Source of the DNA: Verrucomicrobiota bacterium
GTDB lineage: Bacteria; Verrucomicrobiota; Kiritimatiellia; JAAZAB01
Length of the DNA: 57,479 nucleotides
NCBI GenBank assembly: GCA_043814705.1
Contig: JBDRJR010000038.1
Span: 1 to 57,479 of the forward strand
Reading direction: 5' to 3'
Part shown: one piece after another, positions 1-57,479 of the stretch
Numbering within the stretch: position 1 is the stretch's first letter
Layout: the number at the start of each line of letters is the position of its first letter
Notes under the pieces: generated by a model
Databases searched by the model: none
What the model was told of the DNA's origin: nothing
Seen by the model: the letters and a program-made list of their open reading frames with translations, nothing else
Program-made: the position numbers and the translations under genes

Positions 1-140
1 AACCCCAATAAAACCGAGGGCTATGAAGGACCATTATCAAAACCGCAGTTCCGGTTTTTCCCATCTGTGTTTATTCTGTTCCGACCCACAGCCTACGGCC
101 TACAGTCCACAGCCCATGGCGTCCCTGTGGGACGCCAGTG
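1..140 (+). mobile_element. MITE-like repeat, copy 1 (left part cut by window edge)
   Basis: Near-identical to 55142-55281 and to the reverse complement of 26452-26584; ends in the hairpin TGGCGTCCC-TGT-GGGACGCCA-GTG. Confidence 0.85.
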
Positions 141-190
141 AAATAATTTTACAAATTAACCACAAAGAACGCAAAATTAAGGGGTGAATC

Positions 191-1492
191 GTGGACAACC
201 AGGCAAAGCAATTAAATGAAGTTATTGCGGCCGCCTGTCCGGCCGTGATGGATTTGCTGTCCCGCAAGGGACGTGAAATCTATTTTCCGAAGCTGGGTAT
301 CCTGTCGCAATCGGCCGAGGCCCAGGGCAAGGCCATTAATGCCACCATCGGGATTGCGATGGAGGAAGATGGCACGCCCATGCACCTGGCTTGCGTCATG
401 CGCCGGGTGCAGTTGTCCGCGAGCCAGGCGGTGTCCTATGCGCCCAGTTCGGGCCGGCCGGATATCCGCAAGCAATGGAAAGCCATGCTGGGTAAAAAGA
501 ATCCCGGCCTGGCCGGCAAAGTTTTCAGTCTGCCGGTGGTGACCAGTGCGCTCACCCACGGGCTGAGTACCTGCGGTTACCTGTTCTGCGATCCGGGCGA
601 TGCGATCATTCTGGCGGATCTGTTCTGGGAAAATTACGAACTTATATTTTCCAATGCTTACGGCACCCGGCTGGATACGTTTGCGATGTTTACCGGGCAA
701 GGGCGGTTTAATGTCGAAGGATTGCGCGCCCGGCTGATGGCAGGGCCGATCGGCAAAAAAATCGTGTGTCTCAATTTCCCTAACAATCCCACCGGCTATA
801 CCCCAACCATTACGGAAACACGCGCTATTGCCGATGTCTTGCGTGAAGCCGCGGAGCGCGGAAACAAGCTGGTGACGCTTGTGGACGATGCCTATTTCGG
901 ACTTGTTTATGAACCAGACGTATTCCCGGAATCCATTTTCAGCTTGCTCTGCGACCTGCATCCTAACCTGCTGGCCGTCAAACTGGATGGTCCGACCAAG
1001 GAAGATTATGTCTGGGGATTCCGGGTGGGTTTTATCACCTATGGTATCCGCGGGGGGTCGCCCGCCGTGTTCGAAGCTCTCGAGGCCAAAACGGGCGGGG
1101 CCATCCGGGGCAATATTTCCAATGCCGCCAACGTGAGCCAGTCCCTGCTCCTGGACGCCTACAATGAGGATTCCTATGCAACGGAGAAATGCTCCAAATA
1201 CGAAATTCTGCGCTCACGCTATGAGCGGGTCAAACAGATCCTGACGGCGCATCCCGAATATTCGCAAGAATTTACGGCCCTGCCGTTCAATTCAGGATAT
1301 TTCATGTGCGTGCGTCTCCGGCACGCGGACCCGGAACAGGTGCGCCAAAAACTTTTAACGGATTATACCACCGGTGTGATCGCCATGGCCGGCATTATCC
1401 GGCTGGCCTTTTCCGCCGTGCCCCTGGCGCAGTTGCCGGCATTGTTTGAGAATCTGTTCCGGGCGGCCCGGGACTTGCAAAAACAAGGATAA
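191..1492 (+). CDS. PLP-dependent aminotransferase class I/II (aspartate aminotransferase-like)
   Basis: Motifs NFPNNPTGY, DDAY, GPTKE and WGFRVG; GTG start after AAGGGG; stop directly abuts the dnaX start. Confidence 0.88.
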   Translation: MDNQAKQLNEVIAAACPAVMDLLSRKGREIYFPKLGILSQSAEAQGKAINATIGIAMEEDGTPMHLACVMRRVQLSASQAVSYAPSSGRPDIRKQWKAMLGKKNPGLAGKVFSLPVVTSALTHGLSTCGYLFCDPGDAIILADLFWENYELIFSNAYGTRLDTFAMFTGQGRFNVEGLRARLMAGPIGKKIVCLNFPNNPTGYTPTITETRAIADVLREAAERGNKLVTLVDDAYFGLVYEPDVFPESIFSLLCDLHPNLLAVKLDGPTKEDYVWGFRVGFITYGIRGGSPAVFEALEAKTGGAIRGNISNAANVSQSLLLDAYNEDSYATEKCSKYEILRSRYERVKQILTAHPEYSQEFTALPFNSGYFMCVRLRHADPEQVRQKLLTDYTTGVIAMAGIIRLAFSAVPLAQLPALFENLFRAARDLQKQG

Positions 1493-3214
1493 ATGGCCAT
1501 GGCCTATGAAGTGCTTGCGCGTAAATGGCGGCCCAGACAGTTCCAGGATGTCGTCGGTCAGGACCACGTCATTCAGACGCTGACCAATGCCATCCGGACG
1601 AATCGGGTGGCGCATGCCTATCTTTTTGTGGGTCCGCGCGGCATCGGCAAAACCTCCATCGCGCGAATTTTCGCCAAGGCATTGAACTGTAAGGAGGGCA
1701 TGACCCCCGCGCCCTGCGACCATTGTGACGCCTGCCGTGAAATTACGGCGGGATCCAGTCTCGATGTGCATGAACTTGACGCCGCCTCCAATCGCGGCAT
1801 TGATGAGATTCGCGCTCTGCGCGACACCATCAAATATATGCCAACCCAGCGCTTCAAGATTTACATTATTGACGAAGTCCACATGCTAACGATGGAGGCC
1901 TTCAATGCCCTGTTGAAGACCCTTGAGGAGCCGCCGGCGCAGGTCAAGTTTTTCATGGCCACTACTGAACCGCAGAAAATACCGGCCACGATTCTATCGC
2001 GGTGCCAGCGGTTTGATTTGCGGCGCATCCCGGCCAGCCTGCTGATTGCGCGCTTGCGCTTGATTGCCCAGTCGGAGGGCGTGACGATTGATGATGATGC
2101 GGTGTTGGCCGTGGCGCGCGCGGCCGAAGGGGGACTGCGCGACGCCGAATCAGCCCTGGACCAGTTGATTGCCTTCCAGGGCAAGGATATCCATGAAGAG
2201 GATGTCCTCGCGGTGTTCGGCCTGGTTTCGCGTCAGACACTGGAAACCATGTCAACCGCCCTGATCCAGGGTGACATTGCCGGGGTTATTCAGCAGGTGG
2301 AAGCGCTGGATAAAAACGGGAAGGACATGCAAAGGCTCCTGATCGAGCTCCTGGAACATATCCGTAATCTGCTCGTGTACCTGCAGGCGGGGAGCGGTCT
2401 GGCCGCCCTGGATTTGACGCCCGCCCAGACGGCCGTGTTGAAGACGCAGGCGGCGCTGACGCACGTGGACCGGCTGTTGCATATCACGGATATTTTGATG
2501 GAAACCATGGACCGTTTGCCTTATGCGCTCTCCAAAAAAACACTGCTGGAAACCGCTTTGATCCGTTGTTCACGCGCCGCAGTGGTTGTCTCGCTGGATG
2601 AAATTTTACGGCGGATCGAGGCGCTAAAGCATGGCTTGGGTGATGCCGGCGGCGCGCCGGCGGCCATTGCCGCACCGACGCGCGCCGCGGCCGATCTTCC
2701 GGCACCGTCTGTTGCCAACCCGCAAGGGGCGGAACCCATTACTGATGAATTGGCGTATTTGACTAAAATGTGGCCGGCGCTTGTCGAAAAGGTCGGGAAA
2801 GCGGCGGCGCTGGCCAGGGGGTGTCTCCTTGATGCGCGGCCGGTGGCCGTTGTGGGTGACCGTGTGATGATCGGCTTTGATCCGGAATTTGCCGCGCGCA
2901 TGGAGCAAGCCGGTCTGCCGCGAACCCGCGCCGCCCTGCAGAAAAACATCAATGATGTCTTGCGCCGAAGCATTACCGTGGAATTCAAACTGCTCGACGA
3001 GCGCGCGGCAGGCGCGGAAAAGGAGCCCGTGTCGTCACGTGGAGCGTCGCGCGTCGAGCGTGAAGCGGCTTCCGGCCCGCCCGCAACGCCGGGTGCAACG
3101 CCGCCGAAGGCTGGTAAGCCCACCCTTCAGCAAAAACAGAAATGGTTCAAGGACCCGGCGGTGCAAAAAACCATGGATATGTTTAACGGCGACATCCAGG
3201 AAGTCAGGGAATAG
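1493..3214 (+). CDS. dnaX: DNA polymerase III subunit gamma/tau
   Basis: LARKWRP, Walker A GPRGIGKTS, Cys4 zinc module, IIDEVHML, LLKTLEEPP, SRCQ. Confidence 0.97.
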   Translation: MAMAYEVLARKWRPRQFQDVVGQDHVIQTLTNAIRTNRVAHAYLFVGPRGIGKTSIARIFAKALNCKEGMTPAPCDHCDACREITAGSSLDVHELDAASNRGIDEIRALRDTIKYMPTQRFKIYIIDEVHMLTMEAFNALLKTLEEPPAQVKFFMATTEPQKIPATILSRCQRFDLRRIPASLLIARLRLIAQSEGVTIDDDAVLAVARAAEGGLRDAESALDQLIAFQGKDIHEEDVLAVFGLVSRQTLETMSTALIQGDIAGVIQQVEALDKNGKDMQRLLIELLEHIRNLLVYLQAGSGLAALDLTPAQTAVLKTQAALTHVDRLLHITDILMETMDRLPYALSKKTLLETALIRCSRAAVVVSLDEILRRIEALKHGLGDAGGAPAAIAAPTRAAADLPAPSVANPQGAEPITDELAYLTKMWPALVEKVGKAAALARGCLLDARPVAVVGDRVMIGFDPEFAARMEQAGLPRTRAALQKNINDVLRRSITVEFKLLDERAAGAEKEPVSSRGASRVEREAASGPPATPGATPPKAGKPTLQQKQKWFKDPAVQKTMDMFNGDIQEVRE

Positions 3215-3302
3215 GAGGCTGTCGGCTATAGACTGAAGGCTGTTAGCGCCGCAACCATCAGGAACTGCTATGAAAAACAAAAAAAATTAAATTGGAAGAG
3301 AT

Positions 3303-3512
3303 TCACCACGGAGACACGGAAACACGGAGCAGAGATTGCTTGAAATCCGGTTTTGCCGGACGCAAAACCCGATTTCAAGCAACGACTTGTCATTGGAGAA
3401 TGAAGGGGAGATGATTAAACTAATCAAATCTCCGGTCTTTCTCCAAAATACAACCGAGTTTATCAAATTTGACAAACCCTCCTCTTGTTTTCCCTCCGCG
3501 TCTCCGTGGTGA
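3303..3512. repeat. Intergenic cassette bracketed by inverted 9-mer arms, with an internal hairpin
   Basis: TCACCACGGAGACACGGA (3303-3320) pairs with TCCGCGTCTCCGTGGTGA (3495-3512); inner hairpin TTGCTTGAAATC...GATTTCAAGCAA at 3336-3382. Confidence 0.75.
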
Positions 3513-3603
3513 GTCTTGTGTTGTTTGGGTTGCAACGTTGCCTGCCACGTCGGCAGCCAAGCGGCAAAGCGTACGGAAGACGGATAATGGAGGATGCAAG
3601 CAA

Positions 3604-3927
3604 ATGACTAATATTCTGAAAATGATCAAGGACGCGGCCGGCATGCAGAAAAACATGAAGCAAATGCAGGCGCAATTGCGCGCCAAAACGGTTGAATATT
3701 CAAGCGGCGGCGGCTTGGTTACGGTTACCGCCCGCGGCGACATCTCGGTTGCCGCCGTTCGCATTGACCCGCGCGCGATTGACGCTCTGAATCCGGCGGC
3801 GCTGGAAAAAATGGTGCTGGCGGCCGTCGAGGGCGCGCTGGAAGCGGCTAAAAAAATGAGCGCCACTGACATGCAGGCCATGATGACCGACATGGGATTG
3901 CCGAATATACCGGGATTGGGATTGTAA
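3604..3927 (+). CDS. ybaB: YbaB/EbfC family nucleoid-associated protein
   Basis: SSGGGLVTVTARG motif; lies between dnaX and recR; ATG 3604 follows GGAGG (the ORF-track start 3469 is overextended). Confidence 0.92.
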   Translation: MTNILKMIKDAAGMQKNMKQMQAQLRAKTVEYSSGGGLVTVTARGDISVAAVRIDPRAIDALNPAALEKMVLAAVEGALEAAKKMSATDMQAMMTDMGLPNIPGLGL

Positions 3928-3932
3928 ACGTG

Positions 3933-4013
3933 AAGTATGGGTGTATAGGAGTAAGGGTGTATCGGAGTAAAGAATTTTATTCAGCGTTCACACAAATCCT
4001 TGCGCCCATACTT
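3933..4013. repeat. Degenerate 8-mer array (GTATGGGT-like) with a short inverted partner
   Basis: AAGTATGGGTGTATAGGAGTAAGGGTGTATCGGAGTA ... CCCATACTT; same unit as 44589-44680. Confidence 0.65.
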
Positions 4014-4024
4014 GGATTCGTGTT

Positions 4025-4639
4025 ATGAAGACATTCCCCCCCCTTGATAAGGCGATTCTCTGTTTCGGCAAGCTTCCCGGTATCGGCCGCCGCTCGGCGG
4101 AACGCCTGGCCATGAAATTGGTGGGTGACCCGACCGGACTTCTCAAGGACTTGATCGCCGCCCTGCAGGGTGTGGCCGAGCAGATTAGATGTTGCTCGCG
4201 GTGCGGCGCGTTGACCGCGCGCGACCAGGATCCCTGCCGTTTTTGCACCGATGCCGCCCGGGATGGCGCCATTCTGTGTGTGGTGGAAGAACCTTCTGAT
4301 GTCTGGCAGATTGAAAATGCGGGCGGCTATCGCGGGCGTTATCACGTGCTCATGGGCAAGCTCTCGCCCATGCAGGGCATGGGAAGCGATCAGCTCCGAC
4401 TGGATGCTTTGGTGTTGCGCCTGAAATCGGAGCCGATTCAAGAGGTGATTCTGGCGCTTAACGCGGACGTGGAAAGCGATGCCACCGCCAGCATGCTTTG
4501 CGACTTACTGGCCGGCTACAATGTCAAAATCACACGGCCGGCCATGGGTATCCCTGCCGGGAGCGGCATAGCCCATTCGGATGCCGTCACCCTGGCGCGC
4601 GCCATTGGCAGTCGCCAGCCGTTCTCATTCAATGCATAG
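4025..4639 (+). CDS. recR: Recombination mediator RecR
   Basis: LPGIGRRSAERLA helix-hairpin-helix, Cys4 finger, CVVE toprim, YHVLMGKLSP; dnaX-ybaB-recR synteny. Confidence 0.96.
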   Translation: MKTFPPLDKAILCFGKLPGIGRRSAERLAMKLVGDPTGLLKDLIAALQGVAEQIRCCSRCGALTARDQDPCRFCTDAARDGAILCVVEEPSDVWQIENAGGYRGRYHVLMGKLSPMQGMGSDQLRLDALVLRLKSEPIQEVILALNADVESDATASMLCDLLAGYNVKITRPAMGIPAGSGIAHSDAVTLARAIGSRQPFSFNA

Positions 4640-4779
4640 GGATTTCAATTTTTCTTGGTAGGAGGGTCGTTATCCTCCCACATGAAAAAGTTGTCCGGCA
4701 ACTGCCGCTCCTGATTGAATTATTCCGCAACAATAATATGCCCTCCCTTGTTAGTGTCACAAAAAATTTGAAAATATAC

Positions 4780-4829
4780 TTGACATAAAACGATTTATAT
4801 CGTAGTTTTATACAAATTAAAACGATTTA
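4780..4829 (+). promoter_or_regulatory. Sigma70-like promoter overlapped by two putative LacI-type operators
   Basis: TTGACA 4780-4785, 17 bp spacer, TAGTTT 4803-4808; quasi-palindrome TAAAACGATTTA at 4786-4797 and 4818-4829. Confidence 0.7.
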
Positions 4830-4851
4830 ATCGAAGAAAGGGGGATTTGTA

Positions 4852-5742
4852 GTGCGGTCGCAAAATAAAAGTCGAACCCAAAAAACAATAAATATTGTTA
4901 ATATACCCATGGCGTTTTATCTCCGTGGGCAAGATATTCAAAATGTGCCGAAATGCCGGATGAATGGCCGCCCTTTACCGCAATCCCTGATAATCATGCC
5001 GGGGATTTATCGTGTTCACGGCTGTTCCTATGATCTTGCCAAGGAGGGATTATATCGGTTTTTTTATCCCGGCGTTGAAAACCAGCAACGGATTGTCTAC
5101 CGGAGCGATCCATGGTCATTTGTGTCAGCGTTAAGCTGGTTGTCGTCGCACGGTAACCGGGATAACGGGAAAAGCGTGGCCGCCAAAATTAAGATTGTGA
5201 TGCGGGAAAAACTGATTGTAACCTGCGGCGATATGGCCGCGTTCGGCGCGCACCTGCTTGCGCAACACGGGTTTCAAACCCGCCGTGTTGGAAGCAGAAC
5301 GCTTGCAACCTTGAACAATTACGATACCGGTCATTCCCTGGCCGAAGTCAAGCTCAACGGCCAGTGGGTGCTGATGGACTTGGACGTCAAATTTTTTTTC
5401 CGCCACGGTCATCGGCGGCTCACGTTGTTGGAGGCGGTCGAAGCTGTTGGCGCGGACGATTATCAGCTGGAGCCGTTGGCGCAGGCAGTTGGCATTGCCG
5501 TCTCAAATTTCAAGGACAAAGAAGGTTATGACTACGGTTTATGGATGGAAACATTATTTTCCAATCAATCCGGCATTCGCAATTGGTATCGCCGAATTAT
5601 GATGATTCCGATCATATACGCGCAGGGTCGGGCGTTTTTCACGACGCAAACAAAACACCAACTTCAAAAAGCACGGCGTTTGTGGAAGGATTTAACATAT
5701 CTGCCCCGGGCGGATTTCATTAAGCATTTTTATGCCGATTAA
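4852..5742 (+). CDS. Hypothetical protein with a transglutaminase-like Cys-His-Asp core
   Basis: VTCGD, GHSLAEV and WVLMDLD have the spacing typical of transglutaminase-like folds; start uncertain (GTG 4852 or ATG 4909). Confidence 0.55.
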   Translation: MRSQNKSRTQKTINIVNIPMAFYLRGQDIQNVPKCRMNGRPLPQSLIIMPGIYRVHGCSYDLAKEGLYRFFYPGVENQQRIVYRSDPWSFVSALSWLSSHGNRDNGKSVAAKIKIVMREKLIVTCGDMAAFGAHLLAQHGFQTRRVGSRTLATLNNYDTGHSLAEVKLNGQWVLMDLDVKFFFRHGHRRLTLLEAVEAVGADDYQLEPLAQAVGIAVSNFKDKEGYDYGLWMETLFSNQSGIRNWYRRIMMIPIIYAQGRAFFTTQTKHQLQKARRLWKDLTYLPRADFIKHFYAD

Positions 5743-5822
5743 GCCCGTTGCCGATGACCGGCGCCATGCAATCGAGCGTTGGATGTAAAAACGGGAACGA
5801 CTTTTATGACAGGAGTCCACAC

Positions 5823-7077
5823 ATGAACATGACTTCCACGGAAATACGAATCGGCATGATCGGCTGTAGTGCCCGCGCGCGATCTTATCTGCGCAGCATT
5901 GCCGCCGTTCCCGGATGTCGTTTAACGTCCCTGTGCGACTTAATTCCCGAACGCGCGCGAAAACTCAAAGCGCAAGCCGGTAACGAGCGTCTCCGCGAGT
6001 ATACCGACTACCGCAGAATGCTTGATGCCGGCGAGATGGACGCGGTTTTTGTGGTGACTGAACCTGAATACCAGGCCGGAATTTCGGTTGCCTGCATGGA
6101 GGCTGGTTTACATGTCCTGTCGGAAGTTCCCGCAACCTATTCGCTCGACGAGTGCTGGCGGATCGTCATCGCCGCCGAGCGGACTGGACGCCGCTATTAT
6201 CTGGGCGAACAGGTGCGCCATGCCCCATTCGTGCGCTACTGGCGGCAGTGGGTCCAGGGCGAAGTCCTCGGTTCCATTCTTTTTGCCGAAGGCCATTACC
6301 TGCATGGCATGGGACCCGACCGTGCCTGGATTAATCCGGAAACGGGTGAGCGGCTGACCTGGGAACAGTCGCAGAAACTTCCCGGCCGGACTAAGTCGCG
6401 CCTATGGTCGTTAAAACACCCGATTTTTTACGGTCCGCATGAGATGAGTCCCATTTTGAAAATGCTCGATGACCGCGTGGTGCGTGTCACCGGCTATTCC
6501 TCCGGTTTGCCCAGCAAACGTTATAAGGAAACGCCTTTTCCCTGCATGGATATGGAATTTACACAACCCGACTTTGAAGCGGCCATGATGCAGACCGCCA
6601 AAGGAACTATTGTTCGCTTTGCCGCCGGATTCCAAGTGCCTGCCAGCGAATGCCATTGGTATCATCTTTTCGGCACCAAAGGTGAACTGGAAACGCGCCG
6701 GGGGGCGGACGAGCCGGGTTATTCCTACCTTCATCCTGCACCGGTCATGAATGATGGGATGGCACGGTTCCCTCGAACCAGACAAACCTGGTTCCACTCG
6801 TGCGGACGCCCCCCCCGCAGAGGTTGCGGCGGCGCTGGCGCTGGAAGATTCCGCCGTTGCGCGGCTTACCGGCCATGGCGGGCTGGACTATTACCCGGTA
6901 GCCGATTTTGCAAGCAGTCTGCTCAACGGGACAAAACCGGATATTGACGTTTATCAGGCGATTGAAACGGCCGCGCCTTGTATCATTGCGGCCCAATCAA
7001 TCGAGCAGGGTAGCGCTAACCTGCCAGTGCCGGATTTCCGCCCGGGTAAAAATCGCAAGATGGGGGAAATGCCATGA
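5823..7077 (+). pseudogene. Gfo/Idh/MocA oxidoreductase split by a frameshift in a C8 tract (6809-6816)
   Basis: N-terminal part has IRIGMIG and HVLSEVP; the conserved C-terminus GHGGLDY..DIDVY..VPDF lies in the +1 frame (ORF 6751-7077); removing one C fuses them. Confidence 0.75.
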
Positions 7078-8834
7078 TGTCGCCCGTCCTGGTCGTTGTG
7101 CATTCCGGGGGGCCTAACCGGTATGCCGCTTATCTTCAGGAAATCCTCGATATCGAGGGTGTCATGGGGCGGGAGACGCTCGATCTTGCCCGGCAGGATT
7201 TGACCGCTGAATGTCTGGATAAACGCGCGCTGGTCATCTTAACGCATCTTGACCTGGCAAAATCCCAATCTGATTTATTGCGGCGTTATGTTTCCGGTGG
7301 CGGCAAATTGGTCGCGTTGCGGCCGCCCCTTGAATTGGCGGACCTTTTCGGCGTCACCAGGGTAACACCGATCATTCGGGAAGGTTATATTACCATTAAT
7401 CCGGCAAACCCCGCGGCGGCACGATATCCGGTAAACAGCCTGCAATTCCATGGTGATGGCGATCTTTATCAATCCGTTGATTGCCAGGTCATGGCCTTTT
7501 TTGCAGGTGAGTTTGGGGAACGCACAAGTTATCCGGCCATATTTTGGAAAAAACATTCCGCTGGCGGCATGGCCGCCGCATTTGCCTACGACCTGGCCTT
7601 GTCCACCGTGCTTTTTCATCAGGGTTTAAAAGAACAGGCCAGCAATGGCCGCCGACCGGATGCCGATGGCGACTTGGCGTATAAACCTAACGATCTCTTC
7701 TACCGGTATCTGGACGGACGTTTAAAAAAAATACCGCAGGCGGATATCCATCAGGATTTGTTGATGGATCTTATTCATCAGCTCGCACCCCTGCCTTTGC
7801 CGCGCATCTGGCATTTCCTGAAGGCGGCACCGGCCGTTGCTTTGATTGACGGGGATAGTGACGGCATGCGGGCAGAAGCGTTGGACAAGGTCATTGCCGT
7901 TGTTGAAGCGGCAGGCGGCAAGTATACGCTCTATCTGATGATTAAAGACTTTGATCAGCTTCCTCCCGCGCGAATGCGCCAATTGATGGAGCGGGGACAC
8001 GACTTCGGAATCCATTTCTGGCAGGGTAGCCGGCTTCCTTCCCTGGAAGTTGTGCAAAAAAACATGCAAAAGGAAACACAGGTTTTTTTTGAAAGATACG
8101 AGTATTCCGCTACCGCGCACCGCGGTCATTCGGTTATCTGGGTTGGTTGGACGGAACATGCCGGTTTCCTCGCGGAAAACGGGTTTCGCCTTGACGGCAA
8201 TTTTGCGGCGGGCCCGGGATATCAGGAAGGATATATTAATGGAAGCGCCCTGCCGGTAAAATTCATGGATGAAAACGGCCGTATAATCAACCTTTATGAA
8301 CAGGCCACGCTAAGCACTGATGATGGTTGGGCGCATGATAAATCACTGTTGCCGTCAAAAACATTGGGCCGGGCGATGGCCGATTCTCTTCAGCAGATTG
8401 ATGATCTGGTGTTAAAATACCACGGTGTTTACCATCCGTATTTTCACCCCGGCCCGGCATACCAGCAATTAGCGGGGTGGCCGTTTTGCACCGATTTCTG
8501 GCTGGAAACCGTTGTCCGATATGCCCATCGCAAAAATATGCTTTTTGTCAATGGCCGGGAATGGGTGGCGTTTAATGACGGCCGCAGACAAGTTCGACTG
8601 GAGAAACTATCGTGGGATAATGAAAAGGGGTTGCTGTCGTGTAAAATTAAGAATCCGTCCAAAACCGAAGGAATAACAATTATTCTGCCGCTTGCCCGGG
8701 ATGGCCGCGTAACTGCGCCGGAACTGGTAAAAGGAAATGTGGAAGCAAAGACGGCCGTTCTGGAGCAATGCCAGCAACTTGTGTTGCTACTGGATGGCAG
8801 TATTCAAAATGAAATTTTAGTCCATTATTCGTGA
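7074..8834 (+). CDS. Hypothetical protein: N-terminal GATase/flavodoxin-like domain plus NodB-like deacetylase-type barrel
   Basis: DGDSD, GHDFGIH and HRGH motifs; ATGA coupling to the upstream gene. Confidence 0.55.
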   Translation: MMSPVLVVVHSGGPNRYAAYLQEILDIEGVMGRETLDLARQDLTAECLDKRALVILTHLDLAKSQSDLLRRYVSGGGKLVALRPPLELADLFGVTRVTPIIREGYITINPANPAAARYPVNSLQFHGDGDLYQSVDCQVMAFFAGEFGERTSYPAIFWKKHSAGGMAAAFAYDLALSTVLFHQGLKEQASNGRRPDADGDLAYKPNDLFYRYLDGRLKKIPQADIHQDLLMDLIHQLAPLPLPRIWHFLKAAPAVALIDGDSDGMRAEALDKVIAVVEAAGGKYTLYLMIKDFDQLPPARMRQLMERGHDFGIHFWQGSRLPSLEVVQKNMQKETQVFFERYEYSATAHRGHSVIWVGWTEHAGFLAENGFRLDGNFAAGPGYQEGYINGSALPVKFMDENGRIINLYEQATLSTDDGWAHDKSLLPSKTLGRAMADSLQQIDDLVLKYHGVYHPYFHPGPAYQQLAGWPFCTDFWLETVVRYAHRKNMLFVNGREWVAFNDGRRQVRLEKLSWDNEKGLLSCKIKNPSKTEGITIILPLARDGRVTAPELVKGNVEAKTAVLEQCQQLVLLLDGSIQNEILVHYS

Positions 8835-8924
8835 TCGGCCGACATGTGCATCCCATTCGGGATACGAAAATTTTATCGGCAAGAACGCCATCCGCGGATA
8901 AATGCTTATATCCAAGAGCCTGTC

Positions 8925-9920
8925 ATGATGACGATAAAAGACATTGCGCGTTTAAGCGGAACATCGCCGACGGCGGTGTCGTTTGTCCTGAATAATAAGG
9001 ATCAGGGCAAGGTTGACCCGCGGAAAAAACAGCGAATTCTGGAATTGATCGGCGCGCATCATTACCGCCAGAACCGGGCCGCCCAATCCCTGAAATTACG
9101 GAAAACGTTCAATATTGCCATTTGCATTCAAGGTTCGCTCGGACAGTATCCCATCATCGGGAATTATAGTCATTATGAGTTGCTCAGCCAGATTGCCCAG
9201 CGTTGTCATCAGGCCGGATACAGTAACGACCTGATTCAGATTGATGTTGCGAAACTCCCGTACCCGGCGGTCGAGGAATTAAAACATCATGATGCGGATG
9301 GATTCATTTTTCTGAACTGGTCGGCCGTTGCATTGTGCCCCTTGTTAAACTCCATTGAACAACGGCATATCCCGGTCGTTTCCGTCGGGGCGCCGTTAGC
9401 CGACAGCCCGTATTGGGTAATCTATGACCGCGCGGTTTCATTCTTTAACGGGGCGACCTATCTGCTCGATCAAGGCCTGAAAAAAATATGTGTGCTGGAT
9501 ACTTTGCCCGACTCAAGCCATTCCGCTTCCAAATATGAAGTTTACCAAACCGCATTGCAGGCGCGCGGGCTGACGCCCTCTCCGCTGTTCCGGGTTTCGG
9601 CTTCAACCCTGAAATCCGTGCTGATGACACTGAACGAGTTGTTGCGCGTCGTTCCCGATGTCGAGGGTATTATCCTGACCGACAACGGTTTTGCGCCGTA
9701 TGTCGTGACCATGCTTGAAAGTAAACCGATCCGCATCCTGGGCTTTGGTGACGCGGGCTATGCGTGCATGTGTGCCCCGCGCCTTTCGTATATGCGCTTT
9801 CCGATTGAGGCGGTTGCCGAGAGTGCGATTAACATGCTGTTGAACCGGTTGGATCCGGTCGAGCCGCCGCGTCCAAGTCAACAGCGTCACCAATGCGATT
9901 TAATTATTCAGGACACATGA
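8925..9920 (+). CDS. LacI family transcriptional regulator
   Basis: TIKDIARLSGTSPTAVSFVLN helix-turn-helix, YRQNRAAQSL hinge, ILGFGD effector domain. Confidence 0.93.
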   Translation: MMTIKDIARLSGTSPTAVSFVLNNKDQGKVDPRKKQRILELIGAHHYRQNRAAQSLKLRKTFNIAICIQGSLGQYPIIGNYSHYELLSQIAQRCHQAGYSNDLIQIDVAKLPYPAVEELKHHDADGFIFLNWSAVALCPLLNSIEQRHIPVVSVGAPLADSPYWVIYDRAVSFFNGATYLLDQGLKKICVLDTLPDSSHSASKYEVYQTALQARGLTPSPLFRVSASTLKSVLMTLNELLRVVPDVEGIILTDNGFAPYVVTMLESKPIRILGFGDAGYACMCAPRLSYMRFPIEAVAESAINMLLNRLDPVEPPRPSQQRHQCDLIIQDT

Positions 9921-9991
9921 AACGAAGATCGTTCAGCGTTGTGTGTATGGGAACTTAAAACATTTTCTTAACGAAAAAAAGGGGGGCCGTT

Positions 9992-11146
9992 ATGGAGATT
10001 CGAGACGTTCCGTTTGCGGCGATGGGCGGGATCTATGAAGCCGATGATCGTGAGGCCGTTCGGCGCTTGCTTGAGGCGGTCGAGGGGCCAAGCGGCAATT
10101 TCTTTCCGATGCCGGAGGAAACCGAGTTCCAGACCATGCTGGCGCGCCACGAGGGCGCGGGCAAGGCGGTGGCCGTCAATTCCTGCGGCACGGCGCTGGA
10201 TTGCTGTATGATGGCGCTGGGTGTCAAGGCCGGTGACGAGGTCATCACCACGCCCCTGACCTTCGTCTGCACGGCCGGCACGGTCGTGGCGCGCGGCGCG
10301 CGGGTGGTGTTTGCCGATATCGATCCGGTAACCTGGAGCCTCAACCCGGCCAGAGTCAGGGCGCGCATAACTAAAAAAACAAAAGCCGTCATTCCGGTGC
10401 ATTTTTCCGGACGGGCCTGCGATATTGATGCCTTCGACGCCATTACCCGCGAAACCGGTATTCCGGTGATTTATGACGCCGCCCATGCGGTCGGCGCAAA
10501 ATACAAGGGACGCCCCATCGGCGGCCGCGGCCAGGCGGCCTGCTACAGTTTCCAGAGCAACAAGAACATGACCTGCCTGGGCGAGGGTGGGGCGATTACG
10601 ACAAATGACGAGGCGTTTGCCGAACGCGTGCGCCAACTGAAAACTTTCGGTTACGTCTATGGCGGTCCAACCCTGCGGGTTGCCAGCATCGGTTTCAATT
10701 ACCGGATGACCAAACCCCAGTATGCCGTGGGTATAACCCAGTTGAACAAGATTGACCGTGTGATTAAGTTGCGCCAGGAACGCATGGTCAAGCTCAACGA
10801 ACTTCTGGCCGATGTTTCCGGAATCATCCGGCCGGCGGGCCACGGACCGGAACACGGCAGTCACCTTTATGTCGTGCGGTTGGACACCGATAAGACCGGC
10901 TTCGGTGTCCCGGAATTCACGGCGCATTTGAAATCGAAATATAAAGTCGGCACGTCCAAGCATTATCCGCCGGTGTGGACCTGGGAGGCTTTCCAGCAGT
11001 TGGGCTATAACGGCGAGGGTTGTCCGCTGGCCGCGAAAATCTGCGCGCAGGTCGTGAGCCTGCCGGTATTTCCGCGAACGACGGAGGAGGATTTGGCTTA
11101 CATTGCGTGGGCCGTCAAGGAAACGATAAGGGATTTGAAGCGATAA
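9992..11146 (+). CDS. DegT/DnrJ/EryC1/StrS family sugar aminotransferase
   Basis: NSCGTAL, PLTF, DAAHAVG, SFQSNKNM (PLP lysine), GEGGAI, GFNYRM. Confidence 0.93.
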   Translation: MEIRDVPFAAMGGIYEADDREAVRRLLEAVEGPSGNFFPMPEETEFQTMLARHEGAGKAVAVNSCGTALDCCMMALGVKAGDEVITTPLTFVCTAGTVVARGARVVFADIDPVTWSLNPARVRARITKKTKAVIPVHFSGRACDIDAFDAITRETGIPVIYDAAHAVGAKYKGRPIGGRGQAACYSFQSNKNMTCLGEGGAITTNDEAFAERVRQLKTFGYVYGGPTLRVASIGFNYRMTKPQYAVGITQLNKIDRVIKLRQERMVKLNELLADVSGIIRPAGHGPEHGSHLYVVRLDTDKTGFGVPEFTAHLKSKYKVGTSKHYPPVWTWEAFQQLGYNGEGCPLAAKICAQVVSLPVFPRTTEEDLAYIAWAVKETIRDLKR

Positions 11147-11238
11147 TGAATGCGATTTTAAGGTGGGCGCCGACCTCCGGGCGGCGCTGATTTACATAAC
11201 TTTACAATGCCTATACATTGAAATAGAAAAAGGAAACC

Positions 11239-12954
11239 ATGAGTGCGCCAATCAAGGGATTTGTCCAACGCAGGCGGCATCCTTCGTCCGGCAATGCCTG
11301 CCTGCTGGTTATCGTTGACAGCCAGGCGTCGTTCTGGAATCACATGATCGTTGACGAAACGATCCTGCGTGCCCTGGAGCATTTCGGCATGCCCTATCGC
11401 TTGCTGGACCTGGCGCAGACCGCTCTGACGGCCAATGTCTTGAGGGAATGCGCCTGCTTGGTGCTGGCTCAAAGCCAGATCGGCGCCAGCCTGACACGCG
11501 CGGATGCGGGACTGATTGCCGCGGCCGTGCAGGACGGCATGGGACTCGTGAATTTCGACAACGATCTGCGCCTCTATCCGGGGGACTATCGCGCTATTTT
11601 CGGGTTCGAGCGCGTCAATCCGCATGCGGGCGTAACCGGCGTTGTGCGCATTCGGCCGGTGGATCATTATATTTCTGCGCTCCAGGAACCCGGCGCATTT
11701 CATAATCTGGACTGCATGGCCACGTTCACGATCGTGGAAGGCTGGCGACCGGATGTCGTCCCGCTGGCGGAAGGCGTGCTGGGCAAGGAGCAGTTGATTT
11801 ACATACGGCATCTCACGCCGGGCAGTTCGTTGATTCCGGGAGTATATCCCATCCTGTTTGCCGGGCGGCGCGGGCGCGGTAAGGCGGTCCAGTTCACGAT
11901 CAATCCGCGGGTCTGGCGCCGGGCGATTTACGGACATGGGCGCGATCTGGACGATCTGTTCTGGCGCGCGCTGGTCTGGGCAGTGCGCAAGCCGTTCGCG
12001 GCCAACCTGATTCCGCCCTTCGTTACCATGTCGGTGGACGACTGTTCCGGCGCGCACGATTTCGGCTACGTGGACATTGCCTGTCGGCGCGGATTCATTC
12101 CCATGCCGTCGTTATTCCTGAAAAACGTGCCGCCGCGGCTCTATCCGCAGATTCGCGGTCATCTCAAGCGCGGAACAGCGCAGTTCAACACGCATGCCGT
12201 TGATTATTACGACTTGATGATATTCCGGTTCGGCCAGGGTGAACGCTCCGATGCCGAGCTCAAGCGCCGCTTCGACTATGAGGCCGCCTGGTGGCGCAAA
12301 GTGGGCGCCTGGCCGGGTCCGGCACTGCGTTTCCATTGGGGCGAATATGGTGTGCGCGCTTTGCCATTCTTGAAGCGCTCGGGGCGCTTGTTTTTCAATC
12401 CGGCGCTTCAGACCGGACTCATGAAAGCCGACCATTGCATGCAGGACGGATTCTGGCCGTATAACCTGCAAACGCGTTATTACGATTACCTGCCGGACGA
12501 CCATGATTTTTATGGGTTTGCCTCCGTTCCCGGCCGTTACCAGGAGGATTTTCTGGTAGGCAACACGATTTGCGACGGCAAGGCCAACGACGTGGAAAAA
12601 GCCGCCGCGACGGCCGCCGGCCAGGTTGTCGCCGGTTTGCGCGGCGGTTTTTACGGCGAATGCATCACCCACGAACAGCGCATCGCCGTGCTGGCGCTGG
12701 AGGAATGGGAGCGGGTGTTGGACAGCGTCGAACGGCGCCTGCAAAAAATCGAAAAAATATTTACCGGCCACGATCAAATCGGTAAGTATCTGCGCGAACG
12801 CGAGAGCATCCGGCTTGACCGCGCGGAAGTCAAGGCGCGGCGATTGAGCTGGAAAATAACCGGGCGCGCGAAAGCGCCCATCCTGCTTTCGGTGTTTGAA
12901 GATGAAGGCGACACGGTCAAACGCCGGTTCCAGACAATTCCGGCCAATGCTTGA
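11239..12954 (+). CDS. Hypothetical protein with architecture similar to 7074-8834 (GATase-like plus deacetylase-like)
   Basis: YRLLDLAQTALTANVL resembles RETLDLARQDLTAECL of 7074; SVDD, NTH and THE motifs; RBS AAGGA. Confidence 0.55.
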   Translation: MSAPIKGFVQRRRHPSSGNACLLVIVDSQASFWNHMIVDETILRALEHFGMPYRLLDLAQTALTANVLRECACLVLAQSQIGASLTRADAGLIAAAVQDGMGLVNFDNDLRLYPGDYRAIFGFERVNPHAGVTGVVRIRPVDHYISALQEPGAFHNLDCMATFTIVEGWRPDVVPLAEGVLGKEQLIYIRHLTPGSSLIPGVYPILFAGRRGRGKAVQFTINPRVWRRAIYGHGRDLDDLFWRALVWAVRKPFAANLIPPFVTMSVDDCSGAHDFGYVDIACRRGFIPMPSLFLKNVPPRLYPQIRGHLKRGTAQFNTHAVDYYDLMIFRFGQGERSDAELKRRFDYEAAWWRKVGAWPGPALRFHWGEYGVRALPFLKRSGRLFFNPALQTGLMKADHCMQDGFWPYNLQTRYYDYLPDDHDFYGFASVPGRYQEDFLVGNTICDGKANDVEKAAATAAGQVVAGLRGGFYGECITHEQRIAVLALEEWERVLDSVERRLQKIEKIFTGHDQIGKYLRERESIRLDRAEVKARRLSWKITGRAKAPILLSVFEDEGDTVKRRFQTIPANA

Positions 12955-12980
12955 TTGCTAAAATAGGGAAAGGGATGCCA

Positions 12981-13982
12981 ATGCAAAACGTCAGATGGGC
13001 TCTGATCGGCGCCGGGGATATTGCGCAGAAGCGGGTGGGGCCGGCACTTATGACGGAACCGCGCAGCCGGCTGAAAGTCATTATAGATGTCAGCCCGGAA
13101 CGGGCCAAAAAGCTGGCCGATCAGTTAGGCGGCTGTGCCGTGGACGATCGGTTGGACACGGTGCTGGCCGATCCGGCTATTGATGCCGTGTATCTGGCAA
13201 CACCGGTCTGTATGCATGTCGAACAGGTGTCCGCGGCGCTGAAGGCAGGCAAACATGTGCTTTGTGAAAAACCGCTGGCCTTGAACTGTAATGAGGCCCG
13301 TTGCCTGACCGCCCTGGACAACGGAGCGCGCCAGGCGGGGGTTGCCTATTTCCGGCGCTTTTATCCGAAATATCTACAGGCGCAGGATATGCTGAAGGCG
13401 GGCACATTCGGCCAGGTAGTGCTTTTGCGTCTGGCCTATCACACGTGGTGTGAAATCAAACCGGAAAATCCCAAGTTCTGGCGAATGCTCAAAGCCCAGT
13501 CGGGTGGGGGCGTGCTTTCCGACATGGGCTGCCACATGTTTGACGTCATGATCGGTCTTTTCGGACTGCCGGCAACTGTCTTTGCGCGCGTGCGTACGCA
13601 AACCTTTGCGTATGAGGTTGAAGATTCCGCCGTCATGGTCATGCGCTATGCCAAGGGCCCTGATGTCACCGCCAGTTTTAACTGGAATTCCAAGACCTGG
13701 ACGCAGGAATTTGAAATTGTCGGCACGGAAGCCAAGGTCAAGTGGCATCCTTATGACAGCGCCAAGGTAACCCGCACGGTGGGTCGTAACGTCGAGGACC
13801 TGGAGTTGCCCAATCATGTCAATGTGCACTATCCGATGATCGCTGATTTCGTTTCGGCCGTGATCGAAGACCGCGCGCCGGCGGTAACCATTGCGGAAGC
13901 TGTAAAAACCAACTTGTTGCTGGATGCCATTTACCGGTCAAGCGAATCAGGTCGGGAAGTCAACCTCACGGAGGTCTGTTAA
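12981..13982 (+). CDS. Gfo/Idh/MocA family oxidoreductase
   Basis: WALIGAGDIA, HVLCEKP, GGGVLSDMGCH. Confidence 0.93.
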   Translation: MQNVRWALIGAGDIAQKRVGPALMTEPRSRLKVIIDVSPERAKKLADQLGGCAVDDRLDTVLADPAIDAVYLATPVCMHVEQVSAALKAGKHVLCEKPLALNCNEARCLTALDNGARQAGVAYFRRFYPKYLQAQDMLKAGTFGQVVLLRLAYHTWCEIKPENPKFWRMLKAQSGGGVLSDMGCHMFDVMIGLFGLPATVFARVRTQTFAYEVEDSAVMVMRYAKGPDVTASFNWNSKTWTQEFEIVGTEAKVKWHPYDSAKVTRTVGRNVEDLELPNHVNVHYPMIADFVSAVIEDRAPAVTIAEAVKTNLLLDAIYRSSESGREVNLTEVC

Positions 13983-15382
13983 TGAGTGCCGCCCAGCGTC
14001 ATAAGGTGGCCGGGCCACAGCGCAAGCTGGAGGCGCCGGGCTCATGCGACGCCTCCAAAAATAGACATGCCGCCGATATGGATGCAACCCATGCGGCCGC
14101 CGCCCCGACGCGTATCCTGCCGGCGGCGCCGGGAAATGATTTTCCGGAATTCATTCGGAACTACTTTGACGAATGTCACCGGCGTATGCCGGCGATTGAG
14201 GCGATTGCCGGAAAGTGGTCGTTTGAAGATTTGATTCCCGGCATGAGCGATTTTGATACGCGTTTTCTGTGTGCCGACAGCATGACTGCGGCCGACTGGT
14301 GCCGGATGTCTATGATTGTCGGCCAGGTGCACCTAGATCTCTGCCGGAAATATCCGCAGTGGGTCCGCATTCTGGAACATCTGCCGGGCATCAATCTCAC
14401 CTGGAATGAGCTGGCCGATGAAATCACCTACTACCCGGAATACCTGCAGTGGACATTTTACCATTCGACCAACGCGCCGCGTCAGCAGGCGACGCTAAGC
14501 TTTCTGGAACGGCGTGCATGGGATCGCAAAGACGAGTATTTTCATCTTAAAAAATTTCTGCTGTATTACGGACCTTATGACCGTTCCTTTGACCGGTCCA
14601 TCAACCTTGGTCCATATGCGGTCAAGTATCCGCTCCATAGCCGGCTGATGCACTATTTTACACCGCCGCTTCAATCGGCCGTGTCAATCTGCCTGAAACG
14701 GCCCGTGCGCGGGAAAATGGAAGCCCTGCGTCTGGCGGCCGAGCTGTTTCCGGAGACGCCGGTCTTCCGGGAAGTGCTGGACTTGGCGGCAAGTCATTAT
14801 GAATCGCCGGAATTATACGATGAGCCGGCGCTGACCGGTCTGGAACACCGTCTGTTGCAGGGCCTGGATGCGGCGGCCTCCGGCCTGAAACGCCATATTT
14901 CGATTCTGCCGCCGGCGGCAGTTGATTCCGGTCCGCAGGCCTGGCGTTTGGCGCTTGGAGCCGTGCGTATGGATCCGGCACTTTTGATTTTTGACAATGC
15001 CAAGTTTGCGCGGCTGATGCGTGGACGGCTTTATTTTTATGTCAACGCGCCCGCGTATTTCGACCATGTTTATCTGATCCAAAATGAACTTAATCGCATT
15101 GGCCATAATTTTTTCCACGTGCCTTTCAGCATTTTCCGGGAGCTTGCCCGGGGTGAAAAAACGGATGACCCGGCCGCGTTTGTGCCCAGCCTGGTTCCCG
15201 AGCTGTTGACGGCCGAAGAAGCCGCCTGCACTTTGGAATTCGCGCGCCTCGCCGGCCAGCCGTATGCCGGCCGGGAAGATGCCGTTGCGCGCGCGATCAT
15301 CCGGGTTTTTGACGGTTTCTATTGCGCGCTATATAAAGTCAGTCAGGCCACAATCAATCTTGCAAGGAGATCCGCATCATGA
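13982..15382 (+). CDS. Hypothetical protein with a Pol-beta-type nucleotidyltransferase-like motif
   Basis: IAGKWSFEDLIPGMSDFDTRF resembles hG[GS]x(9-13)DhD; helical remainder; TAATG coupling. Confidence 0.55.
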   Translation: MSAAQRHKVAGPQRKLEAPGSCDASKNRHAADMDATHAAAAPTRILPAAPGNDFPEFIRNYFDECHRRMPAIEAIAGKWSFEDLIPGMSDFDTRFLCADSMTAADWCRMSMIVGQVHLDLCRKYPQWVRILEHLPGINLTWNELADEITYYPEYLQWTFYHSTNAPRQQATLSFLERRAWDRKDEYFHLKKFLLYYGPYDRSFDRSINLGPYAVKYPLHSRLMHYFTPPLQSAVSICLKRPVRGKMEALRLAAELFPETPVFREVLDLAASHYESPELYDEPALTGLEHRLLQGLDAAASGLKRHISILPPAAVDSGPQAWRLALGAVRMDPALLIFDNAKFARLMRGRLYFYVNAPAYFDHVYLIQNELNRIGHNFFHVPFSIFRELARGEKTDDPAAFVPSLVPELLTAEEAACTLEFARLAGQPYAGREDAVARAIIRVFDGFYCALYKVSQATINLARRSAS

Positions 15383-16515
15383 AAGTCATTGCGCATAAAC
15401 TGCGGTCACAACGGTTCGTAAACTGGAAAACCGAAGTGGAAAACCACTGGGATTACGCTGATTTTCTGAAAAATAAGTCGTGGCGCACCGGTTGGATCAG
15501 TTTTGACTGCTGTTGTTATCTCCCGGAAACCGATCGGGTTTACTGCGGGATAACCTCGTTTGACGCGGATATCTTCTGGGCATTTGACCGCGCTTCAAAA
15601 AAATTTGTTGATTGCGGCTTCGGACGTATTCGCAACCCTTATGATGCCAAATTCCACCGTAGTCTGGTGCAGTGGAAAAACGACGGATGCCTTTATGCGG
15701 CAATTGCCCTTTTGCACGATATTGACCGCTACTGGGACGCGCCGGGCGGCGCGATTGTAAAATATAACCCCCTGACCGGCGATATCGCCAAACTTTCCGT
15801 TCCCATCCCGCATCATTATATTCAGTCCATTTGTTTGGCCCAGGCGGAAGGTGTCATCTACGGAATTACCTTCACCCCGGAAAAACTTTTCAGCTTTGAT
15901 ATACGGACGGGGCTAAGCCGCGACGTTGGGCCGATCGGCAGCGGGTCCGAGATGGGGCAGGGGGAGAACGTTGCCATTGACGCAGAAGGATGCGTCTGGA
16001 CCGGCTGGGGATTGACCCGGGCCTGGCAATCAAGCGCCGGACCTGACCGCCACCGGCTGTGTAAATACGACCCCGCCAAACAAAAAATGGTTTATTTCAA
16101 TTCAGGATTGCCTAATCCGGACGGGAGTTACGGTTTCAGCAAGGTGGAGGGCATTTTTAATCTTGCCGGCAAACTGTTTGCCAGCGGTGGAAATGGTTCG
16201 CTTTATCGGGTTGATACCGCCACTGGCAAGGGTAAATATCTTTTCACGCCGGTTGCCGATCGAAAAAGCCGGCTTGCATCATTGCGCATGGCGCCGGATG
16301 GCTATGCCTATGGTGTTATTGGCCGGGATGGCCATTGCGAGTTGCTGCAGTTTGACCCCCGTAAAGAAAAATATAAGTTATCCGGCCGGATAACTGATGG
16401 GAAAGAAAACTGCTGGCAGGTGCACGACGTGGCGATAACCGCCCAGGGCATTATTTTTGCCTGTGAAAACGATAATCCTGGACGAAGTGGTTATTTATGG
16501 GAAATTCGCGCCTGA
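15379..16515 (+). CDS. Beta-propeller repeat protein (NHL/SMP-30-like)
   Basis: Repeated blades with KYNP, SFDI, KYDP, RVDT and QFDP turns and DGxxY motifs. Confidence 0.6.
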   Translation: MKVIAHKLRSQRFVNWKTEVENHWDYADFLKNKSWRTGWISFDCCCYLPETDRVYCGITSFDADIFWAFDRASKKFVDCGFGRIRNPYDAKFHRSLVQWKNDGCLYAAIALLHDIDRYWDAPGGAIVKYNPLTGDIAKLSVPIPHHYIQSICLAQAEGVIYGITFTPEKLFSFDIRTGLSRDVGPIGSGSEMGQGENVAIDAEGCVWTGWGLTRAWQSSAGPDRHRLCKYDPAKQKMVYFNSGLPNPDGSYGFSKVEGIFNLAGKLFASGGNGSLYRVDTATGKGKYLFTPVADRKSRLASLRMAPDGYAYGVIGRDGHCELLQFDPRKEKYKLSGRITDGKENCWQVHDVAITAQGIIFACENDNPGRSGYLWEIRA

Positions 16516-16537
16516 TGCCGATTCGACTGATCATACC

Positions 16538-17278
16538 ATGAATATTATTGATGCCCATGTTTATTTGGGCACGGGCGCACACTTGCGCCAGACATCCGCG
16601 GAACTCCTGGCCCGGATGGATGAAGCCGCCGTGATCGCGGCCATTGCCGCTCCGGTTGACCGTTATCTGGCGGTGGATAATGCGGCCGGCAATCGCCTGA
16701 TGCTGAAAGCGGTTGCGCGCTGTTCCGGGCGACTGTTCGGCATGGCCTGCGCCAATCCATGGTTTGGCCGCAAAGCCCTGCGGGAGGCGCGTCAGGCTTT
16801 GCAAGCCGGGTTAAGCGCGCTGGTGATTCATTCGGTTTATCAAGGGTTCCGGCTGAGCGATCATCTGGTTGATCCACTGCTTGGCCTGGCGGCCGAGTTT
16901 CAAGTGCCGGTTTATGCCCACACCGGCACCGCCGGGATAGCGGAACCGTTTCACGTGGCGGAGCTGGCGCGGCGTTTTCCGGACGTGGCGTTCATCATGC
17001 TCCATGCCGGCGCAAGCGATTATTACGCCGATGCCGTAAGCGCCATGGAATATGGAGCAAATCTATGGCTGGAAACATCTCGTAATGGACCCGCCAATTT
17101 TTGCCTGTTCAAAAACGCCGGATTGACTGAACGCCTGCTGTTTGGCAGTAGTGCGCCGGAATATATTCCGGCCGTTGAAATTCAAACCCTGTGTGATGTT
17201 TTCACAACAGCTGACGAACGGGAAGCGATTCTAAGCCGGAATGTCCGCCGGGTTTTTAGGGGGAAACTCAACTTGTGA
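16538..17278 (+). CDS. Amidohydrolase_2 family TIM-barrel protein
   Basis: IIDAHVY, VYAHTG, MLHAG, LLFGSSAP; some metal ligands degenerate. Confidence 0.85.
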   Translation: MNIIDAHVYLGTGAHLRQTSAELLARMDEAAVIAAIAAPVDRYLAVDNAAGNRLMLKAVARCSGRLFGMACANPWFGRKALREARQALQAGLSALVIHSVYQGFRLSDHLVDPLLGLAAEFQVPVYAHTGTAGIAEPFHVAELARRFPDVAFIMLHAGASDYYADAVSAMEYGANLWLETSRNGPANFCLFKNAGLTERLLFGSSAPEYIPAVEIQTLCDVFTTADEREAILSRNVRRVFRGKLNL

Positions 17279-18090
17279 TTATTGATGCCCATACGCATAT
17301 CCGGGTTGATATTCCCAATTATGCCGCAGACAGGAAAAACGTGTACGGGATCGTTTCTTCCGGACCTGATGAATACCTGGCGCAGTACCGCCGCAATGGT
17401 GTGGATGCCTGCTTTACATTCGGCCAGGAATCGTTTCGCAACGCCAGCGTGGCCATGGCGGAAAACGAGGCCCTGTCCGCAGTCCAGCGGCAATATCCCG
17501 CGCGCATCTACGCCTGGGCCACGGTTTGCCCCGGTCTGCCGGAAGCACAGCTTAGGCGGGATATCCGCCAAGCAATTATGCAATTCAAATTACGCGGACT
17601 TAAATTCGTGCCGATCTGCCAGGGTATTGCCCTGTCCTCGCGGGGAATGGCGATCGTGGCGGAGGAGGCCATCGCTCTGAATGTGCCTGTGACTACGCAT
17701 GATGGGTCACCGGAATATTCCAGCGCCATCCAGGTGGTATATTATGCGCGTAAATATCCTGAACTGCGGGTATTGAGCGCGCACAGCGGCCTGCGGGAGC
17801 TGTGGCCGGACTTTCTTGATGCCGTGATGGAACTGCCGAATCTTTATCTGTGCCTGAGCGGACCTACCCAGTGGGGCTTGCAGAAGCTTTACGACACGCT
17901 GGGTCCCGAAAAATTGCTGTTCGGCAGTGATGGCGGACTGGGACATCCGGCCGTGATCACGGCTTACCTGCGGCGCATTGAGCATCTCAAAGCCCCGGCG
18001 GAGCACAAAACAATGATCCTGGGCACGAACGCCTTGCGATTTATCCGGGGTGAATACAATCCCAAGTTGACGGCCAAAAGTTTGTCATAA
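17275..18090 (+). CDS. Amidohydrolase_2 family metal-dependent hydrolase
   Basis: IIDAHTH, GLKF, THDG, AHSG, LLFGSD. Confidence 0.9.
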   Translation: MIIDAHTHIRVDIPNYAADRKNVYGIVSSGPDEYLAQYRRNGVDACFTFGQESFRNASVAMAENEALSAVQRQYPARIYAWATVCPGLPEAQLRRDIRQAIMQFKLRGLKFVPICQGIALSSRGMAIVAEEAIALNVPVTTHDGSPEYSSAIQVVYYARKYPELRVLSAHSGLRELWPDFLDAVMELPNLYLCLSGPTQWGLQKLYDTLGPEKLLFGSDGGLGHPAVITAYLRRIEHLKAPAEHKTMILGTNALRFIRGEYNPKLTAKSLS

Positions 18091-18150
18091 GCATCCGGTG
18101 GGATGTTAATGAAGGCTTTTATCTGAATATATGAAAGGAGGACATTGCAT

Positions 18151-18179
18151 TTGCATACAATGCTTTCATGAATTATTAT
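18151..18179 (+). promoter_or_regulatory. Putative sigma70 promoter of the kelch-like gene
   Basis: TTGCAT, 17 bp spacer, TATTAT; GGAGGT RBS downstream. Confidence 0.5.
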
Positions 18180-18207
18180 CATCATTTTTGTATTGGAGGT
18201 AAGCGTA

Positions 18208-19215
18208 ATGAAATCACAGGATGAGGTAAATTATCAATGGGTCCCGGTCAACGGCAAGGCTGAATTCGCGCCGCGGGATGGCGCCGGCGTGCTCGCGTAT
18301 AAGGGGAAAATGTGGCTGATCGGAGGCTGGAATCCGCAGGACAAGGTTAACTTCCCGAAAATCTGCAATAATGAGGTTTGGAACAGTGTTGATGGTAAAA
18401 ATTGGATGCTGGTTAAGCCGGGCACATTTGGTACGGATGCTTTCAATCCAAAGTCCGACTGGGAAGGGCGCCATTGTGCCGGTTACGGCGTGTTAAACGA
18501 CAAGATGTGGATCATCTGCGGCGATTGTAACCAGAAGCATTATCAGCCTGACATCTGGAACAGCGCCGATGGCGCAAACTGGACGCATGTCAATGCGGGT
18601 CGAACACCGCCCTGGATGCCGCGGGCGCTCCAGCATTCGGTGATCTTCAAAGACGCCATCTGGGTCATGGGCGGTCAGACCATGATCGGCTTTGTTGAGA
18701 ATGGCCCGCCGGATGTTTTCTATAATGATGTCTGGCGTAGCGCCGATGGGATTAATTGGGAAAAAATCGAGATCCAGGGGGATATCTGGGAAGCGCGCGG
18801 CATGATCGGCGGGACGGCGGTGCTCAACGGACGGATGTGGATCATGGGCGGCGGCACTTATGACACGCCTTCGACGCCTAAGCGTAAATATTTCAATGAT
18901 GTCTGGAGCACGGCCGACGGGGTGCGCTGGATCTGCCATACAAAAAACGCGCCGTGGCCGCCGCGCAGTTATCATGAAGTGGCGGCCTTCGACGGCAAAC
19001 TCTGGGTAATGGAAGGCGCCTACCCCAAAGACGGTGAACGCGCCCGGAATCAGAATGACGTATGGTATTCATTCGACGGCGTGAACTGGAGCGAACTGCC
19101 CGGCACGCCGTGGAAACCGCGCCACGCCGCCAGTGTTTTAGTCCATGACAGTGCGTTGTGGATGGTGGCCGGAAACAATATGGAGAGCGATGTCTGGAAA
19201 CTGCGGCGCAAATGA
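18208..19215 (+). CDS. Kelch-like beta-propeller with Asp-box-like repeats
   Basis: About six repeats of MWxxGG...NDVWxSxDGxxW. Confidence 0.8.
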   Translation: MKSQDEVNYQWVPVNGKAEFAPRDGAGVLAYKGKMWLIGGWNPQDKVNFPKICNNEVWNSVDGKNWMLVKPGTFGTDAFNPKSDWEGRHCAGYGVLNDKMWIICGDCNQKHYQPDIWNSADGANWTHVNAGRTPPWMPRALQHSVIFKDAIWVMGGQTMIGFVENGPPDVFYNDVWRSADGINWEKIEIQGDIWEARGMIGGTAVLNGRMWIMGGGTYDTPSTPKRKYFNDVWSTADGVRWICHTKNAPWPPRSYHEVAAFDGKLWVMEGAYPKDGERARNQNDVWYSFDGVNWSELPGTPWKPRHAASVLVHDSALWMVAGNNMESDVWKLRRK

Positions 19216-19281
19216 AAATTAAATCAGTCCTTGCCGTCTGAGATCAGGTAAAAATGCGCGGCTTTGATCGGAAGGAACCCG

Positions 19282-20196
19282 GTGAGTGTTCAACAAATAT
19301 TTTTCAACCTGCAGGTCGATTGTGAGTCCACCCAGCATGCTTTTGAAAATCCGGCCTTGGGGGAACGCGCCTTGCGCGGCTTACAACGCATTCTGGCGCA
19401 GACGGGCATGAAAGCGACGTTTGTGGTCATTCCCGGTGACATTGCTGTTCACGCGGCAATTTACCGCGAATTAGCCGCCGAAGGCCACGAAATTGGAGTG
19501 CATCTGCATCCGGCGGATATGGGCTATGACGAGTTTCTCGGCGTTTATGGGTTTGATGATCATTTGATCATGTTGCGCAAGGCGGCGGACATTTTTGCCC
19601 AGAATTTCGGGCGCCGCCCGGAGTGCTTTACCCCAGGTTATTGTTCGGCAAACGACTTCACTTTCCCGGCGCTGGAAAAGGTCGGATTCCGGCATGGCAT
19701 GGTCTCCATGCCGACCCGCAATCTGCCGCAATGCGCCTCTGTTTGGGGTTCATCGCCGTTGACACTGCATTATCCGCATCGCTATAATCATTGTCTCACC
19801 GGCGATGTTGATTTTGTGGATGTACCAATGACCGTGGATGTGGAATCGCGCATGTGGGGTGGGGCGCATCCGCAGGACCTGCGAATTGAGCTGGTAGATG
19901 CCAAAAATCACTGGTATACCATTCACAAAAACGTTGTGCGCCAGAAACAGGCTTTGGATGCCATTCCGGTCAAACACCTGAAGGCTTTGACCCATAATGT
20001 ATTTGATTACAGTGATGAGCACAATTTCCGGCGCGAAACACTTTTGGGCGTCATTGCCGCCGTGCGCCGGATTTGCGATGCACAGCAGTGCCGGCTGGTA
20101 CCGGCCACGACATCTGATCTGGCCGAAGCCTTTCGGCAAAAGGTTCCACTGCCGCGCGGCGGCGTCAAAATGAACCTGGATACGCGCGGACGGTGA
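19282..20196 (+). CDS. Polysaccharide deacetylase (NodB) family protein
   Basis: QVDCE, KATFVV, GHEIGVHLH, FTPG; start GTG 19282 or TTG 19264. Confidence 0.8.
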   Translation: MSVQQIFFNLQVDCESTQHAFENPALGERALRGLQRILAQTGMKATFVVIPGDIAVHAAIYRELAAEGHEIGVHLHPADMGYDEFLGVYGFDDHLIMLRKAADIFAQNFGRRPECFTPGYCSANDFTFPALEKVGFRHGMVSMPTRNLPQCASVWGSSPLTLHYPHRYNHCLTGDVDFVDVPMTVDVESRMWGGAHPQDLRIELVDAKNHWYTIHKNVVRQKQALDAIPVKHLKALTHNVFDYSDEHNFRRETLLGVIAAVRRICDAQQCRLVPATTSDLAEAFRQKVPLPRGGVKMNLDTRGR

Positions 20197-20210
20197 CGGA
20201 TCATTGTATC

Positions 20211-20900
20211 ATGCATAACTCATTTGCAGAACGATTAGCCGACGTGCGGCGGCGGATTACCGAAGCCTGCCGGCGGGCCGGGCGTAATCCGGAGGCAGTA
20301 CGTATTGCGGCCGTATCCAAGATGCACGGGCCGGAGTGCGTTTGCGAAGCGGCCGATGCCGGACTGATGGTTTTCGGCGAAAGCCGCGTGCAGGAAGCCC
20401 GGCAGAAAATCCCCTTGTGTCCGAGCGCCCTGACCTGGCATCTGATCGGTCATTTGCAAACGAATAAAGTCAAGGATGCGGTCAACCTGTTCCATTTGAT
20501 CCAGGCGGTGGATTCCTTGAAACTGCTCCTGGCCATTGAGGCCGCCGCCGAGGCGGCGGGGCGGGTCATGCCGGTTTTCCTGGAAGTCAATGTTTCCGGC
20601 GAAAGCAGTAAATTTGGACTTGCGCCTGAGGCCGTTCCAGGCATATTACAGGCGGCCAATGGTCTGCGGCGGGTGGAAATCCAGGGATTATTGACCATCC
20701 CGCCGCTGGCGGAAAATCCGGAACACGCGCGTCCATTTTTCCGCGCCCTGCGCGAGCATCGCGACCGCTGGCGGCGTGAAACCGGTTTTGAACTGCGCGA
20801 GTTGTCCATGGGCATGAGCCATGATTTTGAGGTTGCCGTGGAGGAAGGCGCCACGTGGGTTCGGTTGGGTACAATTTTATTTGGTAAAAGGAATACGTAA
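20211..20900 (+). CDS. yggS: PLP homeostasis protein YggS
   Basis: AVSK, FGESRVQE, WHLIGHLQTNK, LSMGMSHD, VRLGTILFG; lies upstream of proC. Confidence 0.96.
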   Translation: MHNSFAERLADVRRRITEACRRAGRNPEAVRIAAVSKMHGPECVCEAADAGLMVFGESRVQEARQKIPLCPSALTWHLIGHLQTNKVKDAVNLFHLIQAVDSLKLLLAIEAAAEAAGRVMPVFLEVNVSGESSKFGLAPEAVPGILQAANGLRRVEIQGLLTIPPLAENPEHARPFFRALREHRDRWRRETGFELRELSMGMSHDFEVAVEEGATWVRLGTILFGKRNT

Positions 20901-20949
20901 CTTACTTGTGAGGAGTCAGTCGCCGGTATTCGCGTGCCGACGGTAAAAA

Positions 20950-20977
20950 TGTCATTCCCGCGAAAGCGGGAATGACA
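20950..20977. repeat. dRS3/REP-like hairpin
   Basis: TGTCATTCCCGC-GAAA-GCGGGAATGACA perfect stem; relatives at 55851-55901 and 55961-56157. Confidence 0.7.
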
Positions 20978-21038
20978 ACCTCGTGATCATTTGCTTGCTA
21001 CTCTGCATTCTGAATGTTTGAATAGACAGGAATACATT

Positions 21039-21872
21039 ATGGATGCTGCGCTTTCACCGGAATTTAGCCTGGTTTTTATCGGGGCCGGCAATATGGCTGA
21101 CGCCCTGGTGCGCGGAATTATCCGGGCAAAGCTGTTGCCGCCAGGACGCCTGCGGGTGACGGACACGGAACGGCGTCGCCTGGATCATTTCCAGGCGGCT
21201 TTTGGCATCCAGGGGTTTGAACGTAATGTAGACGGTATCCGGGGGGCGCAGGTCGTGGTCCTGGCGGTTAAGCCGCAGGTCATGGTGGATGTCCTCAAGG
21301 ATATCGGTGCCGGACTCAATTCCGCAACACTGGTCGTCAGCATTGCGGCCGGCATTACCACGGGCTGGCTCGAACAGCGTTTGCCCAGGGGAACGCGGGT
21401 TGTGCGCGTAATGCCCAATATGCCGGCCCTTGCGGGGGCGGGCGTTTCGGTGTATTGTCCGGGTGCGCATGCATCCGGCGCGGATGCGCAAATGGTGGAA
21501 TCCCTGTTCCAATCGGTCGGCATAGTTGTGCGGCTGGATGAAAAACACTTGGATGCGGTAACCGCCTTGAGCGGAAGCGGCCCGGCTTATGTGTTTTTTC
21601 TGGCCGAATGCATGATGCAGGCGGGCTGTGCAATGGGACTTGACCGCGCCACGGCCAAAACGCTGACGCTGGGCACGATCCGCGGCGCGGCGCGTTTGCT
21701 GGAGGATGCCGCGGCAGAGCCCGGGGAATTACGGCAACGGGTCACGTCCAAGGGCGGCACCACGGCCGCGGCCCTGGAAACGCTCGAAAAGGGCCGCGTG
21801 CGTGAAATATTTGTAGAGGCCATCCGGGCGGCGCAGAAACGAGCGTGGGAATTGTCGCAGGGAAATGGTTAA
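21039..21872 (+). CDS. proC: Pyrroline-5-carboxylate reductase
   Basis: FIGAGNM, LAVKPQ, SIAAG, RVMPN, SGSGPAY, VTSKGGTT. Confidence 0.97.
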   Translation: MDAALSPEFSLVFIGAGNMADALVRGIIRAKLLPPGRLRVTDTERRRLDHFQAAFGIQGFERNVDGIRGAQVVVLAVKPQVMVDVLKDIGAGLNSATLVVSIAAGITTGWLEQRLPRGTRVVRVMPNMPALAGAGVSVYCPGAHASGADAQMVESLFQSVGIVVRLDEKHLDAVTALSGSGPAYVFFLAECMMQAGCAMGLDRATAKTLTLGTIRGAARLLEDAAAEPGELRQRVTSKGGTTAAALETLEKGRVREIFVEAIRAAQKRAWELSQGNG

Positions 21873-21896
21873 TGGCGAATGGCGCGACTGTCTAAT

Positions 21897-21955
21897 GTGG
21901 GAGGCGTGCTACGCACGGCGATGGCTTTGGTCGCGGCGCATAGCGCCCCTCCCAC
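21897..21955. repeat. REP-like hairpin (GTGGGAG class)
   Basis: GTGGGAGG...CCTCCCAC terminal inverted repeat downstream of proC. Confidence 0.55.
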
Positions 21956-21961
21956 CCAGGA

Positions 21962-22945
21962 ATGAAATCCCATAACATGAAAATGCAGATATCCATTCGT
22001 TTTGTCGGTTTAGGATTTGTGCTTTGGGCGCTGGGCGCATTGCCGGCGAGGGCGGAGCCGGACCAGGGCTTGACGGCGACAAATCAACTTGTCGTGACCG
22101 CGACGAATCAACCGGTACAGGCTGTGACCAATATTTCGGCCCCGGCCGTGACCAATCTTCCGGTCAAGGTTCCGGCCAATCGCCCGTCCCTGTGGTTTCC
22201 GGTCGGCGAGCAGATATTTTACAAAGTCCAGTGGGGCGTCTGGATCGTGGCCGAAACCAAGGTTGCCAGCGAGTATATCGAGGAAGACGGGCGCGAACTG
22301 CTGGCCATTCGCGTGACGACCCGCACCCGCAGTATCCTGGATGCATTTTATCCCGTGGATGATTTCATTGAAAGCGTAGTTGACCCGGCCACTTTTCTGC
22401 CGGTGCGGTTCACCAAGCGGCTCAGCGAGGGACGCTACCGTCTGCATGAAATCACGACCTTCGATCACAAGGCCCGCACGGCACACTGGCGGCACCTGCT
22501 GAAAAACGACAGCAAGGATTTTGCCATTGATGCGGATACGCGCGACCTGATCAGCTATATGTTTTACATGCGCTCGCAGAAGTTTGAGCCGGGCAAGCAT
22601 TATGAATTTCGCGTCATGGCGGATGAAAAACTTTACGATCTGCTGGTGGAGGCCCGCAATATTGAAATCTTGGATATCGGCAATTATGCTAAAATCCGCA
22701 CCTTGAAACTCGACCCCGAGGCCAAATTCCACGGCTTGTTCGTGCGGGTCGGCAAATTAGAAGTCTGGATTTCGGATGACGAGCGCTGTCTGTGTGTGCG
22801 CGCCACCGCCAAGGCGCCGGTGATTGGAACCATCCGGCTGTTAATTGACCGGGTCGAGGGCCCCGGCGATGATTACTGGACCCATCCGGGTAACACCAAT
22901 TACCCGCAAAAAGCGCGCGCACCCGTGGAGGGCCTGAAAAAGTGA
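21962..22945 (+). CDS. Exported DUF3108-like protein
   Basis: Signal peptide (PARA), Thr-Asn-rich linker, FPVGEQIFY, VWISDDER. Confidence 0.75.
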   Translation: MKSHNMKMQISIRFVGLGFVLWALGALPARAEPDQGLTATNQLVVTATNQPVQAVTNISAPAVTNLPVKVPANRPSLWFPVGEQIFYKVQWGVWIVAETKVASEYIEEDGRELLAIRVTTRTRSILDAFYPVDDFIESVVDPATFLPVRFTKRLSEGRYRLHEITTFDHKARTAHWRHLLKNDSKDFAIDADTRDLISYMFYMRSQKFEPGKHYEFRVMADEKLYDLLVEARNIEILDIGNYAKIRTLKLDPEAKFHGLFVRVGKLEVWISDDERCLCVRATAKAPVIGTIRLLIDRVEGPGDDYWTHPGNTNYPQKARAPVEGLKK

Positions 22946-24093
22946 AAAATGAAGCATCCCGCGGCAAGCCGCGGGGCAACCTACTCCGCCGTGGCAAAGC
23001 TTCTGTCTGCGAAGGCCGGAAGCCACAGGGTTTCCTGGCGAAGCAGGGTGACATTCAATGGGCGTGTTCGCTGGTGGCGCGTTTTGCGCGGCAGAAAATA
23101 ATGGTTGTCGGCGACATGATGCTGGATCGCTATATTTACGGCACGGCAACCCGCATTTCACCCGAGGCGCCGGTGCCGGTCGTGCAGGTGGATCACGTAA
23201 AAAACATGCCCGGCGGCGCCGCCAATGTGGCGCGTAATGTTTGCGCATTGGGTGGATGTGTATATATGCGCGGCGTAGTGGGGCGCGATGCGGCCGGCAA
23301 TGATTTGTTACAGATCCTGAAAGCGGATCACGTTGGCACGCGCGGGATACTGCGTTGTGCCGGTCTGCGCACAATCGTTAAAACACGCATTCTGGCCGAG
23401 CGTCAACAGGTTGTGCGGGTGGATTGGGAGGATCGGCTCCTCCTGCCGGCCAGGGTGCGGGGCACTTTCTGCGCCGGGTTATCAACGGCCATGCGCGGCA
23501 TGTCGGGCGTGATCATCGCGGATTATGCCAAGGGCGCCGTCGGGCAGGATGTCGTGAATGCCGTCATGCGCTCGGCGCGGTCCAACGCCATTCCCGTGGC
23601 GCTGGATCCCAAGGAAAATGATGATCTGCAACTGCCGGGACTGACCGTGGCAACCCCGAATCGCAAGGAAGCCTTCGCGCTGGCCCGCCTGCCGGAACAG
23701 CCGCCGTGCGCCGATCCCTTAAAGGATCAGCCCTTGTTGCGGGTGGCCGCCGTTTTGTTGAATAAATGGAAGCCGGCGTTCCTGCTGATTACGCTGGGCG
23801 GGCAGGGGATGTTGCTGGTGTCACGCAATCGTCCGCCACGCCACGTGGCCGCCGTGGCGCGCGAAGTGTTTGACGTGAGCGGCGCCGGTGATACTGTAAT
23901 TGCCGCCTTGCTGTTGGCGCTTTCCGCCGGTGCCGATTACGAAACGGCCGCCGAAATGGCCAATTGTGCGGCCGGAGTTGTGGTCGGCAAATTAGGCACA
24001 GCTACCTGTACCGGGCGGGAACTGCTGGATTACTTAAACATCCTGCCGATGCGGCATGGTTTGCAAAATTGTCAAGGAACTGAAAGAGAATGA
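22942..24093 (+). CDS. rfaE1: D-glycero-beta-D-manno-heptose-7-phosphate kinase (RfaE domain I, PfkB family)
   Basis: VVGDMMLDRY, RISPEAPVPV, GGAANVA, DYAKG, DVSGAGDTV; N-terminal ~35 aa are repeat-derived. Confidence 0.92.
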   Translation: MKNEASRGKPRGNLLRRGKASVCEGRKPQGFLAKQGDIQWACSLVARFARQKIMVVGDMMLDRYIYGTATRISPEAPVPVVQVDHVKNMPGGAANVARNVCALGGCVYMRGVVGRDAAGNDLLQILKADHVGTRGILRCAGLRTIVKTRILAERQQVVRVDWEDRLLLPARVRGTFCAGLSTAMRGMSGVIIADYAKGAVGQDVVNAVMRSARSNAIPVALDPKENDDLQLPGLTVATPNRKEAFALARLPEQPPCADPLKDQPLLRVAAVLLNKWKPAFLLITLGGQGMLLVSRNRPPRHVAAVAREVFDVSGAGDTVIAALLLALSAGADYETAAEMANCAAGVVVGKLGTATCTGRELLDYLNILPMRHGLQNCQGTERE

Positions 24094-25421
24094 AAAACAA
24101 AGTGCTTGGCGATACCAGAATGAATGTGTTGGACCTTCCCGATGTCTGCGGCGATGGCGTGCATGATGATACAGTGGGATTACAGGCGGCGCTGGACAGC
24201 AACGCCGGGGTTATTCGCCTGCCAACGCCGCCATTGCATTACCTCATCAGCCGGACTCTTGTCATGCATTCTGGACAGGCGTTGCTGGCCGACCGTAATG
24301 CCGTCATCCGTTTGGCTGATCATGCCCATGCCCACATGCTGACCAACGCCGATCACGGCACACTCAACCGGGGGATCACCGTGCGTGGCGGCATCTGGGA
24401 CGGGAACAATACGCACCAGACCTGTGAGTATCACGAGACGCGCAACTGCCTCGTGCCGTACAACCCGGCGCGCTATCTCGGCGTATTGCTACAATTCAAC
24501 AACGTCGAGGACCTGCACATCTCGGGCCTGACCCTGAAGAACCCCGAGACCTTCGGCATCCAAATGGGTAACATCCGGCGCTTTACGGTCGAGGATATCA
24601 CCTTCGACTACAACAAGTTGCGCGACTGCATGGACGGTGTGCATTTGCATGGCAACTGCCACCAGGGACGTATCGCTAACCTCAAGGGCGACACGAACGA
24701 CGACATGGTGGCACTCAATGCTGATGATGGTTTAATGTATGAGATGAGCCGTGGTCCGATCACCGATATTCAAGTTGATGGTCTTTGGTGTGACCGGGGA
24801 TACACCGCCGTGCGCATGCTTTCGGATGGTTCGCCGATCCGGCGGGTGCGAATCTCCAACGTGTTCGGCGCCTTCAGTCGCTACGTTACCGACATGGGCC
24901 CATACAACGTCCATCCGGGCGAGCCGAGCGAGATCAGCGACATCGTCTTCGACGGCATTTTCTGCGCCAAGAACCTGTCCCTGGACCCCGCTCTGTTGGA
25001 ATACATCCGTCGCCTGCCACTATTCCGGATCAATCCGAAGACCTTGATCCGGAACTTGCACATCAACAACTTTATCCGGACCGAGACCGCCGAAAATGTC
25101 GCGCCCTGCGTGTTTGTCGGCGAGGGAGCGCGAGTCGAGCACTTGGGCATTTCCCAGGCCAGTGTCGTCAACCTGGCCGCCTCGCCCCTGGATTTCCTGC
25201 ATAACCAGGGCAGCATTGAGAGTCTGAGTCTGGATAACGTGCATTGCCGTGCCGCGGGCGGTGCGCCGCGTGGCATGCTGGTGCGTAATGACGGAAGCAT
25301 TGCGTTCCAGCAGTTCAGCAATATAACGGTGCATAACCTTGCCGGCTCTGTTGGTGACGGTTCACTGCGAGCGGACCCGACGGTGGCGAAAGTGGCGGGA
25401 AAAGAACAGGCGATGCACTGA
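24090..25421 (+). CDS. Pectin-lyase-like beta-helix protein (GH28-like)
   Basis: GDGVHDDT, MDGVH and NDDMVAL motifs; Asn-ladder repeats; no signal peptide. Confidence 0.7.
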   Translation: MKNKVLGDTRMNVLDLPDVCGDGVHDDTVGLQAALDSNAGVIRLPTPPLHYLISRTLVMHSGQALLADRNAVIRLADHAHAHMLTNADHGTLNRGITVRGGIWDGNNTHQTCEYHETRNCLVPYNPARYLGVLLQFNNVEDLHISGLTLKNPETFGIQMGNIRRFTVEDITFDYNKLRDCMDGVHLHGNCHQGRIANLKGDTNDDMVALNADDGLMYEMSRGPITDIQVDGLWCDRGYTAVRMLSDGSPIRRVRISNVFGAFSRYVTDMGPYNVHPGEPSEISDIVFDGIFCAKNLSLDPALLEYIRRLPLFRINPKTLIRNLHINNFIRTETAENVAPCVFVGEGARVEHLGISQASVVNLAASPLDFLHNQGSIESLSLDNVHCRAAGGAPRGMLVRNDGSIAFQQFSNITVHNLAGSVGDGSLRADPTVAKVAGKEQAMH

Positions 25422-25472
25422 GCAGGCGCGCAGTCTTATCGAGCGCTAATTGCGGGTTAATGGAGGAGATTT

Positions 25473-25631
25473 ATGAATCGTTTTATCTGTAATGTCTGCG
25501 GTTACGTCTACGATCCCAAACTGGGTGATCCGGAACACGGCGTCCAGCCCGGAACGCCCTTTGACAAAGTGCCCGATGACTGGGTTTGCCCGGAATGCGG
25601 CGTCGGCAAGGAACAGTTTTCGCCGGAATAA
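25473..25631 (+). CDS. Rubredoxin (52 aa, absent from the ORF track)
   Basis: Translated by hand: [15 protein letters not shown]...[19 protein letters not shown]; RBS GGAGGAG. Confidence 0.96.
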
Positions 25632-25690
25632 GTAATGGCATAAATCAACAATTACACTGCGGGCGATAGCCCGCCACACAGGAGGATTCC

Positions 25691-26263
25691 ATGGAATTCA
25701 AGGGCAGTCAGACGGAACGGAATGTTTTGACGGCGTTTGCGGGCGAATCCCAGGCACGCAATCGTTACTCGTATTTTGCCGGCCAGGCGCGCCGGGATGG
25801 GTTTATCCAGATTGCCGATGTGTTCGAGGAAACCGCCAACCAGGAACGCGAACACGCCCATCGGTTTTTTAAACTTCTCCAGGGCGGGGTGGTGAAAATT
25901 GAAGGTTCATTCCCGGCGGGCGTGGTGGGCACGACTTTGCAGAACTTGAAGGCCGCCGCAGGCGGCGAACATGAGGAGTGGTCGGAAATGTATCCGGGCT
26001 TTGCCAAGATCGCCCGCGCGGAAGGTCTTGGGCCGATTGCGAAAGTGTTCGAGGCCGTGGCGGTGGCGGAACGCCAGCACGAAAAGCGCTACCTGGGCTT
26101 TGCGGCCAATGTTGAAGCGGGTACGGTCTTTAAGAAAGACAAGGAAATCATGTGGCGTTGCCGCAATTGCGGTTATCTGCACAAGGGCAAAGAAGCGCCC
26201 GAGACCTGCCCGGCCTGCGCCCATCCCCAGGCCCATTTCGAACTGCTGGCGGAGAACTGGTAA
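25691..26263 (+). CDS. rbr: Rubrerythrin
   Basis: AFAGESQARNRY, EREHA and ERQHE diiron motifs; C-terminal CRNC/CPAC. Confidence 0.96.
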   Translation: MEFKGSQTERNVLTAFAGESQARNRYSYFAGQARRDGFIQIADVFEETANQEREHAHRFFKLLQGGVVKIEGSFPAGVVGTTLQNLKAAAGGEHEEWSEMYPGFAKIARAEGLGPIAKVFEAVAVAERQHEKRYLGFAANVEAGTVFKKDKEIMWRCRNCGYLHKGKEAPETCPACAHPQAHFELLAENW

Positions 26264-26318
26264 GCGAACAGGTTAACAAAGGCCCAGCAAAAACAGTAAC
26301 CATTAAATTTCAAAGTTT

Positions 26319-26389
26319 GCCACAAAGAGGCACAAGAGGCACAAAAAAGATTTTTATCTGTTTATTTGCTTTTTATGCTTTTTTGTGGC
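26319..26389. repeat. Inverted 9-10-mer arms (GCCACAAAGAGGCACAAGAGGCACAAAA / TTTTATGCTTTTTTGTGGC)
   Basis: Direct reading; downstream of rbr. Confidence 0.6.
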
Positions 26390-26415
26390 TAATCATTATT
26401 ACAGTAGTCAGCCCA

Positions 26416-26437
26416 AGCATCCCATGGGATGCTAATG
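26416..26437. repeat. Solo MITE-end palindrome
   Basis: AGCATCCCATGGGATGCT-AATG, matching the MITE terminal hairpin. Confidence 0.7.
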
Positions 26438-26451
26438 TATAATAATAATGA

Positions 26452-26640
26452 CACTGGCGTCCCACAGGGACGCCATGGGCTGTGGACTGTAGGCTGTGGG
26501 TCGGAACAGAATAAACACAGATGGAAAAAACCGGAACTGCGGTTTTGATAATGGTCCTTCATAGCCCTCGGTTTTATTGGGGTTTTCCCACAGTCAATAG
26601 CCCACAGCCCTCAGCCAAAGCATCCTATGGGATGCTACTG
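26452..26640 (-). mobile_element. MITE-like repeat, copy 2 (189 bp)
   Basis: Reverse complement of 55086-55281 lacking one 7-mer unit; no target-site duplication seen. Confidence 0.85.
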
Positions 26641-26688
26641 AAAGCAAAATATACAGAACCTGAAATGTTTCTGCATTCTGCATTGGAT

Positions 26689-27780
26689 TTATCCGCCCAG
26701 GATGCGGCGGCCTTCGTCAAGGAAGATACCCTGCAGATTCATCTTAAGTTGTTCGGGACTGGGCGAGCAGGCCAAAGCATTTTTTTCGGTGACGATCCCG
26801 CTCGTGACCATCTTAAGTAAAGCCTGGTTGAAGGTTTGCATGCCGTCTTCCGTGCCGGTCTCGATGGCCGCCTGCAGAACATCCAGCTTGTTTTCCGCAA
26901 TCAGCTTGTGCACGGTGGGCGTGTTGACCATGATCTCCACGGCCGCCATTACTCCGTCTTGCCGGACCGGCACCAGCCGCTGGCACAGCACGGCCGCCAG
27001 ATTGCCGGCGAGCGTCATGCGGACCTGATCGCGCTCGCTGTTGGGAAAGAAATCAAGGATCCGGTGCACCGACTGGGCCGCCGTATTGACATGCAGGGTC
27101 GTGAGTACCAGGTGGCCGGTCTCTGCCGCACTGAGCGCTACAGCGAGACTATGCGAATCACGCATTTCGCCGATCATGATCACGTCGGGATCCTGCCGCA
27201 GAACATATTTGAGCGCCGAATGGAACGACGGCGTATCCAGTCCCACTTCGCGCTGGGTTATGACCGACTGCATATCCGTGAAAATATATTCCAGCGGGTC
27301 TTCCACGGTAATGATCCGACAGCGCTGATGGCGGTTAACACAGTCAAGCAAGGCCGCCAGCGTGGTGGACTTGCCCGAGCTCGTGGCGCCGGCCAGCATA
27401 ATGATGCCGCTGTCCTTCAAGGCCAGGCTCTCCAGGATGGGCGGCAGGTGCAGTTCCTCGATGGTGGGGATACGGGTTTTTACGTAGCGGAAAGCCAGGG
27501 TCGGAATATGGCGCGACATGAATACATTTACCCGGAAGCGGCCCACTTCCTCCTCATAATGCGAAAAATCCATTTCCAGGTCGGGTTCCGGCTTGTTTTT
27601 AAGATGCGCCGGCAGGATATCCTGGACAATGCGCTTAAGGTCGTCGGCGCTGAGCTTAGGCAAGCCGCTTTCCAAAAGGACGCCGCGCACCCGGAAGAAC
27701 GGTTGGGCATCGGCCTTCAGATGCACATCGGAAGCATCCGTGGCTACAGCTTTGGCTAAAATGTCATGGGCTATGGACAT
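26689..27780 (-). CDS. PilT/PilU family type IV pilus retraction ATPase
   Basis: ASDVHLK, GATSSGKSTT, TVEDPLE, LRQDPDVIMIGEMRD, ETGHLV, GMQTF; lacks the AIRNLIRE motif. Confidence 0.92.
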   Translation of the reverse strand: MSIAHDILAKAVATDASDVHLKADAQPFFRVRGVLLESGLPKLSADDLKRIVQDILPAHLKNKPEPDLEMDFSHYEEEVGRFRVNVFMSRHIPTLAFRYVKTRIPTIEELHLPPILESLALKDSGIIMLAGATSSGKSTTLAALLDCVNRHQRCRIITVEDPLEYIFTDMQSVITQREVGLDTPSFHSALKYVLRQDPDVIMIGEMRDSHSLAVALSAAETGHLVLTTLHVNTAAQSVHRILDFFPNSERDQVRMTLAGNLAAVLCQRLVPVRQDGVMAAVEIMVNTPTVHKLIAENKLDVLQAAIETGTEDGMQTFNQALLKMVTSGIVTEKNALACSPSPEQLKMNLQGIFLDEGRRILGG

Positions 27781-27788
27781 GATCTTAA

Positions 27789-27937
27789 ATTGCGGATTGC
27801 GGATTTTTGATTTCGGATTGATCCCAAGTTAGGCCGCCAAAAGCGGCAACTATAATACTGAATTCCCGACTCATGCTACGTAGCGAAGACGCTTTACTTC
27901 GCATCAAATCGGCAATCAGCAATCCCAAATCAGCAAT
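27789..27937. repeat. Cassette bracketed by inverted 7-mer arrays
   Basis: ATTGCGG/ATTTCGG-type units at 27789-27820 versus AATCAGC/AATCGGC-type units at 27905-27937. Confidence 0.75.
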
Positions 27938-27942
27938 GCTTA

Positions 27943-28866
27943 TTAGCCCGGTTCCTGCCGGACGGTGATGTATTGGGATGGTCCCATGCCGAACAGCCGA
28001 TAGGTTCCGCCGAACTGTTCCAGAAAATGCACGGAATAACTGCGCCAGAACACGAATAAGGGCAGGAGGATAACTGTTCCCAGATAGGGAATCAATACCG
28101 TGCAGCACAGCAGACAGCAGGTCAGCATCACCACGCTGGAAATTACCAGTGTCAAAACGAAGCGAAATAAAAGATACAATCCAAACATGCCGACATGGGC
28201 CTTGAAAAGGTCAAAAAACACTTTCCATGCGGTCATCACGTGGCAGGCGCGCAAGATCATGAGCGGAACGACAAAATCATTCAAAAACACCTGCAGGCAT
28301 CCAAGGACAAAAATATAGCTCATCAAAAACAGTGCGCCCAGCAGGATTGCGCTCAGGGCATTGATCCCGAAATTGTGCCGCCCAATGTCCGGCCAGGCCA
28401 CGAACAGGAGCAGAAGGCTGATAGTTGCCAGGACAGCCAGCGCGGCGATGCCGAAACAGATGGAAAACAAAAACAGTGAATTGCCCTGACTACGGAAACG
28501 GCGCCAGGGGGCTTGGATTTCCGCGCGGTTATTGAGCACGTTGTCCAGGAACATGAATTTACCACGGCAACTGGTCCAGGCTATAACCAGCGTGACCGCC
28601 AGGATCACGATTGCCATTCCGATCCCCGCCGAAATTATAAGGGCCAGGTGAGCCTGCATCCAGGTCAGTGCCTTTTGACCGGCAGGCGAATTAAACGTAT
28701 TGCTCGGCGCCAGGTTAAAGTTGGGCGCATAGCCTTCGGTCAGCGACGCCAGCCACGCCGTAAAGCCAAGCCCCAGCCATTTGATCAAATTAAACGGGGA
28801 AAACAATACCTGCCGGACCGTGCCCAGCGCTTTGCCGACAGGTTCAACAACGGAAATATGTGCCAT
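27943..28866 (-). CDS. Hypothetical integral membrane protein
   Basis: Several hydrophobic helices; CCLLCC near the C-terminus. Confidence 0.75.
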   Translation of the reverse strand: MAHISVVEPVGKALGTVRQVLFSPFNLIKWLGLGFTAWLASLTEGYAPNFNLAPSNTFNSPAGQKALTWMQAHLALIISAGIGMAIVILAVTLVIAWTSCRGKFMFLDNVLNNRAEIQAPWRRFRSQGNSLFLFSICFGIAALAVLATISLLLLFVAWPDIGRHNFGINALSAILLGALFLMSYIFVLGCLQVFLNDFVVPLMILRACHVMTAWKVFFDLFKAHVGMFGLYLLFRFVLTLVISSVVMLTCCLLCCTVLIPYLGTVILLPLFVFWRSYSVHFLEQFGGTYRLFGMGPSQYITVRQEPG

Positions 28867-28887
28867 GGTAGCCCCCATGTATGAAAT

Positions 28888-29080
28888 TGATGATTTATGA
28901 TTGCTGATTTATGATTGAAGAAAACAGGAAACTAACTTGGCTTATGCATCAAAAAAACTTTGGGCGAGAAATTAACTTGATACCGTAAAATTAACCGTCG
29001 TCCATCGGCTATCAGAAATCAGAAATCAGAAATCAGAAATCAGAAATCAGAAATCAGAAATCAGAAATCAGAAATCAGAA
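28888..29080. repeat. Cassette with a degenerate TGATTTA arm and a perfect (ATCAGAA)10 microsatellite
   Basis: Ten exact ATCAGAA units at 29011-29080; inverted degenerate arm at 28888-28917. Confidence 0.9.
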
Positions 29081-29085
29081 ATTCT

Positions 29086-30201
29086 TCAAGTTTCCATAAT
29101 AAGCTTGGCCGCGGCGTTTGCAAGATTGTTTTTTGCCTCGCGCAGGGCCGTCGCCAGGGGCGTGCCCGGCGGCGTTACGGCGATACAGCGCGCAATGCCG
29201 ATTGTCTGCAAATCAAGACCCGCGGCTACTGAACCGCCCAGGGCTATGACCGGTTTGCCGAGCGTCTGTGCCATCCGCGCCACAAACGCGGGTACCTTGC
29301 CGAACGCCGTTTGTTCATCGAGCCGGCCTTCGCCGGTAATTATCAGGTCAGCCTGTATGATGGCTTCTGCCAGCCGGTTTTGCCGCGCCACCCAGGCGGC
29401 GCCGCTCTCCAGCGTTGCATCGAGGAATACGACACAACCGGCGCCCATCCCGCCCGCCGCGCCGCCGCCGGGCTGCGCGGCAATGTCCTTGCCCAGATCG
29501 CGCTGGACGATTGTTGCCCAGTGCGCCAGATTCGATTCCAGTCGTTCCACATCGGCGGGCGTGGCGCCTTTCTGCGGCGCAAATACGCGGGCCGCACCGC
29601 TTGCTCCCAATAACGGATTCTGAACATCAATCAGACAGGTAAAACGCGTCTCTTTCAGGCGTTGATCCGCGGCATCCGTTTCAATGCGTGCCAGGTTGAA
29701 AAGTGCTCCGCCACCTTCGGGTAGAGGCTGGCTGCCGGCCGTCAGCAGGCGGAATCCCAGGGCGGCGGCCATGCCGCACCCGCCATCCACCGTGGCACTG
29801 CCGCCTAAGCCCATGACAATATGCCGACAGCCTCGATCGAGTGCGGCGCGGATGAGGAACCCCGTTCCGGCAGTGGACGTTACCAGCGGCCGATATTCTT
29901 CCGGTCCCCGTAAGCGGGCTAATCCGGAAGCCAGAGCCATTTCAATGACCGCAAATTCAGGGGTCAAGAGCCAGTCAGCCTCAAGCCTACGGCCGAGCGC
30001 GTCACGGGTTGCGGTCGCTATCCGTTCGACTGTGGGCAAACCGGCAAGCACCTCGATAAGTCCGTCACCGCCATCAGACATGGGTATAATGGTCGTGATT
30101 GTATCCGGGCGCCCGGCGCGCAAACCGCGTGCGATGGCTTTACCGACTGCCTGCGCACTCAGGCAGTTCTTAAAACTATTGGGAGCAATGAGGATGTGCA
30201 T
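29086..30201 (-). CDS. glxK: Glycerate kinase (GlxK/GarK family)
   Basis: IAPNSFK, SDGGDG, GLGGSATVDGG, FAPQKGA, GAAGGMG, ITGEG. Confidence 0.93.
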   Translation of the reverse strand: MHILIAPNSFKNCLSAQAVGKAIARGLRAGRPDTITTIIPMSDGGDGLIEVLAGLPTVERIATATRDALGRRLEADWLLTPEFAVIEMALASGLARLRGPEEYRPLVTSTAGTGFLIRAALDRGCRHIVMGLGGSATVDGGCGMAAALGFRLLTAGSQPLPEGGGALFNLARIETDAADQRLKETRFTCLIDVQNPLLGASGAARVFAPQKGATPADVERLESNLAHWATIVQRDLGKDIAAQPGGGAAGGMGAGCVVFLDATLESGAAWVARQNRLAEAIIQADLIITGEGRLDEQTAFGKVPAFVARMAQTLGKPVIALGGSVAAGLDLQTIGIARCIAVTPPGTPLATALREAKNNLANAAAKLIMET

Positions 30202-30314
30202 GGGTTGCCTGATGATCATAGCCGCAAAATGCGCAAAATTCACAAATTATTTTTTAAGCGGGGGTCTTTTTTTGTGTTTTTTTACGGCAAAAATCTTTTT
30301 TCTTATGCCCGTGT

Positions 30315-31403
30315 CTATCGCATGCGCGCCAGCATGAACAACCCGGCTGAGGCGAAAACCAGGTTGGGCAGCCAGGCGCTGACCAACGGCGTCAGCATCT
30401 GGTTCTTGCCCAGCCACTGGCCGAATGTCATCAGGAAATAAAACGCGAAAAATGTCAGGAGCGCAATGATGATGCCGATGAACGCGCCTTTGCGCGCCGC
30501 GCGTATGCCGCAGGGGATGCCGAAAAGCGTTACGACCAGGCAGGTCCATGGCATGGCCAGGCGGACATGCATATCCACGGTAATGCGGGCATTTGTTTTT
30601 TCAGAAAGATTTTTACGGTCACGCATGAATTTCCAGAGGTCCCGGGCTGAAAGAAACATCGGGTCCTTGACTTCCTGCAGAAAATCCTCGGGTGTTTCCG
30701 TCCAGTCCGTCATTTGCCGATGTGGTTCGGCAATCACCGGTCCGACGGGGTTATTGTAGAAATCATGTTTCTGGATCGTGACTTTGAACAGCCACCAGCG
30801 GCCGTCATAAAATTTACCTTCTTCGGCGTGGATCGTGTCGAGATCAGACCCGTCCGGGCGCTGTTGGACGACTTTTATGCCTTGCATATCGTGGGTGGTT
30901 AAGTCGAATTTGCTGATGGCCCAGATGCGGTGTTGCGTCTCGTTGTTGATGGTCAGGTTCAGCGCGTAGCGGGTGGAGAGGTCGTCGCCCTTTTTCTGGC
31001 GCTGGATGAATTGATTGGCCCAGTAGCCGGACCAGGGCACCACAGTTTCCTGGAGCCCCATGATCAGCAGGCTGGCAAAAAAACCAACCAGCATAATGGG
31101 GATGGTCAGCCGCATCAGACTAACCCCGCTGGCGCGCATGGCGGTCAGCTCATTATTCTTGGATAATTGCCAGAGACTGTAAAGCAGGCCCAGCAACAGG
31201 GAAATGGGAACAATAAAAACCAGCATGGCCGGCAAAATATAGATGTAATATCGCGCAATCTGCGGGAACGGCGTCCGGGCGTCAATGAAATCAGAGAGAT
31301 GGTCGAACAGGTCGAAGACGACGAACAACATGCAGAACGTGAGCAGGCAATAGGCCGTCGGCACGATAAAAGAGCGCAGGATATATTTATCAATCAGTTT
31401 CAT
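30315..31403 (-). CDS. lptG: LptF/LptG family LPS export permease
   Basis: IDKYI, NELTAMRASGVS, periplasmic domain, AWLPN. Confidence 0.85.
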   Translation of the reverse strand: MKLIDKYILRSFIVPTAYCLLTFCMLFVVFDLFDHLSDFIDARTPFPQIARYYIYILPAMLVFIVPISLLLGLLYSLWQLSKNNELTAMRASGVSLMRLTIPIMLVGFFASLLIMGLQETVVPWSGYWANQFIQRQKKGDDLSTRYALNLTINNETQHRIWAISKFDLTTHDMQGIKVVQQRPDGSDLDTIHAEEGKFYDGRWWLFKVTIQKHDFYNNPVGPVIAEPHRQMTDWTETPEDFLQEVKDPMFLSARDLWKFMRDRKNLSEKTNARITVDMHVRLAMPWTCLVVTLFGIPCGIRAARKGAFIGIIIALLTFFAFYFLMTFGQWLGKNQMLTPLVSAWLPNLVFASAGLFMLARMR

Positions 31404-31409
31404 TGGTCA

Positions 31410-31539
31410 AGGCTGAAGCTGTTTAGGCTGCAGGCTATTAGGGAAGACGACAGGAATTGGCTACCGCGCATCGCCAGGCATGCGGCGAACATGCAACACA
31501 AAAACGGCCTCTTCCTAACAGCCTTCAGCCTACAGTCTA
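31410..31539. repeat. Cassette bracketed by inverted 7-mer arrays (AGGCTG / CAGCCT)
   Basis: AGGCTGAAGCTGTTTAGGCTGCAGGCTATTAGG ... CCTAACAGCCTTCAGCCTACAGTCTA; same unit as inside the MITE. Confidence 0.75.
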
Positions 31540-31763
31540 AATACCTGATCCGTTACGGCAAAGATAGATTAAGGCGAACCCATCGGTTGTCAAGCGGGTT
31601 CGGGGCAGGCAATGGGCAGGCAGGAATGTGCCTGAGATTGACACCCCGGTCCTTTTTTGACACATTCCCATCACAAAAATGCTTTATCCAGCCGGTTTAA
31701 ATGGTCGGATATCATGTCGTCTGAAAAGCAATTGCCTGTCAATCATGGTGGAGGAGTGCTGTC

Positions 31764-33077
31764 ATGAAGCAACGCAAGTCAGTTGCCAAATTGTCTGCGG
31801 GGATCGCACGGCGTTGTATCACGCCGACACGTCCGGTGTTCCAGAGCGGGTACGGGCGCAGTGCGAAGTCCCAGGGCATTTACCAGCAGCTCCACGCGCG
31901 GGCACTGGTACTCAAGGATGCAAAACGTGACTGCATCGCGATTCTTACCGCAGAGCTGCTCGATTTCAGTCAGCCGCTCGTTGATACGATCAAGGCCGGG
32001 GTTAAAAAGCGGCTCGGGCTTGACGAGAGCCAGGTGCTGTTGTCCGCATCGCACACGCACTGTGGCCCGGTCGTGGATGACCAGATTTCCAATCTCTATC
32101 CTGAAGTGGATATGGAATATGTGCATTGGCTCGGCCGGGCTTGTAGCGACACAATCTGCGACGCGGCGCAGGAACTGAAGCCAGTCACGGCGCAGTTTGC
32201 AACCGGGACGGCAGTGTTCGGGATCAACCGGCGTCGGCCCGACCTGCCGGACTGCCCGATGATGCCGAATCCGAGCGGCCGTTGCGATCCCGAGGTGGTA
32301 ATCCTGAAGCTGGCGCAACCCGGTGGGGACCCGGTGGCGATTCTGTTCTCGTACGCCTGTCATCCCACCGTCATGGGTGGGCAGATCATTGGCGGCGATT
32401 ATCCGGGCCACGCGCAACTGCAACTCGAAAAGGAGTTCCCCGGCGCCAATGCCATGTTCCTTGCCGGGTGCTTTGGCGATGTGCGTCCGCGCATGATTAA
32501 CGCAAATGGTTCCTTCAGTAGCGGCATGATTGACGACGTGCGTGCCATGGGACGCGAGTTGTCGTTGGCGGTCATGGCTGGCCTGAGCGGCATGGTGCGG
32601 GATGTCACCGGCCCGCTCCTGCACCGGATTGAGACGGTGCAGTTACCGTACCAGAAGCCGTTGACAAAAGCTGAGTTCAAGAAGGTGGCCGAGCGTGACC
32701 AGGAGGGCAAGGGCAAGTGGGCCAAGACCATGCTGGCGCGGATTGCAAAGGATGGCAAGCTGCCGGCATCGCGGCCATCAACCGTGCAGGCGCTCGGTAT
32801 CGGTCCATTCCGGCTCGTGGCGTTCAGCGATGAGATGTGTGTTGGCTACCAGTTGAAGGTCAAGAAGGGACTGGCGCCGACACCCGCGCTGGTGGCCGGC
32901 TACTGCGGGTGCGTGCGTTCATACGTGCCCACGGCCGACATGATTCCACAGGGCGGGTACGAGGCGCACAGGAACATCGAAGTTTACCTTGAACCCGCGC
33001 CGCTGGCGCCAAAGACGGAGAAGATCCTGATCGCGACTGCATTACGCCTGGCAGGCGCGAAGCGGGGCAATATCTAA
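31764..33077 (+). CDS. Neutral/alkaline ceramidase N-terminal domain-like hydrolase
   Basis: LHARAL, ASHTHCGP, NRR, YACHP, GDYPG, GGYE motifs; RBS GGAGGAG. Confidence 0.8.
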   Translation: MKQRKSVAKLSAGIARRCITPTRPVFQSGYGRSAKSQGIYQQLHARALVLKDAKRDCIAILTAELLDFSQPLVDTIKAGVKKRLGLDESQVLLSASHTHCGPVVDDQISNLYPEVDMEYVHWLGRACSDTICDAAQELKPVTAQFATGTAVFGINRRRPDLPDCPMMPNPSGRCDPEVVILKLAQPGGDPVAILFSYACHPTVMGGQIIGGDYPGHAQLQLEKEFPGANAMFLAGCFGDVRPRMINANGSFSSGMIDDVRAMGRELSLAVMAGLSGMVRDVTGPLLHRIETVQLPYQKPLTKAEFKKVAERDQEGKGKWAKTMLARIAKDGKLPASRPSTVQALGIGPFRLVAFSDEMCVGYQLKVKKGLAPTPALVAGYCGCVRSYVPTADMIPQGGYEAHRNIEVYLEPAPLAPKTEKILIATALRLAGAKRGNI

Positions 33078-33252
33078 CGCGGTCAAATCCCGCAACCCAA
33101 ACTCGCTGTCGCCCGGAGGTCGGTAGCCATCTTATGCATTCCATTAATTACGAATGCTCTTTCAAGGTGGCGGCCGGCGTCCCTGCCGGCCGTCTTTCGG
33201 CATGTTGGCTGGAGAGCGAGTATTCATATCCGGCCTTTGATCCCTCCGGCGG

Positions 33253-34419
33253 TCAGGCAAGAAATCGATGGTCCATCGCCGGACTTAACGGCACGGCGCC
33301 CTGGGCGGTGATCTCGTAGCCGGTCTCAATGCGCACACCGTTAAATTCCGGGTGACCGAAAAAGCTGACATCCACGCAGACGGTCATACCCGGTGTGAGT
33401 ACATCGTCGCTGTTGGGGCCAAAAAACGGCGATTCGGCTTCGTGCAATCCGATCGTATGCACAAACGGACACACGAGGTATTTCGAGAAACCGTGCTTGT
33501 CAAAATAGGCGCGCGCCGGGGCGTCAATTTCCCGGCCTTTGCGGCCGACGACTAATTGTTCCTTGGTCAGACGGAATGCCTCTTTCAAATGCCGCAGGCA
33601 CTCTTGCTGGCGCTGGGTATAACTGCCCGAGACCGGCAGGACATCGCCCACGACACCGGCATAGCCCTGCACCTTGGGCGCAAGGCCGATCATCACCAGT
33701 TCGCCCGCCGCCAGGGGCTTGGAACTCGCCGTGGGTACCACGGCATTGGAGCGCAGGCCGCTACCGACAATGGCGCTGAAACCAAAACCGGTTGCCCCGC
33801 GGCTACGCGCGGCAAACTCGCCCGCCGCGGCCACCGCGATCTCACTGACACCGGGTTTCACCGCCGCCTTCATGGCTGAATAGGCGTGATCTGCCAGGGC
33901 GAATGCGGCACGGATTTGCGCGCGCTCCCATTCGGATTTTATATAACGCAGACGGACGAAGGCGTCGGTGATATCCACCAGTTCGCACTCGCGCATGCCT
34001 TCCACGATCTGGCGATAGCAGTCTGCCGGCATCCGGCCCCCGCCTACCAGGCCGATGCGCTTGACGGACTTCAAGGTGCGGTTCAGTTCCGCAAACAGCT
34101 TGGGAAAATCAATGATCACGGCATTGGGATATTCCTCATTGGGCACCATGAACACGGGGAAATTGCGCGTTTCCTTGATGGCGCTGTCCAGCTTGGCGAA
34201 GGGCTCGCTTTCCGGGCCGCCCAGGATCATGGGGGCGCCTTCGCGCGGCACCAGCACTGCCCCGCTCTCAAACTGAGGGCACCAGCCGGTCAGGTACCAG
34301 CCGTTGCCGATGTTAAACTCGTCGTAATAAACCAGCGCAATATCAAGCTTCCGGTCCTGCAACAATTTTCGAACTTGTTCCATCCGTGAGTCCCGTTCCT
34401 GATCGGTGAGATAGGCCAT
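33253..34419 (-). CDS. M24 (Xaa-Pro peptidase/creatinase) fold protein
   Basis: Creatinase_N-like domain, IKSEWE, HTIGLHE, GVRIE; RBS AAGGA. Confidence 0.85.
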   Translation of the reverse strand: MAYLTDQERDSRMEQVRKLLQDRKLDIALVYYDEFNIGNGWYLTGWCPQFESGAVLVPREGAPMILGGPESEPFAKLDSAIKETRNFPVFMVPNEEYPNAVIIDFPKLFAELNRTLKSVKRIGLVGGGRMPADCYRQIVEGMRECELVDITDAFVRLRYIKSEWERAQIRAAFALADHAYSAMKAAVKPGVSEIAVAAAGEFAARSRGATGFGFSAIVGSGLRSNAVVPTASSKPLAAGELVMIGLAPKVQGYAGVVGDVLPVSGSYTQRQQECLRHLKEAFRLTKEQLVVGRKGREIDAPARAYFDKHGFSKYLVCPFVHTIGLHEAESPFFGPNSDDVLTPGMTVCVDVSFFGHPEFNGVRIETGYEITAQGAVPLSPAMDHRFLA

Positions 34420-34522
34420 GGTGCTTTCCTTGTTTATGATTGTTGATTGCTGATTTCTGATGGCAGGCCACACACTTTACGCCGGACAACGGAAAACAGA
34501 GACTAAAATGAGAGGTCAGATT

Positions 34523-34568
34523 AAAAAAAACGAGAGGCCATGCAGTCGTAGCATGGCCTCTCGTTTTT
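34523..34568 (-). terminator. Intrinsic terminator, probably bidirectional
   Basis: 13 bp stem CGAGAGGCCATGC/GCATGGCCTCTCG with T8 on the minus strand and T5 on the plus strand. Confidence 0.85.
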
Positions 34569-34586
34569 CGACATGCACCATGCGGG

Positions 34587-34676
34587 TTATTTTTTGCTTT
34601 TTTTAGTTTTCTTGGTCTTTTTTGCTTTCCTGACCGGTTTGCATCCACATGGTTTACATCCACATGATTTACACAT
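34587..34676 (-). CDS. 29-aa Cys-rich, Lys-rich small protein MCKSCGCKPCGCKPVRKAKKTKKTKKSKK (absent from the ORF track)
   Basis: Translated by hand; AGGAGG 8 nt upstream; has its own promoter and terminator. Confidence 0.8.
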   Translation of the reverse strand: MCKSCGCKPCGCKPVRKAKKTKKTKKSKK

Positions 34677-34722
34677 AATGTTCGCCTCCTTCCACGGTGA
34701 AAAAACTACGGAATTGTTAATA

Positions 34723-34751
34723 ATGATAGAGCATTTGTCCGGTCGTGTCAA
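34723..34751 (-). promoter_or_regulatory. Near-consensus sigma70 promoter of the small gene
   Basis: Minus strand: TTGACA (34751-34746), 17 bp spacer, TATCAT (34728-34723). Confidence 0.8.
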
Positions 34752-34795
34752 ATTAATTTATGGGGAAATTGGTGAAAAGTTTTGGCTAAAAAAGC

Positions 34796-34846
34796 TTGCA
34801 TTATCCCGTTTTCACGCTATGCTGTCGGTTTTTGTAGGTACAAAAA
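34796..34846 (+). promoter_or_regulatory. Putative trpR-trpB2 promoter and operator-like palindrome
   Basis: TTGCAT, 16 bp spacer, TATGCT, then TTTTTGTA-GG-TACAAAAA at 34829-34846. Confidence 0.45.
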
Positions 34847-34857
34847 ACGGGAAGCCC

Positions 34858-35259
34858 ATGCCGAAGGAAGCCCTAAACGAATTGGCCGCCGTGCTGGCCG
34901 ATACGAATGATAGCGCCGCTATGCAGGACTTGCTCGAGGCCCTGCTCACACCCCGGGAGCGGGCGCGGCTGGCCCTGCGTTGGCACCTGGTTTGCCTGCT
35001 GACTTCCGGCATGCATCAGCGCGCGATTGCCCGGCAACTGGGCATCAGCCTTTGCAATATCACGCGCGGCTCCCGCGAACTGAAGCGGCGATCAGTGTTT
35101 CGACAGAAGGTCGGTCAATTTGTTAATGATCAATTAAAATTCAAGCCGGGTGTAAACCCGCCTGCAATCTCGCCGCGGTGGATAGCACTGCCTGCCCGCA
35201 ATGCTACGCATAGCGTTGCAGGCGGACGGGCAGGCCCTCGGAAAGGAAAAAAAACATGA
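34858..35259 (+). CDS. trpR: Trp repressor family (TrpR/YerC) regulator
   Basis: LLTPRE..L..RW, QRAIARQLGISLCNITRGSRELK; coupled to trpB2; C-terminal tail is repeat-derived. Confidence 0.85.
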   Translation: MPKEALNELAAVLADTNDSAAMQDLLEALLTPRERARLALRWHLVCLLTSGMHQRAIARQLGISLCNITRGSRELKRRSVFRQKVGQFVNDQLKFKPGVNPPAISPRWIALPARNATHSVAGGRAGPRKGKKT

Positions 35260-36626
35260 GCCGCGAATTCAAGGTGTTGTTGAACGATGACGAGATCCCG
35301 CGCCAGTGGTATAACATTCAGGCGGATTTGCCGCACCCTCTGCCGCCGCCGGTGGATACGGAAGGCAAACCGATTGGGCCCGAGGCGCTGGCGCCGGTGT
35401 TTCCCATGAACCTGATCGAGCAGGAAGTCAGCACCCAGCGCTGGATTGATATTCCCGAGGCCATTCTCGAAAAACTGCTCCTGTATCGGCCGAGTCCGCT
35501 TTGCCGCGCCTATGCTTTTGAAAAGGCGTTAAAGACATCGGCGAAAATTTATTATAAGAATGAAGGAGTTTCACCCGGGGGCAGTCACAAAACAAATACG
35601 GCCATTGCCCAGGCTTATTACAATAAAAAGTTCGGCATTAAGCGCCTGACCACCGAAACCGGCGCCGGTCAGTGGGGCAGCGCCCTGGCGATGGCGTGCA
35701 AACTGTTCGAGCTGGTCTGCAAGGTTTACATGGTCCGCATCAGTTTTGAACAGAAACCGTTCCGGAAAATGATGATGAACACCTGGGGCGCGGAATGTGT
35801 CGCGAGCCCCAGTAACCAGACCAAAGCCGGCCGCGCGATCCTGGCCCAGACACCCGATACGCCCGGCAGTCTGGCCATGGCCATCAGCGAGGCGATTGAG
35901 GATGCCGTCACCTCAAAGGACACCCGCTATTCATTGGGCAGTGTGCTCAACCACGTGCTTTTGCACCAAACCATTATCGGGCTGGAGGCGCAGAAACAGT
36001 TTGAGAAAATCGGGGTCTATCCGGATGTCGTCATCGGCTGTGTCGGCGGCGGCTCGAATTTTGCCGGCATCAGTTTTCCATATGTCTGTGACAAGATTCA
36101 TGGCAAAAACGTGCGCGTGATTGCCGTGGAGCCGGCGGCCTGTCCGACGCTCACCCGCGGTCCATTTGTCTACGACTCCGGTGACGTGGCCATGATGACG
36201 CCCCTCCTGCCGATGTATAGTCTGGGCCACGGATTTGTGCCCAAGCCGATTCATGCCGGCGGATTACGTTACCACGGCATGGCGCCGCTGGTGAGCCATG
36301 TCATGCGTGAGAAGTTGATAGAAGCTTTAGCCATTAACCAGCTGGAATGTTATCGCGCGGCGTTGCTTTGGGCGCATACGGAAGGATTTATACCTGCGCC
36401 GGAAACGTCGCATGCCATCGCCGCCGCCGCACGGGAAGCCGTCCGCGCCAGCGAGGAAGGCAAGCAAACAATAATCCTGCTAAACTGGTCCGGCCATGGG
36501 CTTATGGACCTGACCGGGTATGAAAATTATCTCAGCGGCAAGATGGTGGATGCCACCTTGTCGGAAGGCGACTTGAACAAATCGCTCCAGTCGCTGGCAG
36601 GCCTGCCCCCGGCGCCGAAACTGTGA
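35256..36626 (+). CDS. trpB: TrpB2-type tryptophan synthase beta chain
   Basis: IPRQWYNI, GSHKTN, ETGAGQWG, LGSVLNHV, GGGSN, HAGGLRYHG, SGHG. Confidence 0.95.
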   Translation: MSREFKVLLNDDEIPRQWYNIQADLPHPLPPPVDTEGKPIGPEALAPVFPMNLIEQEVSTQRWIDIPEAILEKLLLYRPSPLCRAYAFEKALKTSAKIYYKNEGVSPGGSHKTNTAIAQAYYNKKFGIKRLTTETGAGQWGSALAMACKLFELVCKVYMVRISFEQKPFRKMMMNTWGAECVASPSNQTKAGRAILAQTPDTPGSLAMAISEAIEDAVTSKDTRYSLGSVLNHVLLHQTIIGLEAQKQFEKIGVYPDVVIGCVGGGSNFAGISFPYVCDKIHGKNVRVIAVEPAACPTLTRGPFVYDSGDVAMMTPLLPMYSLGHGFVPKPIHAGGLRYHGMAPLVSHVMREKLIEALAINQLECYRAALLWAHTEGFIPAPETSHAIAAAAREAVRASEEGKQTIILLNWSGHGLMDLTGYENYLSGKMVDATLSEGDLNKSLQSLAGLPPAPKL

Positions 36627-36664
36627 TTTTCGCAAATGCAGAATGAAGGCGGGAAAACAATGTC

Positions 36665-36694
36665 TTCATTAGCATCCCATGGGATGCTAATGAA
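36665..36694. repeat. Perfect 30-bp palindrome made of the MITE end sequence, between convergent genes
   Basis: TTCATTAGCATCCCATGGGATGCTAATGAA. Confidence 0.8.
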
Positions 36695-36710
36695 CTTGTT
36701 TATCCATTCT

Positions 36711-38414
36711 TCACTTTGCTTGCGGTGCGTGAGAATTAGTGGCGGCAGGCATTAAAGCTGGCCAGCTGTTTGTTGCGGCCGGTTCACTTTCCGGTTCAGT
36801 ATCCTCTTCAGTATCCTCGGTTGACTCTGCCGATTCATCCGGTTCAGATGTTGTTGCCGCCGGGATTGTTGGCGTAAGCGCCGTTGCAACGGAGGGGGTG
36901 TCCGCCGTGCCGGCAGGAGCGGTGGTTGCGTCCGGTGCGGGAGTTGTCGGCGGCGCGGGTATTGCGCCAGGCTTTAACAGATTTCCGTTGAATAGCGCCT
37001 GGATCTGATCGGGCGTCAGGGTGATCTGGAAGAGCATCAGGTCGTCAATTACGCCGTTGGGCGTTGTGGTTGCGGACGCACTGCCGAGGACCAGGGCCGT
37101 CGCCGCTGTCAACGGCCGTTTTATCGTTTCGTCGTTTGGATAATCCAGGCCGTCCACATACATCACCCAATGGCCTTCCTCGTTCCAGGTAATGGCGATA
37201 TGATGCCAGGTAGCCTGCCAGTCGGAGGGTGTGAAGGCGACCCCGGCGGGCGCCAACTGGAGTTTGCCGTGAACGTGGTGCAAAGTCATCAGGCTTGGCA
37301 TGATTTGCAAAATCGTGTCATGGGTGCCGTCCCGGGCATCCCAATTCGGCAGGAACCAGAAGCTAATGGTTCCATTCTTGCGCCAGCAGGCGAAGGCATT
37401 GTCTTTTGTTTCCATACGTATTGTTTCGCTGGCAAGCGCAGTGCCGCCCGGAATCCAGGCATGCGGCGCCGGCCCCGCATCAGTTCGCGCATAAGGCATG
37501 TCGCGTTGTTCCAATTGCAGGCCGTCGGCATAGAACGTGGTTTTTGAACTGTCGGTCGTCACAATTACCAGTTGCAGGCGCGCCGCGATGTTCGTGCCCG
37601 GTGGTAACAGCGTTTTCCAGTCAGCCTCGTGCTTGGCGCCGATGTTCGTGGCGGGGAACGAATAGCCAAACGTGCAAGCGAACCGTTTCCATTCATCACT
37701 TAGATCTATATACATGCTCTCGCCGGATGTATCACTATCCAGATCTTTTAAAAACATCTTCAGATTTCCCTGGCCTTTGAGATAAACGGAAGCCGCATAA
37801 TGCGCCGGCACAATGGAAGTCCCTTTATACAGCGCTTTTTCCACCTTGAGTTCAAGCGCCATGCCTTCATCGCCGGCTTCACCCTTGGTCGTGATGGTCA
37901 GCGCTTGTTTGCCTTCCCACGGTTTTCCAGTGGTGCCTGCCAAAGTTGATCCGTTCAGCGCCTGGAACATGGAAGCCTCATCCGCGCCGGCCTGGCTGGG
38001 ACCATACAGGTTGGCGTAAGCCGATTCCAAAAGCAGGCCCTGGCCGAATTTACCTTCAACCAGACGCGGCATGTCGGCGCCAAGCTCCTGGCCGTTGAGG
38101 AAAACGGGCGATTCCCGCTGAAATACCAATGGGTTGACAAAGTTCGATGAAGTGGGATCGGGCGTGAGTCCGGCATCAAATGAAAAACGGGCAATCATGT
38201 TTTTTAACGGGTCTTCCGGCGGTTTAGGCGCGGCATCGGCCGGGACGTCGGCAACTACGGCGCTGGTTGCGGCAATCGTCGTTGCAGGCTCGGTGGTAAT
38301 CACGGCGTTGGTTGTGTTGGAGGCCTTGACTGCGATGGCGGTTTCTGCCTGAGCATGGAGTAATCCGGCATTGAGCAGGCTCGCGAGCATTCCCAGGGCG
38401 ATGATTTTTTTCAT
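36711..38414 (-). CDS. Secreted protein with a LamG-like jelly roll, a CBM-like insert and a Pro/Thr/Glu-rich tail
   Basis: Signal peptide MKKIIALG..HAQA; GKFGQGL, GTISFWF, WHHIAITW, YVDG, GVIDDL. Confidence 0.75.
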   Translation of the reverse strand: MKKIIALGMLASLLNAGLLHAQAETAIAVKASNTTNAVITTEPATTIAATSAVVADVPADAAPKPPEDPLKNMIARFSFDAGLTPDPTSSNFVNPLVFQRESPVFLNGQELGADMPRLVEGKFGQGLLLESAYANLYGPSQAGADEASMFQALNGSTLAGTTGKPWEGKQALTITTKGEAGDEGMALELKVEKALYKGTSIVPAHYAASVYLKGQGNLKMFLKDLDSDTSGESMYIDLSDEWKRFACTFGYSFPATNIGAKHEADWKTLLPPGTNIAARLQLVIVTTDSSKTTFYADGLQLEQRDMPYARTDAGPAPHAWIPGGTALASETIRMETKDNAFACWRKNGTISFWFLPNWDARDGTHDTILQIMPSLMTLHHVHGKLQLAPAGVAFTPSDWQATWHHIAITWNEEGHWVMYVDGLDYPNDETIKRPLTAATALVLGSASATTTPNGVIDDLMLFQITLTPDQIQALFNGNLLKPGAIPAPPTTPAPDATTAPAGTADTPSVATALTPTIPAATTSEPDESAESTEDTEEDTEPESEPAATNSWPALMPAATNSHAPQAK

Positions 38415-38525
38415 GGTATGCATCCTTGTCTTTGGCATAATGACGGCGGGTTAAAGCAAATCACGATACACGTTAACGTGGAATTTACCAGTAAAAAATG
38501 AGTCGTTACACATGGAGATCTGATC

Positions 38526-39809
38526 ATGCCAACATGGATTAATGCCGGTGGGCCGGATTGCGAGATATCCGGCCAGGAAATAGAAACCCATCTTGAGCGG
38601 ATGATATCCCGGATTTCGGAAAGGCCGGGACGAACGGCGGGTCTGAAAAAGGTTCTGCTCATTCCACCGGACTTTTCGCGTTTTCATTCCGGGGCCGGTG
38701 CGATTTGCAGTCAGCTTTACAAGCTCCTGGCTAAATGCGCGGCGGTTGAACTCTTGCCTGCCCTGGGAACACACCGGCCGATGACCGCGGCCGAAATCAC
38801 GCAGATGTTTCCCGGCGTGCCGCACGACCTTATCCGGATTCACGACTGGCAGAAAGGTTTGACCCCGATGGGCGCTATTCCCGGTGAGCGCCTGCGCGAA
38901 CTGAGTGGTGGCAAGGTGGATTATCCCGTCAATATCGAGATTGACCAGCTTATTGCGTTGGGTAAGCACGACGCCATTATCTCGGTTGGCCAGATCGTGC
39001 CCCACGAGGTTATTGGCATGGCCGGCGGCAATAAGAATATCCTGGTCGGTTGTGCCGGGCCGGACACCATCAACAAGAGCCATTTTCTGGGCGCGGTCTG
39101 CAACATGGAAAGCATCATGGGCCGCATCGAGAGTCCCGTGCGCACTCTGCTCAACGAGGCCGAGGACTGTCTGCTGAGCCACTTGCCTGTCGCGTATATC
39201 CTGACCGTGCGCGCCAAAAACGCCAAAGGGCGGCTGGTAACGCGCGGACTTTTTGCCGGGAATGACCGCGCAAGCTTTTATGCCGCGGCGCGCCTTAGTC
39301 AGCAGGTCAATATTGTCAGGACGCCGCGCCTGAAGAAAGTGGTGGTCTACCTCGACCCCGGCGAATTCAAGAGCACCTGGCTGGGTAACAAGGCGATTTA
39401 CCGCACGCGCATGGCCTTGGCCGATAACGGTGAATTGCTGATCCTGGCGCCCGGCCTGGTGGAATTTGGCGAGGCCGAAATTAATGAGCGTATGATTCGG
39501 CGCTATGGTTACTGCGGCACACCCGCGACCCTGCGCGCAGTGGCTCAAGACGCTGAACTGCGCAACAGCCTGGGCGCCGCCGCCCATCTCATTCACGGCT
39601 CCAGCGAGGGCCGCTTCACGATTACCTATGCCCCCGGGGGGGTGAGCCGCGCTGATATTGAAGGCGTTGGGTTACGGTATGCCGATCTGAAAAGCGCCCT
39701 GACGCGCTATAATCCGGCCAAGCTGAAAGACGGCTTCAACATCCTGCCGGATGGCGAGGAAATTTATTACATTTCCAATCCGGCTCTGGGACTTTGGCAG
39801 GCGGAGTAA
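38526..39809 (+). CDS. LarA-family (DUF2088) nickel-pincer racemase/epimerase
   Basis: PDFSRFH, ALGTHRPM, VPHEVIGMAGGNKN. Confidence 0.85.
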   Translation: MPTWINAGGPDCEISGQEIETHLERMISRISERPGRTAGLKKVLLIPPDFSRFHSGAGAICSQLYKLLAKCAAVELLPALGTHRPMTAAEITQMFPGVPHDLIRIHDWQKGLTPMGAIPGERLRELSGGKVDYPVNIEIDQLIALGKHDAIISVGQIVPHEVIGMAGGNKNILVGCAGPDTINKSHFLGAVCNMESIMGRIESPVRTLLNEAEDCLLSHLPVAYILTVRAKNAKGRLVTRGLFAGNDRASFYAAARLSQQVNIVRTPRLKKVVVYLDPGEFKSTWLGNKAIYRTRMALADNGELLILAPGLVEFGEAEINERMIRRYGYCGTPATLRAVAQDAELRNSLGAAAHLIHGSSEGRFTITYAPGGVSRADIEGVGLRYADLKSALTRYNPAKLKDGFNILPDGEEIYYISNPALGLWQAE

Positions 39810-39877
39810 GAAATGTAGAATGCAGAATGAAGAAGATGGAAAATAATGCCTTCAATAATTCTGCATTCTGATTTATC

Positions 39878-41503
39878 ATGAACCGTTCTCTCGTATTCCT
39901 TTCCGTCACGGCGTCCTATTCGCACACGAATTTGGCGGCCTGGACTCTGCGCGCCGGCGCCGAGGCCGCCGGCTGGCAGTGGCGTGAAGTCGAAATTACC
40001 CGGAACGAATCTCTGAGCGTTACCCTGAACTGTGTGGCGCGGTTCCATCCCGCCGTGCTGGCAACCAGCTTCTATCTTTTCAACCGGTCGTTCCTGCTTT
40101 CCTTTTTAAGCCGGTTTAAAAAATTGTTTCCCGATTGCCGGGTGCTGGGCGGTGGCCCTGAATTTCTGGGCGATAATCGCGTTTTCCTGGAGCGTCATGC
40201 GGAAGTGACGGCCGTAATCCGCGGGGAGGGTGAAAAGGCTTTTGGCCAGTGGCTGAAGTTAATGGATCGGCCCGGGCAACAGGCCAAGATTCCCGGATTC
40301 TGCGGATTGGTTAAAGGCCGTTATGTGGATAATGGTATGGCGGAGGACGTCGCATGCTTAGACGATATTCCCTCGCCATATCCCAAGCACATAAAGGGAT
40401 TTCGCAAGCCGTTCGTGCTCCTGGAAACCTCGCGCGGTTGTTCCAACCGGTGTGCGTTCTGCACGAGCGGGGCAGGCGGGCGAGTGCGTTCATTTTCGCT
40501 GGCGCGCGTGCGAAGCGATGTGCAGTTGATCCGCGCGCAGGGCGTGCCGGAAGTAAGACTGGTTGACCGCACTTTTAATGCGCGTTCTGCCCGATGCCTG
40601 GCGCTTTTGCGTTTTTTCCGGGATGAATGCAAACCTGTGCGTTTTCATCTGGAAATTGACCCGGCGCGCCTAACGCCTGATTTTATTGCGGAACTGGCCA
40701 AAGCGGGCCCCGGTCGCTTTCATTTGGAGGTTGGTATACAGAGCCTGAATCAGGAAGTGATCCGGGCGATTGACCGACAAGGCACGGTCCGGCGCGCGCT
40801 GGCCGGGTTAACCCGCCTTGGTGTGCATCGTCAACTGGCAACCCATGTGGATCTGATTGCCGGCCTGCCCGGCGGCACGCTGATTGATCTGTTCGCAGAG
40901 TTGCGCACGCTTGTCCTGCTTGAGCCTGATGCAATTCAGTTGGAGCTCCTGAAACTTCTGCCCGGCACGCGCCTGGCGGCCGAAACAGACCGCTGGCAAA
41001 TCATTGCGGCGCCGGAACCACCTTATGAAATCCTGCGCACCGCTACCATGACCATGGCCGATCTTGAAACCGCGCGTGGACTCTCTAATTTGGTGGACTG
41101 GTTTTATAATGTGCCGGAACTGCGTGCCTTGATGGTTGATGCTACGCGCCGTATCCCGGAATTTTGGAGGGCATTGATCCTGTTCGGCGGAACAATGGCC
41201 TTTGCAGTGACGGCGCCCAGCCTGGAAAACAGGTTCCGCCTGCTGGATGCTTTTTTCCGCGACCGGGACTTGCTCCTCAGGCACGCGCTCCATTACGCCT
41301 GGCTCAAACATGGGTTCAGCGCCCAGCATGGGATTTGCCGGGCTTTGCCCTGGAAGGGGAAAATTCCGGAATCGGCCGTCCTGGTGGAAGGGGAGGCCAC
41401 CGTGCGCTTTGCGCGCGTGTTCCGGGCGGACCTGGATCGGTCCTATCTGTTTGCATATGCGCGCGAGCGCCCGGCCGCCGCCGTGTATCGGTTGGAGGCC
41501 TGA
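39878..41503 (+). CDS. B12-binding domain radical SAM protein
   Basis: LGGPE-like motif, RGEGE, ETSRGCSNRCAFC, VDRTFN, HVDLIAGLP. Confidence 0.9.
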   Translation: MNRSLVFLSVTASYSHTNLAAWTLRAGAEAAGWQWREVEITRNESLSVTLNCVARFHPAVLATSFYLFNRSFLLSFLSRFKKLFPDCRVLGGGPEFLGDNRVFLERHAEVTAVIRGEGEKAFGQWLKLMDRPGQQAKIPGFCGLVKGRYVDNGMAEDVACLDDIPSPYPKHIKGFRKPFVLLETSRGCSNRCAFCTSGAGGRVRSFSLARVRSDVQLIRAQGVPEVRLVDRTFNARSARCLALLRFFRDECKPVRFHLEIDPARLTPDFIAELAKAGPGRFHLEVGIQSLNQEVIRAIDRQGTVRRALAGLTRLGVHRQLATHVDLIAGLPGGTLIDLFAELRTLVLLEPDAIQLELLKLLPGTRLAAETDRWQIIAAPEPPYEILRTATMTMADLETARGLSNLVDWFYNVPELRALMVDATRRIPEFWRALILFGGTMAFAVTAPSLENRFRLLDAFFRDRDLLLRHALHYAWLKHGFSAQHGICRALPWKGKIPESAVLVEGEATVRFARVFRADLDRSYLFAYARERPAAAVYRLEA

Positions 41504-41598
41504 GGCCGCTCGATAATCGGCTTGTTGGCCAATCACGCTGTGCTATACTTAACGCACGGACTGCTGGTTTAAACGTTATTTGTTGTCTGGGAGACATT

Positions 41599-42363
41599 AT
41601 GGCAAAAATCAGGCCCAGCGGAGGCTACCGCGACCTGCGCAGTTTCCAGATCGCAACCATTATTTATGATGCCACCTACTGGTTCTGCGAGCGCTTTCTG
41701 GAACCGCGCTCGCGGATGAGCGACCAAATGGTGCAGGCCGCACGCAGTGGCCGGCAGAATATCGCCGAAGGCAGTCGCGCATCCGCCACCTCCTCCCAGA
41801 CCGAACTCCGCCTGATGAACGTCGCACGTTCCAGCTTGGAGGAGCTCCTGCTCGACTACGAAGACTTTCTGCGGCACCGCCGCCTGCGAAAATGGGCACC
41901 GGATGCTCCCGAAGCATTGGCTGTCCGCCGAATCGGACATAATCGGTCGGATCCGTCGGATCCGTCGGATCGGCCCGATCCGGCCGATCTCTCCGATGAA
42001 CAGCGCTACGCATTCTACGCCAAATGGCTCGATCACGATGACCCGGCCATGCGTGCGAATGCTTTGCTGTGCCTCATCAACCAGGCCAACTACCTGCTCG
42101 ACAAACAAATAGAAGCGCTGGAAGCGCAATTCATTGAAGAGGGCGGATACAGCGAACAACTGGCCGTGGCACGCCTGGCCGCGCGCAACCGCAGGAAGAA
42201 TGATCATCCGTCTGATCCGTCGGATCGGACGGATTCCATTCCTGCTTGCCCAAAATGCGGCAAACCCATGGTCCTGCGCACCGCCCAAAAGGGCAAGCAA
42301 ACAGGAAAACAATTCTGGGGTTGCTCCGGCTACCCGGAATGCAAAGGTCTCGTGGACATTTAA
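41599..42363 (+). CDS. Four helix bundle (23S rRNA IVP-like) protein with suffix domain and C-terminal topoisomerase-type C4 zinc finger
   Basis: GGYRDL, DQMVQAARSGRQNIAEG, ARSSLEELLLDYEDFL, FIEEGG, CPKC..FWGCSGYPEC; extended -10 TGCTATACT upstream. Confidence 0.88.
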   Translation: MAKIRPSGGYRDLRSFQIATIIYDATYWFCERFLEPRSRMSDQMVQAARSGRQNIAEGSRASATSSQTELRLMNVARSSLEELLLDYEDFLRHRRLRKWAPDAPEALAVRRIGHNRSDPSDPSDRPDPADLSDEQRYAFYAKWLDHDDPAMRANALLCLINQANYLLDKQIEALEAQFIEEGGYSEQLAVARLAARNRRKNDHPSDPSDRTDSIPACPKCGKPMVLRTAQKGKQTGKQFWGCSGYPECKGLVDI

Positions 42364-42396
42364 ATGATCCGTTGGATCCGATTGATCCGTCGGATC
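41941..42396. repeat. Three blocks of GATCCGTCG-type 9-mer repeats (two in frame, one after the stop)
   Basis: Blocks at about 41941-41990, 42202-42236 and 42366-42396. Confidence 0.8.
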
Positions 42397-42500
42397 ACAA
42401 GGCAAAGCCCTCTCATAAGTGCCCGACCCTGCGGTTCCGGGCCAAGGGTCCCGTTGCGGTCTGGGCTTCAGAGTTTCGTGTGGAGTGAAAGGAGCCAAGC

Positions 42501-43583
42501 ATGAACGATCGTGAGCGGTTTCTAAGGACGATGCGCTATGAACCTGTGGATCACCGGCCGTTACACCTGGTCAGTGCCTGGGAAGATACCATCCGGCGCT
42601 GGCGCCGCGAAGGATTGCCTGAGGGCATGGATGCCGACGCTTTCCTTGGCGTCAAACCGTTCCGTTTGGCCAACGTCGGGCCTAAGGCCGGGATTTTTCC
42701 GCCATTCGAAGAACACGTCATCAGGGAAGAAGCCGAAATTACCCTCGCGCTGGATTCCTATGGGCGAACGATTAAGATGTTCAAAAATCACACCTCCATG
42801 CCGAAGTGGATTGACTTCCCGGTGAAAACCGGCGACGATCTGCGGCGGTTGATGGATCAGCATTTCGATGTGTCGAATCTGGACGCGCGCTTTCCGCCTG
42901 ACTGGGAACATGAGACCCGGGAAGCGGTCGCGCGCGCTGATATCATCTTGATCGACGGCGGCTGCTATTATGGTACCCTGCGTAATCTGGCGGGGGTGGA
43001 AAACGCCAGCTATCTGCTGTATGACGCGCCCGAACTGGTGGACGAGCTGTTTGAACGCTACTTTACAGTGGTCATGGCCGGGCTTCGGTGCGCCGTTAAG
43101 ATTGCCAAGCTCGACTTGATCGGTTTTGGCGAAGACATCGCGTACAAGACCGGCACTCTGATATCGCCGGAAATGTTTCGGCGCATGATCCTGCCGCGCT
43201 ACCGCAAGACCATGGAATTTGCCCATGCGCACGGCATTGACCTGACCTGGTACGACAGCGATGGCGATCTCCGTGCATTTATCCCGGATTACCTGGCAGT
43301 CGGTATCAACGGGTTGGCGCCCTGCGAGGTGGCCGCGGGGATGGATCCGGTGGCATTGCGCCGGACATTCGGTAAATCCCTGCGCTTGCTTGGCGGGTTC
43401 GACAAGCGTTTGGTGGCGCAGGGCCAAGCCGCAATTGACGCGGAATTCCGGCGGCTTCAGCCGGTCATCAATGAGGGCGGCTATTTACCGGCCATTGATC
43501 ATTCCGTGTCGGCCGACATCTCCTGGGACAATTATCGTCGCTTTATTGACGCGGTGCGGAAGGCGTCCGGCCAGATAGTATGA
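42501..43583 (+). CDS. Uroporphyrinogen decarboxylase/MtaA-like family protein
   Basis: MNDRERF, EDIAYK, ISPEMFR, DSDGD, GGFDKR, DHSV. Confidence 0.85.
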   Translation: MNDRERFLRTMRYEPVDHRPLHLVSAWEDTIRRWRREGLPEGMDADAFLGVKPFRLANVGPKAGIFPPFEEHVIREEAEITLALDSYGRTIKMFKNHTSMPKWIDFPVKTGDDLRRLMDQHFDVSNLDARFPPDWEHETREAVARADIILIDGGCYYGTLRNLAGVENASYLLYDAPELVDELFERYFTVVMAGLRCAVKIAKLDLIGFGEDIAYKTGTLISPEMFRRMILPRYRKTMEFAHAHGIDLTWYDSDGDLRAFIPDYLAVGINGLAPCEVAAGMDPVALRRTFGKSLRLLGGFDKRLVAQGQAAIDAEFRRLQPVINEGGYLPAIDHSVSADISWDNYRRFIDAVRKASGQIV

Positions 43584-43688
43584 CGATCGGGAGGCGTTTT
43601 ATCTGTTGGATTATTTTCTTTGCATGTATCGCCAGTTTGATATGTTGAACGCGTTGTTGTCCACGATCTTAAACAGGAGAAAAAATTC

Positions 43689-44585
43689 ATGCAGAATATT
43701 CCCGTTCTTACGGTGTGCGAACAGACCCTGGCGCAAGCTTATGAGAAGGCGCTGATTGCCTTGTATGAACGCGGGATTGCCTTCCGCACGCAGTACGACA
43801 AGCCGGGCGATCCCCCCAGTCTGGACTGCACGCTCAACATGACCATCCTGGATCCACTGGCTGACCCGATGATTCATAAGGCTTTTCCCGGCGGCATCGA
43901 GGACTTGCATGAATATGTGATGGAAGTGCAGGGCGCCAAGGATCACTGGGTAAAGAACCTGAACGATCCCACGGATACCCGCTGGGAATATACCTACCAT
44001 GGCCGCCTGCAGAATTACGGCCAGTGGCGCGAAAAGCGGGATGGAAAGTCCATCTGGACCGGACCCCTGGCCGTGAATCAGGTTGAGCGCGTCATTGCCA
44101 AGCTGGCCGACCAGCCCTTCACGCGCCAGGCGCAGATGATCACTTGGATGCCGAACCTGGACTTGGATTGTTACGATCCGCCCTGCTTGCAATCGCTCTG
44201 GTACAGAATCGTAGAGGACGAGCAGGGCGTCGGCTGGCTGAACTGCAACATCCGTTTCCGCAGTAATGACGCCTGGGGCGCCAATTTCATGAACATGTTC
44301 GGATTTACCCTGTTTAACCGGGATATCATTGCCGCCGGGGTGGCCCAGCTCCGGAAAAAGGAACTCCGGCTCGGGCGGATGAACTGGCAGGCCGATTCAT
44401 TCCACATTTACGGCAAGGACATTGCCGGCGCCCGCCAGCGGTTGTTTGACCGTGTCTCCACCACGCGCTTCGAGGACCGCATCTATAATTTTTACAACCC
44501 GGATATCCAGGAGATTTACCAGGAGGCGGAGGCCGCTATTTGTGAAAAAATACGGGCCTATGACGCCGGGCAGGGAGGGCATTAA
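43689..44585 (+). CDS. thyA: Thymidylate synthase-like protein (archaeal-type ThyA)
   Basis: YTYHGRL, TRQA, PPCL, RSND, N(MFG), SFHIY. Confidence 0.8.
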   Translation: MQNIPVLTVCEQTLAQAYEKALIALYERGIAFRTQYDKPGDPPSLDCTLNMTILDPLADPMIHKAFPGGIEDLHEYVMEVQGAKDHWVKNLNDPTDTRWEYTYHGRLQNYGQWREKRDGKSIWTGPLAVNQVERVIAKLADQPFTRQAQMITWMPNLDLDCYDPPCLQSLWYRIVEDEQGVGWLNCNIRFRSNDAWGANFMNMFGFTLFNRDIIAAGVAQLRKKELRLGRMNWQADSFHIYGKDIAGARQRLFDRVSTTRFEDRIYNFYNPDIQEIYQEAEAAICEKIRAYDAGQGGH

Positions 44586-44588
44586 AGC

Positions 44589-44680
44589 GTATGGGTGTAT
44601 GGGAGTAAGGATGTATGGGAGTAAAACATATGCTCCATAAGTCCATACGCCCATACACCGATACGTCCATACTCCCATAC
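44589..44680. repeat. Inverted 8-mer arrays (GTATGGGT / CCCATAC)
   Basis: Four to five degenerate units per arm with a short loop. Confidence 0.8.
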
Positions 44681-44720
44681 TTGATCAGATAACCAACAAC
44701 TATTCAACGGAGGCATTCGT

Positions 44721-45650
44721 ATGGCCAGAGCACTGAGCAAGATATCGGCGGACTGGTGGGATTACACAACCCTTGATGAGCGCCTGTTGCGTGACGCGGC
44801 CAAGCTGACGGAAAAGGATATTTTCCAACTGACCCGGCCGGGTTTTAAGGTTGTTTTTTACGAGACCCTGGAGGAATTTTACGCGGCCGAGGCCATGGAA
44901 TACATTACGGCCTGGCGTCAGTCCACGGCTGATAATCCCGCCGGCATCTGTGGACCTATCGGGCCAACCGAACAATTGCCAATCGTGGCCCGCATAGTCA
45001 ACGATCTCAACCTGAATCTGAAGGAGGCCGTGTTTTGGGGCATGGACGAATGGTTCATGGACGGCAAGGAAATGCCGGCCACCAATCCGCTCTCCTTCCG
45101 ACGCGCGGACATGGATCTGTGTTTTAACCGTATTCGCAAGGAACTGCGACCCCGGCCGGAAAACCTGCATTTTCCCGCCTGCAATGTCAAAGCATACAGT
45201 GAAACCTACAACCATGCCCGGTGCTTGGTTATGCAGGGTGGACAGGGCGAGGTGAAACACTGGGCGTTCAACGATCCGCCCAGACGTGCAGGCAAATACA
45301 AGACGCATCCCCCCTCGCCGGCGGAATTCCGCAAACTTGCCACGCGGGTGGTGAACCTGCATCCCATGACGATAATTCAGAACGCGCGCACCTCCGGCGG
45401 CGGCCAGGTCTTCTTAGTGCCGCGCCAGGCGCTTTCGGTCGGCCCGCTGGAGACCTGGAAAGCGGAGAAAATATCCATCTGGCATCCGGGCCATCATGAC
45501 AACAAGTTCGGCATCCGGCTGACGACGCTAATGATTTCCAAACGCATGCCGGATGCGGCCGTTCCCATGTCGCTTCTGGCGGACCATCCGAATGTCCAGT
45601 TTAATTTCTATCGTCCGGCTATCGGTTCCTGCTCTACGGAAATGCACTGA
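44721..45650 (+). CDS. Glucosamine-6-phosphate isomerase/deaminase-like protein
   Basis: [23 protein letters not shown]; NagB fold; RBS GGAGG. Confidence 0.8.
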
Positions 45651-45664
45651 CGGAGCGGGAAGCA

Positions 45665-45757
45665 CGTGGAGCGTGGAGCGTAGAGCGTGAAGCGTAAGCG
45701 GACGACGGGAGATCGGAAGCCGGAGGTCGGAAGGCAGAGGTCAGAGATCAGCGGTCA
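45665..45757. repeat. Two adjacent degenerate 7-mer arrays (GCGTGGA-like, GGAGGTC-like)
   Basis: Direct reading; lie between convergent genes. Confidence 0.65.
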
Positions 45758-46126
45758 GCTTGCCCTGCGTAGCCTTGGCGAAGCAGGGAAGTCAGGATGC
45801 GGCTGGCGATCAGGAAACGAAAAAATCCGGCTGGGCTCGGCCAATTTTCCGGCATGGAACCGAACGCCCTCTTTCGCGAGCAGATCCAGTTTGCGGTGCA
45901 AGGCGACGCCCCCGCGCTGACCCATAAAACCTCCCGGCGTCAAGTCCGAGGCAATCACGCGGTGGCAGGGCAATTCCGGCGCATACGGGTTGCGCTTCAA
46001 GGCCTGGCCCACGGCGCGGCAGGAGCGACAACCCAGGCGCTCGGCCAACTGCTTGTAAGTTATTACCCGTCCGCGCGGAATTTTGGCCAGCGCGGCGAAC
46101 ACTTGTTGTTGGAATGGCGTCGGCAT
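45755..46126 (-). CDS. MGMT family methylated-DNA-protein-cysteine methyltransferase (single domain)
   Basis: IPRGRVITY, RAVGQAL, PCHRV active site, LLAKEG. Confidence 0.9.
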   Translation of the reverse strand: MPTPFQQQVFAALAKIPRGRVITYKQLAERLGCRSCRAVGQALKRNPYAPELPCHRVIASDLTPGGFMGQRGGVALHRKLDLLAKEGVRFHAGKLAEPSRIFSFPDRQPHPDFPASPRLRRAS

Positions 46127-46333
46127 AACATTTTAAACGTAATCTCGTCCTCGTTGTCCGTCACGACCGGTGGTTCTGGAAAATCAGCCATTAAGACATA
46201 CCTAACTGTGCCTGTGCCACAAAGTCAATCCTTATTGCCGGATTTTTCTCTTGATTTCCCGCTTGAACCTTTTATTTTAAGGGGTACTTCTTTAATCTTA
46301 ATCCTTGCATGCGTGAACAAGTTAAGGGAACAT

Positions 46334-47896
46334 ATGCCGGCAGTTCGGGACAATTGGGGATCACGGTTTGCGGTCATTATGGCCGTGGCCGGCTCGGCCA
46401 TCGGGCTGGGTAATATTCTGCGGTTTCCAGCCAAGGCGGCGGCCAACGGTGGCGGCGCGTTCATGATCCCTTACCTGGTGTCATTGCTTCTGCTGGGCCT
46501 GCCGCTGATGTGGATCGAATGGACCCTGGGACGCTACGGCGGCGGGTTTGAACATGGCACCGCGCCCGGCATTTTTCACAGCCTGGCGCGTAAAAACCGG
46601 TTTATCAAATATTTTGGCGTCATTGGTATTTTCGGCCCACTGGTCATTTTTAGCTATTACACCTTCATTGAATCCTGGACGCTGGCGTATAGTTTTTTTG
46701 CATTGAGCGGACACTATGCCGCGCTGAGCGACCAGGCTTCCATGCAGTCTTTCCTGCGCGGTTTCCAGGGATTGGAGCGCAACGCATTTTTTCAGGGTTT
46801 GGGATGGGCGTATGTGTTTTTCAGTATTACTTTCCTGCTTAATATCGGCGTGCTTTTTTACGGCATCCGCGGCGGGATTGCGCGGCTGTGTAAATGGGCC
46901 ATCCCGGCCCTCTTTATCTGCGCCCTGATCCTGCTGATCCGGGTCGTAACGCTCGACGCGCCCATGGCGGAACATCCGGACTGGAACATTTGCAATGGGT
47001 TCGGCTTTCTGTGGAACCCGGATTTTACGGCGCTTACCAAGGCCAAAGTCTGGCTGGAAGCCGCCGGCCAGATATTTTTTACGCTCAGTGTTGGTATCGG
47101 CGTCATTCTCACCTATGCCAGTTATCTTGCGAAAGGCGACGATGTGGTGCTCTCGGGTCTGAGCGCGGCCAGCACGAACGAAATCGCCGAAGTGATCCTT
47201 GGCGGTAGTATTATTATTCCCGCCGCCTTCGTGTTTTTCGGCCCGGCCGACATGCAGGCAGTTGCCAGGTCGGGCGTCTTTAATCTGGGTTTTGTCACCA
47301 TGCCGCTGGTGCTGAACCATCTGCCCTGGGCGGCCTTCTTCGGGTTCTGCTGGTTTTTTCTCTTGTTCCTGGCGGGGATTACTTCATCGGTCTCGCTGGC
47401 CCAGCCATGCGTGGCCTTTATGGAGGACGAGTTCGACATTAACCGGCAGAAAGCCGTGGCGATATTCAGCGTCGTGGCATTTGTCCTTTGCCAGCCGGCT
47501 GTTTTTTTTCTGGGCCGGGGGGTGGTGGATGAACTTGATTTCTGGGGTGGCACGGTTTTTCTGGTTGTATTTGCCGCGATCGAGACCATTTTGTTCGTTT
47601 GGGTATTCGGCATTGAGAAGGCCTGGGAGGAAATTCACCAGGGCGCCGCTCTGCGCATACCGCGATTTTACAAGTGGGTCATTAAATACGTTACGCCGCT
47701 CTTCCTGTTCCTGATCCTTGGCATGTGGCTTTGGCAGGAATGGATTCCCGTTATTTTCATGAAGCAGGTGTCGGCGTCATCGCGCCCCTATGTGCTGGGC
47801 ACCCGCATGGGGCTGGCGCTGATTTTCATTATCCTGGCCGTGCTGGTAAAATTGGCCTGGCGCCGAAAACGCCGCTTAGGGGAGGAACCTCCATGA
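46334..47896 (+). CDS. Sodium-dependent transporter, NSS/SNF family
   Basis: RDNWGSR, GSAIGLGNILRFP, NGGGAF, AAGQIFFTLS; true start ATG 46334. Confidence 0.95.
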   Translation: MPAVRDNWGSRFAVIMAVAGSAIGLGNILRFPAKAAANGGGAFMIPYLVSLLLLGLPLMWIEWTLGRYGGGFEHGTAPGIFHSLARKNRFIKYFGVIGIFGPLVIFSYYTFIESWTLAYSFFALSGHYAALSDQASMQSFLRGFQGLERNAFFQGLGWAYVFFSITFLLNIGVLFYGIRGGIARLCKWAIPALFICALILLIRVVTLDAPMAEHPDWNICNGFGFLWNPDFTALTKAKVWLEAAGQIFFTLSVGIGVILTYASYLAKGDDVVLSGLSAASTNEIAEVILGGSIIIPAAFVFFGPADMQAVARSGVFNLGFVTMPLVLNHLPWAAFFGFCWFFLLFLAGITSSVSLAQPCVAFMEDEFDINRQKAVAIFSVVAFVLCQPAVFFLGRGVVDELDFWGGTVFLVVFAAIETILFVWVFGIEKAWEEIHQGAALRIPRFYKWVIKYVTPLFLFLILGMWLWQEWIPVIFMKQVSASSRPYVLGTRMGLALIFIILAVLVKLAWRRKRRLGEEPP

Positions 47897-47997
47897 CCTC
47901 CGCCGGCTGGGTTTTGCTGATCGCGTTCTGGGGTTTGATCCTTGGCTTCGCAGTCTTTTGCATCATTCATATATTTAAGCGGAAGCGCTTGAAATAG
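47893..47997 (+). CDS. Small single-TM protein, MetS-like NSS transporter small subunit (34 aa)
   Basis: MTSAGWVLLIAFWGLILGFAVFCIIHIFKRKRLK; ATGA overlap and GGAGG RBS. Confidence 0.75.
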   Translation: MTSAGWVLLIAFWGLILGFAVFCIIHIFKRKRLK

Positions 47998-48223
47998 AAA
48001 AAGCGGGGGCCAGACTTCCAAACCACAAATAAAAGATTTGGAGGGCTTGCGCTCCGGTCCGGCGCGGCCATTTTTTTTAATGTTTTGCTTGATTTTGAAA
48101 CGGTATGCCATAAACTGCAGGCATTGTTTTTAGGACGATAGCGTCCGTTCGCGTCAACAATGTTTCCCGGTGTGTCATCCGGAACGTTATATTTCTTAAT
48201 TACGCAACCAATTGAGCGGTATT

Positions 48224-48865
48224 ATGGCTGAGGAACTGAAAAGTCTGATTGAGCGTATTCAACGCGAGGGCGTTGAAAAGGCCGAGGCTGACGCGGCCGC
48301 GATCGTTACCCGTGCCAAGGCCAAAGCCGCGGAAATCGTCAAGTCCGCGGAAGCACAGGCGCAAGCCCTTCTGAAACAGGCGGATGCCGATGCCCGGGTT
48401 TATGCCGAGCGCAGTACCACAACCCTAACCCAGGCCGCCCGCGACGTGCTCATCGCCGTCGGTCAGGGCCTGGAATCCATCCTGGATGAAGTCATCCGCA
48501 AGCAGGTCGGCCAGGCGCTTGCCCCGGAAACCCTGAAGACCATGCTTGGCCGGATTGCACAGGCATATGTGGAGCATGGCATGACCGAAAACCGGTTGAC
48601 GGCGCTCCTCAGTCCGGAAGATCAGCAGAATTTGATCCGGCTGGTTGAGGCCGGCGTGCGCGATGCTTTGGGGCAGGGGATGGATCTGCGCGCGGACGAC
48701 CGGATTGTCAAGGGCTTCCGGATTTCGATTCAGGATGGGCGCGTTGTGCATGATTTCACCGCGGCGGCCATAGCCGAGGCTATCGGCGCCCTGCTTAAGC
48801 CGCACTTGGCGGAGATTGTGCACCGCGCCGCGCAGGGCGTGGCGGCGGGCACCACAAACGCATAG
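48224..48865 (+). CDS. ntpE: V-type ATP synthase subunit E
   Basis: LIERIQREGVEKA coiled coil, GFRI, DFT; first gene of the operon. Confidence 0.88.
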   Translation: MAEELKSLIERIQREGVEKAEADAAAIVTRAKAKAAEIVKSAEAQAQALLKQADADARVYAERSTTTLTQAARDVLIAVGQGLESILDEVIRKQVGQALAPETLKTMLGRIAQAYVEHGMTENRLTALLSPEDQQNLIRLVEAGVRDALGQGMDLRADDRIVKGFRISIQDGRVVHDFTAAAIAEAIGALLKPHLAEIVHRAAQGVAAGTTNA

Positions 48866-48876
48866 GAATTATATCC

Positions 48877-49419
48877 GTGGCTCCCCATTATTACCTCGTT
48901 GCCAGTTTGCCGGCGCTTTTTCTCGATGAGGAGCCGCCGATTACACCCGCTGAATTCATGGCCGTATGCGGCCAGTGGCTGGATGCGGATGATGTCCGGG
49001 ACATCCGACTTTTGATGGCCAATGATACTCCGGAGGGTGTCAAGGGTGCCTGCGCCAATCAGTGGCTGGCGCGCGCGACCGAAATCCGCAACGCGATTGT
49101 CCGTTTGCGCGCGGCCAGGAACCGCGTGGACGCCGAACCATTCCTGCAACCCTGCCGCGAACTGGATCTTTACACCGAAAAAGCCGTGGCAGAAGCCATG
49201 AGCAGACCCCAGCCGCTGGAACGTGAGCTTGGCTTGGACCAGTTGCGCTGGTCCCTGTTGGATGACTTGGCGCGGTTTGATCCCTTTGGCCTGCCGGCGG
49301 TCGTCGCCTATGCGCTTAAACTTAAAATAGTCGAGCGCTGGAGCGCGCTCACGGTGGAGAAAGGGCGCGCGGTGGTGGAAGAATACTTGACGAAACAACT
49401 GGTGGAAATGGCGGTATGA
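48877..49419 (+). CDS. DUF2764 family protein (V-ATPase subunit C-like)
   Basis: YYLVASLP, PLERE..LD..RW, AYALKLKIVERW; lies between E and A. Confidence 0.8.
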   Translation: MAPHYYLVASLPALFLDEEPPITPAEFMAVCGQWLDADDVRDIRLLMANDTPEGVKGACANQWLARATEIRNAIVRLRAARNRVDAEPFLQPCRELDLYTEKAVAEAMSRPQPLERELGLDQLRWSLLDDLARFDPFGLPAVVAYALKLKIVERWSALTVEKGRAVVEEYLTKQLVEMAV

Positions 49420-51185
49420 CCACGAAAAGCGGAACCATATGCGATATTAACGGCAACCTGATAACGGTGGAATTCAAGGATGCCGTGATTCAGAACGAAG
49501 TGGCCTACGCCGTGCTGGGCGATACGCACCTGAAGGCGGAGGTCATTCGCGTGCGCGGACGGCGGGCCGACTTGCAGGTCTTCGAGGACACCACCGGCCT
49601 GCAGGTCGGTGGTGCGGTGGAATTTACCGGCCAACTGCTTTCCGTCGAACTGGCCCCGGGTCTGCTGGGCCAGATTTTTGATGGTTTGCAGAATCCTCTG
49701 CCCAAGCTTGCGGAACAGTGCGGGTTTTTTCTCAAGCGTGGCATGTATCTGCCGGCAATTCCGCGTGACCGTGCCTGGGCTTGGACGCCGGTAGTCAAAC
49801 CGGGCGCCGTTGTGCGCGCCGGCGATACGCTGGGCACGGTGCCGGAAGGAATTTTTACGCATCGGATCATGGCGCCCTTTACGCTTGCCGGGACATGGAC
49901 CATCGAGCAGGCCGCGCCGGCGGGGAATTACACCGTGGAGCAGGAAATTGCCCGCCTACGTCTCTTAACGGCTGACTACGGTGGGCAGGCCCGTCTGCGC
50001 AATGCCCAGGAGACGCTGGGCGTCAGTATGCTCCAGACCTGGCCGGTTAAAATTCCGATTCGCTGTTATGCGGAACGGCTCAAGCCGGGTGAGCCCCTGA
50101 TAACCAAGATTCGCATTCTCGACACTTTTTTCCCCGTGGCGCGCGGCGGCACCTATTGCATTCCCGGTCCCTTCGGCGCGGGTAAGACGGTGCTCCAGCA
50201 ATTGACCAGCCGCCATGCGGATGTGGATGTCGTCATTATTGCGGCCTGCGGCGAACGCGCCGGCGAGGTGGTGGAAACCCTGCGTGAGTTTCCGCATCTG
50301 ACCGATCCGCGCACCGGCCGCACGCTCATGGAACGCACGATCATCGTCTGTAACACCAGCTCCATGCCGGTGGCGGCCCGCGAGGCTTCAGTTTATACAG
50401 GCGTGACCCTGGCGGAATATTACCGCCAAATGGGGCTCAACGTCCTGCTCCTGGCCGATTCCACCTCGCGTTGGGCGCAGGCCCTGCGCGAGATGTCCGG
50501 CCGGCTGGAGGAAATCCCGGGCGAAGAAGCTTTCCCGGCCTATCTTGAATCGGTGATTGCCTCGTTCTATGAGCGCGGCGGGATTGTGCGCTTGAACGAC
50601 AAGTCCTTCGGCTCAGTCACGATCGGCGGCACGGTCAGCCCGGCGGGCGGCAATTTTGAGGAGCCCGTGACCCAGGCCACGCTCAAAGTTGTCGGCGCGT
50701 TTCACGGGCTTTCGCGGGACCGCGCCAACGCGCGGCGGTTTCCCTCAATTCATCCACTGGAAAGCTGGAGTAAGTATAAAAGCATTGTGCCAGGCGCGGA
50801 GCTTGACCTGACCCGGCGTGTGCTCCGCGAGGGCAACGAGGTGGACCAGATGATGAAAGTGCTGGGCGAGGAAGGCACGAGCCTGGCGGATTTCGTGGTT
50901 TATCTCAAGGCCGAATATCTCGATGCAGTCTATCTTCAGCAGGACGCCTATCATCCCGTGGATGGCGCCACTTCGGCTGAGCGGCAGAAATACGTGTTTC
51001 ATTACCTTGCCGATATCCTTGCGACGCCCATGAAGTTTGCCGATAAGACCAGCGCCCGTAAATTTTTTCAGACCCTGACCCAAGTCACAAAAGATTGGAA
51101 CGAGACATCCCAGGACACGCCGGTTTTTGGCGAGATCGAGGCGCGGATCAAGCAAATGGTCGCGGAGGTGGCCGAAGATGCGTAG
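49416..51185 (+). CDS. ntpA: V-type ATP synthase subunit A
   Basis: [37 protein letters not shown]. Confidence 0.97.
49950..49988 (+). repeat. 39-bp bulged-hairpin element inserted in frame in ntpA
   Basis: GCCCGCC-TAC-GTC...GAC-TAC-GGTGGGCAG followed by a second GCCCG; protein reads [17 protein letters not shown]. Confidence 0.65.
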
Positions 51186-52479
51186 AATTTACCGCCGCAT
51201 TGAGCAAATTGCCGGGAGCGTGATCACCCTGCGCGCGGATAAGGTCAGCTACCGGGAACTGGCCGAGGTGACCGCCTACGGCGGCCAGTCCCTGGCGCAG
51301 GTCATCCGGCTCGAGGGCGACAGCGTGGCCTTGCAGGTTTTTTCAGGCACACGCGGGATCACAACCGATGCGGAAGCGGTCTTTCTGGGGCATCCCATGC
51401 AGACGAGCTTTTCACCGGCACTGCTGGGCCGGGTATTCACCGGGATCGGCGTGCCGCGTGACAAGGGTCCCGTGATCACGGAGAATCCCATACCCATTGG
51501 CGGACCGGCAGTGAACCCGGCCAAGCGCATTATTCCTTATCGCATGATTCGCACGGGCATTCCGATGATTGATGTGTTCAACACGCTGGTTGAGTCGCAG
51601 AAACTGCCGATCTTTTCCGTGGCGGGCGAGCCCTATAATCCGCTCCTGGCGCGCATTGCCCTGCAGGCGGAAGTGGACATCATCATCCTGGGCGGCATGG
51701 GATTGAAATATGACGACTATCTTTTTTTCCGCGACACTCTTGAGGAGCAAGGCGCCCTGAGTCGCTCGATCCTCTTCATTCATACCGCGGCCGATCCGAC
51801 CGTGGAATGCCTGATGACTCCGGACATCTCCCTGGCGGTGGCCGAGCAATTCGCCCTGCAGGGCAAACGCGTCCTGGTCCTGCTGACCGATATGACCAAT
51901 TTTGCGGATGCCTTGAAGGAAATCGCCATTACCATGGAACAGGTGCCTTCCAACCGCGGCTATCCCGGCGATCTCTACAGCCAGTTGGCGGCCCGTTATG
52001 AAAAGGCCGTGGATTTCGATGATGCGGGTTCCATCACCATCCTGGCGGCGACCACCATGCCGGGTGACGACGTTACTCATCCGGTGCCGGACAACACCGG
52101 CTATATCACGGAAGGCCAGTTTTATCTGCGCAACGGACACATTGAGCCGTTCGGTTCGCTGAGCCGTCTGAAACAATTAGTCAACAAGGATACACGCAAG
52201 GATCACCGCACGATCATGAACTCGATGATCCAGCTTTATGCCGCCTGCAAGGAAAGCCAGGAGAAGCGCGCCATGGGCTTCCGCATGAGCGCCTGGGACC
52301 AGAGCCTACTGAAATACGGTGCGCGCTTTGAAAAGGAGATGATGGATCTCAACGTCAATATTCCGCTGGAAAAAGCGCTGGATTTGGGCTGGGCCATCAT
52401 GAGCGATTGCTTCGAACCGGCGGAAACCGGCATTCCGACCCAGATGATTGACGAATTCTGGCCGCGGAAGGCACGTTAA
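51178..52479 (+). CDS. ntpB: V-type ATP synthase subunit B
   Basis: [35 protein letters not shown]. Confidence 0.96.
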
Positions 52480-52514
52480 GCGTAGAGCATTAAGCGTCGC
52501 GCGTGGGTGAAGCA

Positions 52515-52634
52515 AACATCGAACACCCAACACCCAACATCGAATTAAGAAGCAGTGTGGAGCCGCAAAGTCATGAGGAGCCATTCCCCATCAACCATTG
52601 GCCATCTTCCATTGACCATTAACCATTGACCATT
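52515..52634. repeat. Degenerate 7-mer arrays inside the V-ATPase operon (AACACCC-like, CCATTGA-like)
   Basis: Arrays at 52515-52544 and 52581-52634 between ntpB and ntpD. Confidence 0.7.
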
Positions 52635-52642
52635 CCTCCGCC

Positions 52643-53248
52643 ATGCCCAAGATCAAACATACCAAGAGCGAGCTCAAGAACCAGCGTGATGACCTGCGCC
52701 GGTATGAACGGTTTTTGCCGACCCTCGAACTCAAGAAACAGCAATTGCAAATTGAGGTCCGCAAGCTGAATGTCGCCCTTGAAGCCGGCCGGGCGGAGGA
52801 AGCCGGTTTGCGCGCCGAACTGGATGGCTGGGTCCGTGTTTTTGCGGAACCCTTCGAGCTCGGCGCGATGTTGCGCCTTAAGGAAGTCCGCCGCCTCTCC
52901 GGTAATATTGCCGGCGTGGCTATCCCCATTTTCCAGGAAGCTGTTTTTGAGCGTGCGCCGCTGGATTTGTTCCAGACCCCACCCTGGTTAGACGATGGTC
53001 TAAACATGCTGGAGCGTTTATTGCGTCTCCAGGCGGCGCAGGTTGTCATGAAAACGCAAGAACGTCTGCTGAGCGAGGAACTGCGCACGACCACCCAGCG
53101 GGTCAACCTGTTTGAAAAAGTCAAGATTCCCGAGTGCACGGACAATATCCGTGTCATCCGCATTTTTCTGGGCGATGAGCAGACGGCGGCCGTTGCGCGC
53201 GCCAAGCTGGCCAAGGGCAAGGCCATAGTGGAAGTGAGTGTAACATGA
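52643..53248 (+). CDS. ntpD: V-type ATP synthase subunit D
   Basis: TKSEL, LPTLELKK, TTQRVNLFEKVKIP. Confidence 0.95.
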   Translation: MPKIKHTKSELKNQRDDLRRYERFLPTLELKKQQLQIEVRKLNVALEAGRAEEAGLRAELDGWVRVFAEPFELGAMLRLKEVRRLSGNIAGVAIPIFQEAVFERAPLDLFQTPPWLDDGLNMLERLLRLQAAQVVMKTQERLLSEELRTTTQRVNLFEKVKIPECTDNIRVIRIFLGDEQTAAVARAKLAKGKAIVEVSVT

Positions 53249-55002
53249 TCGTGCCAATGGAAAAAATTACGCTCCTGATCCTCAAGGCGCACCAGGCCGA
53301 AGCCGTAACACAATTGCGCGCGCTGGGCGTCCTGCATATCCGGCATGTAACGCCGCCGGATACCGTGGAGCTGGAGGAAGCGCGCGCGCGCTTGGTGCAT
53401 GCGCACAATGCCTTGGCCGTTCTGCCCCCTCCGCATGACGGCGTGCTTCCCTCCGGCCAGACGGCGGAGGCGCTGATGACCGCCGTGTGGAAGCTGATCC
53501 ATCGGCGCAAAGCGTTGACCGACCGGCGCGAACAGCTTTTACTGGATGAAAGAAAACTGGAGCCTTTCGGTAATTTCGACCCCGCGGCTTTACGGGACTT
53601 GCAGGCGCGCGGCATTCATGTGCGCCTGTTCTTTGCGCCGCCGAAAAAACCGGTTCCCGCGCCGGAAGGGGCCATGGTGCGCATTCTCCGCCGGACTAAA
53701 CGCGGAATCTGGTTCGCCATGATTTCGCGTGAGGCCGTTTCGGTGGCCGCGGAAGAGCAGGCGCTCCCGGATACATCGCTGGATCAAGTCCGGCACGAAT
53801 TGGCCGATGGGGCGTGTGAACTTGCGAATATCGGCGGGGAATTCGAACGGCTCAGCGCCGACCGCGCGGTGATCGCCCGGTGGGTGAGTAATCTGGAGGA
53901 ACAGGTAAAATTCATGGAAGTCCAGGCCGGCATGGGCGCAAATGAGGGGATTGTCTATCTCCAGGGTTTTTGTCCGGAATTCAGCGTGCAAAATATTCGG
54001 GATCAGGCCCGCGTGAGTGGCTGGGGACTTCTGATCGAGGAGCCGGCGGAATCCGATTCCGTGCCAACCCTGATCAAAAACGCCTGGTGGGCTCGTCCGG
54101 TTAAGGCGGTTTTCGACATGCTGGGCATCCTGCCCGGTTACCGGGAGATGGATGTCAGCTTTGTGTTCCTCGTTTTTTTCAGTGTATTTGTCGCCATCCT
54201 CGTCGGCGATGGCGGCTATGGCCTGCTGTTCCTGGGATTAACCGCGCTTCTGCGCTGGAAATGGAAGGCGGCGCCGAGCAATCTGCTTCCGCTTCTGGGT
54301 ATTTTGAGCGCGGCGACAATGATCTGGGGGGTCTTGACCGGCTCATATTTCGGCATCCAGAACCTGCCGGCGCCCTTGCGGCAGTGGAAGGTCGAATGGC
54401 TGGGGCATGCAGACAATCTTATCAACCTGTGTTTTTTCCTGGGTGCGGCGCACTTGACGGTGGCGCATGCCTGGAATGTGATTCGTCAGCGGCACAGCGT
54501 GACGGCCATCGGCCAGGCGGGTTGGATCGGTTTGGCTTGGACCATGTATTTCACCGCCTGCTATTTTGTGCTCGAAAAGCCCATGCCGGGTTTTGTGTTG
54601 TGGTTGTTTGTGATTTCGCTGGCCGCCGTGGCGCTGTTCATGGCGCCTTTCCGCAAGTTAAAAACGGAGTGGCCCAACTATTGCGTTCTGCCGTTCACGG
54701 TGCTGGGCAACTTTGGCGACATAGTTTCTTACATGCGGCTTTACCTGGTAGGCAGTGCCTCGGCGACCCTCATCCTGGCGTTCAACGAATTGGCGATCGG
54801 CAAGGGCGTTGACAGCGTCTGGGCAGGGCTGGCGGCGGCGCTGATTATTTTCGCGGCGCATGTGCTCAACATTTCCTTGAGCGCGCTGGCCGTGCTCGTG
54901 CATGGCGTGCGGCTGAATGCGCTTGAATTTTCCAGCCATTTGGGTATTCAATGGGCGGGAATAAAGTACGCACCGTTCGCGGTGGCGGGGAAAGAGGGTT
55001 AA
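53245..55002 (+). CDS. ntpI: V-type ATP synthase subunit I (a)
   Basis: MIVPMEK, PGYREMD, GDGGYG, DIVSYMRL (essential Arg), HGVRLNALEF. Confidence 0.95.
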   Translation: MIVPMEKITLLILKAHQAEAVTQLRALGVLHIRHVTPPDTVELEEARARLVHAHNALAVLPPPHDGVLPSGQTAEALMTAVWKLIHRRKALTDRREQLLLDERKLEPFGNFDPAALRDLQARGIHVRLFFAPPKKPVPAPEGAMVRILRRTKRGIWFAMISREAVSVAAEEQALPDTSLDQVRHELADGACELANIGGEFERLSADRAVIARWVSNLEEQVKFMEVQAGMGANEGIVYLQGFCPEFSVQNIRDQARVSGWGLLIEEPAESDSVPTLIKNAWWARPVKAVFDMLGILPGYREMDVSFVFLVFFSVFVAILVGDGGYGLLFLGLTALLRWKWKAAPSNLLPLLGILSAATMIWGVLTGSYFGIQNLPAPLRQWKVEWLGHADNLINLCFFLGAAHLTVAHAWNVIRQRHSVTAIGQAGWIGLAWTMYFTACYFVLEKPMPGFVLWLFVISLAAVALFMAPFRKLKTEWPNYCVLPFTVLGNFGDIVSYMRLYLVGSASATLILAFNELAIGKGVDSVWAGLAAALIIFAAHVLNISLSALAVLVHGVRLNALEFSSHLGIQWAGIKYAPFAVAGKEG

Positions 55003-55068
55003 CGCAAAGACGCAAAGTTGCAAAGAAGGCGCGATCATTAATGACATACCCCTCTGCGCCTCTGCGTT
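55001..55068. repeat. Inverted 8-9-mer arms (AACGCAAAGACGCAAAG / CTCTGCGCCTCTGCGTT)
   Basis: Direct reading; after the ntpI stop. Confidence 0.6.
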
Positions 55069-55085
55069 AAATAATGTATTCAGTA

Positions 55086-55281
55086 CAGTAGCATCCCATA
55101 GGATGCTTTGGCTGAGGGCTGTGGGCTATTGACTGTGGGAAAACCCCAATAAACCCGAGGGCTATGAAGGACCATTATCAAAACCGCAGTTCCGGTTTTT
55201 CCCATCTGTGTTTATTCTGTTCCGACCCACAGCCTGCAGCCTACAGTCCACAGCCCATGGCGTCCCTGTGGGACGCCAGTG
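55086..55281 (+). mobile_element. MITE-like repeat, copy 3 (196 bp) with a 9-bp flanking duplication
   Basis: Imperfect TIRs CAGTAGCATCCCATAGG / CACTGGCGTCCCACAGG; TATTCAGTA at 55077-55085 and 55282-55290. Confidence 0.88.
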
Positions 55282-55355
55282 TATTCAGTATTGTGTTTTC
55301 GCGTCTGCGCGGTTAATGAATCAGTCAGGATACAATAAACAACAGGGGGAACTTT

Positions 55356-55805
55356 ATGACACCGGAACAGATTACATCGCTCGGCAAATTAGGCGGGGCG
55401 GCCATATTGGGTCTTGCGGCCGTGGGTTCGGGGCTGGGCGCCGGCGCGGCCGCGCTGGCGGCGATCGGTTCGTGGAAAAAATGTTATGCCCAGAACAAGC
55501 TGGCCCCATTCATGCTGGTGGCCTTTATCGGCGCGCCGCTTTCCCAAACCATTTATGGCTTCATCGTGATGCTGCAGATCGTGGCGGCGGCCGGCAAGGG
55601 CACATCCGCGGAGGCCCTGGTGGGCGCCGGTATTTTCGGCGGGCTGGCCATGGGCGTCTCGGCCTGGCAACAAGGCAAGGCTGGCGCCGCCGCCGCCGAT
55701 GCCCTGGCTGAAACCGGTCAGGGCATGGCCAACTATTTCATGGCCATCGGCGTTATCGAAACCGTGGCCCTGTTCACGCTGGCGTTCATCCTGAAAGTCA
55801 TATAG
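55356..55805 (+). CDS. ntpK: V-type ATP synthase subunit K (c, 4 TM)
   Basis: GS.LG, PLSQTIYG, QGKAG, IETVALF. Confidence 0.94.
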   Translation: MTPEQITSLGKLGGAAILGLAAVGSGLGAGAAALAAIGSWKKCYAQNKLAPFMLVAFIGAPLSQTIYGFIVMLQIVAAAGKGTSAEALVGAGIFGGLAMGVSAWQQGKAGAAAADALAETGQGMANYFMAIGVIETVALFTLAFILKVI

Positions 55806-55850
55806 TTAAGTTGCCAAGGTTCGTGCATAGGAATTTCGGTTACACGTATT

Positions 55851-56157
55851 CTGGATTCCCGCTGGAGTTTACCCCGTGCTTTGACACGGGGCGGGAATGA
55901 CCCTGCTTCGTCCGGCTGTTGCCGGACTATGCAGGACAGGCAGAATGGGTGCGCGTGTTTGTCATTTCCGACCTGATGCTACTCTGAGAAGTAAGCTTCC
56001 CGGCCTTCGCAGTCCGGCCTTCGCAGCCAGGAGCTTTGCTCCGGCGGAGTAGGCCCGAAGGCTTTGCTACGGCGGAGTAGGCTCGCTACGACCTTCCTAC
56101 GCCCACCGAAGTCCGGCTGTTGCCGGACGAAGGCGGGAGCACGAGTCGGGAATCCAG
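55851..56157. repeat. Mosaic of nested palindromic elements
   Basis: Inverted ATTCCCG/CGGGAAT-type pair containing duplicated GTCCGGCTGTTGCCGGAC, CCGGCCTTCGCAG and GCTTTGCTNCGGCGGAGTAGG. Confidence 0.8.
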
Positions 56158-56195
56158 GATTTTTATCCAAGATTTTTATTGCCGCCTTTGGCGGC

Positions 56196-56681
56196 CTAAT
56201 CTAACGTTTGCCCGCTCGTTCGCTTAAACCGCCGACAGCGGATACCGGCGGTTTTGAGCAATTGCGCGGCCTGTGCGCTGAACCGGTAGGGCGATTCGAA
56301 CACCACTTCCTTGATCCCGGCGGTCACGATCATCTTGGCGCAAAGCAGGCAGGGACTGTCCGTGCAGTAGAGAGTGGCGCCTTGCAGGGCGATACCGTAG
56401 CGGGCCGCTTGGACGATAGCGTTTTCCTCGGCGTGCGCGCAAATGCATTCGCCCAGGCGTTCGCCGGAGGGCGCATTGCTGGCACAGCGGGGGCACCCGC
56501 CCTCGAAGCAGTTTTTGATGCCGCTGGGCGTGCCGTTATAGCCCGTGGAAATGATGCGCCGGTCCTTGACGATGAGGGCCGCCACGTCGCGCCGGAGGCA
56601 ATTGCTCCGGCGCTTGACCACGTGGGCAATGTCCATGAAATACGTGTCCCAATCGGGACGGGTTTTGAGCGGTGGTTTCAT
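56196..56681 (-). CDS. dCMP deaminase (ComEB-like)
   Basis: RPDWDTYFM, RSNC, TGYNG, HAEENA, SPCLLC. Confidence 0.93.
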   Translation of the reverse strand: MKPPLKTRPDWDTYFMDIAHVVKRRSNCLRRDVAALIVKDRRIISTGYNGTPSGIKNCFEGGCPRCASNAPSGERLGECICAHAEENAIVQAARYGIALQGATLYCTDSPCLLCAKMIVTAGIKEVVFESPYRFSAQAAQLLKTAGIRCRRFKRTSGQTLD

Positions 56682-56779
56682 GGGCGCAGGATAATCTGCG
56701 AGGCGTTCCTGATCAAGCCCATAATGCCGTACATGAGGCAAACGCCCGCCGGCCGGTGAACGCCTGGCAAGGGGGCGTT

Positions 56780-57187
56780 TTAATCGAATTTACCGGCGGC
56801 TTCCGGCTGGTAAATGATACTAATCACTTTCAGCCGCCGGGCGCCCGCCGGCACTTCCCATGAGATTGTATCGCCGACTTTGCATCCAATCATTGCCGTT
56901 CCGACGGGAGCCAGCACCGATATTTTGTTGGCGGCGGCATCGGCCTTGTCCGGAAACGTCAGTGTGTAAGTCATGTCTTCCTTTGTATCCAGATCTTGCA
57001 GGCGCGCCTGGGAATGCATCGTGATGACATTTTTGGGAATCTGGTCGGATGGCACAATCGTGGCGCGGGCCAGCTCATGTTCCAATGATTGGAGATAGGG
57101 CAGATCCTTGCCCGGGGCTTTTCCCCCTTGCGCCATCATATTTTGCAGATGGTTAAAATCATTTTCTGTAATGTATATATGTTGCAT
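56780..57187 (-). CDS. rnk: Nucleoside diphosphate kinase regulator (GreA/B-like)
   Basis: IYITEND, ELARA, VITMHS, ISVLAPVGTAMIG, IIYQPEA; RBS AAGGAG. Confidence 0.92.
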   Translation of the reverse strand: MQHIYITENDFNHLQNMMAQGGKAPGKDLPYLQSLEHELARATIVPSDQIPKNVITMHSQARLQDLDTKEDMTYTLTFPDKADAAANKISVLAPVGTAMIGCKVGDTISWEVPAGARRLKVISIIYQPEAAGKFD

Positions 57188-57339
57188 GAATTCATTCTCC
57201 TTGCTCATCCTGCCGTTCACTTGCAGGTGGAATATAGAGATCCAGCCGGCAGTGTAATGGCTCATCACCAGTTATAGCATTTTGCCCTTTAACAATTGAT
57301 ATTAATTATAGATCGCCGATGGCAGAGTGCAAGCGTTAA

Positions 57340-57479
57340 TGTCAAAGCTTATTAGAAATGTCCCCATTTTCGACTCATTAGAAATGTCCCCTTTTTGTTG
57401 TTGGTATCTTGTTGCGTTAGCTCGGGTTCCGCCCCCCGAGAATGGGCTTATATAGCTCGTCGGAGGGGGGCGGAATCCG
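57340..57479. mobile_element. Probable IS end (IS1202/IS481-like), element continues beyond the window
   Basis: TGT terminus at 57340, followed by two ATTAGAAATGTCCCC direct repeats (57351-57365, 57377-57391). Confidence 0.6.

Follow-up and report, generated by a model that had tools for sequence, protein, structure and literature searches.

A conserved microprotein gene with a HypB-type MCxxCGC head and a lysine-rich tail, and its possible link to nickel handling

The window analysed here, a 57,479-nucleotide stretch from a Verrucomicrobiota bacterium of the Kiritimatiellia (contig JBDRJR010000038.1), contains on its minus strand a monocistronic unit at positions 34523..34751. The unit consists of a promoter, an AGGAGG Shine-Dalgarno (SD) sequence, a 29-codon ORF and a strong terminator (Table 1). 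A prior sequence-only reading of this DNA had proposed these elements, and each of them was found on the minus strand at the positions given in the table. That reading had further described the ORF as masked by overlapping frames. Indeed, three such frames were identified: a TTG-extended frame of 54 aa, a minus-strand frame of 106 aa and a plus-strand frame of 228 aa.

Table 1. Features of the microprotein unit and of its neighbouring genes.
Feature	Coordinates	Strand	Basis or remark
-35 hexamer TTGACA	34746..34751	-	Direct read; 11/12 promoter match jointly with -10
-10 hexamer TATCAT	34723..34728	-	17-nt spacer from -35
Shine-Dalgarno sequence AGGAGG	34685..34690	-	8 nt upstream of ATG
Microprotein CDS, 29 aa, stop included	34587..34676	-	ORF reading, orthologues, pN/pS
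Codons 1-7, M-C-K-S-C-G-C, HypB-type CxxCGC motif at the extreme N-terminus	34656..34676	-	Alignment, NCBIfam resemblance
Two tandem 15-nt units, codons 5-9 and 10-14, CGCKP twice	34635..34664	-	Direct read
Lys-rich tail VRKAKKTKKTKKSKK	34590..34634	-	Translation; composition conserved
Stop codon TAA of the microprotein ORF	34587..34589	-	Direct read
Intrinsic terminator: 19-bp hairpin (13-bp G+C core), 7-nt loop, U8	34523..34569	-	Folding, covariation
M24 peptidase gene with creatinase/prolidase N-domain, downstream neighbour	33253..34422	-	Pfam PF00557 and PF01321
Trp-repressor-like gene, divergent neighbour	34858..35259	+	Pfam PF01371, E = 7.7e-16
TrpB-like PLP enzyme gene, next after the Trp-repressor-like gene	35256-36626	+	Pfam PF00291

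A scan of 1.1 kb returned three promoter-like sites, as compared with 0.7 expected from shuffled sequences. The only one that scored above 9/12 was the TTGACA-17-TATCAT site of the micro-ORF. No operator-like palindrome was seen by eye in the promoters of 11 orthologous loci. The core stem of the terminator comprises 13 bp, in which 34563-34551 pairs with 34543-34531; A/U pairs extend the stem to 19 bp, and the U8 tract occupies 34530-34523. The hairpin has a predicted folding energy of -33.4 kcal/mol (z = -9.0 relative to shuffles). It is rich in G+C, is followed by a U-tract and is structurally conserved, as is characteristic of rho-independent terminators, and it was not listed by a simple terminator scan. 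An Rfam search of the unit returned nothing near the gathering score. Based on its promoter and SD signals, the micro-ORF is probably strongly expressed, and the high expression suggested in the earlier reading is plausible on the same grounds. In metatranscriptome X1, contigs were identical to the M24 peptidase gene (33332-33563, 33731-33964 and 34178-34527) and to the trpB-like gene. None covered 34587-34751, a result that is uninformative because contigs of a low-depth organism cannot show an RNA of ~190 nt.

The product of the micro-ORF, MCKSCGCKPCGCKPVRKAKKTKKTKKSKK, contains 29 aa and no His. Thirteen of its residues are basic (12 Lys and one Arg), one more than had been counted earlier. 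The peptide is expected to be disordered in the absence of metal. The CKxCGCKxCGC repeat that had been remarked upon is present in the window's copy, where it corresponds to a tandem 15-nt duplication in the assembled sequence (34664-34650 and 34649-34635, 13 of 15 bases identical). The duplication adds Cys10 and Cys12 and was seen in this genome only. Ten other orthologues lack it and contain a single C-x-x-C-G-C with three Cys; the repeat is thus a peculiarity of one genome and not the design of the family. A fourth Cys occurs at position 10 in several relatives.

Among the neighbouring genes, the side carrying the Trp-repressor-like and TrpB-like genes is syntenic in most members of the genus. 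On the other side, the terminator separates the micro-ORF unit from the M24 peptidase gene. The identity of the downstream gene varies among orthologous loci: it encodes the M24 peptidase in the window, and a LacI-type regulator or a convergently oriented DJ-1/PfpI protein elsewhere.

The conservation of the unit was evaluated in related genomes. A six-frame search of 41 genomes, combined with inspection of the loci, identified the unit in 11 genomes, and pattern searches identified it in four more. Of the 25 genomes of the window's family that were searched, 15 have an orthologue, of 22-30 aa; five of the ten genomes scored as lacking one were tested with the protein query of the six-frame search alone. 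Within the genus, nine of ten genomes carry an orthologue, and the assembly of the remaining member is 83% complete. The usual product contains 22-28 aa and begins M-C-K/R-S/T-C-G-C, followed by two or three variable residues and then a lysine-rich tail. The sequence-only reading had made its proposal depend on the ORF being conserved in relatives, which it is.

Selection acts on the frame of the micro-ORF only. Using eight 24-codon orthologues, pN/pS was 0.25 in this frame as compared with 1.76 and 0.83 in the other two, and the codons for Cys2, Cys5 and Gly6 showed synonymous changes only. In an alignment of lysine-tailed micro-ORFs, M1, C2, C5, G6 and C7 were invariant in 42 of 42 sequences. 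The tail is under compositional constraint: its composition is conserved and K11 and K12 are nearly invariant, its length and residue order being variable. The flanking signals are likewise retained. A -35 element reading TTGAC or TTGAT occupies the same place in 9 of 11 orthologous loci (L008 and L011 are without it), and the -10 element reads TATCAT, TATACT, TATGCT or CATAAT. The SD sequence is AGGAGG or GGAGG in ten of the 11 loci and GGGGG in L011. Eight orthologues of differing sequence retain the terminator hairpin, with compensatory changes at 9 of 21 pairs. Conservation in relatives places the arrangement far beyond chance. The micro-ORF is a real, conserved gene, and the earlier description of a genuine, self-contained microprotein gene with a Cys head and a polycationic tail is borne out by the unit's conservation in relatives. 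A spurious ORF was considered and rejected, given the orthologues in 15 of 25 family genomes and the pN/pS of 0.25.

The microprotein of the window starts with MCKSCGC, placing CxxCGC at residues 2-7, immediately after the initiator Met, as in the N-terminal extension of HypB. By sequence, the head matches exactly the motif that forms the high-affinity Ni(II) site in HypB, M-C-x-x-C-G-C. This assignment is more specific than the metallothionein-like head proposed previously: the Cys head with a metal-site motif stands, and the motif is of the HypB type, with no match to the metallothionein families in Pfam or NCBIfam. According to one report, CxxCGC in the Escherichia coli HypB forms a picomolar, square-planar Ni(II) site from the N-terminal amine, Cys2, Cys5 and Cys7, and a short peptide maquette of the motif binds Ni and Zn (PMC12284835). 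A second report distinguishes three groups of GTPase-type HypB by their N-terminus, which is short and metal-free in the first, carries CxxCGC in the second, and carries CxxCGC together with a His-rich stretch in the third (PMC13202556). In the micro-ORFs, the motif is fixed directly after Met1, which argues for a site using the N-terminal amine.

Library searches yielded a single similarity for the head, to NCBIfam HypB_prefix_1 (NF053667) and HypB_prefix_2 (NF053668), with all scores below the cut-offs. The window's copy scored 8.5 bits against HypB_prefix_1 (E = 5.3), short of the curated cut-off of 30 bits. The best HypB_prefix score among ten proteins scanned, two of which were lysine-tailed relatives, was 20.8 bits, and the E values of relatives went down to 7.7e-4. 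No Pfam family matched the peptide at E values up to 10. The G3E P-loop GTPase domain with the CH-x30-34-C metal site (HypB, TIGR00073) is absent from the 29-aa product. A 42-member profile searched against 1.84 billion proteins produced no match at E <= 0.001; a low-complexity profile of 26 positions cannot reach significance in such a search, and peptides shorter than 30 aa are rarely called.

Similar micro-ORFs occur well beyond the window's family. When one genome per species was scanned with an exact pattern that required two Lys at positions 11-12, at least 120 loci were returned, as compared with ~17 expected by chance (an arithmetic estimate). Most scan loci, on translation, proved to be 12-40-aa ORFs with an SD sequence, an MCxxCGC head and a lysine tail. 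Among the loci listed, the carriers include Planctomycetota (Sedimentisphaerales, Phycisphaerae and Pirellulales), Kiritimatiellia, Thermoplasmata (13-aa forms), DPANN archaea, Dehalococcoidia, Omnitrophota and others. In viral contigs, the pattern scan yielded 62 loci, mostly MCATCGC forms of 43-64 aa. The window's peptide belongs to the resulting class of micro-ORFs of up to 60 aa that start M-C-x-x-C-G-C, have a Lys-rich remainder and carry their own ribosome-binding site. Most of the loci stand alone, with no nickel gene beside them. Clustering of the 400-bp flanks of ~113 loci revealed no recurrent neighbour for the lysine-tailed bacterial forms. The same clustering revealed lineage synteny for the Thermoplasmata forms, in which the ORF lies downstream of an H+-pyrophosphatase-like gene. 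In one genome (G024), a second lysine-rich ORF of 38 aa, free of Cys, is located 21 nt downstream of the micro-ORF.

Several loci connect the micro-ORF to nickel insertion. In five species-level loci of the Goldbacteria type, labelled Goldbacteria/Goldiibacteriota except for one Methylomirabilis and one unclassified, the micro-ORF lies upstream of hypA (product MHEVSIAEEI...), its end being 2-28 nt away. A short-form hypB follows hypA in L220 and L221, the two loci that reach that far. The HypA sequences of the five loci are similar, so the loci may represent one lineage and the operon link a single evolutionary event.

The co-occurrence of the micro-ORF and HypB was examined across genomes. 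In the window's family, HypB was found in 13 of 15 carriers and in 5 of 10 non-carriers. Among other bacterial carriers tested, 13 of 14 had HypB, as did all three verified carriers in the Planctomycetota; the whole Planctomycetota sample had it in 33 of 121 genomes, and the background in the whole sample of the window's phylum was 107 of 401. The HypB of the window's family starts M(P/T)KLNIKIYRNLMGAND and is without CxxCGC in 18 of 18 genomes, and the HypBs of carriers outside the family are all of the short type (13/13). In the non-family sample of the phylum, an in-frame MCxxCGC was present 69-228 nt before the G-domain match in at least 73 of 99 HypB-bearing genomes, and some HypBs of the phylum begin MCKDCGC. 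No micro-ORF was seen in 390 non-family genomes of the phylum, where, of the nine matches to the lysine pattern, eight were N-termini of HypB and the ninth was a frame of 331 aa. Outside the family, the free MCxxCGC matches listed came to 76, which is about chance level (0.2 per genome, an arithmetic estimate); none of six that were translated was a micro-ORF of the lysine-tailed kind. The genome of the window itself contains two [NiFe]-hydrogenase large-subunit genes and genes for a HycI-type protease, hypA and hypD, which indicates that the organism uses nickel.

Other observations fit the link to nickel less well. No hypB was found in the window's assembly, which is 80% complete. In congeners, the gene order is an MFS-like gene, hypA, hypB and a gene for a 176-aa secreted protein. 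In the window's assembly, the syntenic slot of hypB is empty: the gene that comes after hypA (C113:1836-2195) is unrelated, and the one for the 176-aa protein is located mid-contig on C85. Five family genomes have a short HypB and no micro-ORF that was found; as the assembly of one of them (G014) is 100% complete, the peptide cannot be obligatory. Another genome, the carrier G006, encodes, besides its short HypB, a weaker HypB paralogue beginning MCEKCGC. In the Planctomycetota, 30 of 33 HypBs are of the short type and three of 33 have CxxCGC; a short HypB is thus the expected state there, and the complementarity of micro-ORF and fused motif carries weight only in the window's phylum. Moreover, the genomes are relatives, so the counts are not independent and the pattern in the phylum is essentially that of one clade.

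Look-alike micro-ORFs also occur in genomes without a GTPase-type HypB: two Thermoplasmata, four DPANN archaea and one Dehalococcoidia. The DPANN counts, together with the one clear archaeal hydrogenase match, rest on genomes G426 and G429, which are flagged as unpublished. PF00374, the [NiFe] large subunit, matched in three of five such genomes tested, the two Thermoplasmata matches being to the N-terminus only, and gave no match in the other two. A [NiFe] large subunit is missing from at least two of the five tested genomes. Copies in phages cannot be of use to a hydrogenase inside the virion. The motif has five fixed residues and binds Zn(II) in vitro as well, and it could have arisen more than once.

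The reading that we favour, tentatively and at a little under even chances, is that the microprotein is a free-standing, nickel-holding peptide that serves HypA and the short HypB in hydrogenase assembly. Met aminopeptidase removes Met1 when it precedes Cys. As residue 2 of the microprotein is Cys, Met1 would be expected to be removed, which would free the N-terminal amine. Judging from the identity of the motif, this amine and the thiolates of Cys2, Cys5 and Cys7 could form a high-affinity, square-planar Ni(II) site of the HypB type. The peptide would then store Ni(II) or pass it on during [NiFe]-hydrogenase maturation, alongside HypA and the short-form HypB, and would supply in trans a module that in most relatives is part of HypB itself. 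The lysine tail may contribute solubility and electrostatic docking on an acidic partner or a polyanion. We infer, and only infer, that the microprotein binds metal, which metal that is, its partner and the role of its tail. The step from binding a metal to serving a hydrogenase leans on the operon of one lineage and on co-occurrence. We are more doubtful about a broader proposal, that of a split metallochaperone: a separate peptide of ~24 residues would load Ni(II) for HypA and the short HypB, or buffer it, and archaea and phages would have adopted the same lysine-tailed metal cap for other functions tied to polyanions.

A different function accommodates the copies in phages and archaea better: the peptide would be a metal-capped polycation that chiefly binds a polyanion (DNA, rRNA or other RNA, or polyphosphate). 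The histone H1-like, nucleic-acid-binding role that the sequence-only reading had proposed for the tail would belong here and is a live alternative. In this case, Zn(II) or Ni(II) in the three-Cys head would fold, dimerise or cross-link the peptide, which would have no role in hydrogenase assembly. About 13 of the 22 residues after the head are basic and their composition is conserved, and head and lysine tail recur together at the 62 viral loci, mostly as the 43-64-aa MCATCGC forms, and as look-alikes in small DPANN genomes and in Thermoplasmata without a GTPase-type HypB. Consistent with this function are also the Cys-free, lysine-rich ORF of 38 aa that lies 21 nt downstream in G024 and the stand-alone position of most loci, with no adjoining nickel gene. 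We nevertheless regard polyanion binding as the main job as rather doubtful, since it leaves four observations unexplained: the presence of an exact HypB-type N-terminal site instead of an ordinary CxxC...CxxC knuckle, the hypA-hypB operon position in five loci, the co-occurrence with HypB (13 of 14 bacteria versus a background of ~27%), and the missing fused motif in the HypB of carriers.

With three Cys per peptide, the capacity of the microprotein would be very low for a metallothionein. This argues against a general thiolate buffer or detoxifier, metallothionein- or Hpn-like, that takes up any excess soft metal (Zn, Cu(I), Cd, Ni or Co) and serves no single pathway. Such a buffer appears unlikely on further grounds: the peptide matches no metallothionein in Pfam or NCBIfam, no metal-resistance or transport genes are adjacent to the micro-ORF, and the strict position of the motif after Met1 points to an N-terminal-amine site. 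It would be consistent with the Cys-rich head, including the two Cys added here by duplication and the fourth Cys at position 10 in several relatives, and with a strong promoter and SD sequence, as for an abundant buffer. The binding of Zn as well as Ni by the HypB motif in vitro, described in PMC12284835, fits it too. A cis-regulatory role for the unit, either as a leader peptide acting as a Cys/Lys-codon attenuator or as a small RNA, with a functionless peptide, was rejected as very improbable. The minimum-free-energy fold does pair the region of the Cys codons with a segment just past the stop codon, GCAUGG/CCAUGC words recur in the terminator so that an alternative pairing can be drawn, and the terminator separates the ORF from the gene that follows it on that strand. 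However, the downstream gene is not constant (M24 peptidase, LacI-type regulator or convergent DJ-1/PfpI), it is the amino acids that are conserved, with the codons of the invariant residues changing synonymously, the putative antiterminator, drawn by eye, has only 6-7 bp against a terminator of -33.4 kcal/mol, and no Rfam family matches. Finally, the peptide is small, Cys-rich and cationic, as would suit the precursor of a ribosomally made, post-translationally modified peptide (RiPP) or a cationic antimicrobial peptide. No signal or leader precedes the Cys block, as the motif starts at residue 2, and no radical-SAM, cyclodehydratase, lanthionine-synthetase or exporter genes occur within 1.5 kb in 11 orthologous loci (~3 kb each), where the neighbours vary. 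The modified-peptide precursor that had been suggested earlier thus found no support, and we consider this last origin least probable of all.

If the nickel reading is correct, systems with a 'short' HypB would be read differently, in that many organisms with a 'metal-free N-terminus' would keep the site on an unannotated gene. The microprotein would also represent a minimal natural Ni(II)-binding peptide, testable using a synthetic copy, and would offer a first way into the function of a large, unannotated family of microproteins that extends to archaea and phages. Should the link to nickel fail, the family is still a conserved and widespread class of metal-capped polycations.

The microprotein can be compared with several known systems. 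Bacterial metallothioneins such as SmtA and BmtA are small, Cys-rich metal binders that hold a zinc cluster with ~9 Cys. In contrast, the norm in the micro-ORF family is three Cys, with no zinc-cluster fold, a motif fixed at the N-terminus and no family match. Hpn and the Hpn-like protein of Helicobacter pylori are small and abundant proteins that, with no enzymatic activity of their own, hold nickel and support nickel enzymes; Hpn contains ~60 aa and is His-rich, whereas the window's peptide has no His and a putative site of three Cys and an amine. The lysine-rich MCxxCGC micro-ORFs of other bacteria, archaea and phages have in common with it the head, the type of tail, the small size and an SD sequence of their own. 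The phage forms, at 43-64 aa, are longer than the 29 aa of the window's peptide, and the genomic links to HypA and HypB are those of the window's lineage. A further group of 35-40-aa peptides with ten Cys (MCQSCGCSPCKKCG..GVCSGC..ECTCK), for which no library family matched, has the MCxxCGC start, a fourth Cys at position 10 (CGCSPC, CGCKPC) and often a Lys-rich end, but differs from the lysine-tailed forms in being longer and in having a fully Cys-patterned body.

Nickel delivery to [NiFe]-hydrogenase has been described through HypA, HypB and SlyD. The likeness to the N-terminal extension of HypB lies in the identical M-C-x-x-C-G-C at the start of the chain, in five loci that encode the micro-ORF with hypA-hypB, and in the occurrence of the micro-ORF where the HypB of the genome is without the motif. 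Unlike HypB, the window's peptide lacks a G3E GTPase domain, a His-rich stretch and a SlyD-binding segment, and has a lysine tail instead. In the window's family, moreover, the micro-ORF is located apart from the hyp genes and has its own promoter and terminator. At less than 30 aa, a free-standing CxxCGC peptide escapes gene callers. No description of one was found in the full-text literature, a search whose coverage excludes most subscription journals, and where the accessible passages name both CxxCGC and HypB, the context is HypB. Thus, the motif and its chemistry are known; new, as far as we found, are the free-standing, lysine-tailed microprotein and its link to the short-form HypB.

In the window's own genome, an assembly 80% complete, the hypB gene is missing from its syntenic slot, which lies outside the window on two other contigs, between hypA and the gene for a 176-aa secreted protein. 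hypA and hypB are adjacent in at least four congeners (G004, G006, G007 and G008), and the secreted-protein gene adjoins hypB in six. Either hypB has been lost or has moved elsewhere, or the genome was mis-joined during assembly.

A duplicated hypB start was found in another genome, G034. There, a toxin-antitoxin-like pair is flanked by intact hypB and a 36-aa remnant sharing the first residues of HypB (MCETCGCGG..). This arrangement is a duplication of the hypB 5' end around an insertion, and represents one possible route to a free-standing MCxxCGC head.

Near the micro-ORF, the Trp-repressor-like gene lies directly 5' of the TrpB-like PLP enzyme gene with a 4-nt overlap, and the order of this pair, divergent from the micro-ORF, is kept in most members of the genus. 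A palindromic REP-like element is placed after the conserved part of the Trp-repressor-like gene and before the trpB-like start. Its exact core occurs in at least nine copies in the window's genome and, in metagenome runs, the element had very high depth and many differing flanks. In G024, a genome carrying the micro-ORF, a second lysine-rich ORF starts 21 nt past the micro-ORF, with its own SD and without a Cys head.

Coordinates of the features and loci
Feature	Location	Remarks
Trp-repressor-like and TrpB-like PLP enzyme genes	window 34858-36626	opposite direction to micro-ORF
REP-like palindrome CCTGCCCGCAATGCTACGCATAGCGTTGCAGGCGG	window 35191-35225	
Slot without hypB	C113:1836-2195; C85:35658-36188	own genome
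TA-like pair between hypB-start remnant and whole hypB	L332 = G034:C28:32200-33300	
38-aa lysine-rich ORF MAKARKKATPKKK...	L178, from oriented position 1612	G024
Ten-Cys family	L067, L069, L076, L081, L090, L093, L095, L096, L099, L110, L120, L122, L127, L128, L133, L134	plus others
MCxxCGC head + NifU/Nfu domain	L072:401-670; L092	90 aa; Sedimentisphaerales MAGs
MCxxCGC head + His/Thr-rich stretch	L085:284-436; L153	stand-alone, 51 aa; Dehalococcoidales

A second family of micro-ORFs, each 35-40 aa long, contains ten Cys in the pattern MCQSCGCSPCKKCG..GVCSGC..ECTCK. Its hosts are Planctomycetota, Deltaproteobacteria-labelled MAGs, Omnitrophota, Nitrospirota and Actinomycetota, and its members had no match in Pfam or NCBIfam. 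Among Thermoplasmata, 13-aa ORFs (MCDTCGCK.KKKP) were observed close downstream of an H+-pyrophosphatase-like gene (L209, L212, L213 and nine more loci); one genome has two such ORFs and a 66-aa MCQNCGC protein.

The MCxxCGC head also occurs on other bodies. Of these, the Dehalococcoidales peptide looks like the N-terminal extension of HypB with the GTPase part missing.
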